Assembly: GCA_025558095.1 (NCBI GenBank)
Contig: JAIVFI010000007.1
Coordinates: 620,001-684,000 of the forward strand
Direction: 5' to 3'
Length of the DNA stretch: 64,000 bases
Source: Hyaloraphidium curvatum SAG 235-1
Taxonomy: Eukaryota; Fungi; Monoblepharomycota
Each line of letters begins with the position of its first letter. Positions within the stretch are counted from its first letter, which is position 1. This document shows positions 1-64,000 of the stretch, one piece after another. Made by a program: the position numbers and the translations under genes. Under the pieces are notes generated by a model. The model was not told the origin of the DNA and ran no database searches. It worked only from the letters and a program-made list of their open reading frames with translations.

Positions 1-315
1 GAGGGGAAACGTCCACGTGCGCACCCGCTTGAGCTGCCCGAGCTGGTGCTCGTTGAGGGCGCCGGCCATTGCTGCCCACAGCTCGTCGCGCACGGTGCTC
101 TTCGCCGCTTGGTCGGTGCGCCTCTGCGAGTCGACCTCGCCGTCGCGGCGGAAAAAGTCGGGCACGGCGATGGGCGTCGGCGGCTCGGCATTGGTCTTGG
201 AGTGCCCGCCGACGGTGCCGCTGCGCTCGACGTGCGGGGCGACGCAGGCCGCGCGGCGGGCGTGCGGGCCCATCGTGAGGTACTTGTCGGCAGTCATGGC
301 GCGGGTGCCCGGCAT
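1..315 (-). CDS. Hypothetical protein, N-terminal part (runs off the window start)
   Basis: Open frame from ATG at 315 (MPGTRAMTADKYLTMGPH...RVRTWTFPL) to base 1 with no stop and GC3-rich codons; no family recognised. Confidence 0.5.
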   Translation of the reverse strand, partial: MPGTRAMTADKYLTMGPHARRAACVAPHVERSGTVGGHSKTNAEPPTPIAVPDFFRRDGEVDSQRRTDQAAKSTVRDELWAAMAGALNEHQLGQLKRVRTWTFPL

Positions 316-1256
316 CGTGATGAGTGATGAGTGATGAGCGGGGAGGGCTGCGGGGAGGGAGCTGTCAGGTCCGGGCGTGAGGAAGGAGAAGCCGACGGAG
401 CGCTGACCTGTCCTCCGCTGTGCAGGTGGCTATGCGATGAAGCGTTGCCGCGCTTCGAGGCGGCCACGATGCAGTGATGAGAGGTGGCGATGGAGTTCTG
501 CGCTGGGCCCTGATTTGCGCTTTCTCGCCCCGCGCCAGCCATCCACCTTGCGGAGATTCCTTGCCTAGTAACTCTTCCGTGAGGCCGATTCTGGGACTTC
601 CGAGCCATGGAACTTGAAGATGAATATAGTGATCATCGACAACGGGCGCTAAGGGGCGTCCACGAGGCGTCATGGGGCCTGGAGATGGAAACTTCGGTCC
701 TCAATTGTGGGTCAGGTCCATTGAAGCTCTTCCACGAACTAGCCAGGATACATCCAGGCAGAATCCGTCCCAGAACGTTCTAAACAAGTGGATGCCGTCT
801 TCCAGCTGTCCGTGGAGCTCCGTCGACGGAGCCCCGTAACGTATTCCAGTTCAAGCACGAGTGGACTTACCCGCGTCCAGCCCACGAGGGCGTATTTCTT
901 CTTTCCAATCGGCTACAGAGAGACGATCAAAAATGGATTCTAGTTCATTTGATTGGCTTTATCTCCAGATTCCATCAGCAGGCAAGGTGCTCGACGCGTT
1001 CCGCAGACCATTCGAAAAACGACCCGCAATGACACTCTTGACGTGATTCCGGGCCCTCCAACAGCAGCTCCATTCAGAAAGCATGCTGTAGCGTGGTGGA
1101 GCGAGATCCGCTTCACCCTGACGTTCATTGGACGTCTTCGTGCGACGAAATCGGTGATGTTTGGGACGCGAGATTCAATCAACCACGCGTCGACGTCTCC
1201 CAACGGGCCGACGTGTCGTTTGAAGAACAGAAGCAGAGCAGCGAGCGAACCGTGCG

Positions 1257-2193
1257 ATGCTCACCTACATTGTTACGGGCGCCAATCAGGGCATCGGGCT
1301 TGCCTGCGTCCGACAGCTCGCCCTCCGGGCCGAACAGCCGTCCACAATCTACCTGACGGCCCGGAATGCGGACAAGGGACTCAAAGCCCTAGCGGATCTC
1401 AAAGGGGAGCTCGCTGGGAAGAAAGTCCTTGCCGCGGAAGGCGGGAAAGCGGACATTGTGTTCCACCAGCTCGACGTCACTGACTCCAGCTCCGTCGACA
1501 AGCTGACAAAGGACGTCGGCCCGTCGGGAGTCGACGTTATCCTCAACAACACCGGCATCGCATGGAAAGGAGATGCCTTTGACGAGGAGGTCGCGAAAGG
1601 CACGCTGGCGACGAACTTCTGGGGCACGCTCGCCGTCACGCGGTCAATTTTGCCCTTCCTGAGGCAGAACGGGCGCGTCGTGAACGTTTCCAGCACCGCC
1701 GGACGGTTGCAATCGCTTTCGAAGAAGTTGCAGGAACGCTTCAGGGACCCGTCGCTGTCACTTGAGGATCTGGGCCGCCTGATGGACAAGTTCGTAAAGG
1801 ACGTCGCAGAGAACTGCTACGCTGCCGAGGGCTGGCCGCGGACAGGTGGGCTGCGGCATTTCAGGGTGAATCTACGTGGGTTTTTCGTAACGCGTTCTCG
1901 TTCCTTTTCCATTTCGTGCTCATGTGGGCTCAGCCTACGGGGTGTCAAAGGTTGGCGTCACAGCTATGACCAAAGTTCTGGCAAGGGAGATGGACAAGGA
2001 TCCGCGGGGCATAAAGGTCGTGTCTTGCTGCCCCGGCTGGGTCCGGACGAGCATGGCCGGCCCGCGCGCGCCGCTGAGCCCTGACGAGGGGGCCGACACT
2101 CCCGTTTATCTTTCCTTGGCGCCACTGGGCTCGCTCGTCAACGGCGCTTTCTATTCGAAGCGGGCCGTTTCTGATTCGCAGGTTGGCTTCTGA
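1257..2193 (+). CDS. Short-chain dehydrogenase/reductase, carbonyl reductase (CBR1-like)
   Basis: TGANQGIG Rossmann motif, NVSS; intron 1846-1933 joins GWPRT to AYGVSK (YxxxK); CCPGWVRT. Confidence 0.9.
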
Positions 2194-2256
2194 ACGCCAG
2201 CAGCCAGGCAGTAGCCCACAATAGATCGACGCGGCTTTTCCATTTCCACCGCTCCG

Positions 2257-2883
2257 TCAAGCTTCCAGCTTGCCCAGCTCCTTGAGGCGCTCGACGGCGC
2301 CTTCCACGATGATCTGGTGTTCTACGGAATGGATCCTCTCTTCCAGCGTCTCCAGCGTGTCCGAGTCCAGAATCGGCACCTCCCTCTTGAGCACCACCTC
2401 ACCGCGATCGACCTCGGCGATAACGCGGTGGACCATGACGCCGGTGCGCTTGATTTCGCCCTTCTGGAAGGCTTCGAAGGCCCGTTCGATGGCGTGGGCA
2501 CCGTCAAACTCCCCAGGAAGGGCCGGATGCAAATTGATGACGATATCAGGCAGCTTCTGGATGAAAGAGTCCGACAGAATGTGCATCCACCCCGCGAGGA
2601 CGACGAGGTCCGGCCTCTGGGAAGCGATCCTGTCCGCCAGGTCCACATCGTACTGCTCCCGCGTTTTCCCCGCGTCCTTGTACGGTTTGAGAGGGAAAAC
2701 CAGGGTTTCGATGCCCGCATTCGCGGCGCGCGTGAGGCCGTAAGCCGTTGAGCGGTTTGAAACGACGAGGGAGATTTCCGCGGGAAGGGCCCCGCTCGCG
2801 CTCGCGTCTATCAAGGCCTGGAGATTCGATCCATTTCCCGATATCAGGACGATGATGGACGGCTTCTTGGCGCTCGCGGCCAT
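2257..2883 (-). CDS. ADE8: Phosphoribosylglycinamide formyltransferase
   Basis: VLISGNGSNLQA, LAGWMHIL, INLHPALP, TGVMVHRV, VDRG; intronless. Confidence 0.95.
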   Translation of the reverse strand: MAASAKKPSIIVLISGNGSNLQALIDASASGALPAEISLVVSNRSTAYGLTRAANAGIETLVFPLKPYKDAGKTREQYDVDLADRIASQRPDLVVLAGWMHILSDSFIQKLPDIVINLHPALPGEFDGAHAIERAFEAFQKGEIKRTGVMVHRVIAEVDRGEVVLKREVPILDSDTLETLEERIHSVEHQIIVEGAVERLKELGKLEA

Positions 2884-3036
2884 TTTCAGACGCGTCTGGT
2901 GGACGTGTTGTTTGACTTTGCGTGTTGCGGGCCCCGCCGGTTCAACTCGACTTCCATTTGCACAATTCCCCGGAGCGCGGCCGGAGGTTCGGTGCGAGGC
3001 GAATGAACGGCAGCCACACGCATCTGTAGAACAGCC

Positions 3037-6000
3037 ATGCCGGGGTCCGGAACCGAGGAGTACAAGAAGAACATCGGTCTCGTCGGGTCGATTTCGCTCC
3101 TCATCTCGGCAATCACGGGGCCGGGCCTCATTACCGTGCCTCTTTCGTTCCAACAATCGGGATGGCTGCCGTACGTCTGGCGTGGCCGCTCTTTCGAATG
3201 CGGAGCTCATGGCTCGGGATGCTTTCCTGGACTCTGCGATTGCGACAGTTCCGTGTTCGTCTACGGGATGGTTTCGCTGCTTTCCTCACTCGGCGCGCTC
3301 CTCCTCGTCGGTGAGATCTCTCCTTGTCCTACCGTTATGCTCGGTAGCGGGATCTCCCGGCCGGGGCCGCCGAACGAGTTTTGACGGAGGACCGCCCTGC
3401 CCAGAGGCGCTCTCGAAGTACCCCGGAAACGGAGCTTTCCAGCGCAACGTCGAGCTTACGACGCTCGTTCAGCACTTTTGTGGGTTCTTTTTGACCCTTT
3501 CCCGGCTTCGACTCGGGGCTCTGCTCAGCGCCCCTCTCCATGAATCTGCAGACGGGCCGACGTACCATCTGATTACGCAGCTTACGCTCTTCTTGTCCAT
3601 GCAATCTGTCAACATTGCAAGCATCGTCATCTCTACCCAGGCCATTGACAGATTCTATCTGGCGGTAGCCGGCGGAACGTGCGGACTTGAGATGGGGTTC
3701 TCGCACGGACATTGGTGCGTGTGCCGCCTTAACACAGCCTAGAATCTAAAACCCTCCTGTTTCAAGGTCTTGCGTCAATGCTTTGACAGCTTCTGGAGGC
3801 CCTTCACCGTTCGTGGGAACGGTGACGGAGGGCAGTATGATTCTCTTCACCCTCGGATTCATAACCCTCATTCTGATCACGGTTCCCCTTTCTCTCTTGG
3901 ATCTAAACGACAGCATAGTCATTCAGTTCGGTGGGCCTATGTTTGGATTGGTTTTGCCGATGTCTTGGAACTAATGGTTGGCGTTCTCAGTTTCCATGTT
4001 GGTCCTCATTGGAGTCGTCATTTTCTGGTTCATTACCTTTACGGCGACGCCCTTGACCGCTTCGCTTGTGCCGGTGATTGGGCCCAACGCCGGGCCTTTG
4101 GTTGGGAACGTGCTTTCGAACTACGCTTTTATTACCACCGTGCCGAGTTGGTTGGGGGTCAAGCACCCGAGCGTCAGCGTGCACAAGGCCATCTTGACCT
4201 CGCTTGGGATCGCTCTAGTGTTGTACTTCACTGTCGGGCTCATTGGTGGGACTTTGCAAGTGATTTGGTCGGGCACCGTCTCATTCGGCTTCTCGCAGGC
4301 GGCATGTGGCACCCTTTTCCAAAGGACTCGGATCTTTTGACAGAGATCGACAACCAGGTCGTCAACATCATCTTTCCCCTATTCACGCTCGTCAGCAGTA
4401 TTCCTGTCAACATTATCAGTGAGATCAATCCGGCTGCACGCCCGCCAGATGGTTGATCTAGTTTGCGTGCCAGTTTTGCGTGCCAATCTAGTTCAGGCCA
4501 AGGTCTGCGGTCGCGGTTGGGCGATGTTTTGGTCAGCTGTGTTTCCTTTTCTTGTCTGCGTCCCGCTGCAGGTGGGCGTGATGTGGCGTGACCCGAAGGC
4601 TCCATCTCACGGCCTGTAGACGAGCGACTCCCTCAACACCTTCTTCAGCTGGGCGTCGCTCATCTTCTCTTCGCTGGCCAATTTTATCACGCCATTTCTC
4701 ATCTACATCTTCTTGCGGTCTCGGAAAAGCGGTGGGTTTGGTCGCTGAGTTGAGGGAGATTATTCACGGTTCCGAGCCAGACGACATTATAACGAACTTG
4801 CATCCGGAAATGTCGTCGCACTCCTTGAACACCGGGGAGCATTCCGATGAGGGCAGCCAGGAGCTGAACATGTCCGTGCAGAACCTGGAAGACGACGCTA
4901 AGCTCATGACTGTCAAGGTCGACCTGGCCGAGATCACCGCAACCCTCAAGGAGGCTGCCAATTCGAGGTCCACCGGAAGAAAAGGAATTGGCAGCGGCTC
5001 GAAAACCGAGAGCCTCGTCGGCAGCAGGTTCATTGGCTCCAAGTTCAGCATGGGCGGCAGATCGGGCGGGCGGGATAGCCGGCGCAATTCGGTGCTCCAG
5101 CCGGCTGTCGGCGGCAACTCGCTCGTTGGGAACCTTATGGCGCGGGCCGCAAGCAGAAACCTGTCGGACAAGGGTGCCGGTGGCCGGCGAAGGAGTTTCG
5201 TCGATCTCCAGCTCGCCTCATCGGTGGGCCTGTCGAGTATGAACCTGGCGGGAGCAAATGGAAACCTGGTTGAGGACCTGCCTGCGATCGTGGTTACGCC
5301 AGCCGTCGACAAGTCCGAGCCGCCAATGTCGGCGGTACAGCGTGACTTGGACCGCACTAGTGCAACGACGGCGTTTTCTCCCGCCCCTCCGGCGATCGAA
5401 GCCGAACTGGACGGATGGAAACAGTCACCTCTGCCGGCCAAAGGAGGTCAGACGGATTCGCCGAGGAGCGGCAACTCTTTCTCCCATTTTGGAGCACTGC
5501 AGACCATCCTGTCCACGAGCAACCTGGAAGCGGGCGAGGAAGAAACCCAACCTGGGGCGACGGCGGCGGCAGCGGAGAACAAACCGGAACCACGAGCAGC
5601 AAAGCAACCAGCACCGGTGAAGCAAGCAGCGGACGTCGCTGCATCTCCATCTGCCGTGGTGGTGCACGAGGAAGCCGTGCCTTCGAAACCACTGGAGAAA
5701 GCTTCGAGCGCCACGTTCCACATGCCTCGCTCAATGAAAAAGTCGGTGATTTCGATCAAGGATCCGCCTCCTCCAAAGACCGAGGCCAAGCCGCCGGCGC
5801 CGAAGCCACCTGCCCCACCTGCGCCGGAACCGTTGACGGAAAGGGACCTTCTGCCCCCCGGTCTTGGCAGCGTTTCGGAGTTGGGAAGACCGCTGATCAA
5901 GCTGACTCTGACACCGTTTGATTCCGACGTTCCAACGGACCAGGTGGGTCTCGACGGCAAAGTCAGGCAGCGGGCCCCACCCACAGTGGAAGAAGCGAAG

Positions 6001-7383
6001 GAGGAGCTGCCACGCAAAGTGGATACTGCGACAACGCACAACTCGGCTCCAACGAGTAACTCGGCTCCAACGAGCAACCCGGTTCCATGGCCATCCCCAC
6101 CAAAGGTGCGAAAGCAACGAAACCCGGAACCGCCAAAGCCAGAGGCTTCCAAGGCCCTGGCATTCCAAATCGATCATCCTTACGGGGTCCCTGCCGCTGC
6201 GGGCAAGAAGATGACTCTCGGGAAAGGCGCCGGATCAAGGAGAAGCTCGATCTCCCAATCCAGCGCAGCCGTACAGGGCAGTTCTGCTGCGATCGCCAAG
6301 GAGGGCGGTGTCGAGCGGCGCACCACCGCTAAAGCTGCAGAAGCCATGACACTGCCCCCCTTGCCATCGAAGACGGCACCAGCAGTGAGCACTGCGCAGC
6401 TGCCCCCGGCACCCGGACCTCCCGTTGCATGGACAGCGGATACTGTGGCCGGATCGGTTGCCGGACCGCCTAAATCGGCCTTCTCGCAGGCTTCTCGGAA
6501 GAGCACAGTGCCACTATCAGACTTGGACTCGGAGCGGCCCCACGCACGGGAGAGCTCGCCACCAAGGCGCTCATCGCTCACGGGGGCAAACGAACGCGCC
6601 TCTACTCCCGCGACGCAGGCATCGGGCGGCACGGCCGGGGTGCCACCGCCCGAGAACACTGGACAGATCCGCCCGGGAATGCGGCGAAGCTCCAAAGATG
6701 CGAGTGCGATCGGCGTGGCGCCGCTGGGGGTCGTCATGGACCTCTCTGCCGGGGCCGATCACGCTTCGACACTCTCATCGCCCTCGCCGACGGACAGCTC
6801 TCCGTCGTCGTCGCGCCCCAACTTCTCCAACTCCTCGAGCCCTACATCTACAAGTCCACTGCTACCAACCGAGCCTCAGGAATCGCCGGCATCCCCGCCT
6901 TCGAAGCGGAACAAGGTGCCATCCGTCGCAGGCTTTTACCTGGACCCCTATTACCGCAGCCGGCTGCAGGAACTGCAGCAGGCAAACCCGGACTATCCGC
7001 GGCCCGATCTCGATGGCTTGGATGCGCTCGATCAGCTGCTGCCGGAGGGGGTGAAGGCTTTCCAGGCGATCCCCGCGGCCCTGCTTGTCTTGCGCGTGTA
7101 CCACTGGTCCTGGTACTGGAACCGGATCGTGGGGCTGTTCTCCTGCTTCCTGTGCTGCATCAAGCTGCGCAGGGGCAAAAGGGTCGGGTCGCTGGGGTCG
7201 CAGAGGGCGATGCTCGGTGGGAATTCTGGAGCACTCGGTGGTGGCGAAGGCGACCGCGACGCCGGCACGCCCGTTGAGATCCAACCCCGATGGGTCGCGA
7301 TCGCGGCCCTCGCCGTGACTTCCTGTACGACCGTCGCCGTGATCGTGTGGAACATCGTAGCCGCTGCCCGAGGAACGCAATAG
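3037..7383 (+). CDS. Amino acid transporter (AAAP/Aa_trans-like) with a very long low-complexity loop before the last TM helix
   Basis: Multi-exon hydrophobic N-terminal part (ITGPGLITVPLSFQQSGW; NYAFITTVPSW), ~850 aa S/P/A-rich stretch, terminal TM WVAIAALAVTSCTTVAVIVWNIV. Confidence 0.75.
6040..6078 (+). repeat. 18-bp coding tandem repeat (NSAPTS x2)
   Basis: aactcggctccaacgagt followed by aactcggctccaacgagc aac. Confidence 0.8.
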
Positions 7384-7814
7384 AGTCGGACGAACGGGGC
7401 GTCCCCAGTTTTCTGCCCGCACGCGGCTGGTGAGGTCCGACCTTTTGTCTTGAGGCTCCACTTTCCTTTCTCACCCCTAAAAGCTCGCTCCGCGTGGGTT
7501 CTGAGGCTGTCAGACGGCGCATTTCGCAGCGCGCTCTCCGAATCAGGTGCGTACGGGTGACCGAGGCGAGTCCGGCAGGAAGCCGTGGCACGGAACCGGG
7601 CCGGGGCCCTGGCCGGTCTGAGTCGCCCGCAGGCAGCGCATCGCCCATCCCGCGGCGCCTTTTTCTTTGTTATGCGCCGGCAGGATGCCGCAGCCGGCGG
7701 GCAGACCGGCCTCCACCGACTGGAAGCACGTGCTGACTTTCCGCCGCTTTCCCTCCCCCCCTGTGGCTGCACCCCTCGCACAACACTACCGACTCCGCCG
7801 CGGTTCCGCCAGCC

Positions 7815-9440
7815 ATGGATTCAGAGACGTCTGTTGAATCGCAGGCCGCGGCGGCGCTTCCATCGCCAATGGATTCGCCGTCGAGGGCTGCGGGCGCCGC
7901 CGAGCGGTCGTCTTCGCCGACGAGCCCGGCCCCGCCGGGCATCAGCACAACCGTCGGCCCCACCGGTTCAGGACAGCAGCAAGCCCATGTGCTGCTACAC
8001 GGCCAGCAGCTCCAGCAGGCCCCGCTGTCGATCGCGGCTTCGTCGCTACCGACACCGTCGTCTTCGCCACCGTCGCTCCAGCACCTGCAGAACCAGCAAG
8101 CGCAGCAGCAGGCGGTCCCGCCCATTTCGAACGCCGATCTGCTCAAGTACCTCGCTGCGAACGGGCTCAATCCGGCGGATTTGGAGGCGATCCTGCGCCA
8201 GAGGGCGTACCAGCAGCAACTAGCGCAGGCGCAGGGCGCGGCCGACGTTGCTGACCTGGAGGACCGCCTGAACCGGCGCTTTGGAGACCTGGATCTTGAC
8301 GGCAGGAACGCCATGGGATACCAGCAACAGCTCGAGGAACAGCGTTGGCTTCGTCAGCAGCAGCAGCAGTACCGCATGCAGCAAGAAGGTTGGTTTCCCC
8401 GGCGCCTTCGCTGTGCGCACTGCGAGCCAAAACTGATTCCCTTTTCCTTCTGCAGCCGCACTTCGTGGCGTGCCGGGCAGCATCAACGCGGGCCGCCGCC
8501 AGGAGCTCATGGACCCGTACGAGGATCTGGTCATGCCCAGCACGGGCCGCATGTCGCCGACCGGCGGACGCGGATACCATCCTTCGATGGGAAGCACCGC
8601 TCTGGCCAACAACTACGAGAACGGCATTTCGGGCACCGGCTCGCAAGCGTCGTACGACGCCCTGCGCGACGGGGGCGTCGCTCCCGACTCATACGCCAAC
8701 AGCCTCGGCGGCGCCTTCCTCAACAACCTGTACGGCCCCGGTGCGCTCAATGCGTACGCCGCGTCGCAGCAGAGGAAGCCCTTCCACCAGAGGGACCTGC
8801 CCAACGTGACTCCTCCGGAAGGATACGTGTGCAAGCTCTGCTTCGTGGAGGGCCATTTTCTGAGGCACTGCCCTCTGTACAAGGAGAGGCCGAGGGGCGA
8901 GTACGACCCGTACCGCAAGATGTTTGGCGATTCGGTGCCGCCGGAGAACTACTTGTGCAAGGTTTGTCGCGTGCAGCAGTGTTCACGTGCGATCGCTTAC
9001 GATTCGACGCCGCGCAGCTCTGCTTCATTCCCGGTCACTGGATGAAGAACTGTGCTTTGTACAAGGAGCGCAACCCCGTCGTCAACGGGTTGAACGCCAA
9101 TGCCGCCCTCGCCGCCTACCGCAACGGCGTCATCAGCAAGGCTGATCTTGCCCTCGTCGCCAATGCCAGGATGGCTGCTGCTTACGGATACCGCAACGGG
9201 ATGGCTCCTCCGGGACTGGGTCCGCGCAAGCCCTTCAGCACGGTACCCCCCGAGGGCTACGTGTGCAAGGTTGGTTGGACTCGTGGGGCGGCGCTTTTGC
9301 ACCTGCTGACGGCCGCTGTCCAGATCTGCTCCATTCCCGGCCACTGGATCCAACAGTGCCCCCTGAAACACACCCAGCCTCCGCCTCACTACCAAGGGCT
9401 GCTCGCCGGCGAACGCATGGCCGAGCGACTGCTGGCCTGA
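7815..9440 (+). CDS. Zinc-knuckle protein with three CX2CX3GHX4C knuckles (ZCCHC24/Mpe1-type knuckle) and a Q-rich N-terminus
   Basis: PPEGYVCKLCFVEGHFLRHCP, PPENYLCK|LCFIPGHWMKNCA, PPEGYVCK|ICSIPGHWIQQCP; 3' end uncertain (9440, or ~9492 if a further intron is spliced). Confidence 0.8.
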   Translation: MDSETSVESQAAAALPSPMDSPSRAAGAAERSSSPTSPAPPGISTTVGPTGSGQQQAHVLLHGQQLQQAPLSIAASSLPTPSSSPPSLQHLQNQQAQQQAVPPISNADLLKYLAANGLNPADLEAILRQRAYQQQLAQAQGAADVADLEDRLNRRFGDLDLDGRNAMGYQQQLEEQRWLRQQQQQYRMQQEGWFPRRLRCAHCEPKLIPFSFCSRTSWRAGQHQRGPPPGAHGPVRGSGHAQHGPHVADRRTRIPSFDGKHRSGQQLRERHFGHRLASVVRRPARRGRRSRLIRQQPRRRLPQQPVRPRCAQCVRRVAAEEALPPEGPAQRDSSGRIRVQALLRGGPFSEALPSVQGEAEGRVRPVPQDVWRFGAAGELLVQGLSRAAVFTCDRLRFDAAQLCFIPGHWMKNCALYKERNPVVNGLNANAALAAYRNGVISKADLALVANARMAAAYGYRNGMAPPGLGPRKPFSTVPPEGYVCKVGWTRGAALLHLLTAAVQICSIPGHWIQQCPLKHTQPPPHYQGLLAGERMAERLLA

Positions 9441-9859
9441 CGGCCGGTCTCGCTCCATCCATGTTCCCAGGCGGCAGCCCCAACGGACGTGACTATTTGA
9501 ACTCTCCCGGAGTTCCGGAGGACAATCTACGCCACATTGAAAAAGCGCCGAACTCCGACATTTTGGAAAAAAATCAATGGCCACGATCTTGGGATACCGC
9601 CGTCACCTGGAAGAGTTGGGTATGGATAGAGCTGTTTCGGTATGATTGAATTTGCTCGTTTGGCACCATGTCGTCGCCGCCTCAGGGGCTGTGGATGCAA
9701 TACTTTGAGATTATCGTTGTTCTCCAACCGCCATGTACGAAAAAGGCCAAGGGATACGTTAGTTGTACTTGTAAACTCTGACTGCATTGAAAAATAGCAT
9801 CCGCCGCACAATTGTACAGAAAGCTTGGCCCGGTCGCCATGCCGTGCCCACCTGCGCCA

Positions 9860-10907
9860 TCAAGCCACTACTCCGGCCGCCCCGTGGCCATGTCCATTCG
9901 TTTCCGACTTCTTCAGCGTTCTCCCGAGCACGTTGTCCGTGATTTGTTGGTAAATCGGGAACAGCGCCGTGCCCGGATACCGATCGATCCACTTCCCGCC
10001 GTCGGCGCTTTCGATGGAGGCCACGAAAGACGGATCGATGGGAACCCGGCCAAGAAAGTCCACGCCAAACTCCTCAGCAAGGTCTTTCCCACCTCCGGAG
10101 GAGAAAATGTCGGTGCATTCCTGAGAAACCAACAAATGATCAGCTCACTTTCGCAGTTCCTGGAGGTGAACCAACCGAGCAGTGGGGGCATACGAAGCCG
10201 CTCATGTTCTCCACGATGCCCAGGATCGGGATCCCGACCGTCTTGCAGAATGTCAGCTCCTTCCTCACGTCCGAGAGCGCGACCTGCTGCGGCGTCGTGA
10301 CCACCACCGCGCCGTCCGGCTCGTACTCCTTCAGGTACTCGGCGATCGAGATGTGCTCGTCGGAAGTCCCAGGTGGCGTATCGATGAGCAGGAAATCGAG
10401 GTCGCCCCACACGACATCTTTCAGGAACTGCTTTATCATTGCTGAACGCCAAGCCTCAGATCAGATCGGCGTGCGAGAACGAACACGGCGACCTTACCGT
10501 TCTTTTTGGGACCCCGCCACACGATGGCATCGTCCTTGTTCGGCAAAAGGAACTGGATCGACATGACCGATAGCCGTTGTCCATCGTCTGCGCTGGCCGG
10601 AATCCATCTGAAGACGATTGCCCGAGAACAGCCACGAACGTCAGAGACAGTCCGCCCCGAAACGTCCGGCGCCGACGAACCCAGCCAACGACTGCCGGAT
10701 CTGCGCCCGCTCAAGGCCGAACATTTTGGGTATGCTCGGCCCGCAGAGGTCGATGTCCAGGACTCCAACCCGGTAGCCGCGGTGGTACAGCGTGAGGGCC
10801 AGCTGCGTGGTTACGGAGCTCTTGCCCACGCCGCCCTTGCCGGAGAGGATCAGCACGATGTGCTTGACCCCGGAGAGGTTCGGAAACTGTCCGCTGGCCG
10901 CCGCCAT
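9860..10907 (-). CDS. CFD1: Cytosolic Fe-S cluster assembly P-loop NTPase Cfd1/NUBP2
   Basis: [46 protein letters not shown]; lacks the N-terminal Cys cluster of Nbp35. Confidence 0.9.
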
Positions 10908-11000
10908 CGCCGAAAGCGAGATCTCTCGAAAGCAAGTTGAGAGGTATCAGACCGGGCGAGGTCGACCGCCACGAGATTGGGCGAAGTCCCACGTTGCCCG

Positions 11001-12800
11001 ATGACATTCGTGGCGAGCCGCTCAGTGCTACTTCGAACAATCGCGTTCAAAAGCATTGGACCAGGCACGCTTCTTCGTGGCCGGACTGCCGGCTTCTGCT
11101 CGGCGTCCTTGTTATACGCTGGACGCGGTTCGGCGCCTCTGCGCCATTCCATTGTGCTTCCGCGCGGACCCTCTTCCCCGGTTTGGATGAGCAAGAGCGG
11201 GACTCCCAACCTGCAGCATCGCAAACCTCGGCCGGCCGGACCCGAGGCATCCAGCAGCGCGGCACGGACCTACTCGACGCGAGGCGGCGGCAGGTCTTCC
11301 AACACCGTCATCTTCCTGGTCGCGACCGGGCTCGCGGTGGCCGGTGTTGCGTACTACGCGTTCTTGCGACCATCCGACGCGGGCCCGCAACCGGCGCAGC
11401 CCACACCCGAGGCAAACATGGCCCTGGACGCCATCAACAAGCGCCTGCGAGAGAAGGAGAGCGTGCACCCGGTCGGCGGCGGTTCGGTGGTCGCCAAGTA
11501 CGAGATGAATTACATTCCGTCCAACAGTGAGCAACGTGGCGCGTTCCTATGAGTCTGGAATCGTTGATAAACTCCCCCACGCGTCAGACCCCTTCGAAGA
11601 CCGGCACGACGAGAAGCGATCGTTGAGCGGCAACCGCTTCTACTTTGGCATGTACGACGGCCACGGTGGTTGGGAAGCGGCGACCTTGGTGCAAGAGTAC
11701 CTCACCGCCTACGTTGCATATGAGGTCGAAGCCGCGGTCGGCGCGAAGGAGCTGCCTCTCGACGCCAAGCTCACGCCTGAGCAGCACAAGCAGCGCAAGG
11801 AGCTCATCGACAAGGCCATAACCACGGCCTACGAGCGCCTGGACGCCGACCTGCTCAACGGTTCCCTCGTGCTCCCGGGCACTTCCGACAAGGCTTCGCT
11901 GGCCGATCAGATGCGCGCGAGCTTCGCAGGTGCCTGCGCCCTCATGGCCTTCATCGACGGGAAGGATCTGTACGTCGCACTCGCCGGGGATGCCAGGGCG
12001 GTTCTGGGCAGGAGGGCAAAGTGGGGCTGGGAGACGGTGCAGCTCTCGCAGGACCAGACCCCTCGAAACCCCGAAGAGTACCGTCGCCTTTTGTTGGAGC
12101 ATCCCGGGGAGGAGTTTTCGGTGGTGGTGCGGGGCAGGGTCTTGGGAGGTTTGATGCCTAGCCGTGCCTTTGGGTACGTTTTGCTTCTGTGCCGTGCCTA
12201 AAGTGGTCTGACGGTTGCTCCAGCGACTCGAGGTACAAGTATTCGATCGACGTCATGACGAAGCTGCTGGGAACCGCGACGTCCCGAAACATGCCCCGCA
12301 ACTACCTCACCCCGCCTTACGTCACCGCGAAGCCCGTGATTGTGCACCACGAGCTCGATGACCGGGACTCGTTCATGGTTCTGGCGACGGACGGCTTGTG
12401 GGACAATCTGGGGAACGAGGAGGTGGTGGAAATGGTCGCCGATCTGCTGGAGAAGCGGAAACCCACGTCCCTCAACCAGCCGGGCCTCTACGCGAAGCTG
12501 GACACGAACTCTGCCACGCACCTCATTCGCAACAGTCTCGGAGGCTCGGAACAGGAGCGGGTCAACTGGTTGCTGAACTTGCAGGCACCCATCTCGCGGC
12601 AGTACAGGGACGACGTAACGGTCACGGTGGTCTTCTTTGACCGCGAAGCCTTGGGTGGGCGGAAACCCGCAGAGGGACCGGAAGGGGAGATGATGGTGGT
12701 CGATCCCAAGAAAGGGGACCCCAAAACGAAGAAGCCACGGCTGGCCACGTGGTTGCAGATGGCCGAGTCGGAAAGGGCAAAGGCCCGGGCAAAGCTCTGA
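11001..12800 (+). CDS. PTC5: PP2C-family phosphatase, pyruvate dehydrogenase phosphatase / Ptc5-like
   Basis: EDR, FGMYDGHGG, AGDARAVLG, LMPSRAFG|D, TPPYVTAKP, LATDGLWD, YRDDVTV; basic presequence plus TM segment; ends in AKL. Confidence 0.88.
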
Positions 12801-12857
12801 CGAAGCGTGTTCATCCAGTCCGACAAAGAAGATATCTATCGCTTCTCCTGGGTATCT

Positions 12858-13968
<1,111 letters not shown>

Positions 13969-14099
13969 CGCGGGGAAGTGTTGTTGCCGCGCGCGTCACT
14001 CTATCGGCAGCACAAGCGATTCGACCTGCTGGGCCGGCTCCTACCGTCGCAACGGGCGAGCAACCGGCTGCGAGTCGCGTCGCGACCGATCGAATCGCG

Positions 14100-15226
14100 A
14101 TGGCCGGAAACGACGATGACCTCGACGACCTGCTCGACAGTGGGCGGACGCGCGCGGGCCAAAGGTCTCCCGCTCACCGCTCCGGCAGACGTGCTGGACG
14201 ATTTCTCGAAGCCGGCGCCGGCGCCCTCCAGCGTCCGGCCCAGCGCGCCGCCGCCGGCCATGCCGGGCTTCGAGGACCCGGAGCTGGACGACGAGCTCGC
14301 GAAGCAGCTGGCGGCGGGCATGGAGCAGCTGATGTCCAACATGGAGGAGCACCCGGAGCTGAAGCAGCAGATGGAGGCGCTCATGGGGACGCTGGGGAAT
14401 GACATGCTGGGGCTTCCGGGGCTGGGAGCGGCCGGCCCGTCCTCCTCGTCGGCATCCAAGGGCAAGTCCAAGCCCCCCGAGGCACCGGCTGCCAGCAAAG
14501 AAGGGCCGGCAAACGGCGATGCGTTCCAGAACAAGATCCAGGACACCTTGAACAAGCTTCGGAATAGCCAGGAGAAGGTCGGGGTGGGTACCGAACGCCG
14601 ACCGTACCTCGGACGGCCGATGAAGTCGCCTCGTCCTGCAGGCGGAGGTCATGGACGGCATGATGTCGGATGATATGATGGCCGAGATGATGAGGCAGAT
14701 GGAGGGCCTCATGGAGTCCGGGGAGCTCAACAACGTGATGGAGGGGATGATGGAACAGCTCATGACCAAGGACGTCCTTTACGAACCCATGAAGGACCTC
14801 GCTGACAAGGTGACGCGCAGTGCCGTCGACCTGCCGAACTACCAAGGATTGCTGACGCTTGTGACGGTCTCCTCGCCTTTCAATCGCACCAGTACCCCTC
14901 GTGGCTGGAGGCCAACAAGGGGAAGGTCCCCGCCGAGGACTTCATGAAGTACGAGCGGCAGTTCGACATCGTCTCGCGCATAGTCCGGATCTACGAGGCT
15001 TCCGAGACCACCTCGGGCGACGACCTCAAGCGGGTGGCCGACCTGATGGCGCAGATGCAGGAGACGGGCAACCCGCCGGACGACATCATCAAGGAGCTCG
15101 CGCCGGACATGGAGTTTGGGCCGGACGGACCGAAGTGGGTCTGGTTGCTCTATTCGGTTGGGCATCAAATGACGGGACGTCCGCAGGCTTCCCGATATGA
15201 ACTCGAAGGATTGCACCATCATGTGA
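14100..15226 (+). CDS. PEX19: Peroxisomal membrane protein import receptor Pex19
   Basis: DDLDDLLD..LDDF N-terminus, MMEQLMTKDVLYEPMK, MQETGNPP; spliced last exon ends in the CaaX box CTIM*. Confidence 0.92.
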
Positions 15227-15436
15227 AGCTTTAGACCTGGATGTTTCTTGACGTGAAGAGTTCTCTTGCTGGCTTTTCTTTCCTTTCCCTCTGTCCCTTG
15301 CTCAAGCACTGGCCGCCTCTGGGTTGTCCCATTGCAGAATGCAGGAGCCCCTAATCATTGACTTGCATCTGGGAGGATTCCAGCCCACAACTGAGGCCGT
15401 AACGATGGGAAAGAGCTGGGGAAGGTGCTCCTTAAC

Positions 15437-16724
15437 ATGATCGGCGAGGGTGCGGAAGGAAAGAAGCTGGACTTCCCACGTGTGGTTGGGCTGGGTCAAC
15501 AAGCAACGCAAGGGGAATACCCCCTAGTTATAATGCTCGTCCTTCCCAACCTTCTGTCCGGACGCGAGCTGTCCAAGCTCTTCGTCATCGAGCACACGAT
15601 CGAGTGCCCCGCAGCGGCCCTGGTGTCCGATGCCGTCTGCCACGCGCTCAACCGGTACGGGACGCGCCGGCGTGACCGCGGCCCCGGTGACGCGTGCGGG
15701 CGGCAGGAACGAGCGTGTGCTGTTCTGCGTCCAGGACTCGACGGAGGCGAGATGGAAGAGGGCATTCGAGCCGTTGGTCGGGGAGAAGATTGGGAGGATG
15801 GCCTGGCATCGCTTCCGGGGAGGACAGGCGAAAGGGGAGCTCGCGAGGCTGGTCCAGGCCGCGGAGGACATTCTCGGATCCAATCGGGACTGTCGGTATT
15901 AGTTGCTTGCAATCGTCTGGAGCGGCTCGTATCTGATTTCGGGCCACGGACGGAAACGGGGCATCCTTTCCGTCGTCGACAGCTCGAGTCTTGGTCGTCT
16001 TTGAATCCCTGCACTTTCATCACTTTCGAATACCCCTGGCGGACGTTGCTCGGCTTCTCGGGCAGCTTCTCAATGTGCTGCAAGGTATGGTTCTGCCATC
16101 GGCACCGGGCTGTGGAGACGAGGCCCACCGAACACGCCACGGGCAGATCGCGGTCGAATAGTGGCTCAGTACCACTCCGACCTGCCGTTCCTCGGCGAAG
16201 AGGACACGCGATTCGTGTACGACCCCGCCGAGGTGCTCTGGAGCGTCGCCACGAGCTACGTCGTCCTTTCCAACGCCGATTCGGAGCGGTCGGGCAATAC
16301 GAGGGTCGCGGAGGCCTCGCTGGGGCTCAAGAAGCCATCCGGCAAGATCGTTCACGAGGCAAGGCGACATTTGGTGGCAATCGCTGGGAGACAGCTCATG
16401 CATTCGCCGCCCATTCCACAGACTGCCATGGTCCGCTGGTCGGGCCTCAAAGTCCTCGGCATCCAGCCTCCCGCCCAAGCAGCCGCGAAATCCTCGGCAG
16501 CAGCGCCAATGGTACGCCCTCCACCCTGCCGGCAGCGATCCCCTGCCAACGCTCTCCTCCCGCAGCCCGAGTCTTCCTTCAACCTCTCCCTCACCGAGCA
16601 GCAGCGCGCCGCCCGCGACCGCGTCGTCCTCCCCTTTATGAAGGCGCAGACCGAGGGCTACACCATCGAGTACACGGCCGGCAGCGACGAGGGGGAGGAT
16701 CCCGACGGGGACCTGGAGGTCTGA
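15437..16724 (+). CDS. ELP5: Elongator complex subunit Elp5 (Iki1)-like
   Basis: KKPSGK motif; C-terminal SFNLSLTEQQRAARDRVVLPF...EDPDGDLEV; start codon uncertain. Confidence 0.7.
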
Positions 16725-16879
16725 AGGGTCCGCTGTGCCCCGCAAGCCGCCCAGAAAGGAATTGCGAGCGCTGCTAGGAAGGCGCCTTGGCCGACGGGGA
16801 CCTGGAGGTCTGAAGGGTCCGCTGTGCCCCGCAAGCCGCCCAGAAAGGAATTGCGAGCGCTGCTAGGAAGGCGCCTTGG
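16702..16879. repeat. Perfect 89-bp tandem duplication (2 copies)
   Basis: ccgacggggacctggagg...gctaggaaggcgccttgg at 16702-16790 and again at 16791-16879. Confidence 0.95.
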
Positions 16880-17380
16880 CGTCCGGATCTGCGGGTCCGC
16901 CCGACGGATCGCCGTTCGGTCCCTCCGGGGAACCGTGCTTGTGCGGGCACCCCTCGTCGTGCTTGTGCCGGTGCTTCTTCGCCTTCTTCCTCCGGGCATG
17001 GGGTTCCCTCTCGTAGGCATTCGGAAGATCGCTGTCGTCGGAGGATCCCTCGGAGGAGGAGGAGGACTCCCCGAAGGCGCGGTTGGGGTGGAAGATGCAG
17101 CACACTGCCCCGGCGAACCCGTCAGCCCCCGCGGCGCCCGCGTTACGATGCGATGCCCACCCTTGCTCTTTTTCCGGTTCAGCTTCTCGTTGTCCACCAC
17201 GTTCTCGTCCCACTGCACCCGTCGCCCGTCCGAGGCGGGCTCGGCCTGCAGCAGCAGCGTGCCGGACTCGGGGAGCGCGGTCGCGGGGGGCTGCTGAACC
17301 GTCTGCGTCTGTGTAGTGGTCGCTGCGGCCGGCCGGACCGCCGTGGCGGCCAGGAGAGGGGGCCTCGTGGTCGACGTCAT
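16863..17380 (-). CDS. YPI1: Type 1 phosphatase regulator Ypi1 / inhibitor-3 (PPP1R11)
   Basis: RRVQWDENVVDNEKLNRKKSK|VCCIFH, acidic Ser tract, PNAYER. Confidence 0.92.
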
Positions 17381-17463
17381 TTGGGTAGTCCACGAGCCTT
17401 GATTCGAAAAATCTTTAGCGCGAACCACCCCGACCTGCTGCGCGCTCTCGCCCCTCGGCAGCC

Positions 17464-18823
17464 ATGGGCAAGAAGAAGAAGGCCAAGAAGGAGCTCAAGC
17501 CGTGGTGCTGGTGAGCCCCTCCCGCCGCGCCCCGCCCCCGGCCCGCGCTGACCCTCCCGCCCCAACGTCGCGCAGGTACTGCGACCGCGAGTTCGAGGAC
17601 GAAAAGGTCCTCATCAACCACCAGAAGGCCAAGCACTTCCAGTGCACAATATGCCACAAGCGGCTCAACACCGCGGGCGGGCTGGTGGTGCACGCGATGC
17701 AGGTGCACAAGGAGACCGTGAAGACGTGGGTTCCCCCTCCGCTGCCCGCCGCGGGAGACCCGTGCTGACCCCTCCTTGCCGCGAAAAAGGATCGAAAACA
17801 CGCTCCCGGGCCGCGAGAGCTCCGAGATCGAGATCTTTGGGATGGAGGGGGTGCCGGACGACGACCTCGCGCGGCACATCGCCGAGGTCGAGGCGAGGGA
17901 CAACCCCAACAAGAAGCCGCGGACGGACGGGGGGCCGGGGTTCGGGGCGTTTCCGTACGGCGCGCCGGGGGGGTTTCCGGGGATGCCGTGGGTGTCGTTT
18001 CTAGGCCGTTCCGTGGTCCGTGCGGTGCTCTGACCGGCGATCGGGTTGCTTTTTCGGGTGCAGTGGAGCGCCTTTCGGGATGCCTGGGTGGGTTTCGCAT
18101 CCGTAGCCTGTCGGACGCCTCGCCGGACTCATCGATTGCGCCCCACGCGGACAGGATGCCGCCCGGTTTCCCTCCCATGCCTCCTGCGATGCCGTTCCCG
18201 GGGATGATGCCTGGGATGCCTCCGATGCCCGGCATGCCTCCTCCGATGCCGGCCATGCCGCCCGCGATGCCTGCGATGCCCCCCGCGATGCCCGCGATGC
18301 CTCCCCCGTTTCCGCCCGCCGGGTGAGTATGCGCCTTACTTTTGAGAAGTGTTGTCGACGAAGCTGACTATTGACATTTCCACGACAGAGTTCCGCCCCC
18401 GGGATGGCAGCCCGCCCCTGCCCCCGGCCTCCCCCCATCCTTCCCACCCCCCGGCCTCCCCGGCGTCCCACCTCCCGGCCCAGGCATGCCTCCCTCCCTC
18501 CCTCCCTCGCTCCCCGTTCCGCCGGGAATGCCGGTCCCACCGAGCGCGGACGGCGGCGCGTCCCAAGTAGGTGGTGCCGGCGCGGGCGCTGATGCGGCGC
18601 AGGATCCGTTCGCGGCGGGGGGGAAGAGGGCGCCGGGACCGGGGGAGCAGGTGCTGGTCTACGACGACAACGAGGTGTCGGTGGTGGGTGTCTGTGCGGG
18701 CCCTGGTCATCGAATCCGATCGCTGACCAGCCGTTTCGCTCGTTCGGCCACTTTTGCCACCCACAGGAGGAGAAGCGGGCGCAGCTGCCCATGTACCGCG
18801 TCGAGGACGACGAGGAGGACTGA
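17464..18823 (+). CDS. BuGZ/ZNF207-like C2H2 zinc-finger protein
   Basis: MGKKKK..KPWCW|[47 protein letters not shown], Pro/Met-rich middle, [14 protein letters not shown]. Confidence 0.9.
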
Positions 18824-19291
18824 TTGCGGCGGCGGAGCACGGTGCAGTGCGTAGCTGCGAGCGCCCGACGCGCCGCCGCCCGCCGGCTGCATCGTCCGGC
18901 GTGCCGCAGAGGGCGGGGCCAAGTGGGAGCGCGTGGGCAGGCTGGTTTGAAGGGCCGATCGGACCGCGGGGCGCGCCCCCGCGCTCAAGGTACGCGAGCG
19001 AGGTAGGCCGGTCGCAGTCGTTCGGGTGTAGCGGTGTGAAAGAGACGGGTAGAGCGCAGATCGGGGAGGGGAAAGGTTGATCTGGTGTTGCCCCCGCCGC
19101 CAGAACCGTTCGAGTGCCTGCCACCCAGAGCGGCAACCGTCCACAACCGGAAGCGCCGGCCGTCGCAGCGCATCCTCCGACCTGTGCGGTTAGCACGGCC
19201 TTAAGTGGCAGATAGGCGGCCTAGCACAGGCAGCCCACGCACCGGCGCATCTCCCCCGCGGACGGCACCCCCGCTGCCCCCGCCTGCTGAG

Positions 19292-21037
19292 ATGGCCGGG
19301 CAGCCGGCCGACCCGTTCTTGGCCGGCGACGTCCGATCGAACACCGACGACTCGCTGGAGAACTACAAGCCGCCGGCGGACCCGCCCGCCATGGCGCCGG
19401 CGGCGTCGACCGACTACGCGGCGCTCGGCGGGCTCGAGACGCCGACCGCGCAGTTCTTCGGCGGCGGCTGGGAGGACGCGCCGGCGCCGCCGCAGCTGTC
19501 GGTCGAGCAGTACTTCTCGGCGCAGCGCTCCGACACGGGCGGCTCGCAGGGGCTGCCGCCGCCGACCATGCAGCCCGGCCTGTCGCCCAACAGCCTGAGC
19601 CCCGCCATGATCGCCGTGCGCTCCGGCGAGTCCGCCTCGTCGGTCACCGACTCGGACGAGTTCTCGGACTACTCGTCCGGCTCGTCGGCGTCGCACTTCA
19701 TCCAGGACGCAAACGGCAACCTGCTGCAGATCCCCATGCGCGGCGTCGCCCGCCGCGCCTCCGAGCCCGACCGCGCCGGCTTCCTCGCGCCCTCGCGCTC
19801 GTACGAGAACCTCTCGGTGCGGACCTCGGGCGGCGCCCAGCCGGACATCCACCACGCACACGCCGGCGTGCTCTCCACCACCATCCCGCGCGCCCCCTCG
19901 CCGCAGCTCGTCATGATGACCTCGCCCATGATCCGCGCCATCCCCTCGCCCGGCTTCTCGCCAAGCCCCTCGCCTTCCCCCGCGGGCAGCCCCTCGCTGG
20001 GCGAGCAGTCGGTCTCGCCGCTGGCGGCGCAGATGTCCGCATTCGAGCTGAACCGCCGCTCGCGCGCCCTGACCCCCGAGGAGGTCCTCGACGAGTTCAT
20101 AAAGCTCGAGCGGCCGTACACGCCCACCGCGGGCCTCGAGGGCGGCCTGGCCGCCGTGCAGGGCCGCCTGTCGCCGGGCCCGGCGCAGCAGCAGAAGAAG
20201 AGGAAGGAGTCGGACCGCGCGTCGCAGTCGGGCTTGTCGGGGGACGAGGGGGACAAGCCGGCGAGGCAGACGCTGTACGCGTGCCCGTACCCGGGGTGCG
20301 GCAAGAGCTTCACGCGGCCGTACAACCTCAAGAGCCACTACCGGAGGTGCGTCGCGCAGGCGATCGGGGAATTCCGTGCGCTGACTTCTTTGCAGTCACA
20401 CGGGGGAGCGGCCGTACGCGTGCTCGACCTGCCCGCTGACATTCAGCAGGAAGCACGACCTCAAGAGGTGCGTTGAACCGCTGCATGGCCTGCCGGCATC
20501 GAATTAACCCGCTGTTGCGTTACCAGACACGAAAAGCTGCACACCGGCGCCAAGCCCTTCACCTGCATCGCCTGCGGCAAGTCCTTTGCCCGCTCCGACG
20601 CCCTCGCGCGCCACCTCAAGTCCGAGCCCGGCAAGGAGTCCCCCTGCGCGGTGCGCATCAACCTCATGAACGCCCGCGAGAAGTTCGCCGAGGCCGCCGC
20701 CCGGCGGGACGAGGAGGCCGGCGCGCAGGCGGCCGCCCTGCAGGGGTTCTCGGACGAGTCGGCGTCCGAGGCCGCCGCGTCCCCGGCCTACTCTGCGGGA
20801 TACGGCGCCGTGGGCACCCCGCAGGTGTACGCGCTGCAGCCCGCCGGCCAGCCGGGGACCGTGCTGGGGCTGTACCAGGCGATGCCGGGGTTCCAGCCGG
20901 CGTTCGTGCAGGGGATGCCGATGCAGGGGATGCCGGTGCAGGGGATGCCCGTGCAGGGGTACGAGGGCATGTACGGGCCGGTGACGTTCGTGCAGGGGTT
21001 CCAGGGCATGCCGCAGCAGCGTCCGCCTGGGACGTAG
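19292..21037 (+). CDS. C2H2 zinc-finger transcription factor, Crz1-like
   Basis: CPYPGCGKSFTRPYNLKSH, CSTCPLTFSRKHDLKRH, CIACGKSFARSDALARH; Ser/Pro-rich N-terminus. Confidence 0.8.
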
Positions 21038-21216
21038 AGAAGTGTAGGCGGAGTAGTAGTATATTCGTTTGCGTTCGATCCGTCCGATCGCTGGCCGTGG
21101 CCGCGTGACGAGCCGTGGGTGCGGTTCGGCCGTTGCGGCGTTGCTGCTCGTCTCCTTCACCCCGAGCCGCCACTACCCCGCCAGCTCCCTCTCGTCTTCC
21201 CTCTCCCGCCTCCACG

Positions 21217-21981
21217 ATGGCCGGGGACGATCTATCACCACCAGGTTCGCATCGACCTCCCACGCGGGCGGCGCGCGGGGAGGACGGGACGCGGCGCCGG
21301 GAGGACGACGCGCGGCGCGGCATCCCGCATCGCGTCCACCGAGCCGCCCGGTTGGTCTGGAGGAGATGGAGGCGGACGGGAGAGAAGTGCGGCGCGGCCT
21401 GCGCGGGAGGGACGGCGCGCGGGATGCCGCGGGGGGCCGTGGCGGGCGGTCGGCGGGCGCGGGCACACGAGCGGCACGGGGACGGGCTGGCCGGTGCTCG
21501 GACGAGGAAGGACGTTCATTGGAAGGCGGTGCTGCGGATCGGGAGGCCGGGATGCGGCCCGTTCGGGGTGCCAGAGGGGCAACCTCCGCTGCCGAGAACC
21601 CGCTGGACGGAGAGACGGGCCGCTAATCTCCTTTCCCCCCCGTTTAGAAATGAAGGTCTCGCGCGAGGACATGCGCAAGGCCCGGGTGCCGCTGAATCGC
21701 CGGGACTACTGCGCGCACCTGTGGATCGACCTGGAAAAGTGCCGGCAGGAGACGTACCGCTGGCCGTGGCACTGCGGGACGGAGCAGCACAACTACGACT
21801 ACTGCGTATACCAGGAGTGGGTGGACTGCCGGCGGGTGCGCTGGTGGATGCTGATGCCGTGTTGCTTCGGCCCCTCCTCTCCCTCGTCGCCTTTGCTTCG
21901 GTGTGTTGTGCTGGTTGGCGTGCGATCGGCAGGCTGGAGCGGCGGATGCGCATAGCGGCGGCGGCCAAGCAGCGGGCGTAG
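21217..21981 (+). CDS. NDUFB7: NADH:ubiquinone oxidoreductase subunit B18
   Basis: MAGDDLSPP|EMKVSREDMRKARVPLNRRDYCAHLWIDLEKC...C..EQHNYDYC (twin CX9C); first intron 21245-21647. Confidence 0.88.
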   Translation: MAGDDLSPPGSHRPPTRAARGEDGTRRREDDARRGIPHRVHRAARLVWRRWRRTGEKCGAACAGGTARGMPRGAVAGGRRARAHERHGDGLAGARTRKDVHWKAVLRIGRPGCGPFGVPEGQPPLPRTRWTERRAANLLSPPFRNEGLARGHAQGPGAAESPGLLRAPVDRPGKVPAGDVPLAVALRDGAAQLRLLRIPGVGGLPAGALVDADAVLLRPLLSLVAFASVCCAGWRAIGRLERRMRIAAAAKQRA

Positions 21982-22287
21982 GGTGGCTTGGATGGAATGA
22001 GAACGAGTCCGGGTCGACGAGGAGCGAAGGAAGTCCGTGTGATGGTGCGAAGCACCGGGCGGGTCCGCGACAGTCAGTGCGTGGAACGCATCCCATCCAG
22101 CGTTTCCGGGCCGGCGGCCGCGATGGCGTCCCGCGTGCGCGCCTGAGGAGGCCGCCGCGGCAGCAGCAGCCAGCAGCCAGCGCGGGGGCCGCGTGTTTGC
22201 GGGCGGGGCCCGGGAACCCTCTCTCTCCTATGCCGCGACAGGCGCCGCCCGTATCGCCGCGCAGACCGCTCTAGGCGCCGCTCAAGG

Positions 22288-24403
22288 ATGGCGGCCGCGC
22301 GCGCGGGGTATCCGAACTACTCGGCGCCGTCGCCGACGCCGTCGGGCGCCGCGATGTCGCCGCCCGGCGCGCCGTTCGCGCTGTACGGCGCGCCGCAGCC
22401 GGCATTCCGCCCGGGCCAGAAGGCGCCGCCGCCGCACCTCCTCGCGCAGGCGTCGCTGGGCGCGCAGCAGGCAGCGGGCCAGACCGCGCACATCCAGCGC
22501 CAGCTGGACGCCGCCGCCCTCTCGCGCCAGTCCGCGTCGCCGCACCACCACGCACGCATGCAGCGCACCGCAGCCCGCGAGGACGCAAACGGCCGCGAGC
22601 CCGCGCAGAACGGCGACGCCCGCCACCAGTGGACAACGCTGGACCTCGGCGGCATGGCCATCCGCAACCTCAGCAGGGAGCTCTTCCGCTACTCCTTCCT
22701 CACCACACTCTACCTCAACCACAACCAGCTGGCCGCGCTGCCGCCGCAGATTTCCGCCCTCAAGCACCTCGTGCGCCTCGACGTGTCGGGCAACCGCCTG
22801 ACCTCGCTGCCGCCGGAGCTGGGCATGCTCTCCTTCCTCAAGGAGCTGCTGCTGTTCGACAACCAGCTGGCAACCCTGCCCCCCGAGATCGGCTTCCTGT
22901 TCCAGCTCGACAACCTGGGCCTCGAGGGCAACCCGATCCAGGAGCCCATCCTCGGGCTCCTGCAGAAGGACGGGACCCAGGGCGTCGTCACGTACCTGCG
23001 GGATACGTGCCCTGGTGGGTGCCCGCAGGGCAACGCAGCCCGGTTCGTCGCTGACCGCGCCCATGCAGTGCCTCCGGCGCCCCCGGATCGGGAGTGGATC
23101 TACCTGGAGGACGACGTCAGCTTCTCGTCGAGCGACTCGTTCACCGTGCTCTCGTACAACGTCCTGTGCGACAAGTACGCCCCCGCCTCCTCGTACCAGT
23201 ACTGCCCCTCGTGGGCCCTGCAGTGGGACTACCGCAAGGACCTCATCGTGTCCGAGATCGTCTCGTACAACGCCGACGTGGTGTGCCTGCAGGAGATCGA
23301 GATGGGGCAGTACGAGGAGTACTTTGCGCCGCAGCTGCGGGCAAACGAGTACGAGGGCGTGTTCTTCCCCAAGTCGAGGGCGAGGACCATGTCCGAGGCC
23401 GAGAAGAGGGCGGTGGACGGGTGCGCGACTTTTTTCAAGTCCAGCAAGTGGGTCTCCGGCACTGTGCGGGCCCGCGGGACCTCGGCTGACGTCGGCCCGC
23501 TTTCCAGGTTCACGCTGGTCGAGAAGCACCTGATCGAGTTCCAGCGGATCCCGATGGAGCGGCCCGAGTTCCGCAAGTCGGACGACATGTTCAACCGCGT
23601 GACGCTGCGGGACAACATCGCCGTCATCACGTTCCTGGAGAACAAGGAGACCAAGAGCAGGGTGCTCATCGCCAACGGTGGGTCGATGTGCCGCGCTTCG
23701 CGTGACCTTGCTCACCGCCCCCCCCCCCCCTACAGCCCACCTGCATTGGGACCCCTCGTTCCGGGACGTGAAGCTGGTGCAGACGTCCATGCTCACGGAC
23801 GAGCTCCAGCGCGTCATCTCGGCCTACGCCAACCTCCCGCCCCGCCACCCCCTCCACGCCTACTACCAGCAGAACCCGTCCCGGCTCCCCCTGCTGGTCG
23901 TCGGCGACTTCAACTCGACCCCCGACAGCGGCGTGTACGAGTTCATGTCCCGCGGCACGGTCAACAAGGACCACGAGGACTTTCTGAACCACTCGTACTA
24001 CAACTCGACGTCGGACGTGACCCACAAGCTCCAGCTCAAGTCGTCCTACTCCCACATCGGCGAGCTGGCCTTCACCAACTACACCCCGACTTTCAAGGGC
24101 GTCATCGACTACATATGGTACTCGGTGCCCGGCGTCGCCGTCACGGGCCTGCTCGGCAACCTCGACGGCGGGTACATGGCCCGCCAGGTCGGCTTCCCCA
24201 ACTGGCACCACCCGTCGGACCACATCCCCGTCATGGCCGAGGTCCGCCTGCGCGGCCCGAACGCGGGGGGCGCGAGCGGGACGGGGCGGGGCGGGGAGGA
24301 CAGGTTGGCGCCGGCACCGGCGGGGCGCAGGCCGTCGGATCTGAGCGCGTTCGGGGGCGGGCTGGGGGGGAGGGGGTTCGGGCTGGGGGGCGCCCGGAAG
24401 TAG
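22288..24403 (+). CDS. CCR4: CCR4-NOT deadenylase subunit Ccr4 (LRR + EEP nuclease)
   Basis: LRR (LYLNHNQL, LDVSGNRL), SYNVLC, CLQE, HLHWDP, GDFNS, TNYTPTFKGVIDYIWY, PSDH. Confidence 0.95.
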
Positions 24404-24561
24404 GTTTCTTGCGGGGGCTGGGCCGCGGCGGACGGACGGGAGGAGGAGGAGAAAGAGGGATGGGATGTATATGATCGGAGGAGGATGGAGGTCGCTTGAA
24501 CAGCCGCGTGCGTGTGCGCGTCCGTCCGCGTGGTATATCGCCGCGCTGTCCGAGGTACACG

Positions 24562-26499
24562 TCACCGTCCCCGCCCGTCGGGCGGGGCCTCCCGCGATGT
24601 CCGTATCCGCAGCTTCTCGGCCGCCTCCTCGAAGGCGCGCCGCGAATCGGCAATGTGCTCCGCCAGGTCCTCTTCCTCGGTTCCGATGCGGTCTGCAGGA
24701 CATCGTGAGCAATCGGATAAGACGTGGCAGTTCCGGAAACCCACATGCCGCCTCCTCCTCGTCCCTGGCCTCGCGCGCCTCCCTCTCGTCGATGAACTCG
24801 GAAAACGGCCCCCCGCCGCCCCCCAGGTCCCCCGACATGGGATCCCGCGGCGCCGTCCGCAGCTCCCTCTCCCTGTCCCACGCGGCCTCCGAGTGCCGCA
24901 GCGAGAGCGAATTCTCAAAGTTGATGTTCCACTTGAGCATCTCGCGGATGTCGCGCACCCACGCCACGCCCTTGGACAGCCGGTTCACGCAGGGGGCAAA
25001 GTAGGGCGACTGCCGCATGCGGCAGTACTCTCCCTGCCGCAGGATGTACCAGTCCCGTCCGTCGATCGAGAGCTCCGCCAGCCCGCGGGCGTAGGCCGAT
25101 AGCCGCACCTTGAGGGTCACCGACGAGGGCAGGATGGCGGGGCGGAAGGAGAGCGAGCGGGGGCAGATGGGCGTGAAGAGCATCGACTCGACGGCCGGGT
25201 GGAGTATGGGCCCGCCCGCGGAGAGGTTGTAGGCCGTCGAGCCCGTGGGGGTCGAGACGATGAGGCCGTCGGCGACGACGTCCGTGAGGAACTCGTCGTT
25301 GACGAAGCAGTCCAGCGCGGTCAGGTGCGGCTGCCGCCCGCGGTGCAGGACGATCTCGTTCATGCACTGGATGTCGGAGCGGGGGGTGCCGTCGGGGCGG
25401 ACGATGCGGTCCCCGGATTCGGTGTGGAGGGAGCACGAGATGCGCATGCGCAGGAGGATCGAGACGTCGCCCTCGAGGAGGTTGCGGATGGCGAAGCGGT
25501 AGGATTGGATGTGGAAGGGGAGGAGGAATCCGAGGGTGCCCATGGAGAAAGAGAGGATCGGCGGGACCGATTTGCGGAAGAGCTGGCACGCGTAGAGGAT
25601 GGTGCCGTCGCCGCCGAGGGTGATGACAAAGTCGATGTTACCCGAGACGGCATCCAGGGGTATCGTGACGACGTTGGGGAGGAGCTCCGACCGCAGCCCG
25701 GATGCTACCGAATCCTCGATGGCGAGGGTGATGTCGGGGTACTCCCGGTACATCCACCTGGGGAGAAGGGAGGGAGAGACGTTAGGCACCGCGGCGAGAT
25801 CGGTATCCCGCTCCGATCCGGGCCAGCGGCCTAGCACGTCAACCAATCGCGCCCCAAGCGACCGAGAGCAATCATCCCAGCATCCATAACGCTGGGAATC
25901 GAGGCACAAGGTGTCCTGCCTCGCGCCATATCTCGGCGATCCCCCAATAGATCCGCAACGGCGATTTGCCCCGATCCGGCCCCACAAGCACCCGATCTCG
26001 CCACGATAACGCGCATCGGCCTCGTCTCCCATTTTGCGCCAGCTCCCCACCTCATTATCTCAAGGAACGCCCGCTCGGTGCCGACGTCGTTCGGCTTCTT
26101 CAGTACCAGCACCGTCCGGGGCCTCTCGACCCACACCAGGCCGTACTCCCCCGAAAACGCGTCGCTCGAGATCGGCCGCAGCTCCGCGCGCGGGCCCATG
26201 CGCGAATTTGCCCGCAGGTGCGGCGGGAAGAGCTGGTCCGCGGAGCCGACCTTCACGGGGTGCTCGCCCGAGACAAAGTCCGTCGCGACCTCGAGCTCCT
26301 CCGTCGAGGTGAGGTCGTCGTGCAAAAATGTCGGCGGCCGGCCCCCGGTGGGGTGCCGGGCGGGAGGGGCCGCGTGGAGCGCGCGGGGCCGCGGGCCCGG
26401 GAACGGCGCAACGCATCGCGGGCAGCGCCTCGGGGCGGGCGGTGGGAAGCGGGGCGTCCGAAGCAGGCGTGGCAGGGGCAGCAGAGGCAGCCGCGGCAT
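24562..26499 (-). CDS. POS5: Mitochondrial NAD(H) kinase, Pos5-like
   Basis: LGGDGT, GTLGFL, NE, ADGLIVSTPTGSTAYNLSAGG, TPICPRSLSFRP; Arg/Pro-rich presequence; last exon 24562-24692. Confidence 0.85.
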
Positions 26500-26663
26500 C
26501 GGTCCCCGGCCCCTCCGCTCGCGCACAAACTCGAGATCGGGAGGCTCCGGTTCGCCGGGCTGATGCCTTTGGGTTAGAGCGTGGGGTTGGGTGCACTGTT
26601 GGTCCGATCGGAGCTTGGCGCCCTCTCTCAACGACCCGATTCCCGGTTCCTTGTTTCGCCAAT

Positions 26664-27463
26664 ATGGTGCGTCTCGGCCTGTTCCGGAGCCGATTCGGCA
26701 GGCCATTGGGTCTGCCAGACTTGTGGGCCCCGTCGGCCGGGCGGCGGGCCCCTGGGGACGGAGCTGGGGCCGACCTGTGGAGGAGGCAGCGGGGCGGGTC
26801 CGGCCGCACGGCGGCACATGGGGCCCTAGCTGGACCATGGGAGCTGGTCTTCCGGACATTGGAGATGCCCGCAAGGGACGGCGATGGCTCGGATTTCTCT
26901 ACGTGGGCCCACGAACCGAGGGACGGATCGCTAACTTGGACCTCGCCCCTCTTCGCACCCCCTCCTACCCCACAACAGCCGAAGCAAGTAAAGGAGATCA
27001 AGGACTTCTTGATGACCGCGCGGCGGAAGGACGCCAAGTGTGAGTTGGCTTTTCGGACACTGGAGAGCGGGCGGAAGGGAGTGGAAGGAGGGTGGCGTGG
27101 GGCGGGCGGCGGAGGACTGCTTCGGGACTCTGCGGGCATCTGGCGACGGCTATGGAGGCAGCTATCGTCGGACGTGGAGAGCTGCCTTGGCGGAGGACCT
27201 GGGATGGCGGCACCGGCGGACCGACACCACCCTCAAAACGGCGGCTGACCCCCGCCCCTCCGCAGCGGTGCGCATCAAGAAGACCGGGTCCAAGACCAAG
27301 TTCAAGGTCCGGTGCTCGCGGTACCTGTACACGCTGGTCGTGGCCGACTCGGAGAAGGCCGAGAAGCTGAAGCAGAGCCTGCCTCCTGGTGCGTCGCCCT
27401 TTCGTGCCTGCATCGGACAGCTGCTGACTTTCCCGGACAGGGCTTGAGGTCAAGGACGCGTAA
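26664..27463 (+). CDS. RPL38: 60S ribosomal protein eL38
   Basis: First exon is ATG only, then [20 protein letters not shown]|..[30 protein letters not shown]|GLEVKDA*. Confidence 0.95.
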
Positions 27464-27628
27464 TACTCCCTCATGTGTACTATACTGCCTCTCTGGTCAA
27501 TGGGACCTGATTGACCGAACCAAGCGTCCTTGTACATTTGTCCACGCCAGCTCGCAACACCCGATTCACATCGCACCAGGCTGTATTCGCACCCCGCGTC
27601 CGTACATGCTTTTTCCACGTCGGGACCT

Positions 27629-29130
27629 CTACAGGGCACTGGCACCTGTTGAACAGCGAACCTGATCAGCAACGTTTCATGCGCGCACCGCACGCCTCCA
27701 ACGCACCGGTGATGATATCCACGAGCTCGTTCGTAATCGAAGCCTGCCGCGACCGGTTGTACAGCAGCGTCAGCTTGTCGATCATCTCACCCGCGTTCTT
27801 GGTCGCATTCTCCATGGCCGTGCGCCGCGCCGCGAGCTCCGAAGCCTGGCCCTCGGCGATGCCCCAGTAGAGCGCGTTGGCAAAGTGGAACTCGCCCAGG
27901 TTCTCGGTGATCTCGTCCTCGGAGATTTCGTACTGGCTCAGGCCAGCTGGTGGGGGATGCGTGAGCGGGTGCGGCGGGCAAAGGCGGCATGCGCGGATAC
28001 TCACGGGCCTCGGTGATGGCTGCACCGCGGAAGACGGGCATCGGGGTCGTCTCGAAGGCGATGACACTCTTGAACCTGTTGTAGACGACGACGAACTTGT
28101 CGAATCCCTCGGAGTTCTTCAGGATCATGTCGGCGATGAGGCAGGCCTCGTAGTAGGTCGGCGATGCCTTTGCCGGGGCCGAGAACGACATCTTCATCTG
28201 GGCGCGGGTGGCACCGCGACCGAGCTGCGTCCGGGCCTTGTCGCCGAGCACGACGATGCCCGAGTCGGCGGCGACCGTCCTGCGCGTGAACTTGGACAGC
28301 GACGAGTGGATGCCCGAGCACAGGCCCTTGTCCGAGGACACGACGATGTAGAGGGTCTTGCCCTCCTCCTCGGGCAGCTTGGCCTCGATGTACTTGAACA
28401 GGGCTGCGGGGCGCGGTGAGCGGTCGGGCGATGCGCCTGTGCAGAGCATGCCCACCGGCATCGGTGTTGCCGTACGTCCGGGCGACGTCCATCAGCCTCT
28501 GCGCCCTCGACATCTTGGTCGACGCAATCATCTTCATCGACTTGGTAATCTTGGCGATGTTGGAGATGGACTTGAGACGCATTTGGACTGCGGGCCCGTA
28601 AGCACAGCGAACGAGCGGATCCGGCGGCACGAGGCCGCCGCCAGAGAACACCCACTTTCTTTGAGCGTGGCCATGTCCCGGGCCTGAGCCTCCATCAGTA
28701 GCGGGCTGGGTCGGGGAGGAGAGAAAGGTCCCGTTGAGTCCCGAGTCCAGCATCCGGCCGCAGCGCGCCTCATCCGGCCCGGGATCCGCCCCCGCCGCGT
28801 CCGCCGTCCGCATGCCTGCCCCCGTGCCGCGGCCCGGGTCCGTTGACGGTCCGGTGCGGCGCGTGTGGGGCAGCGCCTCCCGACCGGACCGGCGAGCCCG
28901 ACGCCTCCCCGGGGCCCGCGCCTGCCGCCAGCCGCCCCATCCGCGATATTGTAATGCCGCCGCGTCTGCCGCCGCGCCGCCCGCCGAGTGCCGACCCGCG
29001 TGTGCCGCGCAGCCGCCGCCGCCGCCACTTTTCCGCCGCCGCATCCCGCGCCGCCGCGCCGTACTCACCGCGCAAACGCCGCGCCGACGGCCGGCCGCGC
29101 CGCCGCCGCTCCCGTGCGAAGGGCGAACAT
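27629..29130 (-). CDS. ATP3: Mitochondrial F1 ATP synthase gamma subunit
   Basis: [67 protein letters not shown]|ASAL*. Confidence 0.95.
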
Positions 29131-29272
29131 CGCGCGGGCGCCGAGGGGGGGAGGGGAAGGATGGCGCTGTCTGCTCGCGGCAGCGTCGAACAGCCGCGAA
29201 GGCAACACGCAAACGCCGCTGGACTCCACACGCGATTCCGTCGTCCAGAGGCCGGGTGGCCGCCGGGACACG

Positions 29273-30124
29273 ATGTCGGCCTTCAAAATAGGAATGCTGC
29301 TGGTGCGGACGGTCGGTACAGCACCCCGGGCCCCAGGACGCGCCCGAGCTCACGGGCAACCGCCGCAGCTTGCGAAGCCGGTCACGGGGGCGCTGAAGCG
29401 CCAGGCAAAAGAGAACGAAACGTTCAAACAGATCTGCATTCGCATCGCACAGGGGATGCACCGCACCGAGGTCAAACTGCGGACGGGGGCGCTCAACGAA
29501 TCCGTCTCGGCCCGCGAAGTCCGCCCGCTCAACGAAGCCAAGTAAGATCGCGGCCGCATATGTGCTGGCAGGATGTGCTGAGGCTCCCTTGCCCTCACCA
29601 GGGCTATCGACGCCGGTGCGGACTTCCTGGCCGAGGCAGTGACGTTCGGAATCGCCGCCTCAATCCTATTGTTTGAGCAATATCGATCCCGCCGCGACGC
29701 CAGGAACCGGAAGGAGTACGTGGACGTTTCCCTGAGCACCCTCGGCGAGAGCCAGCAGCGGCTGGCCGGGCTCGCGGACGACGTGCAGGCCATCAAGGCC
29801 GCGCTGGACTCGATGCGGGAGACCAACCTGCTCATCGCCGAGGGACTGGGCCGCCTAACGGCCGCGGAGCAGCAGGCCGAGGCGACGAACCGCCGGCTGG
29901 ACGGGGTGCTGGGGTTGCGGGACCTTTTCGGCGCGGAGGCGGCGCCGCAGCAGTTGGTCGTGAACCTGGAACCGGGGCGGCCGCCGGCGGGATCGGCCGC
30001 GCCAGGGGACACGCCGCTGTTTCTGAGCAGGCTGAATGCCAGGCTGGGACTGGGGTCCGCGCACGCGGGCGGGCTGCCGCCGATCACCGAGGAATCGGTG
30101 GCGCTCTCGCAGGTGGTCGGTTGA
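29273..30124 (+). CDS. OPA3-family mitochondrial protein
   Basis: FKIGMLLVRT|LAKPV, VRPLNEAK|AIDAGADFLAE, TM then coiled coil. Confidence 0.88.
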
Positions 30125-30279
30125 CGATCCCCGATGCAACGGTCTGGGTTCCGGGACATAGAGTGGATGTTGACTGGCTTCCCTCTTTCCTATGATCCGA
30201 TACGTTACCCCTATCCACATCTCTCTCTCGTCTGGCCGGTCGTTTTACGTACGTACTCGCCAACTTGTAGTCCGGTTTC

Positions 30280-31677
30280 TCAAGCCACGTAAGGCGAAAC
30301 CATCTTGGCGGGATCCACGACCTTGTCGAACACATCTTCGGTCACAAAGCCGAGCTTCAATGCGGCTTCCTTGAGGGTGAGGTCGTTGTCCAGGGCATAG
30401 TGTGCGATCTTGGAAGACTCGTCGTAGCCAATGACGGGCGACAGGGCCGTGACGAGCATGAGCGAGCGCTCCACGTATTCGCCGATCTTCTTCAGGTTCG
30501 GCTGCGTGCCCTCGATCAGGAACTTGCGGAAGTTGGTGCACCCGTCGGTCAGGAGGGTGATCGAGTGCATCACGTTGTAGATGATCAGCGGCTTGTAGAC
30601 GTTCATCTCGAGGTAGCCCCCCGACCCGGCGATCCCGACAGCCACGTCGTTGCCCATGACCTGGGCAGAGAGCATGGTGAGCGCCTCGGCCTGCGTGGGG
30701 TTGACCTTGCCCGGCATGATGGACGATCCGGGTTCGTTGGAGGGGATGATGAGCTCGCCGAACCCGGCGCGGGGTCCGCAGGACATGAGGCGGATGTCGT
30801 TGCCGATCTTGAACAGGGTGACGGCGAGCGTGCGCATGGTGCCAGAGAGCTGCACGAGCGCATCGTGCGCGCCCTGCACGGCGAACTTGTTCGGCGCAGT
30901 GATGAACGGCAGGCCCGTGAGCGCAGCGATCTGCGCCGCAGCGGCTTCCGCGAAGCCGGGGGCGGAATTCAGCCCTGTTCCGACCGCAGTGCCCCCGAGC
31001 GCGAGCTTGTACACGCCCTTGAGGCTGTCCTCGATGCGCTCGATATCGTCGCTGAGCGCCTCGGCGTAGCCGGACCACTCCTGGCCCAAAGTCAGGGGCG
31101 TGGCGTCCTGCATGTGCGTGCGGCCGATCTTGATGATCGCTTTCCATTCCACGGCCTTCGCGGCGATGGCATCGCGCAGCGCGGTGACAGATGGGATGAG
31201 GCTCCCCTTGACGTTGACGGCCGCGGCGATGCTCATGGCAGACGGGAAGGAATCATTGGATGACTGTGCCATATTGACGTGATCGTTTGGGTGCACGGGG
31301 CTCTTGGACCCGAGGGGCGTGCCGGCAAGCTGGCAGCACCGGTTGGAGATGACCTCGTTGACGTTCATGTTGAACTGGGTGCCGCTCCCGGTCATCCATA
31401 CGTGGAGGGGGAACATGTCCGCGTGCTGTCCCCCGAGAACTTCGTCGCACGTGTCCGAAATAAGCTGGAACTGTTGGTCCGGCAGTCGCCCGTCTCCATG
31501 ATTCGCGATTGCCGCCGCTTTTTTGAGAATCGCGTAGCTGATGATCATTTCGAGCGGGATGAGATCCTTGCCGATGGAGAAGTGCTGCAGCGAACGCTGC
31601 GTCTGGGCTCCCCAGAGCTTGTCAGCGGGCACGTCCACCTCTCCGAGGCTGTCGGTTTCTTTGCGGAACGTGGCCAT
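30280..31677 (-). CDS. fumC: Class II fumarate hydratase, intronless, bacterial-like, no presequence
   Basis: [71 protein letters not shown]; 465 aa single exon; in-frame stop upstream with no ATG in between. Confidence 0.95.
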
Positions 31678-31887
31678 CGTAGGGGTTGCGCCTACGAAAG
31701 TGCTCGAATGGGGACGTGGGGACGCACCCTCTAGCCAAAGTGAGCTCCGTCAAGGCCACGCCGATCGCCTTCGTTCAGTGCCGGACGCTTCGCGATCCAG
31801 TGATGCAGGCGTTGGAGCGACGACAAGTAGGTTCTTCTTGTATCCCTGTCTGTGGTGGTGGGGGCCCTGTTTCTAAATCCGGGTTGG

Positions 31888-31895
31888 TCACGTGA
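31888..31895. promoter_or_regulatory. TCACGTGA palindrome (E-box, bHLH-type site) in the fumC/malic enzyme divergent promoter
   Basis: ggTCACGTGAtc in the intergenic gap; function inferred only. Confidence 0.3.
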
Positions 31896-32032
31896 TCATG
31901 TGGATCCCTGTCTGTGTCCTTGTGTCCCCATCATCAGCGGGCGCAACTTCCCCGTTGTGTTCCGCTTCGATTCCGAGGTCGGCATTGCAACCGTTCGCTT
32001 GGAATCGTTCCCTCATGCTTTCCAGCAGCAGG

Positions 32033-33735
32033 ATGGCCGGGAACATCTCCAAGCGCGGCGCCGACCTGCTCCATGACCCTGCGCTGAACAAGTCGACAGC
32101 CTTCACCGAGGCCGAGCGCCAGGCGCTCGGCTTGGTCGGACTGGTTCCCGACGTCACCGAGTCGCAGGACCTGCAGCTTCAGCGCGTCGAGCTGCAGTTG
32201 TCGCACAAGACGTCCGACCTCGACCGTTACATCTTTCTCGTCAATCTCCTCGACCACGACGAAACGCTTTTCTACCGCCTCATCATGTCCGATCCCGCCC
32301 GCTTCCTGCCCATCGTGTACGATCCCACCATCGGTGACGCCTGCCTAAAGTTCGGCCACATCTTCCGGGGCCCCCGCGGCATGTACCTCTCGATCAAGCG
32401 CCGCGGCCACGTCAAGGAAGTCCTCCGCAACTGGCCTGAGAAGGACGTCAGGTTTATCTGCGTGACTGACGGCGGCCGCATCCTCGGTCTCGGCGACCTG
32501 GGTGCCAATGGGATGGGCATCCCGATCGGCAAGCTCCAGCTCTACACCGCGGCCGCCGGTGTGCCCCCCAAGGGCCTCATGCCCATGTACATCGACGCCG
32601 GCACCAACAACGAAGAGCTGCTCAAGGATCCCCTGTACCTCGGACTGCGCGAGCACCGCCCGTCGACCCAAGATCTGTTCTCGTTCGTCGACGAATTCAT
32701 GGAGGCGGTCAAGGAGGTGTTTCCGAAGTGCTGCGTGCACTTTGAAGACTGGACGGGCGTCGATGCCATGCATCTCATTGAGCGGTACCGTAACAAGTAC
32801 ACGATGTTCAACGACGACATCCAGGTTCGTCCGGTTTTCTCTCACGTCACCTCGGCGTCTCACGCATAGCTATGTCTTTGACGCCACTTCAGGGCACCGC
32901 CGGCATCACACTCGCCGGCATGATCAACGCCGTCAAACTCAAGGGAACCCACCTCAAGGACGAATCGTACCTCTTCCTCGGTGCTGGATCGGCCGGCATC
33001 GGATTGGCCAACCTGCTGTGCTCGGAGCTAGTCAACCAGGGCATGACGCTCGAGGAAGCCCGGAAGCAGGTCCACATGTTCGACGTCAACGGCCTTCTCG
33101 AGTCTACGCGGACCGATCTCGTAGACTTCCAGCTCCCGTACGCGCATCCCCATGGGCCCACCAAGGATTTTGTCGCCGCCATCGAATCAATCAAGCCAAC
33201 GACCATCATCGGCGTCAGCACGATCGGCGGCGCATTCAACAAGGCAGTGATCGAAGCCATGTGCAGGATCAATAAGCGCCCCATCGTTCTGGCCCTCTCC
33301 AACCCCACGTCAAAGGCGGAATGCACGGCCGAGCAAGCGTACACTTGGTCTGACGGCGCCGCCATCTATGCCGCCGGCGTGCCGTTTCCGCCCGTCCAGT
33401 TCAAGGGGCGAGAATACCTTGCGGGCCAAGCCAACAACGTCTACATCTACCCCGGAGTTGGGATGGCCATCTACGCAACGGAGGCAACCCGCGTCACGGA
33501 CAATATGTTCATCGAAGCGGCTTACGCTGTTGCCGATCACGTTTCGGACGCCGATCGGGCAAGGGGACTGCTGTACCCTCGGCAGTCCGACATTCTCGAG
33601 ACCGAGATCAAGACCGCCGCGCGCGTTGCCAAGCTTGTCTTCGACGCGGGCCTGGCGCGCGTGGAGAGGCCCAAGGATATCGAGGCCTTCATCAGGGCCC
33701 ACGTTTACGTGCCCAACTATACGGCACTGGTTTGA
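32033..33735 (+). CDS. Malic enzyme (probably NAD-dependent, MaeA/SfcA-like), one intron
   Basis: LPIVYDPT, VTDGGRILGLGDLGANGMGIPIGKL, FED, FNDDIQ|GTA (intron 32825-32892), GAGSAGIG, LSNPT, QANNVYIYPG; alternative in-frame ATGs at 31898 and 32015. Confidence 0.95.
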
Positions 33736-33830
33736 AGCCTTGTTGGAGGCAAAGGCACCATTGGTTTGGTTAGGTATCGTGTAGACGGGTGCGAAGTGGG
33801 TGGTTGTCAAGGAACAGAAGCCCCGCTCAA

Positions 33831-33872
33831 TCTATCGTGCCTTATTCACGTTCTATCTTGCCTTATTCACGT
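33831..33872. repeat. 21-bp tandem duplication (1 mismatch)
   Basis: tctatcgtgccttattcacgt / tctatcttgccttattcacgt. Confidence 0.85.
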
Positions 33873-34212
33873 GCGTACGCCACTTTCGACCATGCAAATC
33901 TCGAGATCATTCAATCTGCCGGCGAGAATCCTTGGCCTGCGAGAACGGGCATGGGCGTTGTTGGGCTGATCGGCAACACCCCGCCGATGGAGGAGCGCGC
34001 GTCGTTCTGTTTACGCGCGAAACCAAAGCTCGTCACCCCCGGCTCACCCTTCGCAGCCAATGTACGCACCTCCATTCGCTGCCGTGCCTTCTTGTTGCTG
34101 ACTTCTTTCTCCGTCCGTCCCCCAGCACCCTGTGTACGCCTCTTCCTTTCGACGTCACCACCGTCGGTCTCATCCTCCATCCCCAGGCGTTCCCTGCCGG
34201 GCCGCCCGCAGG

Positions 34213-35503
34213 ATGGTCTCCTTCACATGTGATGCGTGCCAGGACGTGATCAAGAAGGCCAAGCTCGACAACCACGGCTGCGGTGCCAGCTTCTCCTGCA
34301 TCGACTGCGGGGTGAGCTTCCCGGGCACGACCTACCGGGCGCACACGAGCTGCATCAGTGAGGCGGAAAAGTACCAAAAGTCCCTGTACAAGGGACCCAA
34401 GAAGGCGAGCGGGCAGGCCAACGGGACGCCGAAGGCCAACGGGCACGCGGAGGCGGGCAAGGCGAACGGGGTCCCCGAGGAGAACGGGCACGCCAAGGCG
34501 GAAAAGTCACCCGAACCTGCGGCGATGGCGGACGACAAGAAGCTGAGCAAGGAGGAGCGCAAAGCCCTGAAGAAGGCCGAGAAGCAGGCCCGGAAATCGG
34601 CAGAAGGGGCGGGGTCCAAGGCGGACGCCGAGGAGATGGAGGTGGACGCTTCGGAGGCTGCGCCGGCGGAACCGGCACCCGCAGAGGCTGCCAAGGCGGA
34701 AGGTAAAGAGGGCAAGAAGGACAAGAAGGACAAGAAGAAGTCGAAGGAAGCCGCTGAGCAGGTGGGGTCGTGATCATCGGTTTTCCTCGTCCATTGACAG
34801 CTTTCGTTGCCACTTGCTACGCCGAAGCAGAAATCGGAAGCCAAGTCCGCGGAACCCGAACCTCTTGGAGCGCAACTGCGCAAGCTCGAGGCCCTGAAGG
34901 CCGAGGGCAAGGATGGGGCCGGCGTTTCGGACATTGCCGCCGCAGCTGCCGCCGCCGGAATCTCCGCGGACGTCGTCGAAGGGACGCCGGCCAAGGAGGA
35001 GAAGAAATCAAAGAAGGAGAAGAAGGCCAAGGGGGACAAGGGCGAGGCGCCCGCGGAGTCGACTGAGGAGAAGCCGGCAGCGGCCGAGGAGACGCCTTCG
35101 TCCAAGAAGTCGAAGCGCGACCGCGAGGAGAAGGCTGCGAAACCCGAAGCTGCGGAGGAGCCGCCGGCCAAGAAGGCGAAGGCGTCGGAAGCCCAGGGCT
35201 CCCTCGCAGACACGCTGACGGAGAAGACGCACGCTCTGCTTGCAAAGGCAAGGACGCGGCAGTTTCGTCAGGCATCGGTTTGCTGACGCGTTTCGTGAAA
35301 GGGCTCTCACACCCTGCAATCGCTCAAGAAGGAGCTCAACGATAGCTTCGGCTCGAAGGACGCGCGGAAAGCAGCTGGGTACAACCAGGAGAAGTTCGAT
35401 CAGCTGGTGAGCGGTGTGGTAGTCTTTTGGGCAGAACTCGGCTCATGCGCTCCAGGTCCACGTGGAGGTCAAGGATGGGGCTTTCGTGCTTCGTTTCGCC
35501 TGA
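34213..35503 (+). CDS. LYAR-type C2HC zinc-finger nucleolar protein
   Basis: MVSFTCDACQDVIKKAKLDNH..C...FSCIDC...F...Y.AHTSCISEAEKYQ; Lys/Glu-rich body. Confidence 0.9.
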
Positions 35504-35567
35504 TTCCACTGCGCCCCCCGTGATTCCCATCTCTCGGATCTGTATTACTCGCCTAATGGAAGTAGCT

Positions 35568-36836
35568 CTACATTCTCTTCTCCCGTTTTGCCGGCCCGCC
35601 CTTCTTTCCCTCATAAAGGGACAGGAAGTCCGCTTTCTTCCGAGCATCCAGCCCTGTCCGACGTTGGGAAAGTATTCTCCCCAGCACCATGGACGCGAGG
35701 TCCGTCTGGTTCACTGGCGATGGCTGCGAAAACAGCGAAGCGGAGACGGAAGATGGAGGTGTATGGGCAACGGAGAGGAAGTTGCCGTACTGAACGACAG
35801 ACACGGTCAGCGCAGGCTGTTGATATAAGCAGCGCGGCCCACCTGGCACATGAGCCTCGCCAGATGAAGCAACCGACTGCCCAGGGGTATCGTTGGAGCA
35901 AAAGTTTCGTACTCGTACTTGAGGCCGACAACGTAGGCCGCAAGCACTCCCGATCCCGCAGACGGAGCGCCCTCGACGTGACAGCTCTCCAGCAATGCCG
36001 AGCTGCTGCTCTCCGGATCCGTCCCCAGGAAGCGCAAAAGGCCCTTGCCGTTGGTCGTTGTCGCCTCGGGAAAGAGGGCCAGCGGACCAGCCGACCAGAG
36101 CTGGGCTCGGACCTCGCTCAGCTCGAACCGTTGCTCGGTCGGTTTCGCCGCCCATAGCGCGGAGGGATCCGTCGCCACCAGAGCCAAAGCCTTCCAAAAT
36201 GTCCGGGGAACGACCGTTTCCTTGCCAGTTCCGCTCGGGTACAGGTAGTACGAGGGAGTGAAGGCGTAGGCAAGGTAGAAGAGGTCGACGTACGACGAAT
36301 GGTTGACCACCAAAAGGGTCGAGGACGTGATGGGCGGGGCGCGAAGGTCTTCTGCCGGTGCACTCGCATCTCGTCGCCTGATTAGAGCGCGTTCAGGTTG
36401 ACGAGGGAGAGGGAAACGCAGAGGGCGAACCCACCCTTTCCTGGTCGAGACCACCTCGAATGGGATGTAATGAAATCCCATGGCAAAGAGGACGATCCGC
36501 GCTCCGATGACATAGAACGCTCTGCGCGATCCCCAGGCCGCGGACGCCCCCAGCACCTGCGATTCATTCAATTCGGAATGAGAACCAGCGATCCCCCGGC
36601 TCCAAATCAACACACACCCCAAAGAGGAGCGATAGTAGGTCTCCAATGAGCATAATCAAGAGTCCAAGGAGGAGCAGAACGAGCCGCAGGGGGAAGAGTA
36701 GCAAAGATCCCACGAGGTAGTCGCGGAGGCCCGCGAGCACCGCGGACGCTGCATCGCGGTCAACCCGGGCCGGCTTCACGACCAGGAAAGGTGCAATGCC
36801 CGTCCCGCTATCTCTGAACGCTCCGAACTTCTCCAT
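35568..36836 (-). CDS. Lysophosphatidic acid acyltransferase Loa1/Vps66-like
   Basis: MEKFGAFRDSGTGIAPFL, NHSSYVD (HX4D), FPEATTTNGKGLLRF. Confidence 0.85.
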
Positions 36837-36918
36837 GCGGGCTCTATTTGGCCCGGGCGGTTCGTCTGGCAATCAGTCTCGACGCGTTGTTTATCCGCAC
36901 TCGCGCACTACCTCAACT

Positions 36919-38091
36919 ATGTACGGCGACGGTAGGCGCACGAACTACGTGGTCGGTTCTCAAGCCCGCGAGCGAAGAATGGAATACGAGAGCAACGCCG
37001 TCCGTTCTCTGGATGAGCTCGATTTGGCCGTCGAGGACCTGCGGAGGGACGGCTACACGGCCATTCGGGCGCTGACGGATGCCGAGGAGCTCGAGGACAT
37101 TCGGAGCAAGTTCTGGGCGTTTTTCGAAGCTCTGGGGACCGGTGTCCGACGAGAAGATCCCGGGACTTGGGGAGACGGACGGTGGCCTCTGCAGGACCGT
37201 GGGATCCTGCATGGCTACAATGCCGGTTGGAACCGAGCGAGCTGGGCCGTCCGAACGCACAGTGATGTCCGCCGCTGCTTTGCGAGAGTCTGGGGAACGC
37301 GAGGCTTGGATCCGAAACCGGAGTTGCCCGCGGAGGACGACGACCGTCTTCTCACCAGCCTGGACGGGATCTGCCTCATTCGGCCCCCGGAGGTTGTACC
37401 CGAGGAAGCCGAGAGGATAAGGAAGGGGACGTTCCGTGCATGGCCCCACGTCGATCAGCACCCTTTGAAGAGGGGTTTGGACACTATTCAGGGCTTGGTG
37501 ACGCTCTACGATTCTGGCCCGGATGACGGCGGGCTCGTCGTGTACGCGAAATCGCACACGGACTTTGCCAGCAAGTTCTGGCTCCACACGAGGATGCGGC
37601 TCGCGATGGCCCTCCCGTCGGTCAACGACGGCATCGTGCGCGGCCACAAAAAGATCAAGCTTTGCGGGCCGGCCGGCACACTCTTCTTGTGGGACAGCCG
37701 CACGGTCCACTGCAATGAGGCGCCAAAGTTGGGACGTTCGCTGCCGGACGTCGTCTCCCCAGATCCGAAACGACCGGACCTTGCATATCGACCTAGGGCT
37801 GTCGTGTATGTGTGCCTTTCCCCGGCAGCGTTGTGCACGCCCGCGCAGCTTGCCAGTGTTGCCAAGGCGGCGGCCGAGCGGCGTTCGTACGGGCACAACG
37901 TCTATCGCGTGGGACTGTTTCCGGCTTGGAAGCCGCTCGTTGGTCCCAGAATGGCTTCCTCTGATCCTGTCGACCCTGCGGCTGTCGATCCTGGCAAAGG
38001 CTGGGCAGAAGCGCTGGACGATACTAGCAAAAGAATGGTTGCGCTTGTGCCATACGAAGATGGGCAAAGCTCAAGCAACAGTCGCCTTTAG
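36919..38091 (+). CDS. Phytanoyl-CoA dioxygenase-like 2OG-Fe(II) oxygenase, intronless, C-terminal SRL
   Basis: WPHVDQ (HxD), IQGLVTL..SGPDDGGLVV..SH, AGTLFLWDSRTVH, R..VYVC. Confidence 0.8.
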   Translation: MYGDGRRTNYVVGSQARERRMEYESNAVRSLDELDLAVEDLRRDGYTAIRALTDAEELEDIRSKFWAFFEALGTGVRREDPGTWGDGRWPLQDRGILHGYNAGWNRASWAVRTHSDVRRCFARVWGTRGLDPKPELPAEDDDRLLTSLDGICLIRPPEVVPEEAERIRKGTFRAWPHVDQHPLKRGLDTIQGLVTLYDSGPDDGGLVVYAKSHTDFASKFWLHTRMRLAMALPSVNDGIVRGHKKIKLCGPAGTLFLWDSRTVHCNEAPKLGRSLPDVVSPDPKRPDLAYRPRAVVYVCLSPAALCTPAQLASVAKAAAERRSYGHNVYRVGLFPAWKPLVGPRMASSDPVDPAAVDPGKGWAEALDDTSKRMVALVPYEDGQSSSNSRL

Positions 38092-38114
38092 CCCCGTTCC
38101 TGATGTACACACGA

Positions 38115-39734
38115 TCACGCATCGTTGACCAAAGTTGCGCGCGACGAGGTCGCAGTCTTGGCCGGTTTCGTCGAGCGCCTCGCGCTCCTCGCGTCCACTA
38201 GAAGCTTCCAGAGCTTGACATAGAACTCTTTGGCTCGCTTCTCGCCAAACCCCGGGTTCGCTGCGAGAATCCTTCCAACGATCACGTTCTCCGGCAGCCT
38301 CAAAATCTGCATCCCCGATTCGTTGCCTTCAGGGCATATGGATTCGGCGGCAATTTTACCGGCCGACGTGGTCTCGATCCAATGCTTCAGGTGGTCGTAG
38401 GTCCAAGTGGCAGGATCGCGAGGGTTGTATGCAGGCGCGGTGGAGCGGGCACCGTTGCTGTTGAGCCCCACCTTAAGCGGCCCCGCGTACCGCAGCGTGT
38501 TGAGCGAATGCGCAACGTCGACAGGGGAGCAGCAGGCAATCACGACGCATTTGGAGGGGCGGCGGGCCTCCGTGTCAAACACGTCCTTCAAAAGTAGCGT
38601 GATCTTCGAGTTCCGGAACGGCACGTGTACGTGCGGCTTCTTGGGCCCTCCTGCTTGGACGGCAGAGGCCGACAGGGTAGCCCGCGAGCGGATGCAGTCC
38701 TTCAGAGTCATGAGCGACGAATTGATTGCTTTGGTCTCCTTCAGCCGTTCTGCGCCGTGGCCTTCCCTGTCCACGTGCCGCTCACTCCCCGCAAGATCCA
38801 GCAGATACAGTATGCCATCCTCGCTGCCGGGCCTGGTGAGGTCCTGCAAGGCGATCTTGCAGACCGCATGTGAGCGCGAGCTGCCGGCTTCATTCATTTT
38901 GGTCGTGGCGCTGTTTCTCTTGGAAAAAGCTTGCTCCATCAGAGACTTGAATTCGAGGGAATCCAGGGGCTCATGCACGGCAGCGTTGTGGATTTGAACC
39001 TGGCCGAACGCATCCTCCAGGATCGAAACAGTGGTTCCCGACCGTAGCTGGGCCTCGCGAATCGAGACGCCGGTCCTGTCCGAAACGCCCTTTCGGACCG
39101 CGGGCACAGGGTTGGGAGATGGGCTTGGCGCCGCACTGCCTTCCGGCTTCGGGAGCAGGTCGGTCACGTTGGAGCCCAGGATCTCGATCACGGTCAGCTT
39201 GACGCGGCGGGCCGGCTGCTCTGCGGCGACCAGGGGGGACGCAAAAAGATCCCGTCCGACTTGATCGATGATCGAGGTCATTGTAAACGTCTTTCCCGAG
39301 CCGGTTTGGCCGTATGCGAGGACGGCGCCTGAGCCGCCCTCCAGCGCCCACGACACGAGCTCCTTTCCGGCAGCCCGGTACACGGCCTCGTTCGAATCGC
39401 CGTCCCCAAAAGCAGCATCGAAGGCGAACTCGTGGGTCTTCATCAGCGGTTCGATTCCAGTGACTTTGAGCGAGGGCTCGTGCAGGTGGACGCGGTCGTG
39501 GTGCACGGTTGCCAGTCCGAGGGGGCTCGTCGAGAAATCCACCGACGGAATCATCGGCCGCACGCGGCAAAAAACCTTGATGTCGGCGGTACTGAGCAGC
39601 TCCGGTTCCGAGTCCCGGGGACCGGCGGGAAGGCCGTTCCGGAACTCGTCGATTCGAGCCCGGAAAAAGTCCGGATAGCGGTGGACGACCTGGTTGGGCC
39701 CGCCCTCGGAATCGGAAGGGAGCGGTGGCATCAT
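38115..39734 (-). CDS. Kinesin motor protein (kinesin-13-like), intronless
   Basis: IKVFCRVRP, FAFDAAF, YGQTGSGKT, SSRSHA, LDLAGSER, HVPFRNSKIT, SLNTLRYA. Confidence 0.9.
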   Translation of the reverse strand: MMPPLPSDSEGGPNQVVHRYPDFFRARIDEFRNGLPAGPRDSEPELLSTADIKVFCRVRPMIPSVDFSTSPLGLATVHHDRVHLHEPSLKVTGIEPLMKTHEFAFDAAFGDGDSNEAVYRAAGKELVSWALEGGSGAVLAYGQTGSGKTFTMTSIIDQVGRDLFASPLVAAEQPARRVKLTVIEILGSNVTDLLPKPEGSAAPSPSPNPVPAVRKGVSDRTGVSIREAQLRSGTTVSILEDAFGQVQIHNAAVHEPLDSLEFKSLMEQAFSKRNSATTKMNEAGSSRSHAVCKIALQDLTRPGSEDGILYLLDLAGSERHVDREGHGAERLKETKAINSSLMTLKDCIRSRATLSASAVQAGGPKKPHVHVPFRNSKITLLLKDVFDTEARRPSKCVVIACCSPVDVAHSLNTLRYAGPLKVGLNSNGARSTAPAYNPRDPATWTYDHLKHWIETTSAGKIAAESICPEGNESGMQILRLPENVIVGRILAANPGFGEKRAKEFYVKLWKLLVDARSARRSTKPAKTATSSRATLVNDA

Positions 39735-40095
39735 GGCGCGGTAGAATGTTGGTGGTAGGAGTCGAGTAGAATTCAAAGATGCATACTGATGTTTTCCGCG
39801 GACCCCCCAGAGGAGGCGCTACTCAGTGATATGCCAAGAGTTCAAGTATTGCGGATCATTACATAGTCCCATGCTAAGTGAGCCTTCGTTTCGATCGTTC
39901 GGTTGGACAGGTCAGGTCAGCAGAAGCATGATCGCCATCCGCCTCATTAGCAGACCAGGGGTGGCCAGTGCCCAGGTCCGTCCTGCGGAGCATTTTGGCA
40001 GTGGCCAATTTCTTTCCGGAGATCCTTGTCGAGCTCTGACAAGGGACCCCCGCGGCCACGGAGTGATCGATACGGCGAATCCCTCGAAAGGTCCG

Positions 40096-41391
40096 ATGCG
40101 GCTCTTCACGCGTTTAGCCCGTCGGATCGGGCGTTTTCCTCCGCCAAACGGTCCGTCCGCATTGCAAAGACGATGTCTCAACCTACCTGCGGGCCATTTG
40201 GCGCCTTGCAGCCCCCGGAGCGCGTCCCGCCCCGCGCGACAGTTCCACGCCACCGCCGCACGGCGATTTTGGGACGACCGGCTCGATGACCGGCTCGCGA
40301 AGATGGCCGAGGACAGCGATTTGATCTCGAGGCAGCTCGCGGACCTGGGCAACGCCGAGAATCCCGACCCGGGGAAGTTTGCCGAGCTGGGGAGGCAGGC
40401 CTCGGAGCTGGGCCCCGTGGTGGAGCCGTACAGGGAGCTCACGAGGGCGAGGCAGGAGCTCGCGGAACTGGATGCCTTGCTGAAGGAAACGGAGGGCAAG
40501 GGCGGGGACCGGGAGCTGGGAAAGCTTGTCGAAGAGGACCGCGCAAGCTGCCTAGCGAGGATCGAGGAGCTGCAGGACGAAGTGCTCGCGGCCCTGGTGC
40601 CGGACGACGTCAGCGACTCGGCGAATGCCATCCTCGAAATCCGTTCCGGGGCGGGGGGCGACGAGGCCAGCCTCTTTGCCGAGGAGATGTTCCGGATGTA
40701 CGAGCGGTTCGCGCAGTCCAGGGAATGGCGCTTCATTACCATGTCGACGGCTCCGGCCGACCGGGGGCTGCGGGAGGCCATCGCTTCCGTCGGTGGCGAG
40801 AACGTCTTTGGGATGCTCAAGTTCGAGAGCGGCGTGCACCGCGTGCAGAGGGTGCCCGACACGGAAACAAAGGGGCGCACGCACACGAGCACGATCACTG
40901 TTGCCGTCATGCCGGAACCGAACGAAGCGCTGACGAGCGCGATGAAGGACTTTCGGATCAACGAGCTGGATCTGAGGATCGAGACGATGAGGGCATCCGG
41001 TGCCGGCGGGCAGTCCGTCAACACGACGGACTCCGCGGTGCGCATTACGCACATTCCGACGGGGACGGTGGTGCACATTGCTACCGAGCGGTCGCAGCAC
41101 CAGAACAAGGCCAAGGCCATGCAGATCCTGCAGGCCCGCCTATGGGACATGAGGCGCCGCGAAGAGGCGGAGAAGCGGTCGAAGCTCCGGGCCTCGCTGG
41201 TCGGCTCTGGCGCACGGACCGAGAAGATCCGGACCTACAATTTTCCGCAGGGGAGGATCACCGACCACCGGATCAACCTGACTGCGTCCAACATCAGCGC
41301 TTTCATGGACGGCGATGGCCTCGGGGAGATCGTCGAGAAGCTGGTGGCTGAGGAACGGATGAATGATATCCTCAACTCCATCGACGTGTAA
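40096..41391 (+). CDS. MRF1: Mitochondrial peptide chain release factor 1, intronless
   Basis: GAGGDEA, FESGVHRVQRVPDT (PxT), GAGGQSVN (GGQ), RSQHQNK, IRTYNFPQGRITDHR; basic presequence. Confidence 0.93.
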   Translation: MRLFTRLARRIGRFPPPNGPSALQRRCLNLPAGHLAPCSPRSASRPARQFHATAARRFWDDRLDDRLAKMAEDSDLISRQLADLGNAENPDPGKFAELGRQASELGPVVEPYRELTRARQELAELDALLKETEGKGGDRELGKLVEEDRASCLARIEELQDEVLAALVPDDVSDSANAILEIRSGAGGDEASLFAEEMFRMYERFAQSREWRFITMSTAPADRGLREAIASVGGENVFGMLKFESGVHRVQRVPDTETKGRTHTSTITVAVMPEPNEALTSAMKDFRINELDLRIETMRASGAGGQSVNTTDSAVRITHIPTGTVVHIATERSQHQNKAKAMQILQARLWDMRRREEAEKRSKLRASLVGSGARTEKIRTYNFPQGRITDHRINLTASNISAFMDGDGLGEIVEKLVAEERMNDILNSIDV

Positions 41392-41495
41392 TTCAAGACC
41401 ATGAAAAAGACGCTACATCGCTACATCGCTTCAATATCAACTAAACGACAATCAATTTCACGCCCCAAGACGTCTCTGCTTCCGTTCGGTACCCT

Positions 41496-42224
41496 TCAAA
41501 ACCCGCGGCTCCGCTGGTGCTCGGCGTCCGTCAGCGGCACGAACTGCACGCCCATCAAGTGGTGCTTGTGGACGGACCCATCGGCATGGCGATCAACCCG
41601 GACAAGCTGTGCAGACATGAGAATGATGGGCGCAAAGAGCAGACAGCCACTTGCCTCCTGCACGTAGGTTCCGACAGGAATCAGGAGGCTGCCTCCCGGT
41701 TTCAGCTGCTCGATCAGGGCTTTCGGAATCTGCGGCGCCGCTGCCCCGACGTGGATGGCATCGAACGGGGCCCCGTCCTTCCAACCCTGGCGGCCGTCTC
41801 CGACAAAGAACTTGAGGCGTCCGTCGCGGAGAAACTCCGGCTTGTCCCGTTCGACATTCTTGTGGGACAGGTCCACGAGCTCCTGGATGTGGTCCACTCC
41901 AATGATGCGGCCCGTGGGCCCGACCATCTCGGCCATGCACGCAGCGAGGTATCCAGAGCCCGAACCGACGTCGAGGGCGCTCATTCCCGGCTTCAGGTGG
42001 TTCTTCAGCTCCTCGAGCATGTAGGCATGCATATGCGGCGCCGAGATCGTCGCGCCGTAGCCAATGGTCTGCGGGCTGTCGAAGTAGGGGTCACCCTGTC
42101 GAACGTAGTGGCGGCGGTCGATCGCCAGCATTGCATTCTCCACGGTGGGAGACCGGATTATCCCGGCTTTTGCGAGGTTGGCAACGAGCTCGGCATTCGT
42201 GGCCCCGCTGCACCTCCAGGCCAT
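41496..42224 (-). CDS. PCMT1: Protein-L-isoaspartate O-methyltransferase
   Basis: MAWRCSG, IGYGATISAPHMHA, LDVGSGSGYL, GDGRQG, APFDAIHVGAA, V.FVPLTD; possible N-terminal extension to 42482. Confidence 0.93.
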   Translation of the reverse strand: MAWRCSGATNAELVANLAKAGIIRSPTVENAMLAIDRRHYVRQGDPYFDSPQTIGYGATISAPHMHAYMLEELKNHLKPGMSALDVGSGSGYLAACMAEMVGPTGRIIGVDHIQELVDLSHKNVERDKPEFLRDGRLKFFVGDGRQGWKDGAPFDAIHVGAAAPQIPKALIEQLKPGGSLLIPVGTYVQEASGCLLFAPIILMSAQLVRVDRHADGSVHKHHLMGVQFVPLTDAEHQRSRGF

Positions 42225-42549
42225 GGCTTGGCCTCGCGGAGAGTCGTCCGGATTTGCGCTCGCCGGCGGCAGCTTGGCGCGGGGCGACTGGAGCCCCTGG
42301 TCGCGCGGTGAGTCGCTTTGAGCTTCGCGCGTCAACGGCTGCCCGACCCGGGGCGACAGGAACCACAGGACTCCCGCGAGCGCTAGAACAAAGATACTGC
42401 GCAACGTGGCGCCCAGAGATACGGGTGCCGTCTCCGGCTAGCGCGTGTGATGGCCTGCCGGAGTGCGGGAGTGATTCACCATCGAGGACGCGGTCAGTCG
42501 CGTCTGGTCACCGCACCTTCCACCTGACCTTCCCCTTCCCCTGTCGAAC

Positions 42550-43380
42550 ATGAGCCTGCAGAACCGATTCGGCCCGCCGCGCTCGGACGGCCGCGGGACG
42601 CCGCAGCCCGTCGCGACGTCCGCGTGGGGCGTCGCGGCCGCGTCGACCGCGTTCGGCGGCACCGGCGGCACGGGCTACTACCGCCCAGCAAACGGCGCCG
42701 CGCAGAACGCAAACGCCGGCGGCGTCGCGTCGCTGGGCAACGCGGGAAATGCAGGGGCGGGAAATGCGACGGCTTCGCACTCGGATCTCACGGTGCCGAT
42801 CAAGAAATGGTGGGCAGGAACGGACGGCGTGCTCTTCCGACCCCCGCCAACGTGTCTCGCGTCGCCAAAGGGTGAAGAAGTGGGAGGGGTCCAAGTACAC
42901 CCCTCAGATGATCGGTCTCACGCCAGCGAGCATCAACATTCCGCGGACAAAGGCCGACGCAGAGGCCCTGCGGCTGTATCGATGGGTGCAGAGTTGGTTT
43001 TCGCTCGCCGTCGACCTTCTTCCCCCGTTGACGTCCCGGCTGCAGCGAACGAGATTGTTGGAGCAAAGGACGAGGAACCGGAGGAGGGAGCGGCCCAGGG
43101 CAACGACGGGGAAGAGGAGGCCGAGTCGAAACCCGGGCGGGGGCGGCGGACCCAGTCGGGAGGGGACTTTGGCGAGACCGCCGACACGCCGGGATCCACC
43201 GGCTCGCCGAAAGAGGGCGGAGATGAGCAGGACGGGGAAGAAGAGGATGCAGAGATGGAGGAAGGGGCCGACGGGGAACAAGATGAAGGCGCGGACGGCG
43301 AGCAAGATGTCGACCAGCAAGAACAGGACGGCGGGGACGGGGGAGATGCGGACGACGGCGGGGACGGCGGCGACGAATAG
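42550..43380 (+). CDS. Small protein with BCL7-like motif and acidic tail
   Basis: Spliced product ...VPIKKW|VKKWEGSKY...LRLYRWVQ|TNE followed by a D/E-rich tail. Confidence 0.6.
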   Translation: MSLQNRFGPPRSDGRGTPQPVATSAWGVAAASTAFGGTGGTGYYRPANGAAQNANAGGVASLGNAGNAGAGNATASHSDLTVPIKKWWAGTDGVLFRPPPTCLASPKGEEVGGVQVHPSDDRSHASEHQHSADKGRRRGPAAVSMGAELVFARRRPSSPVDVPAAANEIVGAKDEEPEEGAAQGNDGEEEAESKPGRGRRTQSGGDFGETADTPGSTGSPKEGGDEQDGEEEDAEMEEGADGEQDEGADGEQDVDQQEQDGGDGGDADDGGDGGDE

Positions 43381-43408
43381 GTGGTATTGCTCTCTATACC
43401 CGATACCC

Positions 43409-45267
43409 TCACCAAGACGCCGCGTGGCCGTCACCCCGGGGATCCGAGCCCGCAATGTAGAACACCTTGCCCGTCCGCTTGTCGACCCGGCGTTCGATGA
43501 TCTGTGCCCGACCAAACACCTGTTGCGAACACACACGAGTTGAGCGGAGTTGAGCACGGTTGGGCAAGGAACCCACCGCCCGCTCGAAGCCGCGGATGAC
43601 CCGCACGCGGTGGCCCATCTTCCGCAGGTTCTCCACCTCGGCCGGATCCATCCCTTCCTCGCAGAATATGGACCCGTCCTCGTCCACGGCGACGTGGAAC
43701 CGCAGCGTGTCCAGCGCCTTCTGCGGGTCCATGCCCCGGAGGATGTTGAGCAGGTCCTGGACCTGCCCCTGCGGCTGCTGGAAGCCTCCCATGTGGCCGT
43801 TGCAGAGCAGCAGCTCGTTGGTGGCCGAGATGGTGGTCATGGCGGGCAAAATGGTGTGGAAAGGCCTCTTGCCTCCCTCGAGGCGGTTGGGGTGCGAGGG
43901 GTCCAGGGAGAAGTTGGACCCGCGGTTCTGGAGGATCACGCCGGTGCCGCGCGCCACGGCTCCGCAACCGAAGGACGTGTAGAGCTGGCACAGTGGGTAA
44001 GCTAGGCGAAAGAGCTCTCGGAGCGAGGGTTGCTTCTCACGGAGTTGATGAAGCTGCACGCGTTGCCCTCCTTGTCCATGACCGACAGATAAACGGTGTC
44101 GCCCGCAAAGCTCACGTTGCCAGGTTGGCACTGCGCGGCAGCTTTTGCCGGATCAATCAGCTTGGCCCTCGAAGCAAGGTATTCGTCCGAGAGGAGCTCC
44201 TTGACGGGAACCTTGCTGAACTCGGGGTCCGCGACGTATCGCAGCGAGTCCGCGAACGCCAGCTTCAGCGCCTCAAGGACGGCATGCATGTACTCGGCCG
44301 AGTTGACCTGCATTTCCATCAGCGGGCGGATCCGCCCCGACTTTTCCAGCTGGTCCAGTATGCCCAGAGCGATGAGCGCTGCGATCCCCTGCCCGTTGGG
44401 CCCGTGCTCCCACAGCCGCACGCCCCGGTAGTCGATGTAGATGGGCTCGTTCGGGGTCGAGCGGTGGTTCGCCAGGTCCTCGAGGGTCATGACGCCGCCA
44501 AACTCGCGCACGACGTCCACGATCGCCTGCGCGACCTCGCCTTGGTAGAAGCCGGCCTTGCCCTTCTCTGCCAGGAGGCGGAACGTCCTGCCGAGGGTCG
44601 GAATCGACATGATTTCGGCGGCCGCGGGCGCCCTGCCGCCCGCGAGCCATTCCTCCCGGCCGCCGCGCAGTTTGTCCGCAGCAAATTCCCACATATTGGC
44701 GGAAATCGGGCCCACGGGGTAACCTTGCTCCGCGAGATCGATCGCGGGCTGCAGGACCTGCAGCGGGGTCACCCTGCCGGAGCCAAACATCTCGAGGGTG
44801 TCGATCCAGGCCGCCGCCGCGCCCGGAACGGTGGCCGAATTGACGTCCGAAGGCGGGATCTGAACGTGGCCTTTGGCACGCATGTCCTCCAGCCTGAGCT
44901 TCGCCGGCGCGCGGCCCGAGCCGTTCAACGCCCGCACGGTCTTAGTCTTGGCATCATAGAAGAGGCAGAACGCGTCGCCCCCGATTCCCGTGGATGTCGG
45001 TTCTGTCACATTCAGTGCTGCAGCAACAGCGACGGCTGCGTCGGCCGCGTTGCCTCCCATGCGAAGCACATCGTACCCCGCGGCCGTGGCGAGCGGCTGC
45101 GACGATGCCACGGCACCGTTGAGCGACATGACCGGCGATCGCCGGCTTGCGAAGGTGAAGCCCATCGGCCGCCGCGGCAGCATGCCGGGGGCCGAGTTCG
45201 GATCACCCTGCACGTGCGACGCGACGCCGGCGACGCGTCCCCGGGCGACGTCCGCGGGCCCAGACAT
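43409..45267 (-). CDS. Gamma-glutamyltranspeptidase
   Basis: ASSQPLA, GGNAADAAVA, GIGGDAF, TVPGA, GDTVYL (Thr nucleophile), LQNRG, RPFHTILP, GGFQQPQG, GSDPRGDG. Confidence 0.93.
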
Positions 45268-45405
45268 CTTCTGTCGCTGAAACTGGGCGGAGGACGGGAT
45301 AGATTCGACAGTGTCACCCGCTGGTGTGTCGTAAACAAGCGACGCGGGACTGAGTGCATGATTGTGACCGTTCGCCGTTCGCCCAACCGTCACTCGACCG
45401 CTACC

Positions 45406-45903
45406 ATGCCGCTCCCACGGCTCATCGCGGCGCGGGCCGCCCAGCGGGCCGCTCTCCGCGGCGCGCGCATCGTCGAGGCGCGCGCGGCGTACGCGGCGGA
45501 TAAGGACGAGCGGCGGAAGCGCGTCATGTTCGGCGGCGACCCGCGCAACGAACTGGTGCGCCGACCCGCGGCACCCGCCATCTGGCCTGACTGGACGCCT
45601 CCGCAGATCCGCAACACGCTGTACCCGCCGCAGGCGTTCCCCAAGCCGCCGGAGGTCGCGCCCGAGGAGGCCGAGCGGCGCGAGCTCATCGCGAAGGCGT
45701 GGACGATCTACCGGCAGCACCAGACCGAGCAGCAGCTGCAGGCGCTGAAGGCCAAATTCCTGTCGATGCGGCTGGCGATGCGCGTGCTGCGCCGCGTGAA
45801 CTCGCGCCTCTTCAAGGGCGCCCTGACAAAGTCGGCGGACCTCTCGTTCCCGCGGCGGCTCAATCCGCCGACGGAGACCCCGCCGCTGGGCGGCTGGAAG
45901 TGA
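45406..45903 (+). CDS. Mitochondrial ribosomal protein mL40 (MRPL28/MRPL40-like)
   Basis: ELIAKAWTIY, SMRLAM..L......LF..A, FPRRLNPPTETPP..GW. Confidence 0.75.
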   Translation: MPLPRLIAARAAQRAALRGARIVEARAAYAADKDERRKRVMFGGDPRNELVRRPAAPAIWPDWTPPQIRNTLYPPQAFPKPPEVAPEEAERRELIAKAWTIYRQHQTEQQLQALKAKFLSMRLAMRVLRRVNSRLFKGALTKSADLSFPRRLNPPTETPPLGGWK

Positions 45904-46021
45904 TTAGGCGGGTGGTAGGGCTGTACCGTTGGATTGCGCCTTGATGTATGGCCCGGTACTGCGGCACGGTGTGACGAGGACGGGTGGCAATGGGCGGATT
46001 CCGCACGCCAAATCTGAACGA

Positions 46022-47317
46022 ATGCTGGCAGCATTGCGGCCATCCGCGGCCCTGCCGCGCGTCCTGCGCGCCGCCGCACCTCCCGCGCCGCTCGTCCAGC
46101 GGCGATTCGCGCAGGCAGCTTCCGCAGACGGCCCGGTGTGCTACATCGAGGAGCTCTCCGGCGAGGACGCGGGCATCCGGCTGTTGACGTTCAACAGGCC
46201 GGCGGCCAAGAATGCCCTCTCGCGCAGAATGCTGGACGAGTTTGCCGAGTCGCTGGCGCGGATCCGGGTCGACGATGGCGCACGCGTGCTGGTCCTCCGG
46301 AGCCTGGTCAGCGGGGTCTTTTGCGCCGGTTAGCGCGCCCGTGGCCTTTCATGCCGCGCTGTCGGCTCAAATGCCTCTCGGATGGTCGCAGGTGCGGACC
46401 TGAAGGAGCGGGCGACAATGCAGCAGTCGGACGTGGCGCTCTTTGTGAGCAAGCTGCGGGAGACGTTCATGGCGCTCGAAGTCTGCCCTATACCGACGGT
46501 CTGTGCTATCGACGGTGCGTCGACGAACCTGAGACGGCGATTGGACGGACCTCGGCTCACGGGCTCGCGGATTGCCAGGGGCGGCACTGGGAGGCGGGCT
46601 CGAAATCGCGCTGTCGTGCGATCTGCGGGTGGCAGGCCAGGGCGCCAAGGTAGCTCCGCCGCGCCACACCACGGCACCGTGCCTTAATGTTCCGCGCGGC
46701 AGCTCGGCCTTCCCGAAACCCGCCTGGCGATCATACCCGGGGCCGGGGGAACACAGCGACTCCCGCGGCTCATAGGGCGCTCTAAAGCCAAGGAGCTCAT
46801 CTTCACCGGGCGGCAGCTGAACAACGTCGAGGCCAAGGAATACGGCCTCGTGAACTACGCGGACGCGAACGGCTTCGACAGGGCGCTCGAGCTGGCGCGC
46901 CAGATCCTCCCAGCAGGTGAAGGCGCACTCCACGGAGCAAGGTGAACGGATCTTATTCCTTCGCCCGTCGACAGGTCCTATCGCGATCAAGGCGGCCAAG
47001 GTCGCAATCGATCGCGGCTCGCAGGTCGACATGTTGGTTGTAACCTCTCCTAGGGCGCCGGCGGTCTCACCGGGCCTCTCCCCAGCGCAACTGGCATGGC
47101 CATCGAGGAGGCATCGTACGCCAAGGTGATTCCCACGGAAGACAGGCTCGAAGGTTTGTTGTCCGCCGCCGCGCAGACTGCCCTCGCTGACATTGTGATC
47201 CACTAGGTCTCAAGGCGTTCGCGGAGAAGAGGTATGCCAAAAGGTGGAAAATGGCAACTGGCGGCCATGCTCATTCGTTTTTGCTTCAACAGGAAGCCCG
47301 TCTACAAGGGGAGGTGA
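46022..47317 (+). CDS. Methylglutaconyl-CoA hydratase (AUH-like, crotonase family)
   Basis: [13 protein letters not shown]|[60 protein letters not shown]. Confidence 0.9.
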
Positions 47318-47361
47318 CACAGAGAGGGTATCAAAGAAAATGCCCAGCCGAATCACGATGA

Positions 47362-47764
47362 TTAGGCGCGTGCGCGCTTCTCTGCCCGCTCCCGGAGGTA
47401 CTCCAGCCGAACCTCGTCGTACGACTCCGGTGTTGCCCTGGCAAGCGCGAAGGATGAGTCCGGAACCTCGGTGTCGCGTGTCCCCGCCTCACGCCTTCTT
47501 TAGGCAGTCCATCATCTCATTCCTGAGGCTCCGACATGCCCACATCACCGAAATCAGCCTCCCCTTCTCGCATTCCGTGAAGGCTTGGCGGCCGGGGACA
47601 GCGTACCTGTCAGGTGTGGCGTCCCAGGTCCCGGGTTGAGGCTCACCTTTGATTGCAGGATCGCACGCGGCCCTCGTCCGGCGCTTCCAGCGATCCTTCA
47701 CGGTGTCCTCTTCGTGATAGAGGAGGATCGTGTCATCGAGAGGCAGTTCGCCGCGAGTCGACAT
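47362..47764 (-). CDS. COX assembly protein Cmc1-like (twin CX9C)
   Basis: RAACDPAIK|AFTEC..GRLISVMWACRSLRNEMMDCL...YDEVRLEYL. Confidence 0.8.
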
Positions 47765-47883
47765 TCTCTTCAGAGATGTTCGATCGCGCGAATTGTGATC
47801 GGGTGGCTCGGCTCGCACTGGCTCCCAAGCCCCAAATCAAACCGGGAGAGAGGCCTCCGCAAGCCGCCAGGACGCGCGATACG

Positions 47884-48778
47884 ATGCAGAAAAGCAAGCC
47901 ATCGCCGACGCTGGGGGGCGGTAGGTCTCGGTTGCCTTGCCGCGGCGTCCGGGCCCAGACGATGTCCCTTGCAGTCGCAGCAGCGCCGGTCCGCCGCAAG
48001 CCGGGGACCGCAACGGCCTCGCCGCCCGTGACCGCATCGCCGGCCGCTCGCAAGATAGCGGACCACAGCTCGGACACTCCCCGGCGCCCGACGTCCCTAT
48101 TCCCCAATCAGCTCCGCGGACCGGAAAGAACCCCTCCCGCGCAGCGTGCGGGGAAGGAGAAGGAGAACGTCGCAGTCAAATCGATGCCGACTACATCTCG
48201 TTCGAACGTCGGAAGCAAAGCAGGGTGGGTTATCGAGCGCCGCAGACTCGAGCAAGCCCTGAAGTTCCGATGTTTCCAGAGTGCGGAACCCGTCGATGCC
48301 TTCACCCGCGTCGTCGGGCGTGTTTCTGGTTCCCGAGAAGATTCAGAAAACGCCGCCGTCAACTTCCGTGGCCTGCTCCAGCAGCTCGGACCTGGACCAT
48401 GCGGAGCAGGGTACCTTCGGGCAGCTCTTGGCGACGCTTTCGACGACGGTCGAAGCCATCCACAAGGCGCATGCTAGCGATGCGGGTATCCAGGAGAGCA
48501 TGGTCCGGGCTTTGGACTTTGAACGGAAGAAATCGGCCGTCCTCGAAGACCAGGTTGCGGGGCTGACGGCGAAGATCGCGACCCTCGAGATAGACCTGAG
48601 GCGTGAGAGCGAGAGGGCTGCAAAGCTTTCGAGCGACGAGGACATTGCTGTGCAGCTCAAAGAAGAGCGGGAGAGGCGTGCGGAAGCGGAGAGAGAAGCG
48701 GCCGAGCTACGCTTGGTCGTTGAAAGGCTTTCGCAGGAACTGCAGGAGCACCCCGGACCCGCTAAATCATCGCAGTAA
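47884..48778 (+). CDS. Hypothetical protein with C-terminal coiled coil
   Basis: S/P-rich first exon (with a KEN) and heptad-rich second exon (ALDFERKKSAVLEDQVAGL...). Confidence 0.55.
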
Positions 48779-48833
48779 CACACAAGGGCTCGGATGCGTG
48801 GTCTATTGCACAGCAGAGCGGAGCTGAACAATC

Positions 48834-51800
48834 CTACGACTGTGTAGGTGTCGCTGGAGGTTCCGGACCGATGTTGAGGAGCTTCAAGAGATCCTGCGCA
48901 ACCGCAACCTTGTTCGGGTCCGAGCCTTCCGGAGGGCGCGGCGGTGCTGTCTGGAGACCGAGCAACGATTTAAGTCCTCCAGTGAGCTCATCGAGCTGGG
49001 CACCCGTGCTCGGTGCGGGTGCCGGCGACACCGCCGCTGTGGCAGCAATGCCGGGACCCTGAGGCGGGCGTTGTGCTTGCGGGTTGGCGCTGGGCCGCAC
49101 GGGACGACCGTTCGGTGCACCAGCCCCAGGGTTCATTTGGCCTGGCCGGCCGGGTGGCGGTCTTCCGAAGTTCGCGTGCGGAGGCGGCGGCCGCCCGTAG
49201 TTCTCGAATTGACCGCTCGTCCTCGGCCTTCCCGGTCCCATGACAGGAGCAGCTGCGCCTGAAGGCCGAGCGTGAAACGGATCTTGAGCAGGAATCGCCT
49301 CTGGTGCGGGACCTGCAGGTCTCGGCGGCCTCTGGGGTCGAGCAGCAAACTCTTGTGCTCGCGGTCGCTGCACCTGGCCATTGACGGCCGACGGGACAGG
49401 CCGGGAAGCAGGGGCAGAGGGCCGCGGCCTCGGCTCTTGCCACGCGGCTTGCTGAGGTGGGGCGGCCGCCCGCGGGGCCGAAGGTCGGCCGCCGCCGGAT
49501 TCGCGGCCACGAACGTTTAAATTGAGTTGGGGACCTTCTGTCGCCAAGATGAAGGGATCCCTGAAGGGTGGCTGCTGCGTTGTCAAGTTCAGCACGCTGA
49601 AAGAGGGTACCGACATTGAGCGATGGTTGCTGGAGCTGAAGCGGACGAACTCTGGTCACGGCTGATGCGGAACGGGCAGAGCTACGCGGCACGTACCGTC
49701 CACCGAGCGAGGTGCCCGTGATGAAAGTGCGGTCAAAGACGACATCCAGAAAGCCCTCGCTGATGCCGACTACAGTCCCGCGATTGGCAAAAGGCACATT
49801 GCCCGAGTCCTGCGCGAAGATGACCCGATCGCCAAGCCTGAACTTCTGATCCTTGAGAACATCCTGGGCGAAGCTTGGTTTCAAAACCGCGTGGCGCGGC
49901 ACGTTCTTGACGGTGATGAAAGAAGGCGGCTGTCCCCTGCGAGCTTCCAGGAACGCGTCCACTGCCTTCTCAATTTCGGCAACATATTCCTGCGAAGCGC
50001 GACGGGTCAGAAGGTCGACTTAAAGAGAATGGTGATGCGCGTACCTTAGTGAGCGACTCGGTTTCCAACGGGACCGATTCCAAATCCTTGACGCCACTTC
50101 GCTTCAACCAATCCCGGATTTCAGCCATTTTCGCAGCAGCTACGTTGGCCGGATAAAAGTCGGTCTCTTCGTACATGTCGGCGCGCGACTTGTATTCGAT
50201 GCCCTGGAAGAACTCGGGGAACGAAGCCTTTGAGAGCATTAGTAAATGGCAAACCCGGAGGTCGTAACAACAAGAACCTTGTAGGTCTTGATGAGCTCGA
50301 CGGCTTTCGTGCTGTACTCCCAAGCCTGGTCTGCCCCTTTCCTCGTGTAGCCTAGCACCTTGCGGCCCTTGGACTCGAACTTTAGGTTGAGCCCCAGATT
50401 GTATCGGGAATCGCTCTGACGGCTGACGACGTGCAAACTCGATGTGATCTTTGACAGCGCGAGCCCAGACAGCCCCAGGATCTTGGAGACCACGCGTGCC
50501 GGGAGGTACTTCTCTTCGGCCGCAGCTTTGTCTACAACCTTGCGTCCCAGGAGAACATCGGATTCCTCGGTGGAGCGCGGAACCTGCCAGGGTCTGATGT
50601 CAGGACGGCCAAGGAGCAGGCTCCGCAATGTCCCACCAGCAGGCGCACAATCATGCTTTCCTTGTCGTGCCCCGTGACCTCGCCTGCACACCCGTAGTTG
50701 ATTTTGCCCAGGAAGAAGATGCGGCTCCCGACCGGAAAATCGACGGCCACGGGCACCGGGCCTTGCTCCTGGAAGTAGAGGCGCCGTGAGTCCGTGATCA
50801 ACGACCATCCGAAGCGCGTCGGACCTTGAAGCGCGGATCCGAGTACTGCACCGACATCACCACTGTTTGCAGCGCGACGTCGACCGATTCCTTCACGGGC
50901 GGAAAATCTTTCTTGAGACTCCCGTCGCTCATCCTCTTCATGCCTGAGAAATACGCAGGGCTCAGCGAGCTTTCAAGCGACGGATGTACGATAGTCCACC
51001 TTTGACAGGCAACGTTTCGACGACCACTTCGACAGGGCCGATTATGGTCGCGAACCGCTTGCTGTAGTGATCTTCCAGCCGTTCCGCGGTCTTTTCGAAC
51101 CTTCCGCGGCTGCCGTCCGTGTGCGGAACCTTGACAACATCGCGCCTGCCTCCGTTCACGTGGAGCTCGTAGCGGAACAAGGGGTCCGACACGCCGAGAA
51201 CCTTGGACTCGATGAGGAACGGCCATCCGGTGTAAACGATGGTCCCGATCGCGTTCTTGGCCCACGCTTCGACACTGGCGCCCTCGAATTTGTTCTCCAA
51301 AGTCAATACCACCGAAGGGTTCCTGCGGGGCACCGTCAGATACACGCGACACGGCGGCCGTGCAAGGAACTCGCTTGCTCTCGATTCCGAAGACGTTGAC
51401 GCCGTGGAAGCCAATGGTGGATGTGTGCGGGATGGTGTACAGGCTGGGGAATCCCGCCATAGCTGCGACACCTAAGCGGGTCCCAGCAAGCAGGCCATGG
51501 ATGAAACCACCATCCCCCAGCACGGGTAGATGGAACAATTCCATGCGGCAGTGGCAGTTGATGATGTCTGAAGCGCGGGATCAGGATGGCGAGCCGAGGA
51601 ATTCACACAGCGTTACAGACCAGGGAAGACGCCGGGTAACGAAGAAGGGAAGTCGGCGGTGAGGTTTGGGTCGAAAGTGAAGCGCATGCTGTCGCCCAGT
51701 CCGTTTCGTGACCGTTCTTCCTTGGTCAAAGTTTTCTCCCGGCCTGCAACTAGGGTAAGGGATCCGGAGCCAGCAATACGGCGATCTGTGCTTACTTTTC

Positions 51801-54324
51801 ATCGCAGCAAGCAGCCTGTTCTCGTCAATGAAAGGGATCTTCACGACGGCCTCCCAGTCGGCCTTCTTGCCATTCATGTCGAGTTCGAAGTCCTCTGGAT
51901 AGAAGTCGATGATGGGAGACGTCGCCTCGGTCATGAGATCCTGAAACAGAACTTCATCACGATAGGTCGTCCACAGGGCAAAGACGACGTACCCTGAAGG
52001 CCGGTGGTACGAACGATCGACTTCCCGCAGGCAGCACACCCATCAGCTGCTCAAAGGGATGGAAAGGGGTTCCTTTCTCGTAATGCAGCTTCATGTCGGC
52101 GATGCCGACAATGTCTGCCGCAGCCAGTCAGCAGTCGGCCATATAAGCGCCCGTTGCACGCATACCCGTGATCTTGGGAGCGTAGTGATACGGGTAGAAC
52201 CAACCCCAAGACACCACGCCGTTGTAGTAGTAGTAGAGCACCCACTGCAGCCCTTCCACGTAGTGGAAAATGAGCTTATGCAACTCCGGAGAATCGGGGA
52301 ATGTGATGTGCATCTTCTCCTGTTGGCTTCGAAGTTGGCGTTTGGATCCAGAGATCTGCGGCCGGCGTACCTTGTAGTATGCGGCCTTCCAATCGCGAAA
52401 CTCGTCGTCGATACGCTGCTGCTCCAAGGCATTGCCCAGCGCGGCCTCTTCTTCCTCGTCGATGACATCCGCGCGCTCGTACTTGCGGAGGACCCTCGCG
52501 CGCGCATTGTCACTTTCGTCCTCCGTCTCGGTTTCCTCGTCCGAAGACCATTCGACCTTCAGGGACGCCGAGCGGTCGCCCTCTTTCTTCCCCGAGACAG
52601 ATCGGACGCCCAGCTCCTTGGCCACCTGCTTCACGAAAGCCCTGTCCTTGGCAGCGAGGCGCCCGCCGAGGTCGAGCTCTTCGCGGACGTCCTTGCGCAG
52701 CACGAACATCCTGATCTTCTCAAAGAGCTCCTTCTGGCTCCGCGTTATGGCTGCGGTTTCCGACCATTACTCAAGATCGCGAGAAGCGCCCAGCGGGAAT
52801 TCTCACTGAAGCGGTGCTGCTGGTGGTGCTTACCCGACGCGCCCCGGGGCCGATCCCCGTGATCCCCCCGCATTTTGCCCCGCAGCCATTTCGAGTCCAC
52901 TTGCTCCGACTCAAACGTCTGCTTCTCGATCTCGCCCAAGGCGGCCAGAAACGCCTGGCATCGTCGGAGGTTCATGACTCCGAACTCGTTCAGATACCCG
53001 TCCTGCTCGGGCATTATCCGCTTGTAGACATCGAACATGGTAGCCAGAGCGCCTTCGTTGATGTGAAGCCCCGGAAGATTGGGCAGGAAGTCGTTCCCGA
53101 CAAAGAAAGCCATGAGGATGAAGTCGTCGATCAGGCGCTCGAGATCGTAAGGGAAGGATAGCTGGTCCCGAAGATCGAGGAACTCCTTGTCCAGGTACTC
53201 CCGCATCAGGGAGAGGTGCATAAGGTAAAATCGCTGCGTCTCTGGATTGCTCGTAGCCGATGTCTTCTTTTTCCCGCGTCCGAAAGTCACTTCTTCGCGC
53301 AGCAGGGCGAAGTGCGGTTCGTGGCTCAGGAGCCCCAGCATGATCAGGTCGGCGTCGAGACCGTATAGACAGTGGCGGGTATTGGATTCATAACCCTCCC
53401 TCGATTTTGCGAGCCGCAGGTACTCCATGATCTTGTGCTCCCCCTCGCCGGGAACCTGAGCGGACGTTTAGGCGTTCGGCGTGAGGAGAGCGGCCACCGG
53501 TCCCAACCTCGTGCCCCGACAGGACCACTTCGACGTCCCTCCAATTTGCGTCCTCGTTGACCTTCTTGGCAATAAAGTAGCGGAGTTGCGCAGAAAGCCT
53601 GGTCATGAACTCCGTGCCGGGCGTAATGCAGTTGCTATCGAAGGGCTCCTCGTCCGGAAGCACTTCGCCGCGGGCAAGTGCTTTCTTCTTCAGCTCCGCC
53701 GCGTCCTTTGCCGATCGGAACCGCCGCGCCCGCTGCTGGTTCATCTTCGCCCGCGGAGCGACGCCGTCAACCGCGAGAAAGAAGAGCTTTCGGGGCCGTA
53801 TCCGGTAGAACAGATGCTCGATGTAGTTAAAAATGTTGAGGAAGATCTGAGTCTCCGTTATCCGGAAGTGCGCATCGCCGTCCGAAGGGTGCGAACACGC
53901 GTGAATGATCCCGTTCATGTCCAGGTAGAGGTTGTCTGCCACACGACGCCCTCAGAGGCGTGCAAGGGACGTGAAGCAGGGCAGAACACACCGAACTCCG
54001 GGATCAAATTGTCGGAGATTAGCTGGGAGCATAGGGGATACCTGGGTGGGACCGTCAGCGTTGTGAACTGTTGAGGGAGGCACTTTGGGGGCACCTCTCG
54101 CTTATCCATCTGTAGCCAGGGCCCAGAAAGCGACGAGGAAGTGCTAAGCTTAGCAGTCCGGCCAGGTCAGTGACGCTTGAGAACGTACCTGAAGAACTGG
54201 CGGTGGCGCCGCGAGGATGGGGGACCGCGGCATAGCACGCGTCGGAACGGGACATCGGGCAAACGGCGACCGTCAGGCAGATGGACGCGTAAAGGTACGC
54301 GTAGAGCACCTTTGGAACACCCAT
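48834..54324 (-). CDS. XRN1: 5'-3' exoribonuclease Xrn1
   Basis: MGVPK|FF|RWISE|[74 protein letters not shown]; many introns. Confidence 0.95.
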
Positions 54325-54517
54325 GGCGGAGGTTCCGGGGAATGTAGTCGCGCTCCGTTGCGGCGCGGAACGCGGAGTCCGAGGGCGCGGGCCCTGCGGC
54401 AAGCGCGATCATCCATCAGGCGGGGGGACGCGCAACCAACTCCGTCTCGGGGCCCTGGCTTCATCGCGCGCGCAGCGGCCCCGCGCCCGTAAATCGTCGC
54501 AAGACGTAATCCACGGC

Positions 54518-57500
54518 ATGCTTTTCGGGGCGCATCGTGGGCTCAATGGCCGCGCACCGGGGCCAGCCTGGGTTGCGATCGCGTTGGGCGCGCTCATGGG
54601 CCTGCTTGCCGCCGACGGGGCTAGGGCAGCACGGACGCCCTCCTCGTCGGGCCTCATGGACTTGGCACTGAGCGGGCGGGGACTTGGCTTGTGGCCCTTG
54701 GTGCCCCTGGGCAGCAACGGGTCTATTGCGAGCATCCTGGAGTTGGGAAAGCGCAACGAGCCTCCGGGGGAGTGCCCTCCTTGCTTCAACTGTCTTTTGG
54801 ACAAGTTCGAGTGCCTGCAATTCGGGACGTGCTCGCCCTTCGACGGGCACTGCGTGTGTCCGCCGGGTTACGGAGGCGACGATTGCTCGGCACCATGTGG
54901 GGCTCCACCACGGATTTTGCGCCATCTGCTGACAGTGACCTCGCAGTGTGTGATGCTCTGTCATCGCCGAAACGTAGACTGCGGCTTCCTGGCGAGAAGT
55001 CCTGCAATTGCACCGAGGGGTGGGAAGGTATCAACTGCAACGGTACGATGCCGGGTGGGGCGGGCCCGGATTCATGGTTAAAGTGCCCCGGAACGCAGTC
55101 TGCAGCGTGGACGACAGTTGCGGGCCTCTCGTCCCGGGGGAGGATGGAGCCGTCTGCCACCAAGGATCTCTTGCTGTCAACTATCAGCACATGATGTGCA
55201 ACGTCACCAGTGAGGGCATCCCGGCGCAACACGTGGCCAGCGATTTGATCGCGGTCGTTGCGGAAAGATGCGCAGATCAAGAAGCTCCTGCCGCCTGACC
55301 GCTACCCGCAAGCTACCGTTGGATGCAATCGCACGGCAGCACATTGCGATTTTCAGTTCTGGATCGGCGAACAGGAAAGCTTCTATTGCGACTTCACTGA
55401 TTGTTCCTTCAGCTTAGGTGAAATGACCTTTTCGGGAACCTTGCCGCAGCTCATTCACACGTGTCGTCCCTGGCAGACGCGAGCTATACAGCCAACACTA
55501 CCATTTATCAATGCACCGGGATAAAGTGCCGGTGCATTCCAGGGCGCATGCTTTGCGGGGAGTCCGGCTCCATCGGTGGGCCGGGTTCAGCAGCGCCGCT
55601 TTACGTTATCCTCATCTGATTCACCGCAGATATCTCGGATTTTCTTACGCAGGAGGTCAAGGGCCCGGGGAAGTTCAAGTGCGTTGAGACCGCGGACCGT
55701 GTGGACAAGCGGGAGCGTTCTTGCGATTTCGAAGGTAAGCGACCTGGCCTGCCTCGGGTCGAGAATGGGTTGACTCTGATGTCATCTGCTCGCAGAACCT
55801 GCTCTAAATGACCTGATCACCTCATTCTTCGGCGATCCGTACATCACGATAGACTGCATTTCGGGCGAGTGCATGCACTACACGCAGGTTCCGGGGTTTG
55901 TGCGGCCAGCTCCCGGAATCCGGTTTGGCACGACTTTCATGGTGGTCGCTGCCTCCGCGGCGGTTCTACTCGTGGCGGGCGTCTTGGGCGCGGTCATGTT
56001 GATTGCACGCCGGCACGACGGGGCGAGAAGGGATCGCGGCAAGTACGACCAGCTCATCCGAGCGCTTCTCGGGGAAACGACCGGTGGAGAGCTTTCGATT
56101 GAGGAGCAGGACGAGATCCGCCGATCCCTGCTGATGTCGGGCCACAAACCAATGACTCTGGCGTGGAAGAACGTGTCGTACAGCGTGGACATGGTCTCTT
56201 CTCGCAGGGGCCGGGCGTGGCTGGGGCCGGCGGTGTGGGATCCGCGAAGATGGTTCGGCGGCCGCGGTCGCTCGGGGACGAACGTCAGCGACGTTGCTCC
56301 GTTTGTGGAGGCGGACGATGATCAGCCCTTGATCACGGAGCGCGTGGAGAACGGACTTCAGGAAAGACAACCCCACGCGGGGAGCCTCACCATTCTGGAG
56401 AGCGTACACGGGGTGGTGCGACCGGGCCAAGTCTGCGCCATCATGGGAGGTTCTGGAGCGGGCAAAACAACGTTCCTTGACATCCTTGCTCGGCGAAACA
56501 AGAGCGGCCTCGTTGGCGGCGAGATTACAATCAACGGCCGTCCGGTGACAGCCGAGGACTACAAGAAGTCGATTGGGTACGCGGGCCGGCCGCCTTTGCC
56601 CGGAGGCTGCGTTAACGCCGCTGCACCCTCAGCTACGTGGACCAGGAGGACACGCTCATGGGGACCCTAACCGTACGGGAAACCATCACTTACTCCGCTT
56701 TGCTGCGATTGCCGCGAGAGATGAGCCCGGAGGCCAAAAGGTTCAGGGTGCAGGAGACGATGATCGAGCTCGGCATCCAGGGCATTGCTGATCGGCGCAT
56801 AGGTCAGGAAGGTCGGCGCGGGATATCGGGAGGGGAGAAGCGTCGCGTTTCTATTGCCTGCGAGCTTGTGACGTCACCCTCCATATTGTTCCTTGATGAG
56901 CCAACCAGCGGTTCGTTGGCCTCCCTGTTGCTCCGTGAGCTTTCGCTGACTCCCAAGCAGGACTCGACTCGTTCAATGCATACAACGTAGTCGAATGTCT
57001 GGTCACGCTGGCGAGGAACTACCAACGCACCATCGTCATGACAATCCACCAGCCTCGTTCGAACATCTACGCCCTCTTCGACGTGGTGGTCCTTCTCGCG
57101 AAGGGAAAGATGATCTATTCCGGACCGGCCCAGGAGGATGTGATTCGCCATTTTGAGGCGCTGGGATTTCATTGCCCGGTCGGCTTCAACATCGCCGATT
57201 ACCTGGGTACGTGTCACGAACGGTTGCAATGCCCGAGCCTCGCCACCTGCTAACGCCCTGCAATGCAGTTGATCTCACGATGCACGTGATTGCAGCGGAT
57301 TTGGGACAGTCCCGCCTTGCGTCGAGCGACGATGGGGAGGAACGTCTGGGACAGTCGCTCGACCCCTTGGCTCGCGCACCATCCATTCAATCCCCGCGCC
57401 TGGAGTTGGAGGACCGCTTGTTTTCCCCGAGGCCGGATGTCGACGAGGAATCCCGTGCTGGTCGATCGGGGGCCTCACCGGTTCCTCCTGGTTCGGCTGT

Positions 57501-58866
57501 TTCGCCAATGGCTGCACGACGGCAGCAGCTGGCCAAGAACTGGTGCGGTGGAGCGCGTGGTATTTCTTGCACCGTCTGAATCCGCTTGTCGGTCTAGGTC
57601 GGAGATTCAGGACCATCTCCACCACCTTGCTGTGTCGTTCACGCAGTCGGAGGTGTTCAAGACGGTCGTTCGGGAGATCGAGGAGTTGACGGCAGGTCGT
57701 GGATCTGAGCGCGGCGGCCGTGTTTATGGGGATGGCAACTTCAATGGCGCGCGCTCCGGATCGCCCTCTGATGGAGACGATGCGCACGACGGCGCCGCTT
57801 TGGACTGGAATGCCCGTCCCACGTGGAGCACCCAGTTCCTGATCCTTTCCGGTCGGACTTTCAAGAACATGTACCGCAATCCCGCGCTCTTGCAAGCGCA
57901 CTACATCATCAGCTTGCTGGTCGCAGGTACGGCAAATCTCTCTCGTTCTGCTTGTAGCTGATGAACGTGCTTCAGGCCTGTGTGGGATCCTGTTCTGGCA
58001 AGTATCCAATGATCTGGCTGGCTTCCAGAACAGGCTGGGCTTTTTCTTCTTTGTGTGTGCTCTGTTCGGTTTCTCGTGCCTCAGCTCGTTGCAGGTGGGT
58101 CTGGCAAGCGGAGGCTGGCTTCTAGTGGTGACTGTCTTCCCAGGTCTTCTCCGCGGAGCGTGCGATCTTCGTTCGCGAACGGGCCAATCGCTACTACAAC
58201 CCGCTGACGTACTTCCTCGCCAAGCTCATATTCGACGTCATACCTCTGCGGGTGATCCCCCCGCTGATCCTCGGCCTGATCGTCTACCCCATGATCGGCC
58301 TCCGGGCCGAAACGTCGGCCTTCATGCTGAAGTTCCTCTTGGTTCTTGTGTTGTTCAACCTCACGGCCGCCGGTGTCTGCTTGGCGATCGGCATCGTGTT
58401 CAAGGAGCTTGGTGTCGCGAATCTGATCAGCAGCCTCGTGATGCTGTTCGCCATGCTTTTCGGCGGCCTTCTCCTCAACAAGGGTGCGCGGCTACCGTTG
58501 TAGCGTGGTCGAGCACGTCATGCTCACCGTCCTGCCACAGCCTCCGTGCCGTCGTACTTCGACTGGGCACAATCGCTCTCGTTCTTCAACTACGCGCTTG
58601 AGGCGCTCATCGTCAACGAGGTGAACGGTCTGACGCTCAGAGAGAACAAGTTTGGGCTCCAGATCGACGTGGGTAGACTGCAAGCCCCGAGTTCGATCGT
58701 GTTGACCCCTGGTTGTCCGCAGGTGCCAGGGGCCACGGTCCTCCAGACATTCGGCTTCAACGCCCTGGGATTTTGGCCCGACATCCTGAAGCTCCTGCTC
58801 TATTTCTTTGGTTTGACTGTGTTTGCGTTCCTCTGGCTTCACGTGTTCGTGAAGGAACGAAGATGA
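54518..58866 (+). CDS. ADP1: ABCG half-transporter with N-terminal EGF-like Cys-rich domain (Adp1-type)
   Basis: [53 protein letters not shown]-terminal TMD ending VKERR. Confidence 0.92.
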
Positions 58867-59125
58867 TCATAGATTTGGTGGGGGGCAAACATGTTTGTCG
58901 GGAAATCTCGGATGTGTCCCCGACGCAACGGCGCGAGTCAAGTCAGCACCTCCAACCCCGGACCGTCCCACGGAGCCCATTCCATTCCATCGGTCCCCGG
59001 AGCCCTCCGGGAAGTGCCGTTTGGACCTTGCCAGCTGCTCCTGGGTCCCGTGAACGCCAGCCCGGCTGTGGCCCGTGGTCAAGAGGCCTGGACTTCCGCT
59101 CCTCCGCCACCCGACGCCGTTCGAC

Positions 59126-61481
59126 ATGTCGGCCCTGCGGGCAGCTTTCGGGTCGACGGGCCGCCTGCAGAGGCTTGCCCAGGTCAGTCAGGCCCCCCGT
59201 CTTGCCCTTTCTGAGGATCGGAAGTGACCACGGGCTTGCCGCACTTCCGTGACGCCTCTTGGGACACAGGCTCGGACTTTCCATTCCACGGCCGCTCGCT
59301 GGGTAAGCAATTGGCCGCACTGCAGCCTGAACGAACTTACCTTGCTGATCGTCGGTCCTTTGGGCCTTCCTGTTCCTTGCAACTGCTCGCGTGTGACCTT
59401 GGTCCTCCTGACCGCCGTCGGCTTTCATTGCTCCGTGATTTGGCACCCTTGTGCCCTGCTTCCAATTTTCCAGCAACAAAAATACCGGATTGAGCAGGAC
59501 ACTTTCGGCGAGCTGCAGGTCCCGGCTGATCGGTACTGGGGCGCGCAGACTCAGAGGTTGACCCCATCGCAGCTGCCATGATCCGCGATCCTCATCCGTG
59601 GCCCTCCCAAACAGGTCGCTCCAGAACTTCAACATCGGAGGCAAGACGGAGAGGATGCCGGAACCGCTGATCCGGGCCTACGGAGTGTTGAAGATGGCCT
59701 GTGCCCACGTCAACATGGAGCTCGGGGTTTTGGACAGCAGGCTCGGCGGCGCGATCGTGGATGCGGCAACGGAAGTGCGTCGCGCCGTTGGCGTGATCAA
59801 ATGGCGACCGTTCTGAGCGGTGCCCGATCGTCCAGGTCATGGAGGGCAAGCTTTCGGACCACTTCCCTCTCGTGGTCTGGCAGACTGGATCAGGGACCCA
59901 GACCAACATGAACGTCAACGAAGTCGTGGCAAACCGCGCTATAGAAATGCTGGGAGGCCAGTTGGGCAGCAAGAAGCCGGTTCACCCGAACGATCACGTC
60001 AACATGGGCCAGTCTTCCAACGACAGGTACGGTGCCTCCCGTAATCGCTCACCGACACGTAACACTGATTGCCTTGATCCCGTAGTTTCCCGACGGCAAT
60101 GCACGTGTGCGCCGTCATGGAGATCCAGGACAGGCTCCTGCCCGACATGAGGGCGCTCCACGCTGCGCTCAAGCAGAAGTCTATCGAGTTCCAGGACATT
60201 GTGAAGATTGGGCGGTAGGGTCCTCCTTTGGACGCTGATTCATCAATGCTGACGCGGGCATGATTGAAGGACGCACTTGCAGGATGCCACCCCCTTGACC
60301 CTCGGCCAGGAGTTCTCTGGGTACGCCACCCAGGTCGAGTACGGCATTCAGAGGGTTGAGCAGGCGCTCCCTCGCCTGTACGCTCTGGCGCAGGGCGGCA
60401 CTGCCGTTGGCACAGTTGGTTGCCTTGCCCGGGCCTCCCTTACCGCCACTCACTGGTGATCCAGGGCCTCAACTCCATCAAGGGCTTCGACGTCAAGGTT
60501 GCCGAGGAGATTGCCAAGGTTACCGGTTATCCCTTCCGCACTGCACCAAACAAGGTTGGTTCCGTGATGGATCGGTTTCGCGGTGGGCAAATCCTCAGCC
60601 CGCGCTTTTCAGTTCGAAGCTCTTGCCGCCCACGACGCCATTGTTGAGGCTAGCGGCGCCATCAACACTTTTGCCTGCTCGATGATGAAGATTGCCAACG
60701 ACATTCGGTTGCTGGGTACGGCTCTTCACCGTCAAGACTGTCTTGGCCTGACACTATTCACCCGCAGGATCCGGTCCGCGCTGCGGTCTTGGCGAGCTGA
60801 ACCTCCCGGAAAACGAGCCCGGCTCGTCCATCATGCCCGGCAAGGTGAACCCTACCCAGTGCGAAGCCATGACTATGGTGTGCGCGCAGGTGATGGGAAA
60901 CCATACGGCTGTCACCGTTGCCGGGTCGAACGGACACTTTGAGCTCAACGTGTTCAAGCCCGTCCTCATCCGCAATCTCCTGCACTCCATCCGCTTGATG
61001 GGAGACGCCTGTGACAGGTGCGACCTTGGAGATGGTCGCGTTCGCGAGCTGCTGCTGAATCCGGATCACCCGTCCAGCTTCACGAGGAACTGTGTCCAGG
61101 GCATCACAGCCAATGAGAAGCGCATCAACCAGCTTCTCCATGACTCGCTGATGCTGGTTACGGCCCTCAACCCTTACATTGGCTATGGTCAGTGATTCTT
61201 TCTTGTCTGTGATGGCATTGCTAACACAATCCGACTTTGCATGGCGTGCTTCCACACTTCAGACAGTGGGTACCTTGATGTGCATCATCTCAATCATTTC
61301 TAACCGGTCCGGCTTTGCAGAGGCTGCCAAGACCGCGAAGAAGGCCCACAAGGAGGGCACTACCCTCAAGGAGGCTGCAATGTCTCTGGGCTATGTCACC
61401 GAGGAGCAGTTCAAGGACTGGGTGCGGCCTGAGAACATGCTTGGTCCTCGGGAACCTGGGGCACCAGCAGTCGAGCACTGA
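59126..61481 (+). CDS. FUM1: Native mitochondrial fumarate hydratase (about 12 introns)
   Basis: Presequence MSALRAAF...[72 protein letters not shown]. Confidence 0.95.
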
Positions 61482-61569
61482 TGATGCACAAAATGCGCGG
61501 CAAACCTTCTTCCAACTTTCCTCTGGCGCACTCCTCCCTTCCTCTTCCTCACTCCTGTACAATGTATAG

Positions 61570-62240
61570 ATGCGATTTATGGCAAATGATCATGAATCCT
61601 CTTGTGTCTCTCAGTCCCAAATGATGCTCCCTTGAACCCAACGAAGGTAAGCCCGGAAAATTGTCAAGGCTTTTATATTTATAGTTGAGATACTCTGTCT
61701 GAAATCAAAGTGCCACGCGACGCTGCATGCACGTAGCAAGTGACATATGTTCCTAGGAGGACCACCAAAATGGGAGTTCTTGAGCACAGTCCTTCCTCTT
61801 TGATTTAAAAGCCAAGCAGGCATTGAATGGCATTTGTCCAAGCACTGAGGATGGGACAGACTTCCCACTGAGATGCAGAGCCGTCTGCTGCACAGAAGAC
61901 CGGAGTATTCTATCTGAGGTGCTAGCTGCTTTCTTGCTGCTTGGGGGGCTGTTACTTCTTGATTGTCTTTACTTTTGCTGAGCTTGCAATGTTGCCCGTT
62001 GCATGGAGTGAAAGGGACTCGGAAAGCGGTGGACCAAGACCATGCCACTGTGTCCGAGGTGAGGAGTTAGAGCTGCAGGACACCTAGTGCTCCCAACTAC
62101 CCGAAGTCAGATAAGACTTGACCTCACATCATCCCCTTTCTCACTTGTGAATGGAGAGTTTACTGAGTTGCCCTTGCATTGCATATAAATATGCTTTTGC
62201 AGCATTTTTTTTGGGGACCAGTTTACAGCGTCAGAAACCA
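61570..62240. repeat. Degenerate, lower-GC, CpG-poor sequence, probably decayed repeat DNA
   Basis: Abrupt drop in GC and CpG, excess TG/CA, no credible ORF; adjoins transposon fragments. Confidence 0.45.
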
Positions 62241-62379
62241 TGAAGGTGTCAGGAACCCCGTCAGGACCCAGGTGCCAGCTGGGCCCTAGTTGGGACGGAC
62301 TGTACCCGAAGGAGGAGTACCTTGCCGGGGAAAGCACCAGGGACAAAGTGACATGCATGGCCCTTTGTGCTGTCACTCA

Positions 62380-63243
62380 TCAGCCCAAATCTACCTCCCT
62401 GGCATGTCTATATGCGATCACTGGCCAGTACCCTCTTGCAGTTCATGACCATGAGTCGGCTCTCAAGTTCCTCATGCGCATCAAAACAGCTGACCCTGCA
62501 TTGTACCTGCTCTACAAGGAGCTCAAGATCGAGGCACTGAAGGGGTGCTGGAACTGGGCTGCCTTCCTGAGGGAACCACTTGTGTACTATGGTGGAGAGG
62601 AGAGGAGGGAGATGTGGGAGAAGGACACTTTTTCATGGGCCAAGGAGACTGTGGAGAACCTTGTGAAGGGCAAGTTCAGGGAGATCAATGCCCAGAGGCT
62701 CAAGGACAACGACAAACTGCACTTTTGGAGGATGTGTGACATGACCTTTGGCCACATCGGACCATCCCTGATCCGGGTGGAGAAGCACCGGAGGGATGTC
62801 CAAAAGTTGCTGTGCTCTACCCACGACCTGGAGGTGGAGACAGGCAGGCACCAAGGACTTGAGGTGCAGCAGAGAACGTGCAAGCATGACCCTGAGCACA
62901 TTGGAGACGAACAACACTTTCTGTTTCACTGTTCAGCAAATGCGGAGCGGCGCCAGAAGCTGCAGACTAGATTGGAAGCACTAGGCCGCGAGTGGAACAT
63001 GGAGACCTGGCTCTGGGCTCTTAGCATCAAGGAGTTCGAGCCCACGATCAAAGCGAGGCGGCAGAAGGAGAAGGCCCTCAACTCCATTGCCAGCTTCATC
63101 TCAAAGTCCATGAAGGACAGGAAAACTGGGAAAATGAAAAAGACACACGACAACGATGAACTTTGCAATTAGCAGCAAACTCATGGTGTAACAGCGGCCA
63201 AGCCAGGGGCAGGTCCGGGTCACCAATACTATTCTATTCTATC
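62380..63243 (+). mobile_element. 5'-truncated non-LTR retrotransposon (LINE; CR1/L2-like ORF2 C-terminus, 3' UTR and microsatellite tail)
   Basis: LYAITGQYPL, HDLEVETGRH...RTC....GDEQHFLFHC C-terminal motif; stop at 63172; ends CAATACTATTCTATTCTAT. Confidence 0.75.
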
Positions 63244-64000
63244 TTCACCAAAATCGATGTAGCAGCAGCCTACTACCAAGTCAGAGTTGCCAAAGGCCAC
63301 GAGTGGAAAACTGCATTCAAAACTCGCTACGGAAGTTACGAGTACTTGGTGATGCCATTTGGGCTCAGGAACGCACCCAGTGCTTTTCAGCGCTACATGA
63401 ATACGATTTTCATCGAGTTCCTGGACGATTGGTTGGTATCTACTTGGATGACTTGCTGGTATACGACAAAGACCCAAGCAAGCACGCAGAGCACGTGAAG
63501 CAGGTGCTGCAGGTGTTGAAGGACAACAACTTGCAGGCCAGGCCACACAAATGCGTCTGGGACGCAACGGAAGTCATCTACGCAGGTTTCCTGATCACGG
63601 AGAAAGGGTACCAGCCACACCCGAAAGATGTCAAGGCCATCCTGGATTGGGCGGAACCCAGGAATGTAAAGGAACTGAGGACGTTTCTTGGCTTTGCCAG
63701 CTACCTGCGAAGATACGTGGAAGGGTTTGCAAGGAAAGCAATGCCCCTCTACAAGTTGTTGAAGAAAGAGCAAGCATGGGAGTGGACAAAGGAATGCAGG
63801 AAGGCGTTTGAGGACTTGAAACGCGCATTCACAACACCGCCACCAGTGTTGCTCCACCCTGACTTTGACAAGCAGTTCGTGATGGAGACGGACAGTTCTG
63901 CTTTTGCGATCAGTGCAATTCTGTTGCAGCAAGGGGAGGATGAACAGCTGCACCCGGTGTGCTACTTCTCAAGGGCAATGTCGAAGACCGAAGGGGACGA
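63244..64000 (+). mobile_element. Ty3/gypsy LTR retrotransposon pol fragment (RT and start of RNase H), frameshifted
   Basis: FTKID...[39 protein letters not shown]; frameshift near 63435 just before YLDD; FLGFASYLRRYV; PDFDKQFVMETDSS..AI.AILLQ...HPVCYFS. Confidence 0.92.

Follow-up and report, generated by a model that had tools for sequence, protein, structure and literature searches.

A probable bacterial operon fragment encoding fumarase and malic enzyme in a chromosome of the fungus Hyaloraphidium curvatum

Our analysis indicates that two neighboring genes of the fungus Hyaloraphidium curvatum SAG 235-1, one encoding a fumarase and the other a malic enzyme, most probably represent a fragment of a bacterial operon that was inserted between an OPA3-like and a LYAR-like gene of the host, a reading to which we assign a probability of about 0.88. 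The window that we analyzed is a 64,000-nucleotide stretch of contig JAIVFI010000007.1 (positions 620,001 to 684,000), and all coordinates given below refer to this window. An earlier note on the same DNA had proposed that the pair was transferred together from a bacterium, and our results agree with that proposal: a single donor clade serves for both genes, and in that clade the two genes are adjacent.

The earlier note described the two genes as standing head to head across about 355 bp between OPA3-like and LYAR-like host genes, with no intron in the fumarase, and this description holds in each respect, as judged from open reading frames, profile matches and spacer coordinates. The fumarase, of the class II fumC type and 465 aa long, lies on the minus strand at 30280..31677 in one unbroken reading frame, and it is identified by that frame, Pfam and NCBIfam matches, identity to bacterial proteins, its place in the tree and RNA contig 1. 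A spacer of 355 bp (31678..32032) separates its start codon from that of the malic enzyme on the plus strand. The malic enzyme transcript, as seen in RNA contig 3, starts with a non-coding exon that contains no ATG (31927..31977), followed by a 51-nt GT..AG leader intron (31978..32028; contig joint 31975>32027, cut +2). Its coding sequence consists of a first part of 264 aa with the N-terminal malic domain PF00390 (32033..32824), whose final residue is the Q of an NDDIQ motif, a 68-nt GT..AG intron (32825..32892) between DDIQ and GTAG, and a second part of 280 aa plus stop with the NAD(P)-binding domain PF03949 (32893..33735). The 3' untranslated end covers 33736..33800, where the contig terminates. 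On the left, the OPA3-like gene (29267..30124, plus strand, convergent with the fumarase) matches Pfam OPA3 at 29267-29541 (62.8 bits) and 29603-30124 (39 bits), with a 60-nt GT..AG intron at 29542-29601 that is removed in RNA contig 1. On the right, the LYAR-like gene (34132..34773, plus strand) matches Pfam zf-LYAR and is covered by RNA contig 4, which also shows a GT..AG joint upstream of it (34061>34126).

Judged by its profile matches, the reading frame at 30280-31677 belongs to the class II fumarate hydratase (FumC) family. It scores 674.3 bits against TIGR00979 fumC_II (cut-off 664.75), with residues 4-461 aligned to model positions 1-458, and matches Lyase_1 (PF00206, 339 bits) and FumaraseC_C (PF10415, 74.6 bits), whereas its scores against the aspartase models are lower and fall under their cut-offs (489 versus 510; 435 versus 681). 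The catalytic signature loop GSSxMPxKxN, TGSGTQ and THMQDA (THxQDA) are all there, and the motifs quoted in the earlier note for both enzymes are found in the translations. The two coding exons of the malic enzyme were analyzed separately in all searches and trees, and the family was gathered with the full-length bacterial orthologue L001:8601-10235 as query. The exons match PF00390 (222.7 bits) and PF03949 (295.2 bits), respectively, in the expected order and at full length, and cover positions 14-273 and 272-560 of the 564 in NF010052. The model for malolactic enzyme (NF041582) was also tried and set aside: the exons reach 263.8 and 221.8 bits, short of a cut-off of 850 that applies to the whole protein. 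The first exon encodes IVYDPT, IPIGKL, HFEDW and NDDIQ, predicted from solved malic enzymes to supply the catalytic Tyr and Lys and the metal-binding Glu and Asp. NADP-dependent malic enzymes carry D-S-K after the conserved Asp. Here the cofactor region reads FDVNGLL following that Asp, with no Ser-Lys, and because the residues are thus D-V-N rather than D-S-K, the cofactor is probably NAD; the names given to bacterial homologues conflict on this point (NAD-dependent at NCBI versus NADP+ at JGI). The fumarase has no N-terminal extension, and neither enzyme has a presequence or a PTS1-like end, so that a cytosolic location is probable.

Sequence comparison points firmly to a bacterial origin of both genes. 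The fumarase shares 85-89% identity with thousands of metagenome proteins of 467 or 470 aa, reaching 89% with the bacterial protein P0002, and is 76-84% identical to its counterparts across 80 named bacterial genomes. The malic enzyme aligns without gaps to the 544-aa enzyme of the bacterial contig L001, at 86% identity for exon 1 (residues 1-264) and 78% for exon 2 (residues 265-543), and elsewhere in bacteria the two exons reach 89% and 79%. The host retains intron-rich native copies of both enzymes. The multi-exon native class II fumarase, at about 59483..61448 on the plus strand, is only 35-65% identical exon by exon, and for the native malic enzyme, encoded on another contig, exon-wise identity to the transferred one is 32-43%. 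Phylogeny likewise places both proteins among bacterial and not fungal sequences, as the bacterial affinity suggested earlier would lead one to expect: the fumarase falls in a clade of 35 rows (SH-aLRT 97), and exon 1 of the malic enzyme falls inside a bacterial clade that matches it. Exon 2 stands alone on a long branch in a free tree, and a tree that forces both exons into the matching clade is better by 13.4 log-likelihood units (p-AU 0.77). Base composition was uninformative as a signal of transfer: the GC3 of the transferred genes (0.78-0.86) overlaps both that of host genes (0.70-0.82) and that of the bacterial homologues (0.83-0.84).

Could the genes instead be old fungal genes that merely resemble bacterial ones, or could bacteria have received them from a fungus? 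Scores against PDB structures lend this some color, since they put one half of the malic enzyme nearer to plant and animal enzymes than to E. coli MaeA (253 versus 155 bits). However, the fungus contributes the only eukaryotic leaf amid thousands of sequences from bacteria of many phyla, the genes have an operon setting in bacteria that includes OprB porins and two-component regulators, and the host already possesses its native copies. Also to be set against vertical descent is a 2026 survey (PMC13655608) in which eukaryotic class II fumarase is described as mostly inherited vertically from the mitochondrial ancestor, with no exception named among fungi. We regard vertical inheritance and reverse transfer as extremely improbable.

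The reading of an operon fragment is supported by the arrangement of the genes in bacteria. On clearly bacterial contigs (L001-L003, L092, L093) fumC is followed by the 544-aa malic enzyme about 30 bp away on one strand, so the closest bacterial homologues are indeed immediate neighbors, a point that the earlier note had singled out for checking. Among 80 named loci a malic enzyme adjoins fumC on the same strand in 32, with 23 of those enzymes being of the close type of about 544 aa. An OprB porin often comes next, and a two-component system sometimes lies upstream. The nearest sampled contigs belong to the Chthoniobacterales (Verrucomicrobiota): the contig with the closest fumarase carries an SRP54 98-99% identical to that of genomes in the order of a metagenome-assembled genome labelled Chthoniobacterales, and one malic enzyme of the matching clade is named Chthoniobacterales by NCBI. 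The species-representative genomes nearest to this contig by SRP54 have fumarases just 57-58% identical, which marks the module as accessory and means that no exact donor can be given. A plasmid of Methylocella tundrae was considered as well, with a fumC 79% identical but a malic enzyme of another subtype (47% identity), and it is therefore not of the donor type.

The same evidence bears on the possibility that two independent bacterial transfers landed side by side or were later brought together. Three observations lean that way: the orientation of the fungal pair is unlike that of the donor operon; the rows closest to the fungal genes in the two trees come from different sub-lineages (the P0002 group and L001 for the fumarase, the P0210 group for exon 1 of the malic enzyme); and divergence is greater in the C-terminal half of the malic enzyme than in the fumarase. 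Against this, one bacterial clade accounts for both genes and carries them as immediate neighbors, and it would take a large coincidence for two insertions in a genome of 31.9 Mb to land 355 bp from each other. Independent transfers are, in our judgment, very unlikely. If the pair came as one piece, its orientation must have changed: the genes are divergent in the fungus but tandem in all close bacterial pairs, and therefore one inversion or other rearrangement has to be assumed. We found no convincing inverted or direct repeat bracketing either gene that could mark the scar of an inversion. Searches of the sequences around and between the genes (29900-30279, 31678-32032 and 33736-34200; tblastx and blastn) against all bacterial loci for remnants of bacterial spacers or neighbors gave only noise, driven by composition.

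The block is integrated in a eukaryotic chromosome, as its spliceosomal introns, the RNA that joins it to the OPA3-like gene and the flanking host genes demonstrate. RNA contigs cover both genes fully (word depths 143-171). RNA contig 1 spans the whole fumarase from end to end together with the spliced OPA3-like gene and so links the fumarase to its left host neighbor, at one of the two junctions that the earlier note had proposed to confirm. In principle, transcription continuing past the OPA3-like gene could account for the RNA over the fumarase. The malic enzyme transcript has two introns and not one: both the leader intron and the coding intron are spliced out in RNA contig 3. The coding intron sits at a CAG/G site within a catalytic motif, and nothing corresponds to it in the bacterial 544-aa proteins, which are colinear. 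Since the bacterial ancestors are intronless, both introns are certain to be gains that followed the transfer.

These observations also bear on whether the block might be bacterial contamination or the product of a chimeric assembly, and so lie outside the fungal chromosome. High identity to bacterial proteins and an intronless fumarase are what contamination would produce, and the only DNA run that turned up has low depth and may be the one behind the assembly itself. But splicing of the malic enzyme RNA at two GT..AG introns absent from bacterial genes, an RNA contig running from an OPA3-like exon junction through the entire fumarase, the position of the block among intron-bearing genes within a contig of 890,790 bp, the kinesin gene of which carries the name Hyaloraphidium curvatum at NCBI, and a nucleotide identity to the nearest bacteria of just 74-81% all speak against it, and we give contamination hardly any credence. 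The only related contig found, L098 of a public run, has PCMT, release factor and kinesin genes in common, but over 10 kb it contains neither LYAR or OPA3 nor a fumarase or malic enzyme, and it is therefore silent on the insertion site.

Are the two genes perhaps decaying relics, integrated but no longer functional? Their terminal branches, with a length of 0.2 for the fumarase and of 0.22-0.32 for the exons of the malic enzyme, exceed those of their bacterial neighbors, and the RNA over the fumarase comes from contigs, which show neither strand nor transcription starts. On the other hand, neither reading frame is broken, splicing of the malic enzyme RNA is correct, and the fumarase keeps 155 of the 156 columns invariant in 111 bacterial homologues, the malic enzyme 86 of 87. 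Codon positions 1 and 2 are 83-95% identical, and four-fold sites just 40-53%. With invariant residues kept and synonymous sites near saturation, we conclude that the transfer is old and that the genes are under purifying selection, which makes loss of function very unlikely.

That single bacterial genes have moved into fungi is common knowledge. To our knowledge, cases in which neighboring operon genes were transferred as one piece are few, and the best known of them is in yeasts. In Wickerhamiella/Starmerella yeasts the enterobactin siderophore operon was acquired horizontally (bioRxiv 10.1101/399394), and, as proposed for Hyaloraphidium, linked bacterial neighbor genes were acquired together, remained clustered and were adapted to eukaryotic expression. 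The Hyaloraphidium locus differs in having only two genes, both of central carbon metabolism, in an early-diverging, non-yeast recipient, in the head-to-head reorientation of the pair and the gain of two introns by one gene, and in the separate RNA contigs, with no polycistronic RNA seen. A second comparison is offered by Pythium/Phytopythium oomycetes, which acquired a bacterial class II fumarase about 56% identical to that of its proposed donor (PMC5023847). There too a second, bacterial-type class II fumarase exists beside the endosymbiosis-derived one, although the oomycete case concerns a single gene with no linked malic enzyme, whereas in Hyaloraphidium identity reaches 89% and the donor neighbor is included. 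Compared with the bacterial pairs themselves (L001, L092, L093 and 32 of 80 genomes, from soil and freshwater), the fungal proteins are colinear and gapless at 78-89% identity and nearly the same in length (467 aa in bacteria and 465 in the fungus for the fumarase, 544 in both for the malic enzyme). The bacterial genes are tandem, about 30 bp apart, intronless and followed by a porin, and the fungus has kept no such neighbors or spacers. Our literature search turned up no account of nuclear gene transfer in Hyaloraphidium or of a fumarase-malic enzyme pair in fungi. The locus would provide a rare, clean case of multi-gene bacterial transfer in a deep fungal lineage (Monoblepharomycota), in which several steps of operon adaptation may be seen together: transcription of each gene by itself from a divergent promoter, disappearance of the bacterial spacers, and gain of leader and coding introns.

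How might such a pair have been put to use? In the history that we propose, an operon fragment of fumC and the gene for the 544-aa malic enzyme would have entered the Hyaloraphidium curvatum chromosome in a single transfer. One gene would then have been inverted, turning the tandem pair into a divergent one that shares a 355-bp promoter region and giving each gene its own monocistronic mRNA, and the malic enzyme transcript gained its two spliceosomal introns after the transfer. The encoded enzymes would probably form a cytosolic route from fumarate to L-malate and on to pyruvate, CO2 and NAD(P)H, acting beside the native, intron-rich enzymes of mitochondrial type. It is possible, at clearly less than even odds, that the pair is a domesticated operon, co-regulated by its short shared promoter, that converts cytosolic fumarate to pyruvate and reducing power separately from the mitochondrial cycle. 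If so, the fumarate would be supplied by uptake or by purine or arginine synthesis, and the two introns would be rare intron gains with a known starting point, useful for work on intron origins. Fumarate disposal or redox balancing under hypoxia, the roles suggested in the earlier note, may be what the pair is kept for. The locus also suggests, as a hypothesis open to testing, how C4 acids may be metabolized in the cytosol of a planktonic freshwater fungus that has received little study.

Within the spacer, RNA on the fumarase side extends to 31873 and RNA of the malic enzyme begins at 31927, leaving about 53 bp (31874-31926) with no RNA contig; polycistronic transcription was not seen, the divergent genes lying on separate contigs on either side of this stretch. 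The data are consistent with a shared bidirectional promoter in the spacer, which we presume. The window contains a single copy of an E-box, TCACGTGA (31888-31895), against 0.95 occurrences expected by chance, and its presence is no sign of a function. Finally, a longer isoform of the malic enzyme may start at an in-frame ATG at 31898, which lies upstream of the point where the RNA contig of this gene begins.

Our analysis strongly supports the co-transfer of a fumarase gene and a malic enzyme gene from a bacterium into Hyaloraphidium curvatum. This was the central claim of the earlier note, and it is borne out by trees that place both genes in one bacterial clade and by the adjacency of the two genes in donor-type genomes. 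That note also correctly described the two genes as lying head-to-head between an OPA3-like gene on the left and a LYAR-like gene on the right. The class II fumarase (30280-31677, minus strand) is an uninterrupted ORF of 465 aa with Pfam matches to Lyase_1 and FumaraseC_C; it scores 674.3 bits against TIGR00979, the class II fumarate hydratase equivalog model (cut-off 664.75), and aspartase models score under their respective cut-offs. The malic enzyme, on the plus strand, is encoded by exon 1 (32033-32824, 264 aa, Pfam malic) and exon 2 (32893-33735, 280 aa, Pfam Malic_M), with a 68-nt GT..AG intron between 32824 and 32893 that separates DDIQ from GTAG residues. A 355-bp spacer (31678-32032) lies between the two genes. 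The window is GC-rich throughout (~0.51-0.72 in 1-kb steps), and at this resolution the composition of the block does not depart from that of the rest; codon usage, which correlates with that of host and donor alike, decides nothing.

The host assembly comprises 31.9 Mb in 55 contigs, the window being C7:620001-684000 of a contig of 890,790 bp, and Hyaloraphidium is included in Monoblepharomycota. As the earlier note had it, the intronless fumarase lies in the same window as a separate, native-type multi-exon fumarase (~59483-61448). A further multi-exon fumarase-like gene (G000:C32:524537-526128, loci L085 and L086) is 45-61% identical to the transferred fumarase, exon by exon, and may be a paralogue, an allele-like copy or an aspartase; with it, the class II fumarase-like genes of the host number at least three. 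The native malic enzyme, intron-rich and located on C16, shares 32-43% identity with the transferred one when exons are compared singly.

Among metagenome proteins the fumarase has thousands of matches of 467/470 aa at 85-89% identity, and among named bacterial genomes 80 at 76-84%, from Acidobacteriota, Pseudomonadota, Verrucomicrobiota and others. On contigs encoding one of the best matches, the fumarase gene is followed after ~30 bp by a 544-aa malic enzyme on the same strand and then by an OprB porin; upstream of it lie a PAS histidine kinase and a LytTR response regulator. The coding parts of the fungal malic enzyme sum to exactly 544 aa and align with this bacterial neighbour with zero gaps, exon 1 to residues 1-264 (86%) and exon 2 to residues 265-543 (78%). 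A malic enzyme adjoins fumC in 32 of the 80 named loci, on the same strand in every case, mostly downstream and in a few cases upstream; in 23 of the 32 it is of the close type (56-88% by exon). L092, the contig whose fumarase is closest, shows the same arrangement, and so does L093, an NCBI MAG contig with a malic enzyme that NCBI names Chthoniobacterales.

The fumarase tree has 112 sequences; in it the window's protein falls, on a terminal branch of 0.2, within a 35-row clade (SH-aLRT support 97) that takes in L001 (a locus with bacterial fumC and a 544-aa malic enzyme), the best metagenome matches and three named bins. Each malic enzyme exon was a row of its own in all trees, and was searched on its own as well. 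In the 62-row malic enzyme tree, exon 1 lies deep inside the matching clade (best identity 89%) and exon 2, on a long branch, takes a basal position in the wider clade around it (support 97). The C-terminal half (32893-33735) is clearly more diverged from bacterial homologues than the N-terminal half (78% vs 86% identity; branch 0.32 vs 0.22), and a tree constrained to hold both exons with that clade lies 13.4 log-likelihood units above the free quick search (p-AU 0.77). The fumarase and malic enzyme trees thus trace both genes to one bacterial clade carrying them side by side.

On a finer scale the nearest rows are not the same for the two genes, so that the exact donor is not among the sampled sequences. 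An SRP54 on L092, the contig of the closest fumarase, is 69% identical to that of a Chthoniobacterales-labelled MAG, ~50% to three other bins and 98-99% to two genomes from the order to which the MAG belongs; in the species-representative genomes matched by SRP54, the fumarase is just 57-58% identical. Moreover, the fumarase type is spread across many phyla in the 112-fumarase tree and also occurs on large plasmids and beside IS elements. We conclude that soil and freshwater bacteria carry the fumC-malic enzyme pair as an accessory, mobile module. Its nearest sampled carriers are Chthoniobacterales; no donor species can be given.

Bins labelled Mycobacterium and Bathyarchaeota (L004, L038, L050, L058) carry the same fumarase type at 79-83% identity, which reflects either wide prokaryotic transfer or binning errors; in L004 the malic enzyme lies upstream of the fumarase on the same strand. 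The plasmids are Methylocella tundrae plasmid 2 (L099) and Burkholderia sp. plasmid p2 (L100); on one of them the fumarase gene adjoins poxB and a malic enzyme gene of another subtype, on the other IS66 and IS3 transposases.

Could the block be bacterial contamination? The region is present in two public runs from this organism: run X1, and a shallow DNA run that may be the assembly's own data. X1 has a guessed label, but GT..AG introns are missing from its contigs, so it must be RNA; these contigs reveal neither strand nor true transcript ends. One contig (29368-29541 and 29602-31873) holds the OPA3-like gene minus a 60-nt intron, the entire fumarase and 196 nt past the fumarase start codon. 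Another (31927-31977, 32029-32824 and 32893-33800) has gaps that give the malic enzyme mRNA a 51-nt leader intron besides the 68-nt coding intron. Contamination is ruled out, since the malic enzyme RNA is spliced, as bacterial genes are not, and since the fumarase shares one RNA contig with a host gene that is spliced. This merger most simply reflects overlapping convergent 3' ends, with read-through a possible alternative. The first malic enzyme exon (31927-31977) contains no ATG, so that in the observed RNA the first AUG is the one at 32033; the protein read from there has no extension over its bacterial counterpart. A longer isoform from the in-frame ATG at 31898, just upstream of the first base of the contig, is possible but not supported.

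The fumarase keeps 155 of the 156 columns invariant in 111 bacterial homologues, and the malic enzyme 53 of 54 in exon 1 and 33 of 33 in exon 2. At the nucleotide level the two genes are 74-81% identical to their nearest bacterial counterparts; codon positions 1+2 are 83-95% identical and four-fold sites just 40-53%, about the chance level at GC3 ~0.8. Such saturated-looking four-fold sites, together with the conserved residues and the two gained introns, indicate an old transfer followed by purifying selection.

How might a bacterial tandem have come to be divergent? A tandem fumC-malic enzyme fragment would have been inserted once, with a later inversion of one of the two genes. Eukaryotes do not normally translate a bacterial message beyond its first gene; with the divergent layout, both genes would start close to a promoter. 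The RNA contigs end at 31873 and 31927, in agreement with two transcripts departing in opposite directions from a ~53-bp core. Both enzymes would on the simplest reading be cytosolic, because neither has an N-terminal extension relative to bacterial homologues or an SKL-like C-terminal tripeptide. Beside the native enzymes, they are predicted to run fumarate to malate to pyruvate + CO2 + NAD(P)H. The D-V-N that follows the conserved Asp in the dinucleotide fold would suggest NAD as the malic enzyme cofactor, a reading in which we presume that the determinant residues of animal malic enzymes apply; source annotations of the bacterial homologues conflict.

A bacterial class II fumarase in Pythium provides a single-gene precedent (PMC5023847), and a 2026 survey describes eukaryotic class II fumarase as mostly vertical, naming no fungal exception (PMC13655608). 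Whole-operon transfer into yeasts is already known (bioRxiv 10.1101/399394). The Hyaloraphidium pair, of which our literature search found no published account, is of the same kind as the yeast case but differs in its recipient lineage, its reorientation and its intron gains.

Within the spacer, a 16-nt direct repeat (94% alike; 31839-31854 and 31901-31916, 62 nt apart) brackets the palindromic TCACGTGA at 31888-31895, which lies between the two RNA contig ends and by itself is not more frequent than chance. A tandem 21-nt unit (two copies, 95% alike, 33831-33872) lies ~30 nt past the malic enzyme RNA contig end; no tie to the insertion was found. An intronless ORF 3 kb from the block (36796-38091) matches PhyH dioxygenase only weakly (25 bits), and a kinesin gene at 38115-39776 matches an NCBI protein of Hyaloraphidium curvatum (93%, with 97% of the length covered). 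An 80-kb eukaryotic Logan contig (L098, run SRR26194948) has PCMT, mitochondrial release factor and kinesin in the order of window 38115-42500, with the kinesin 53-67% and the release factor 65% identical, and possibly represents a relative of Hyaloraphidium in public data.
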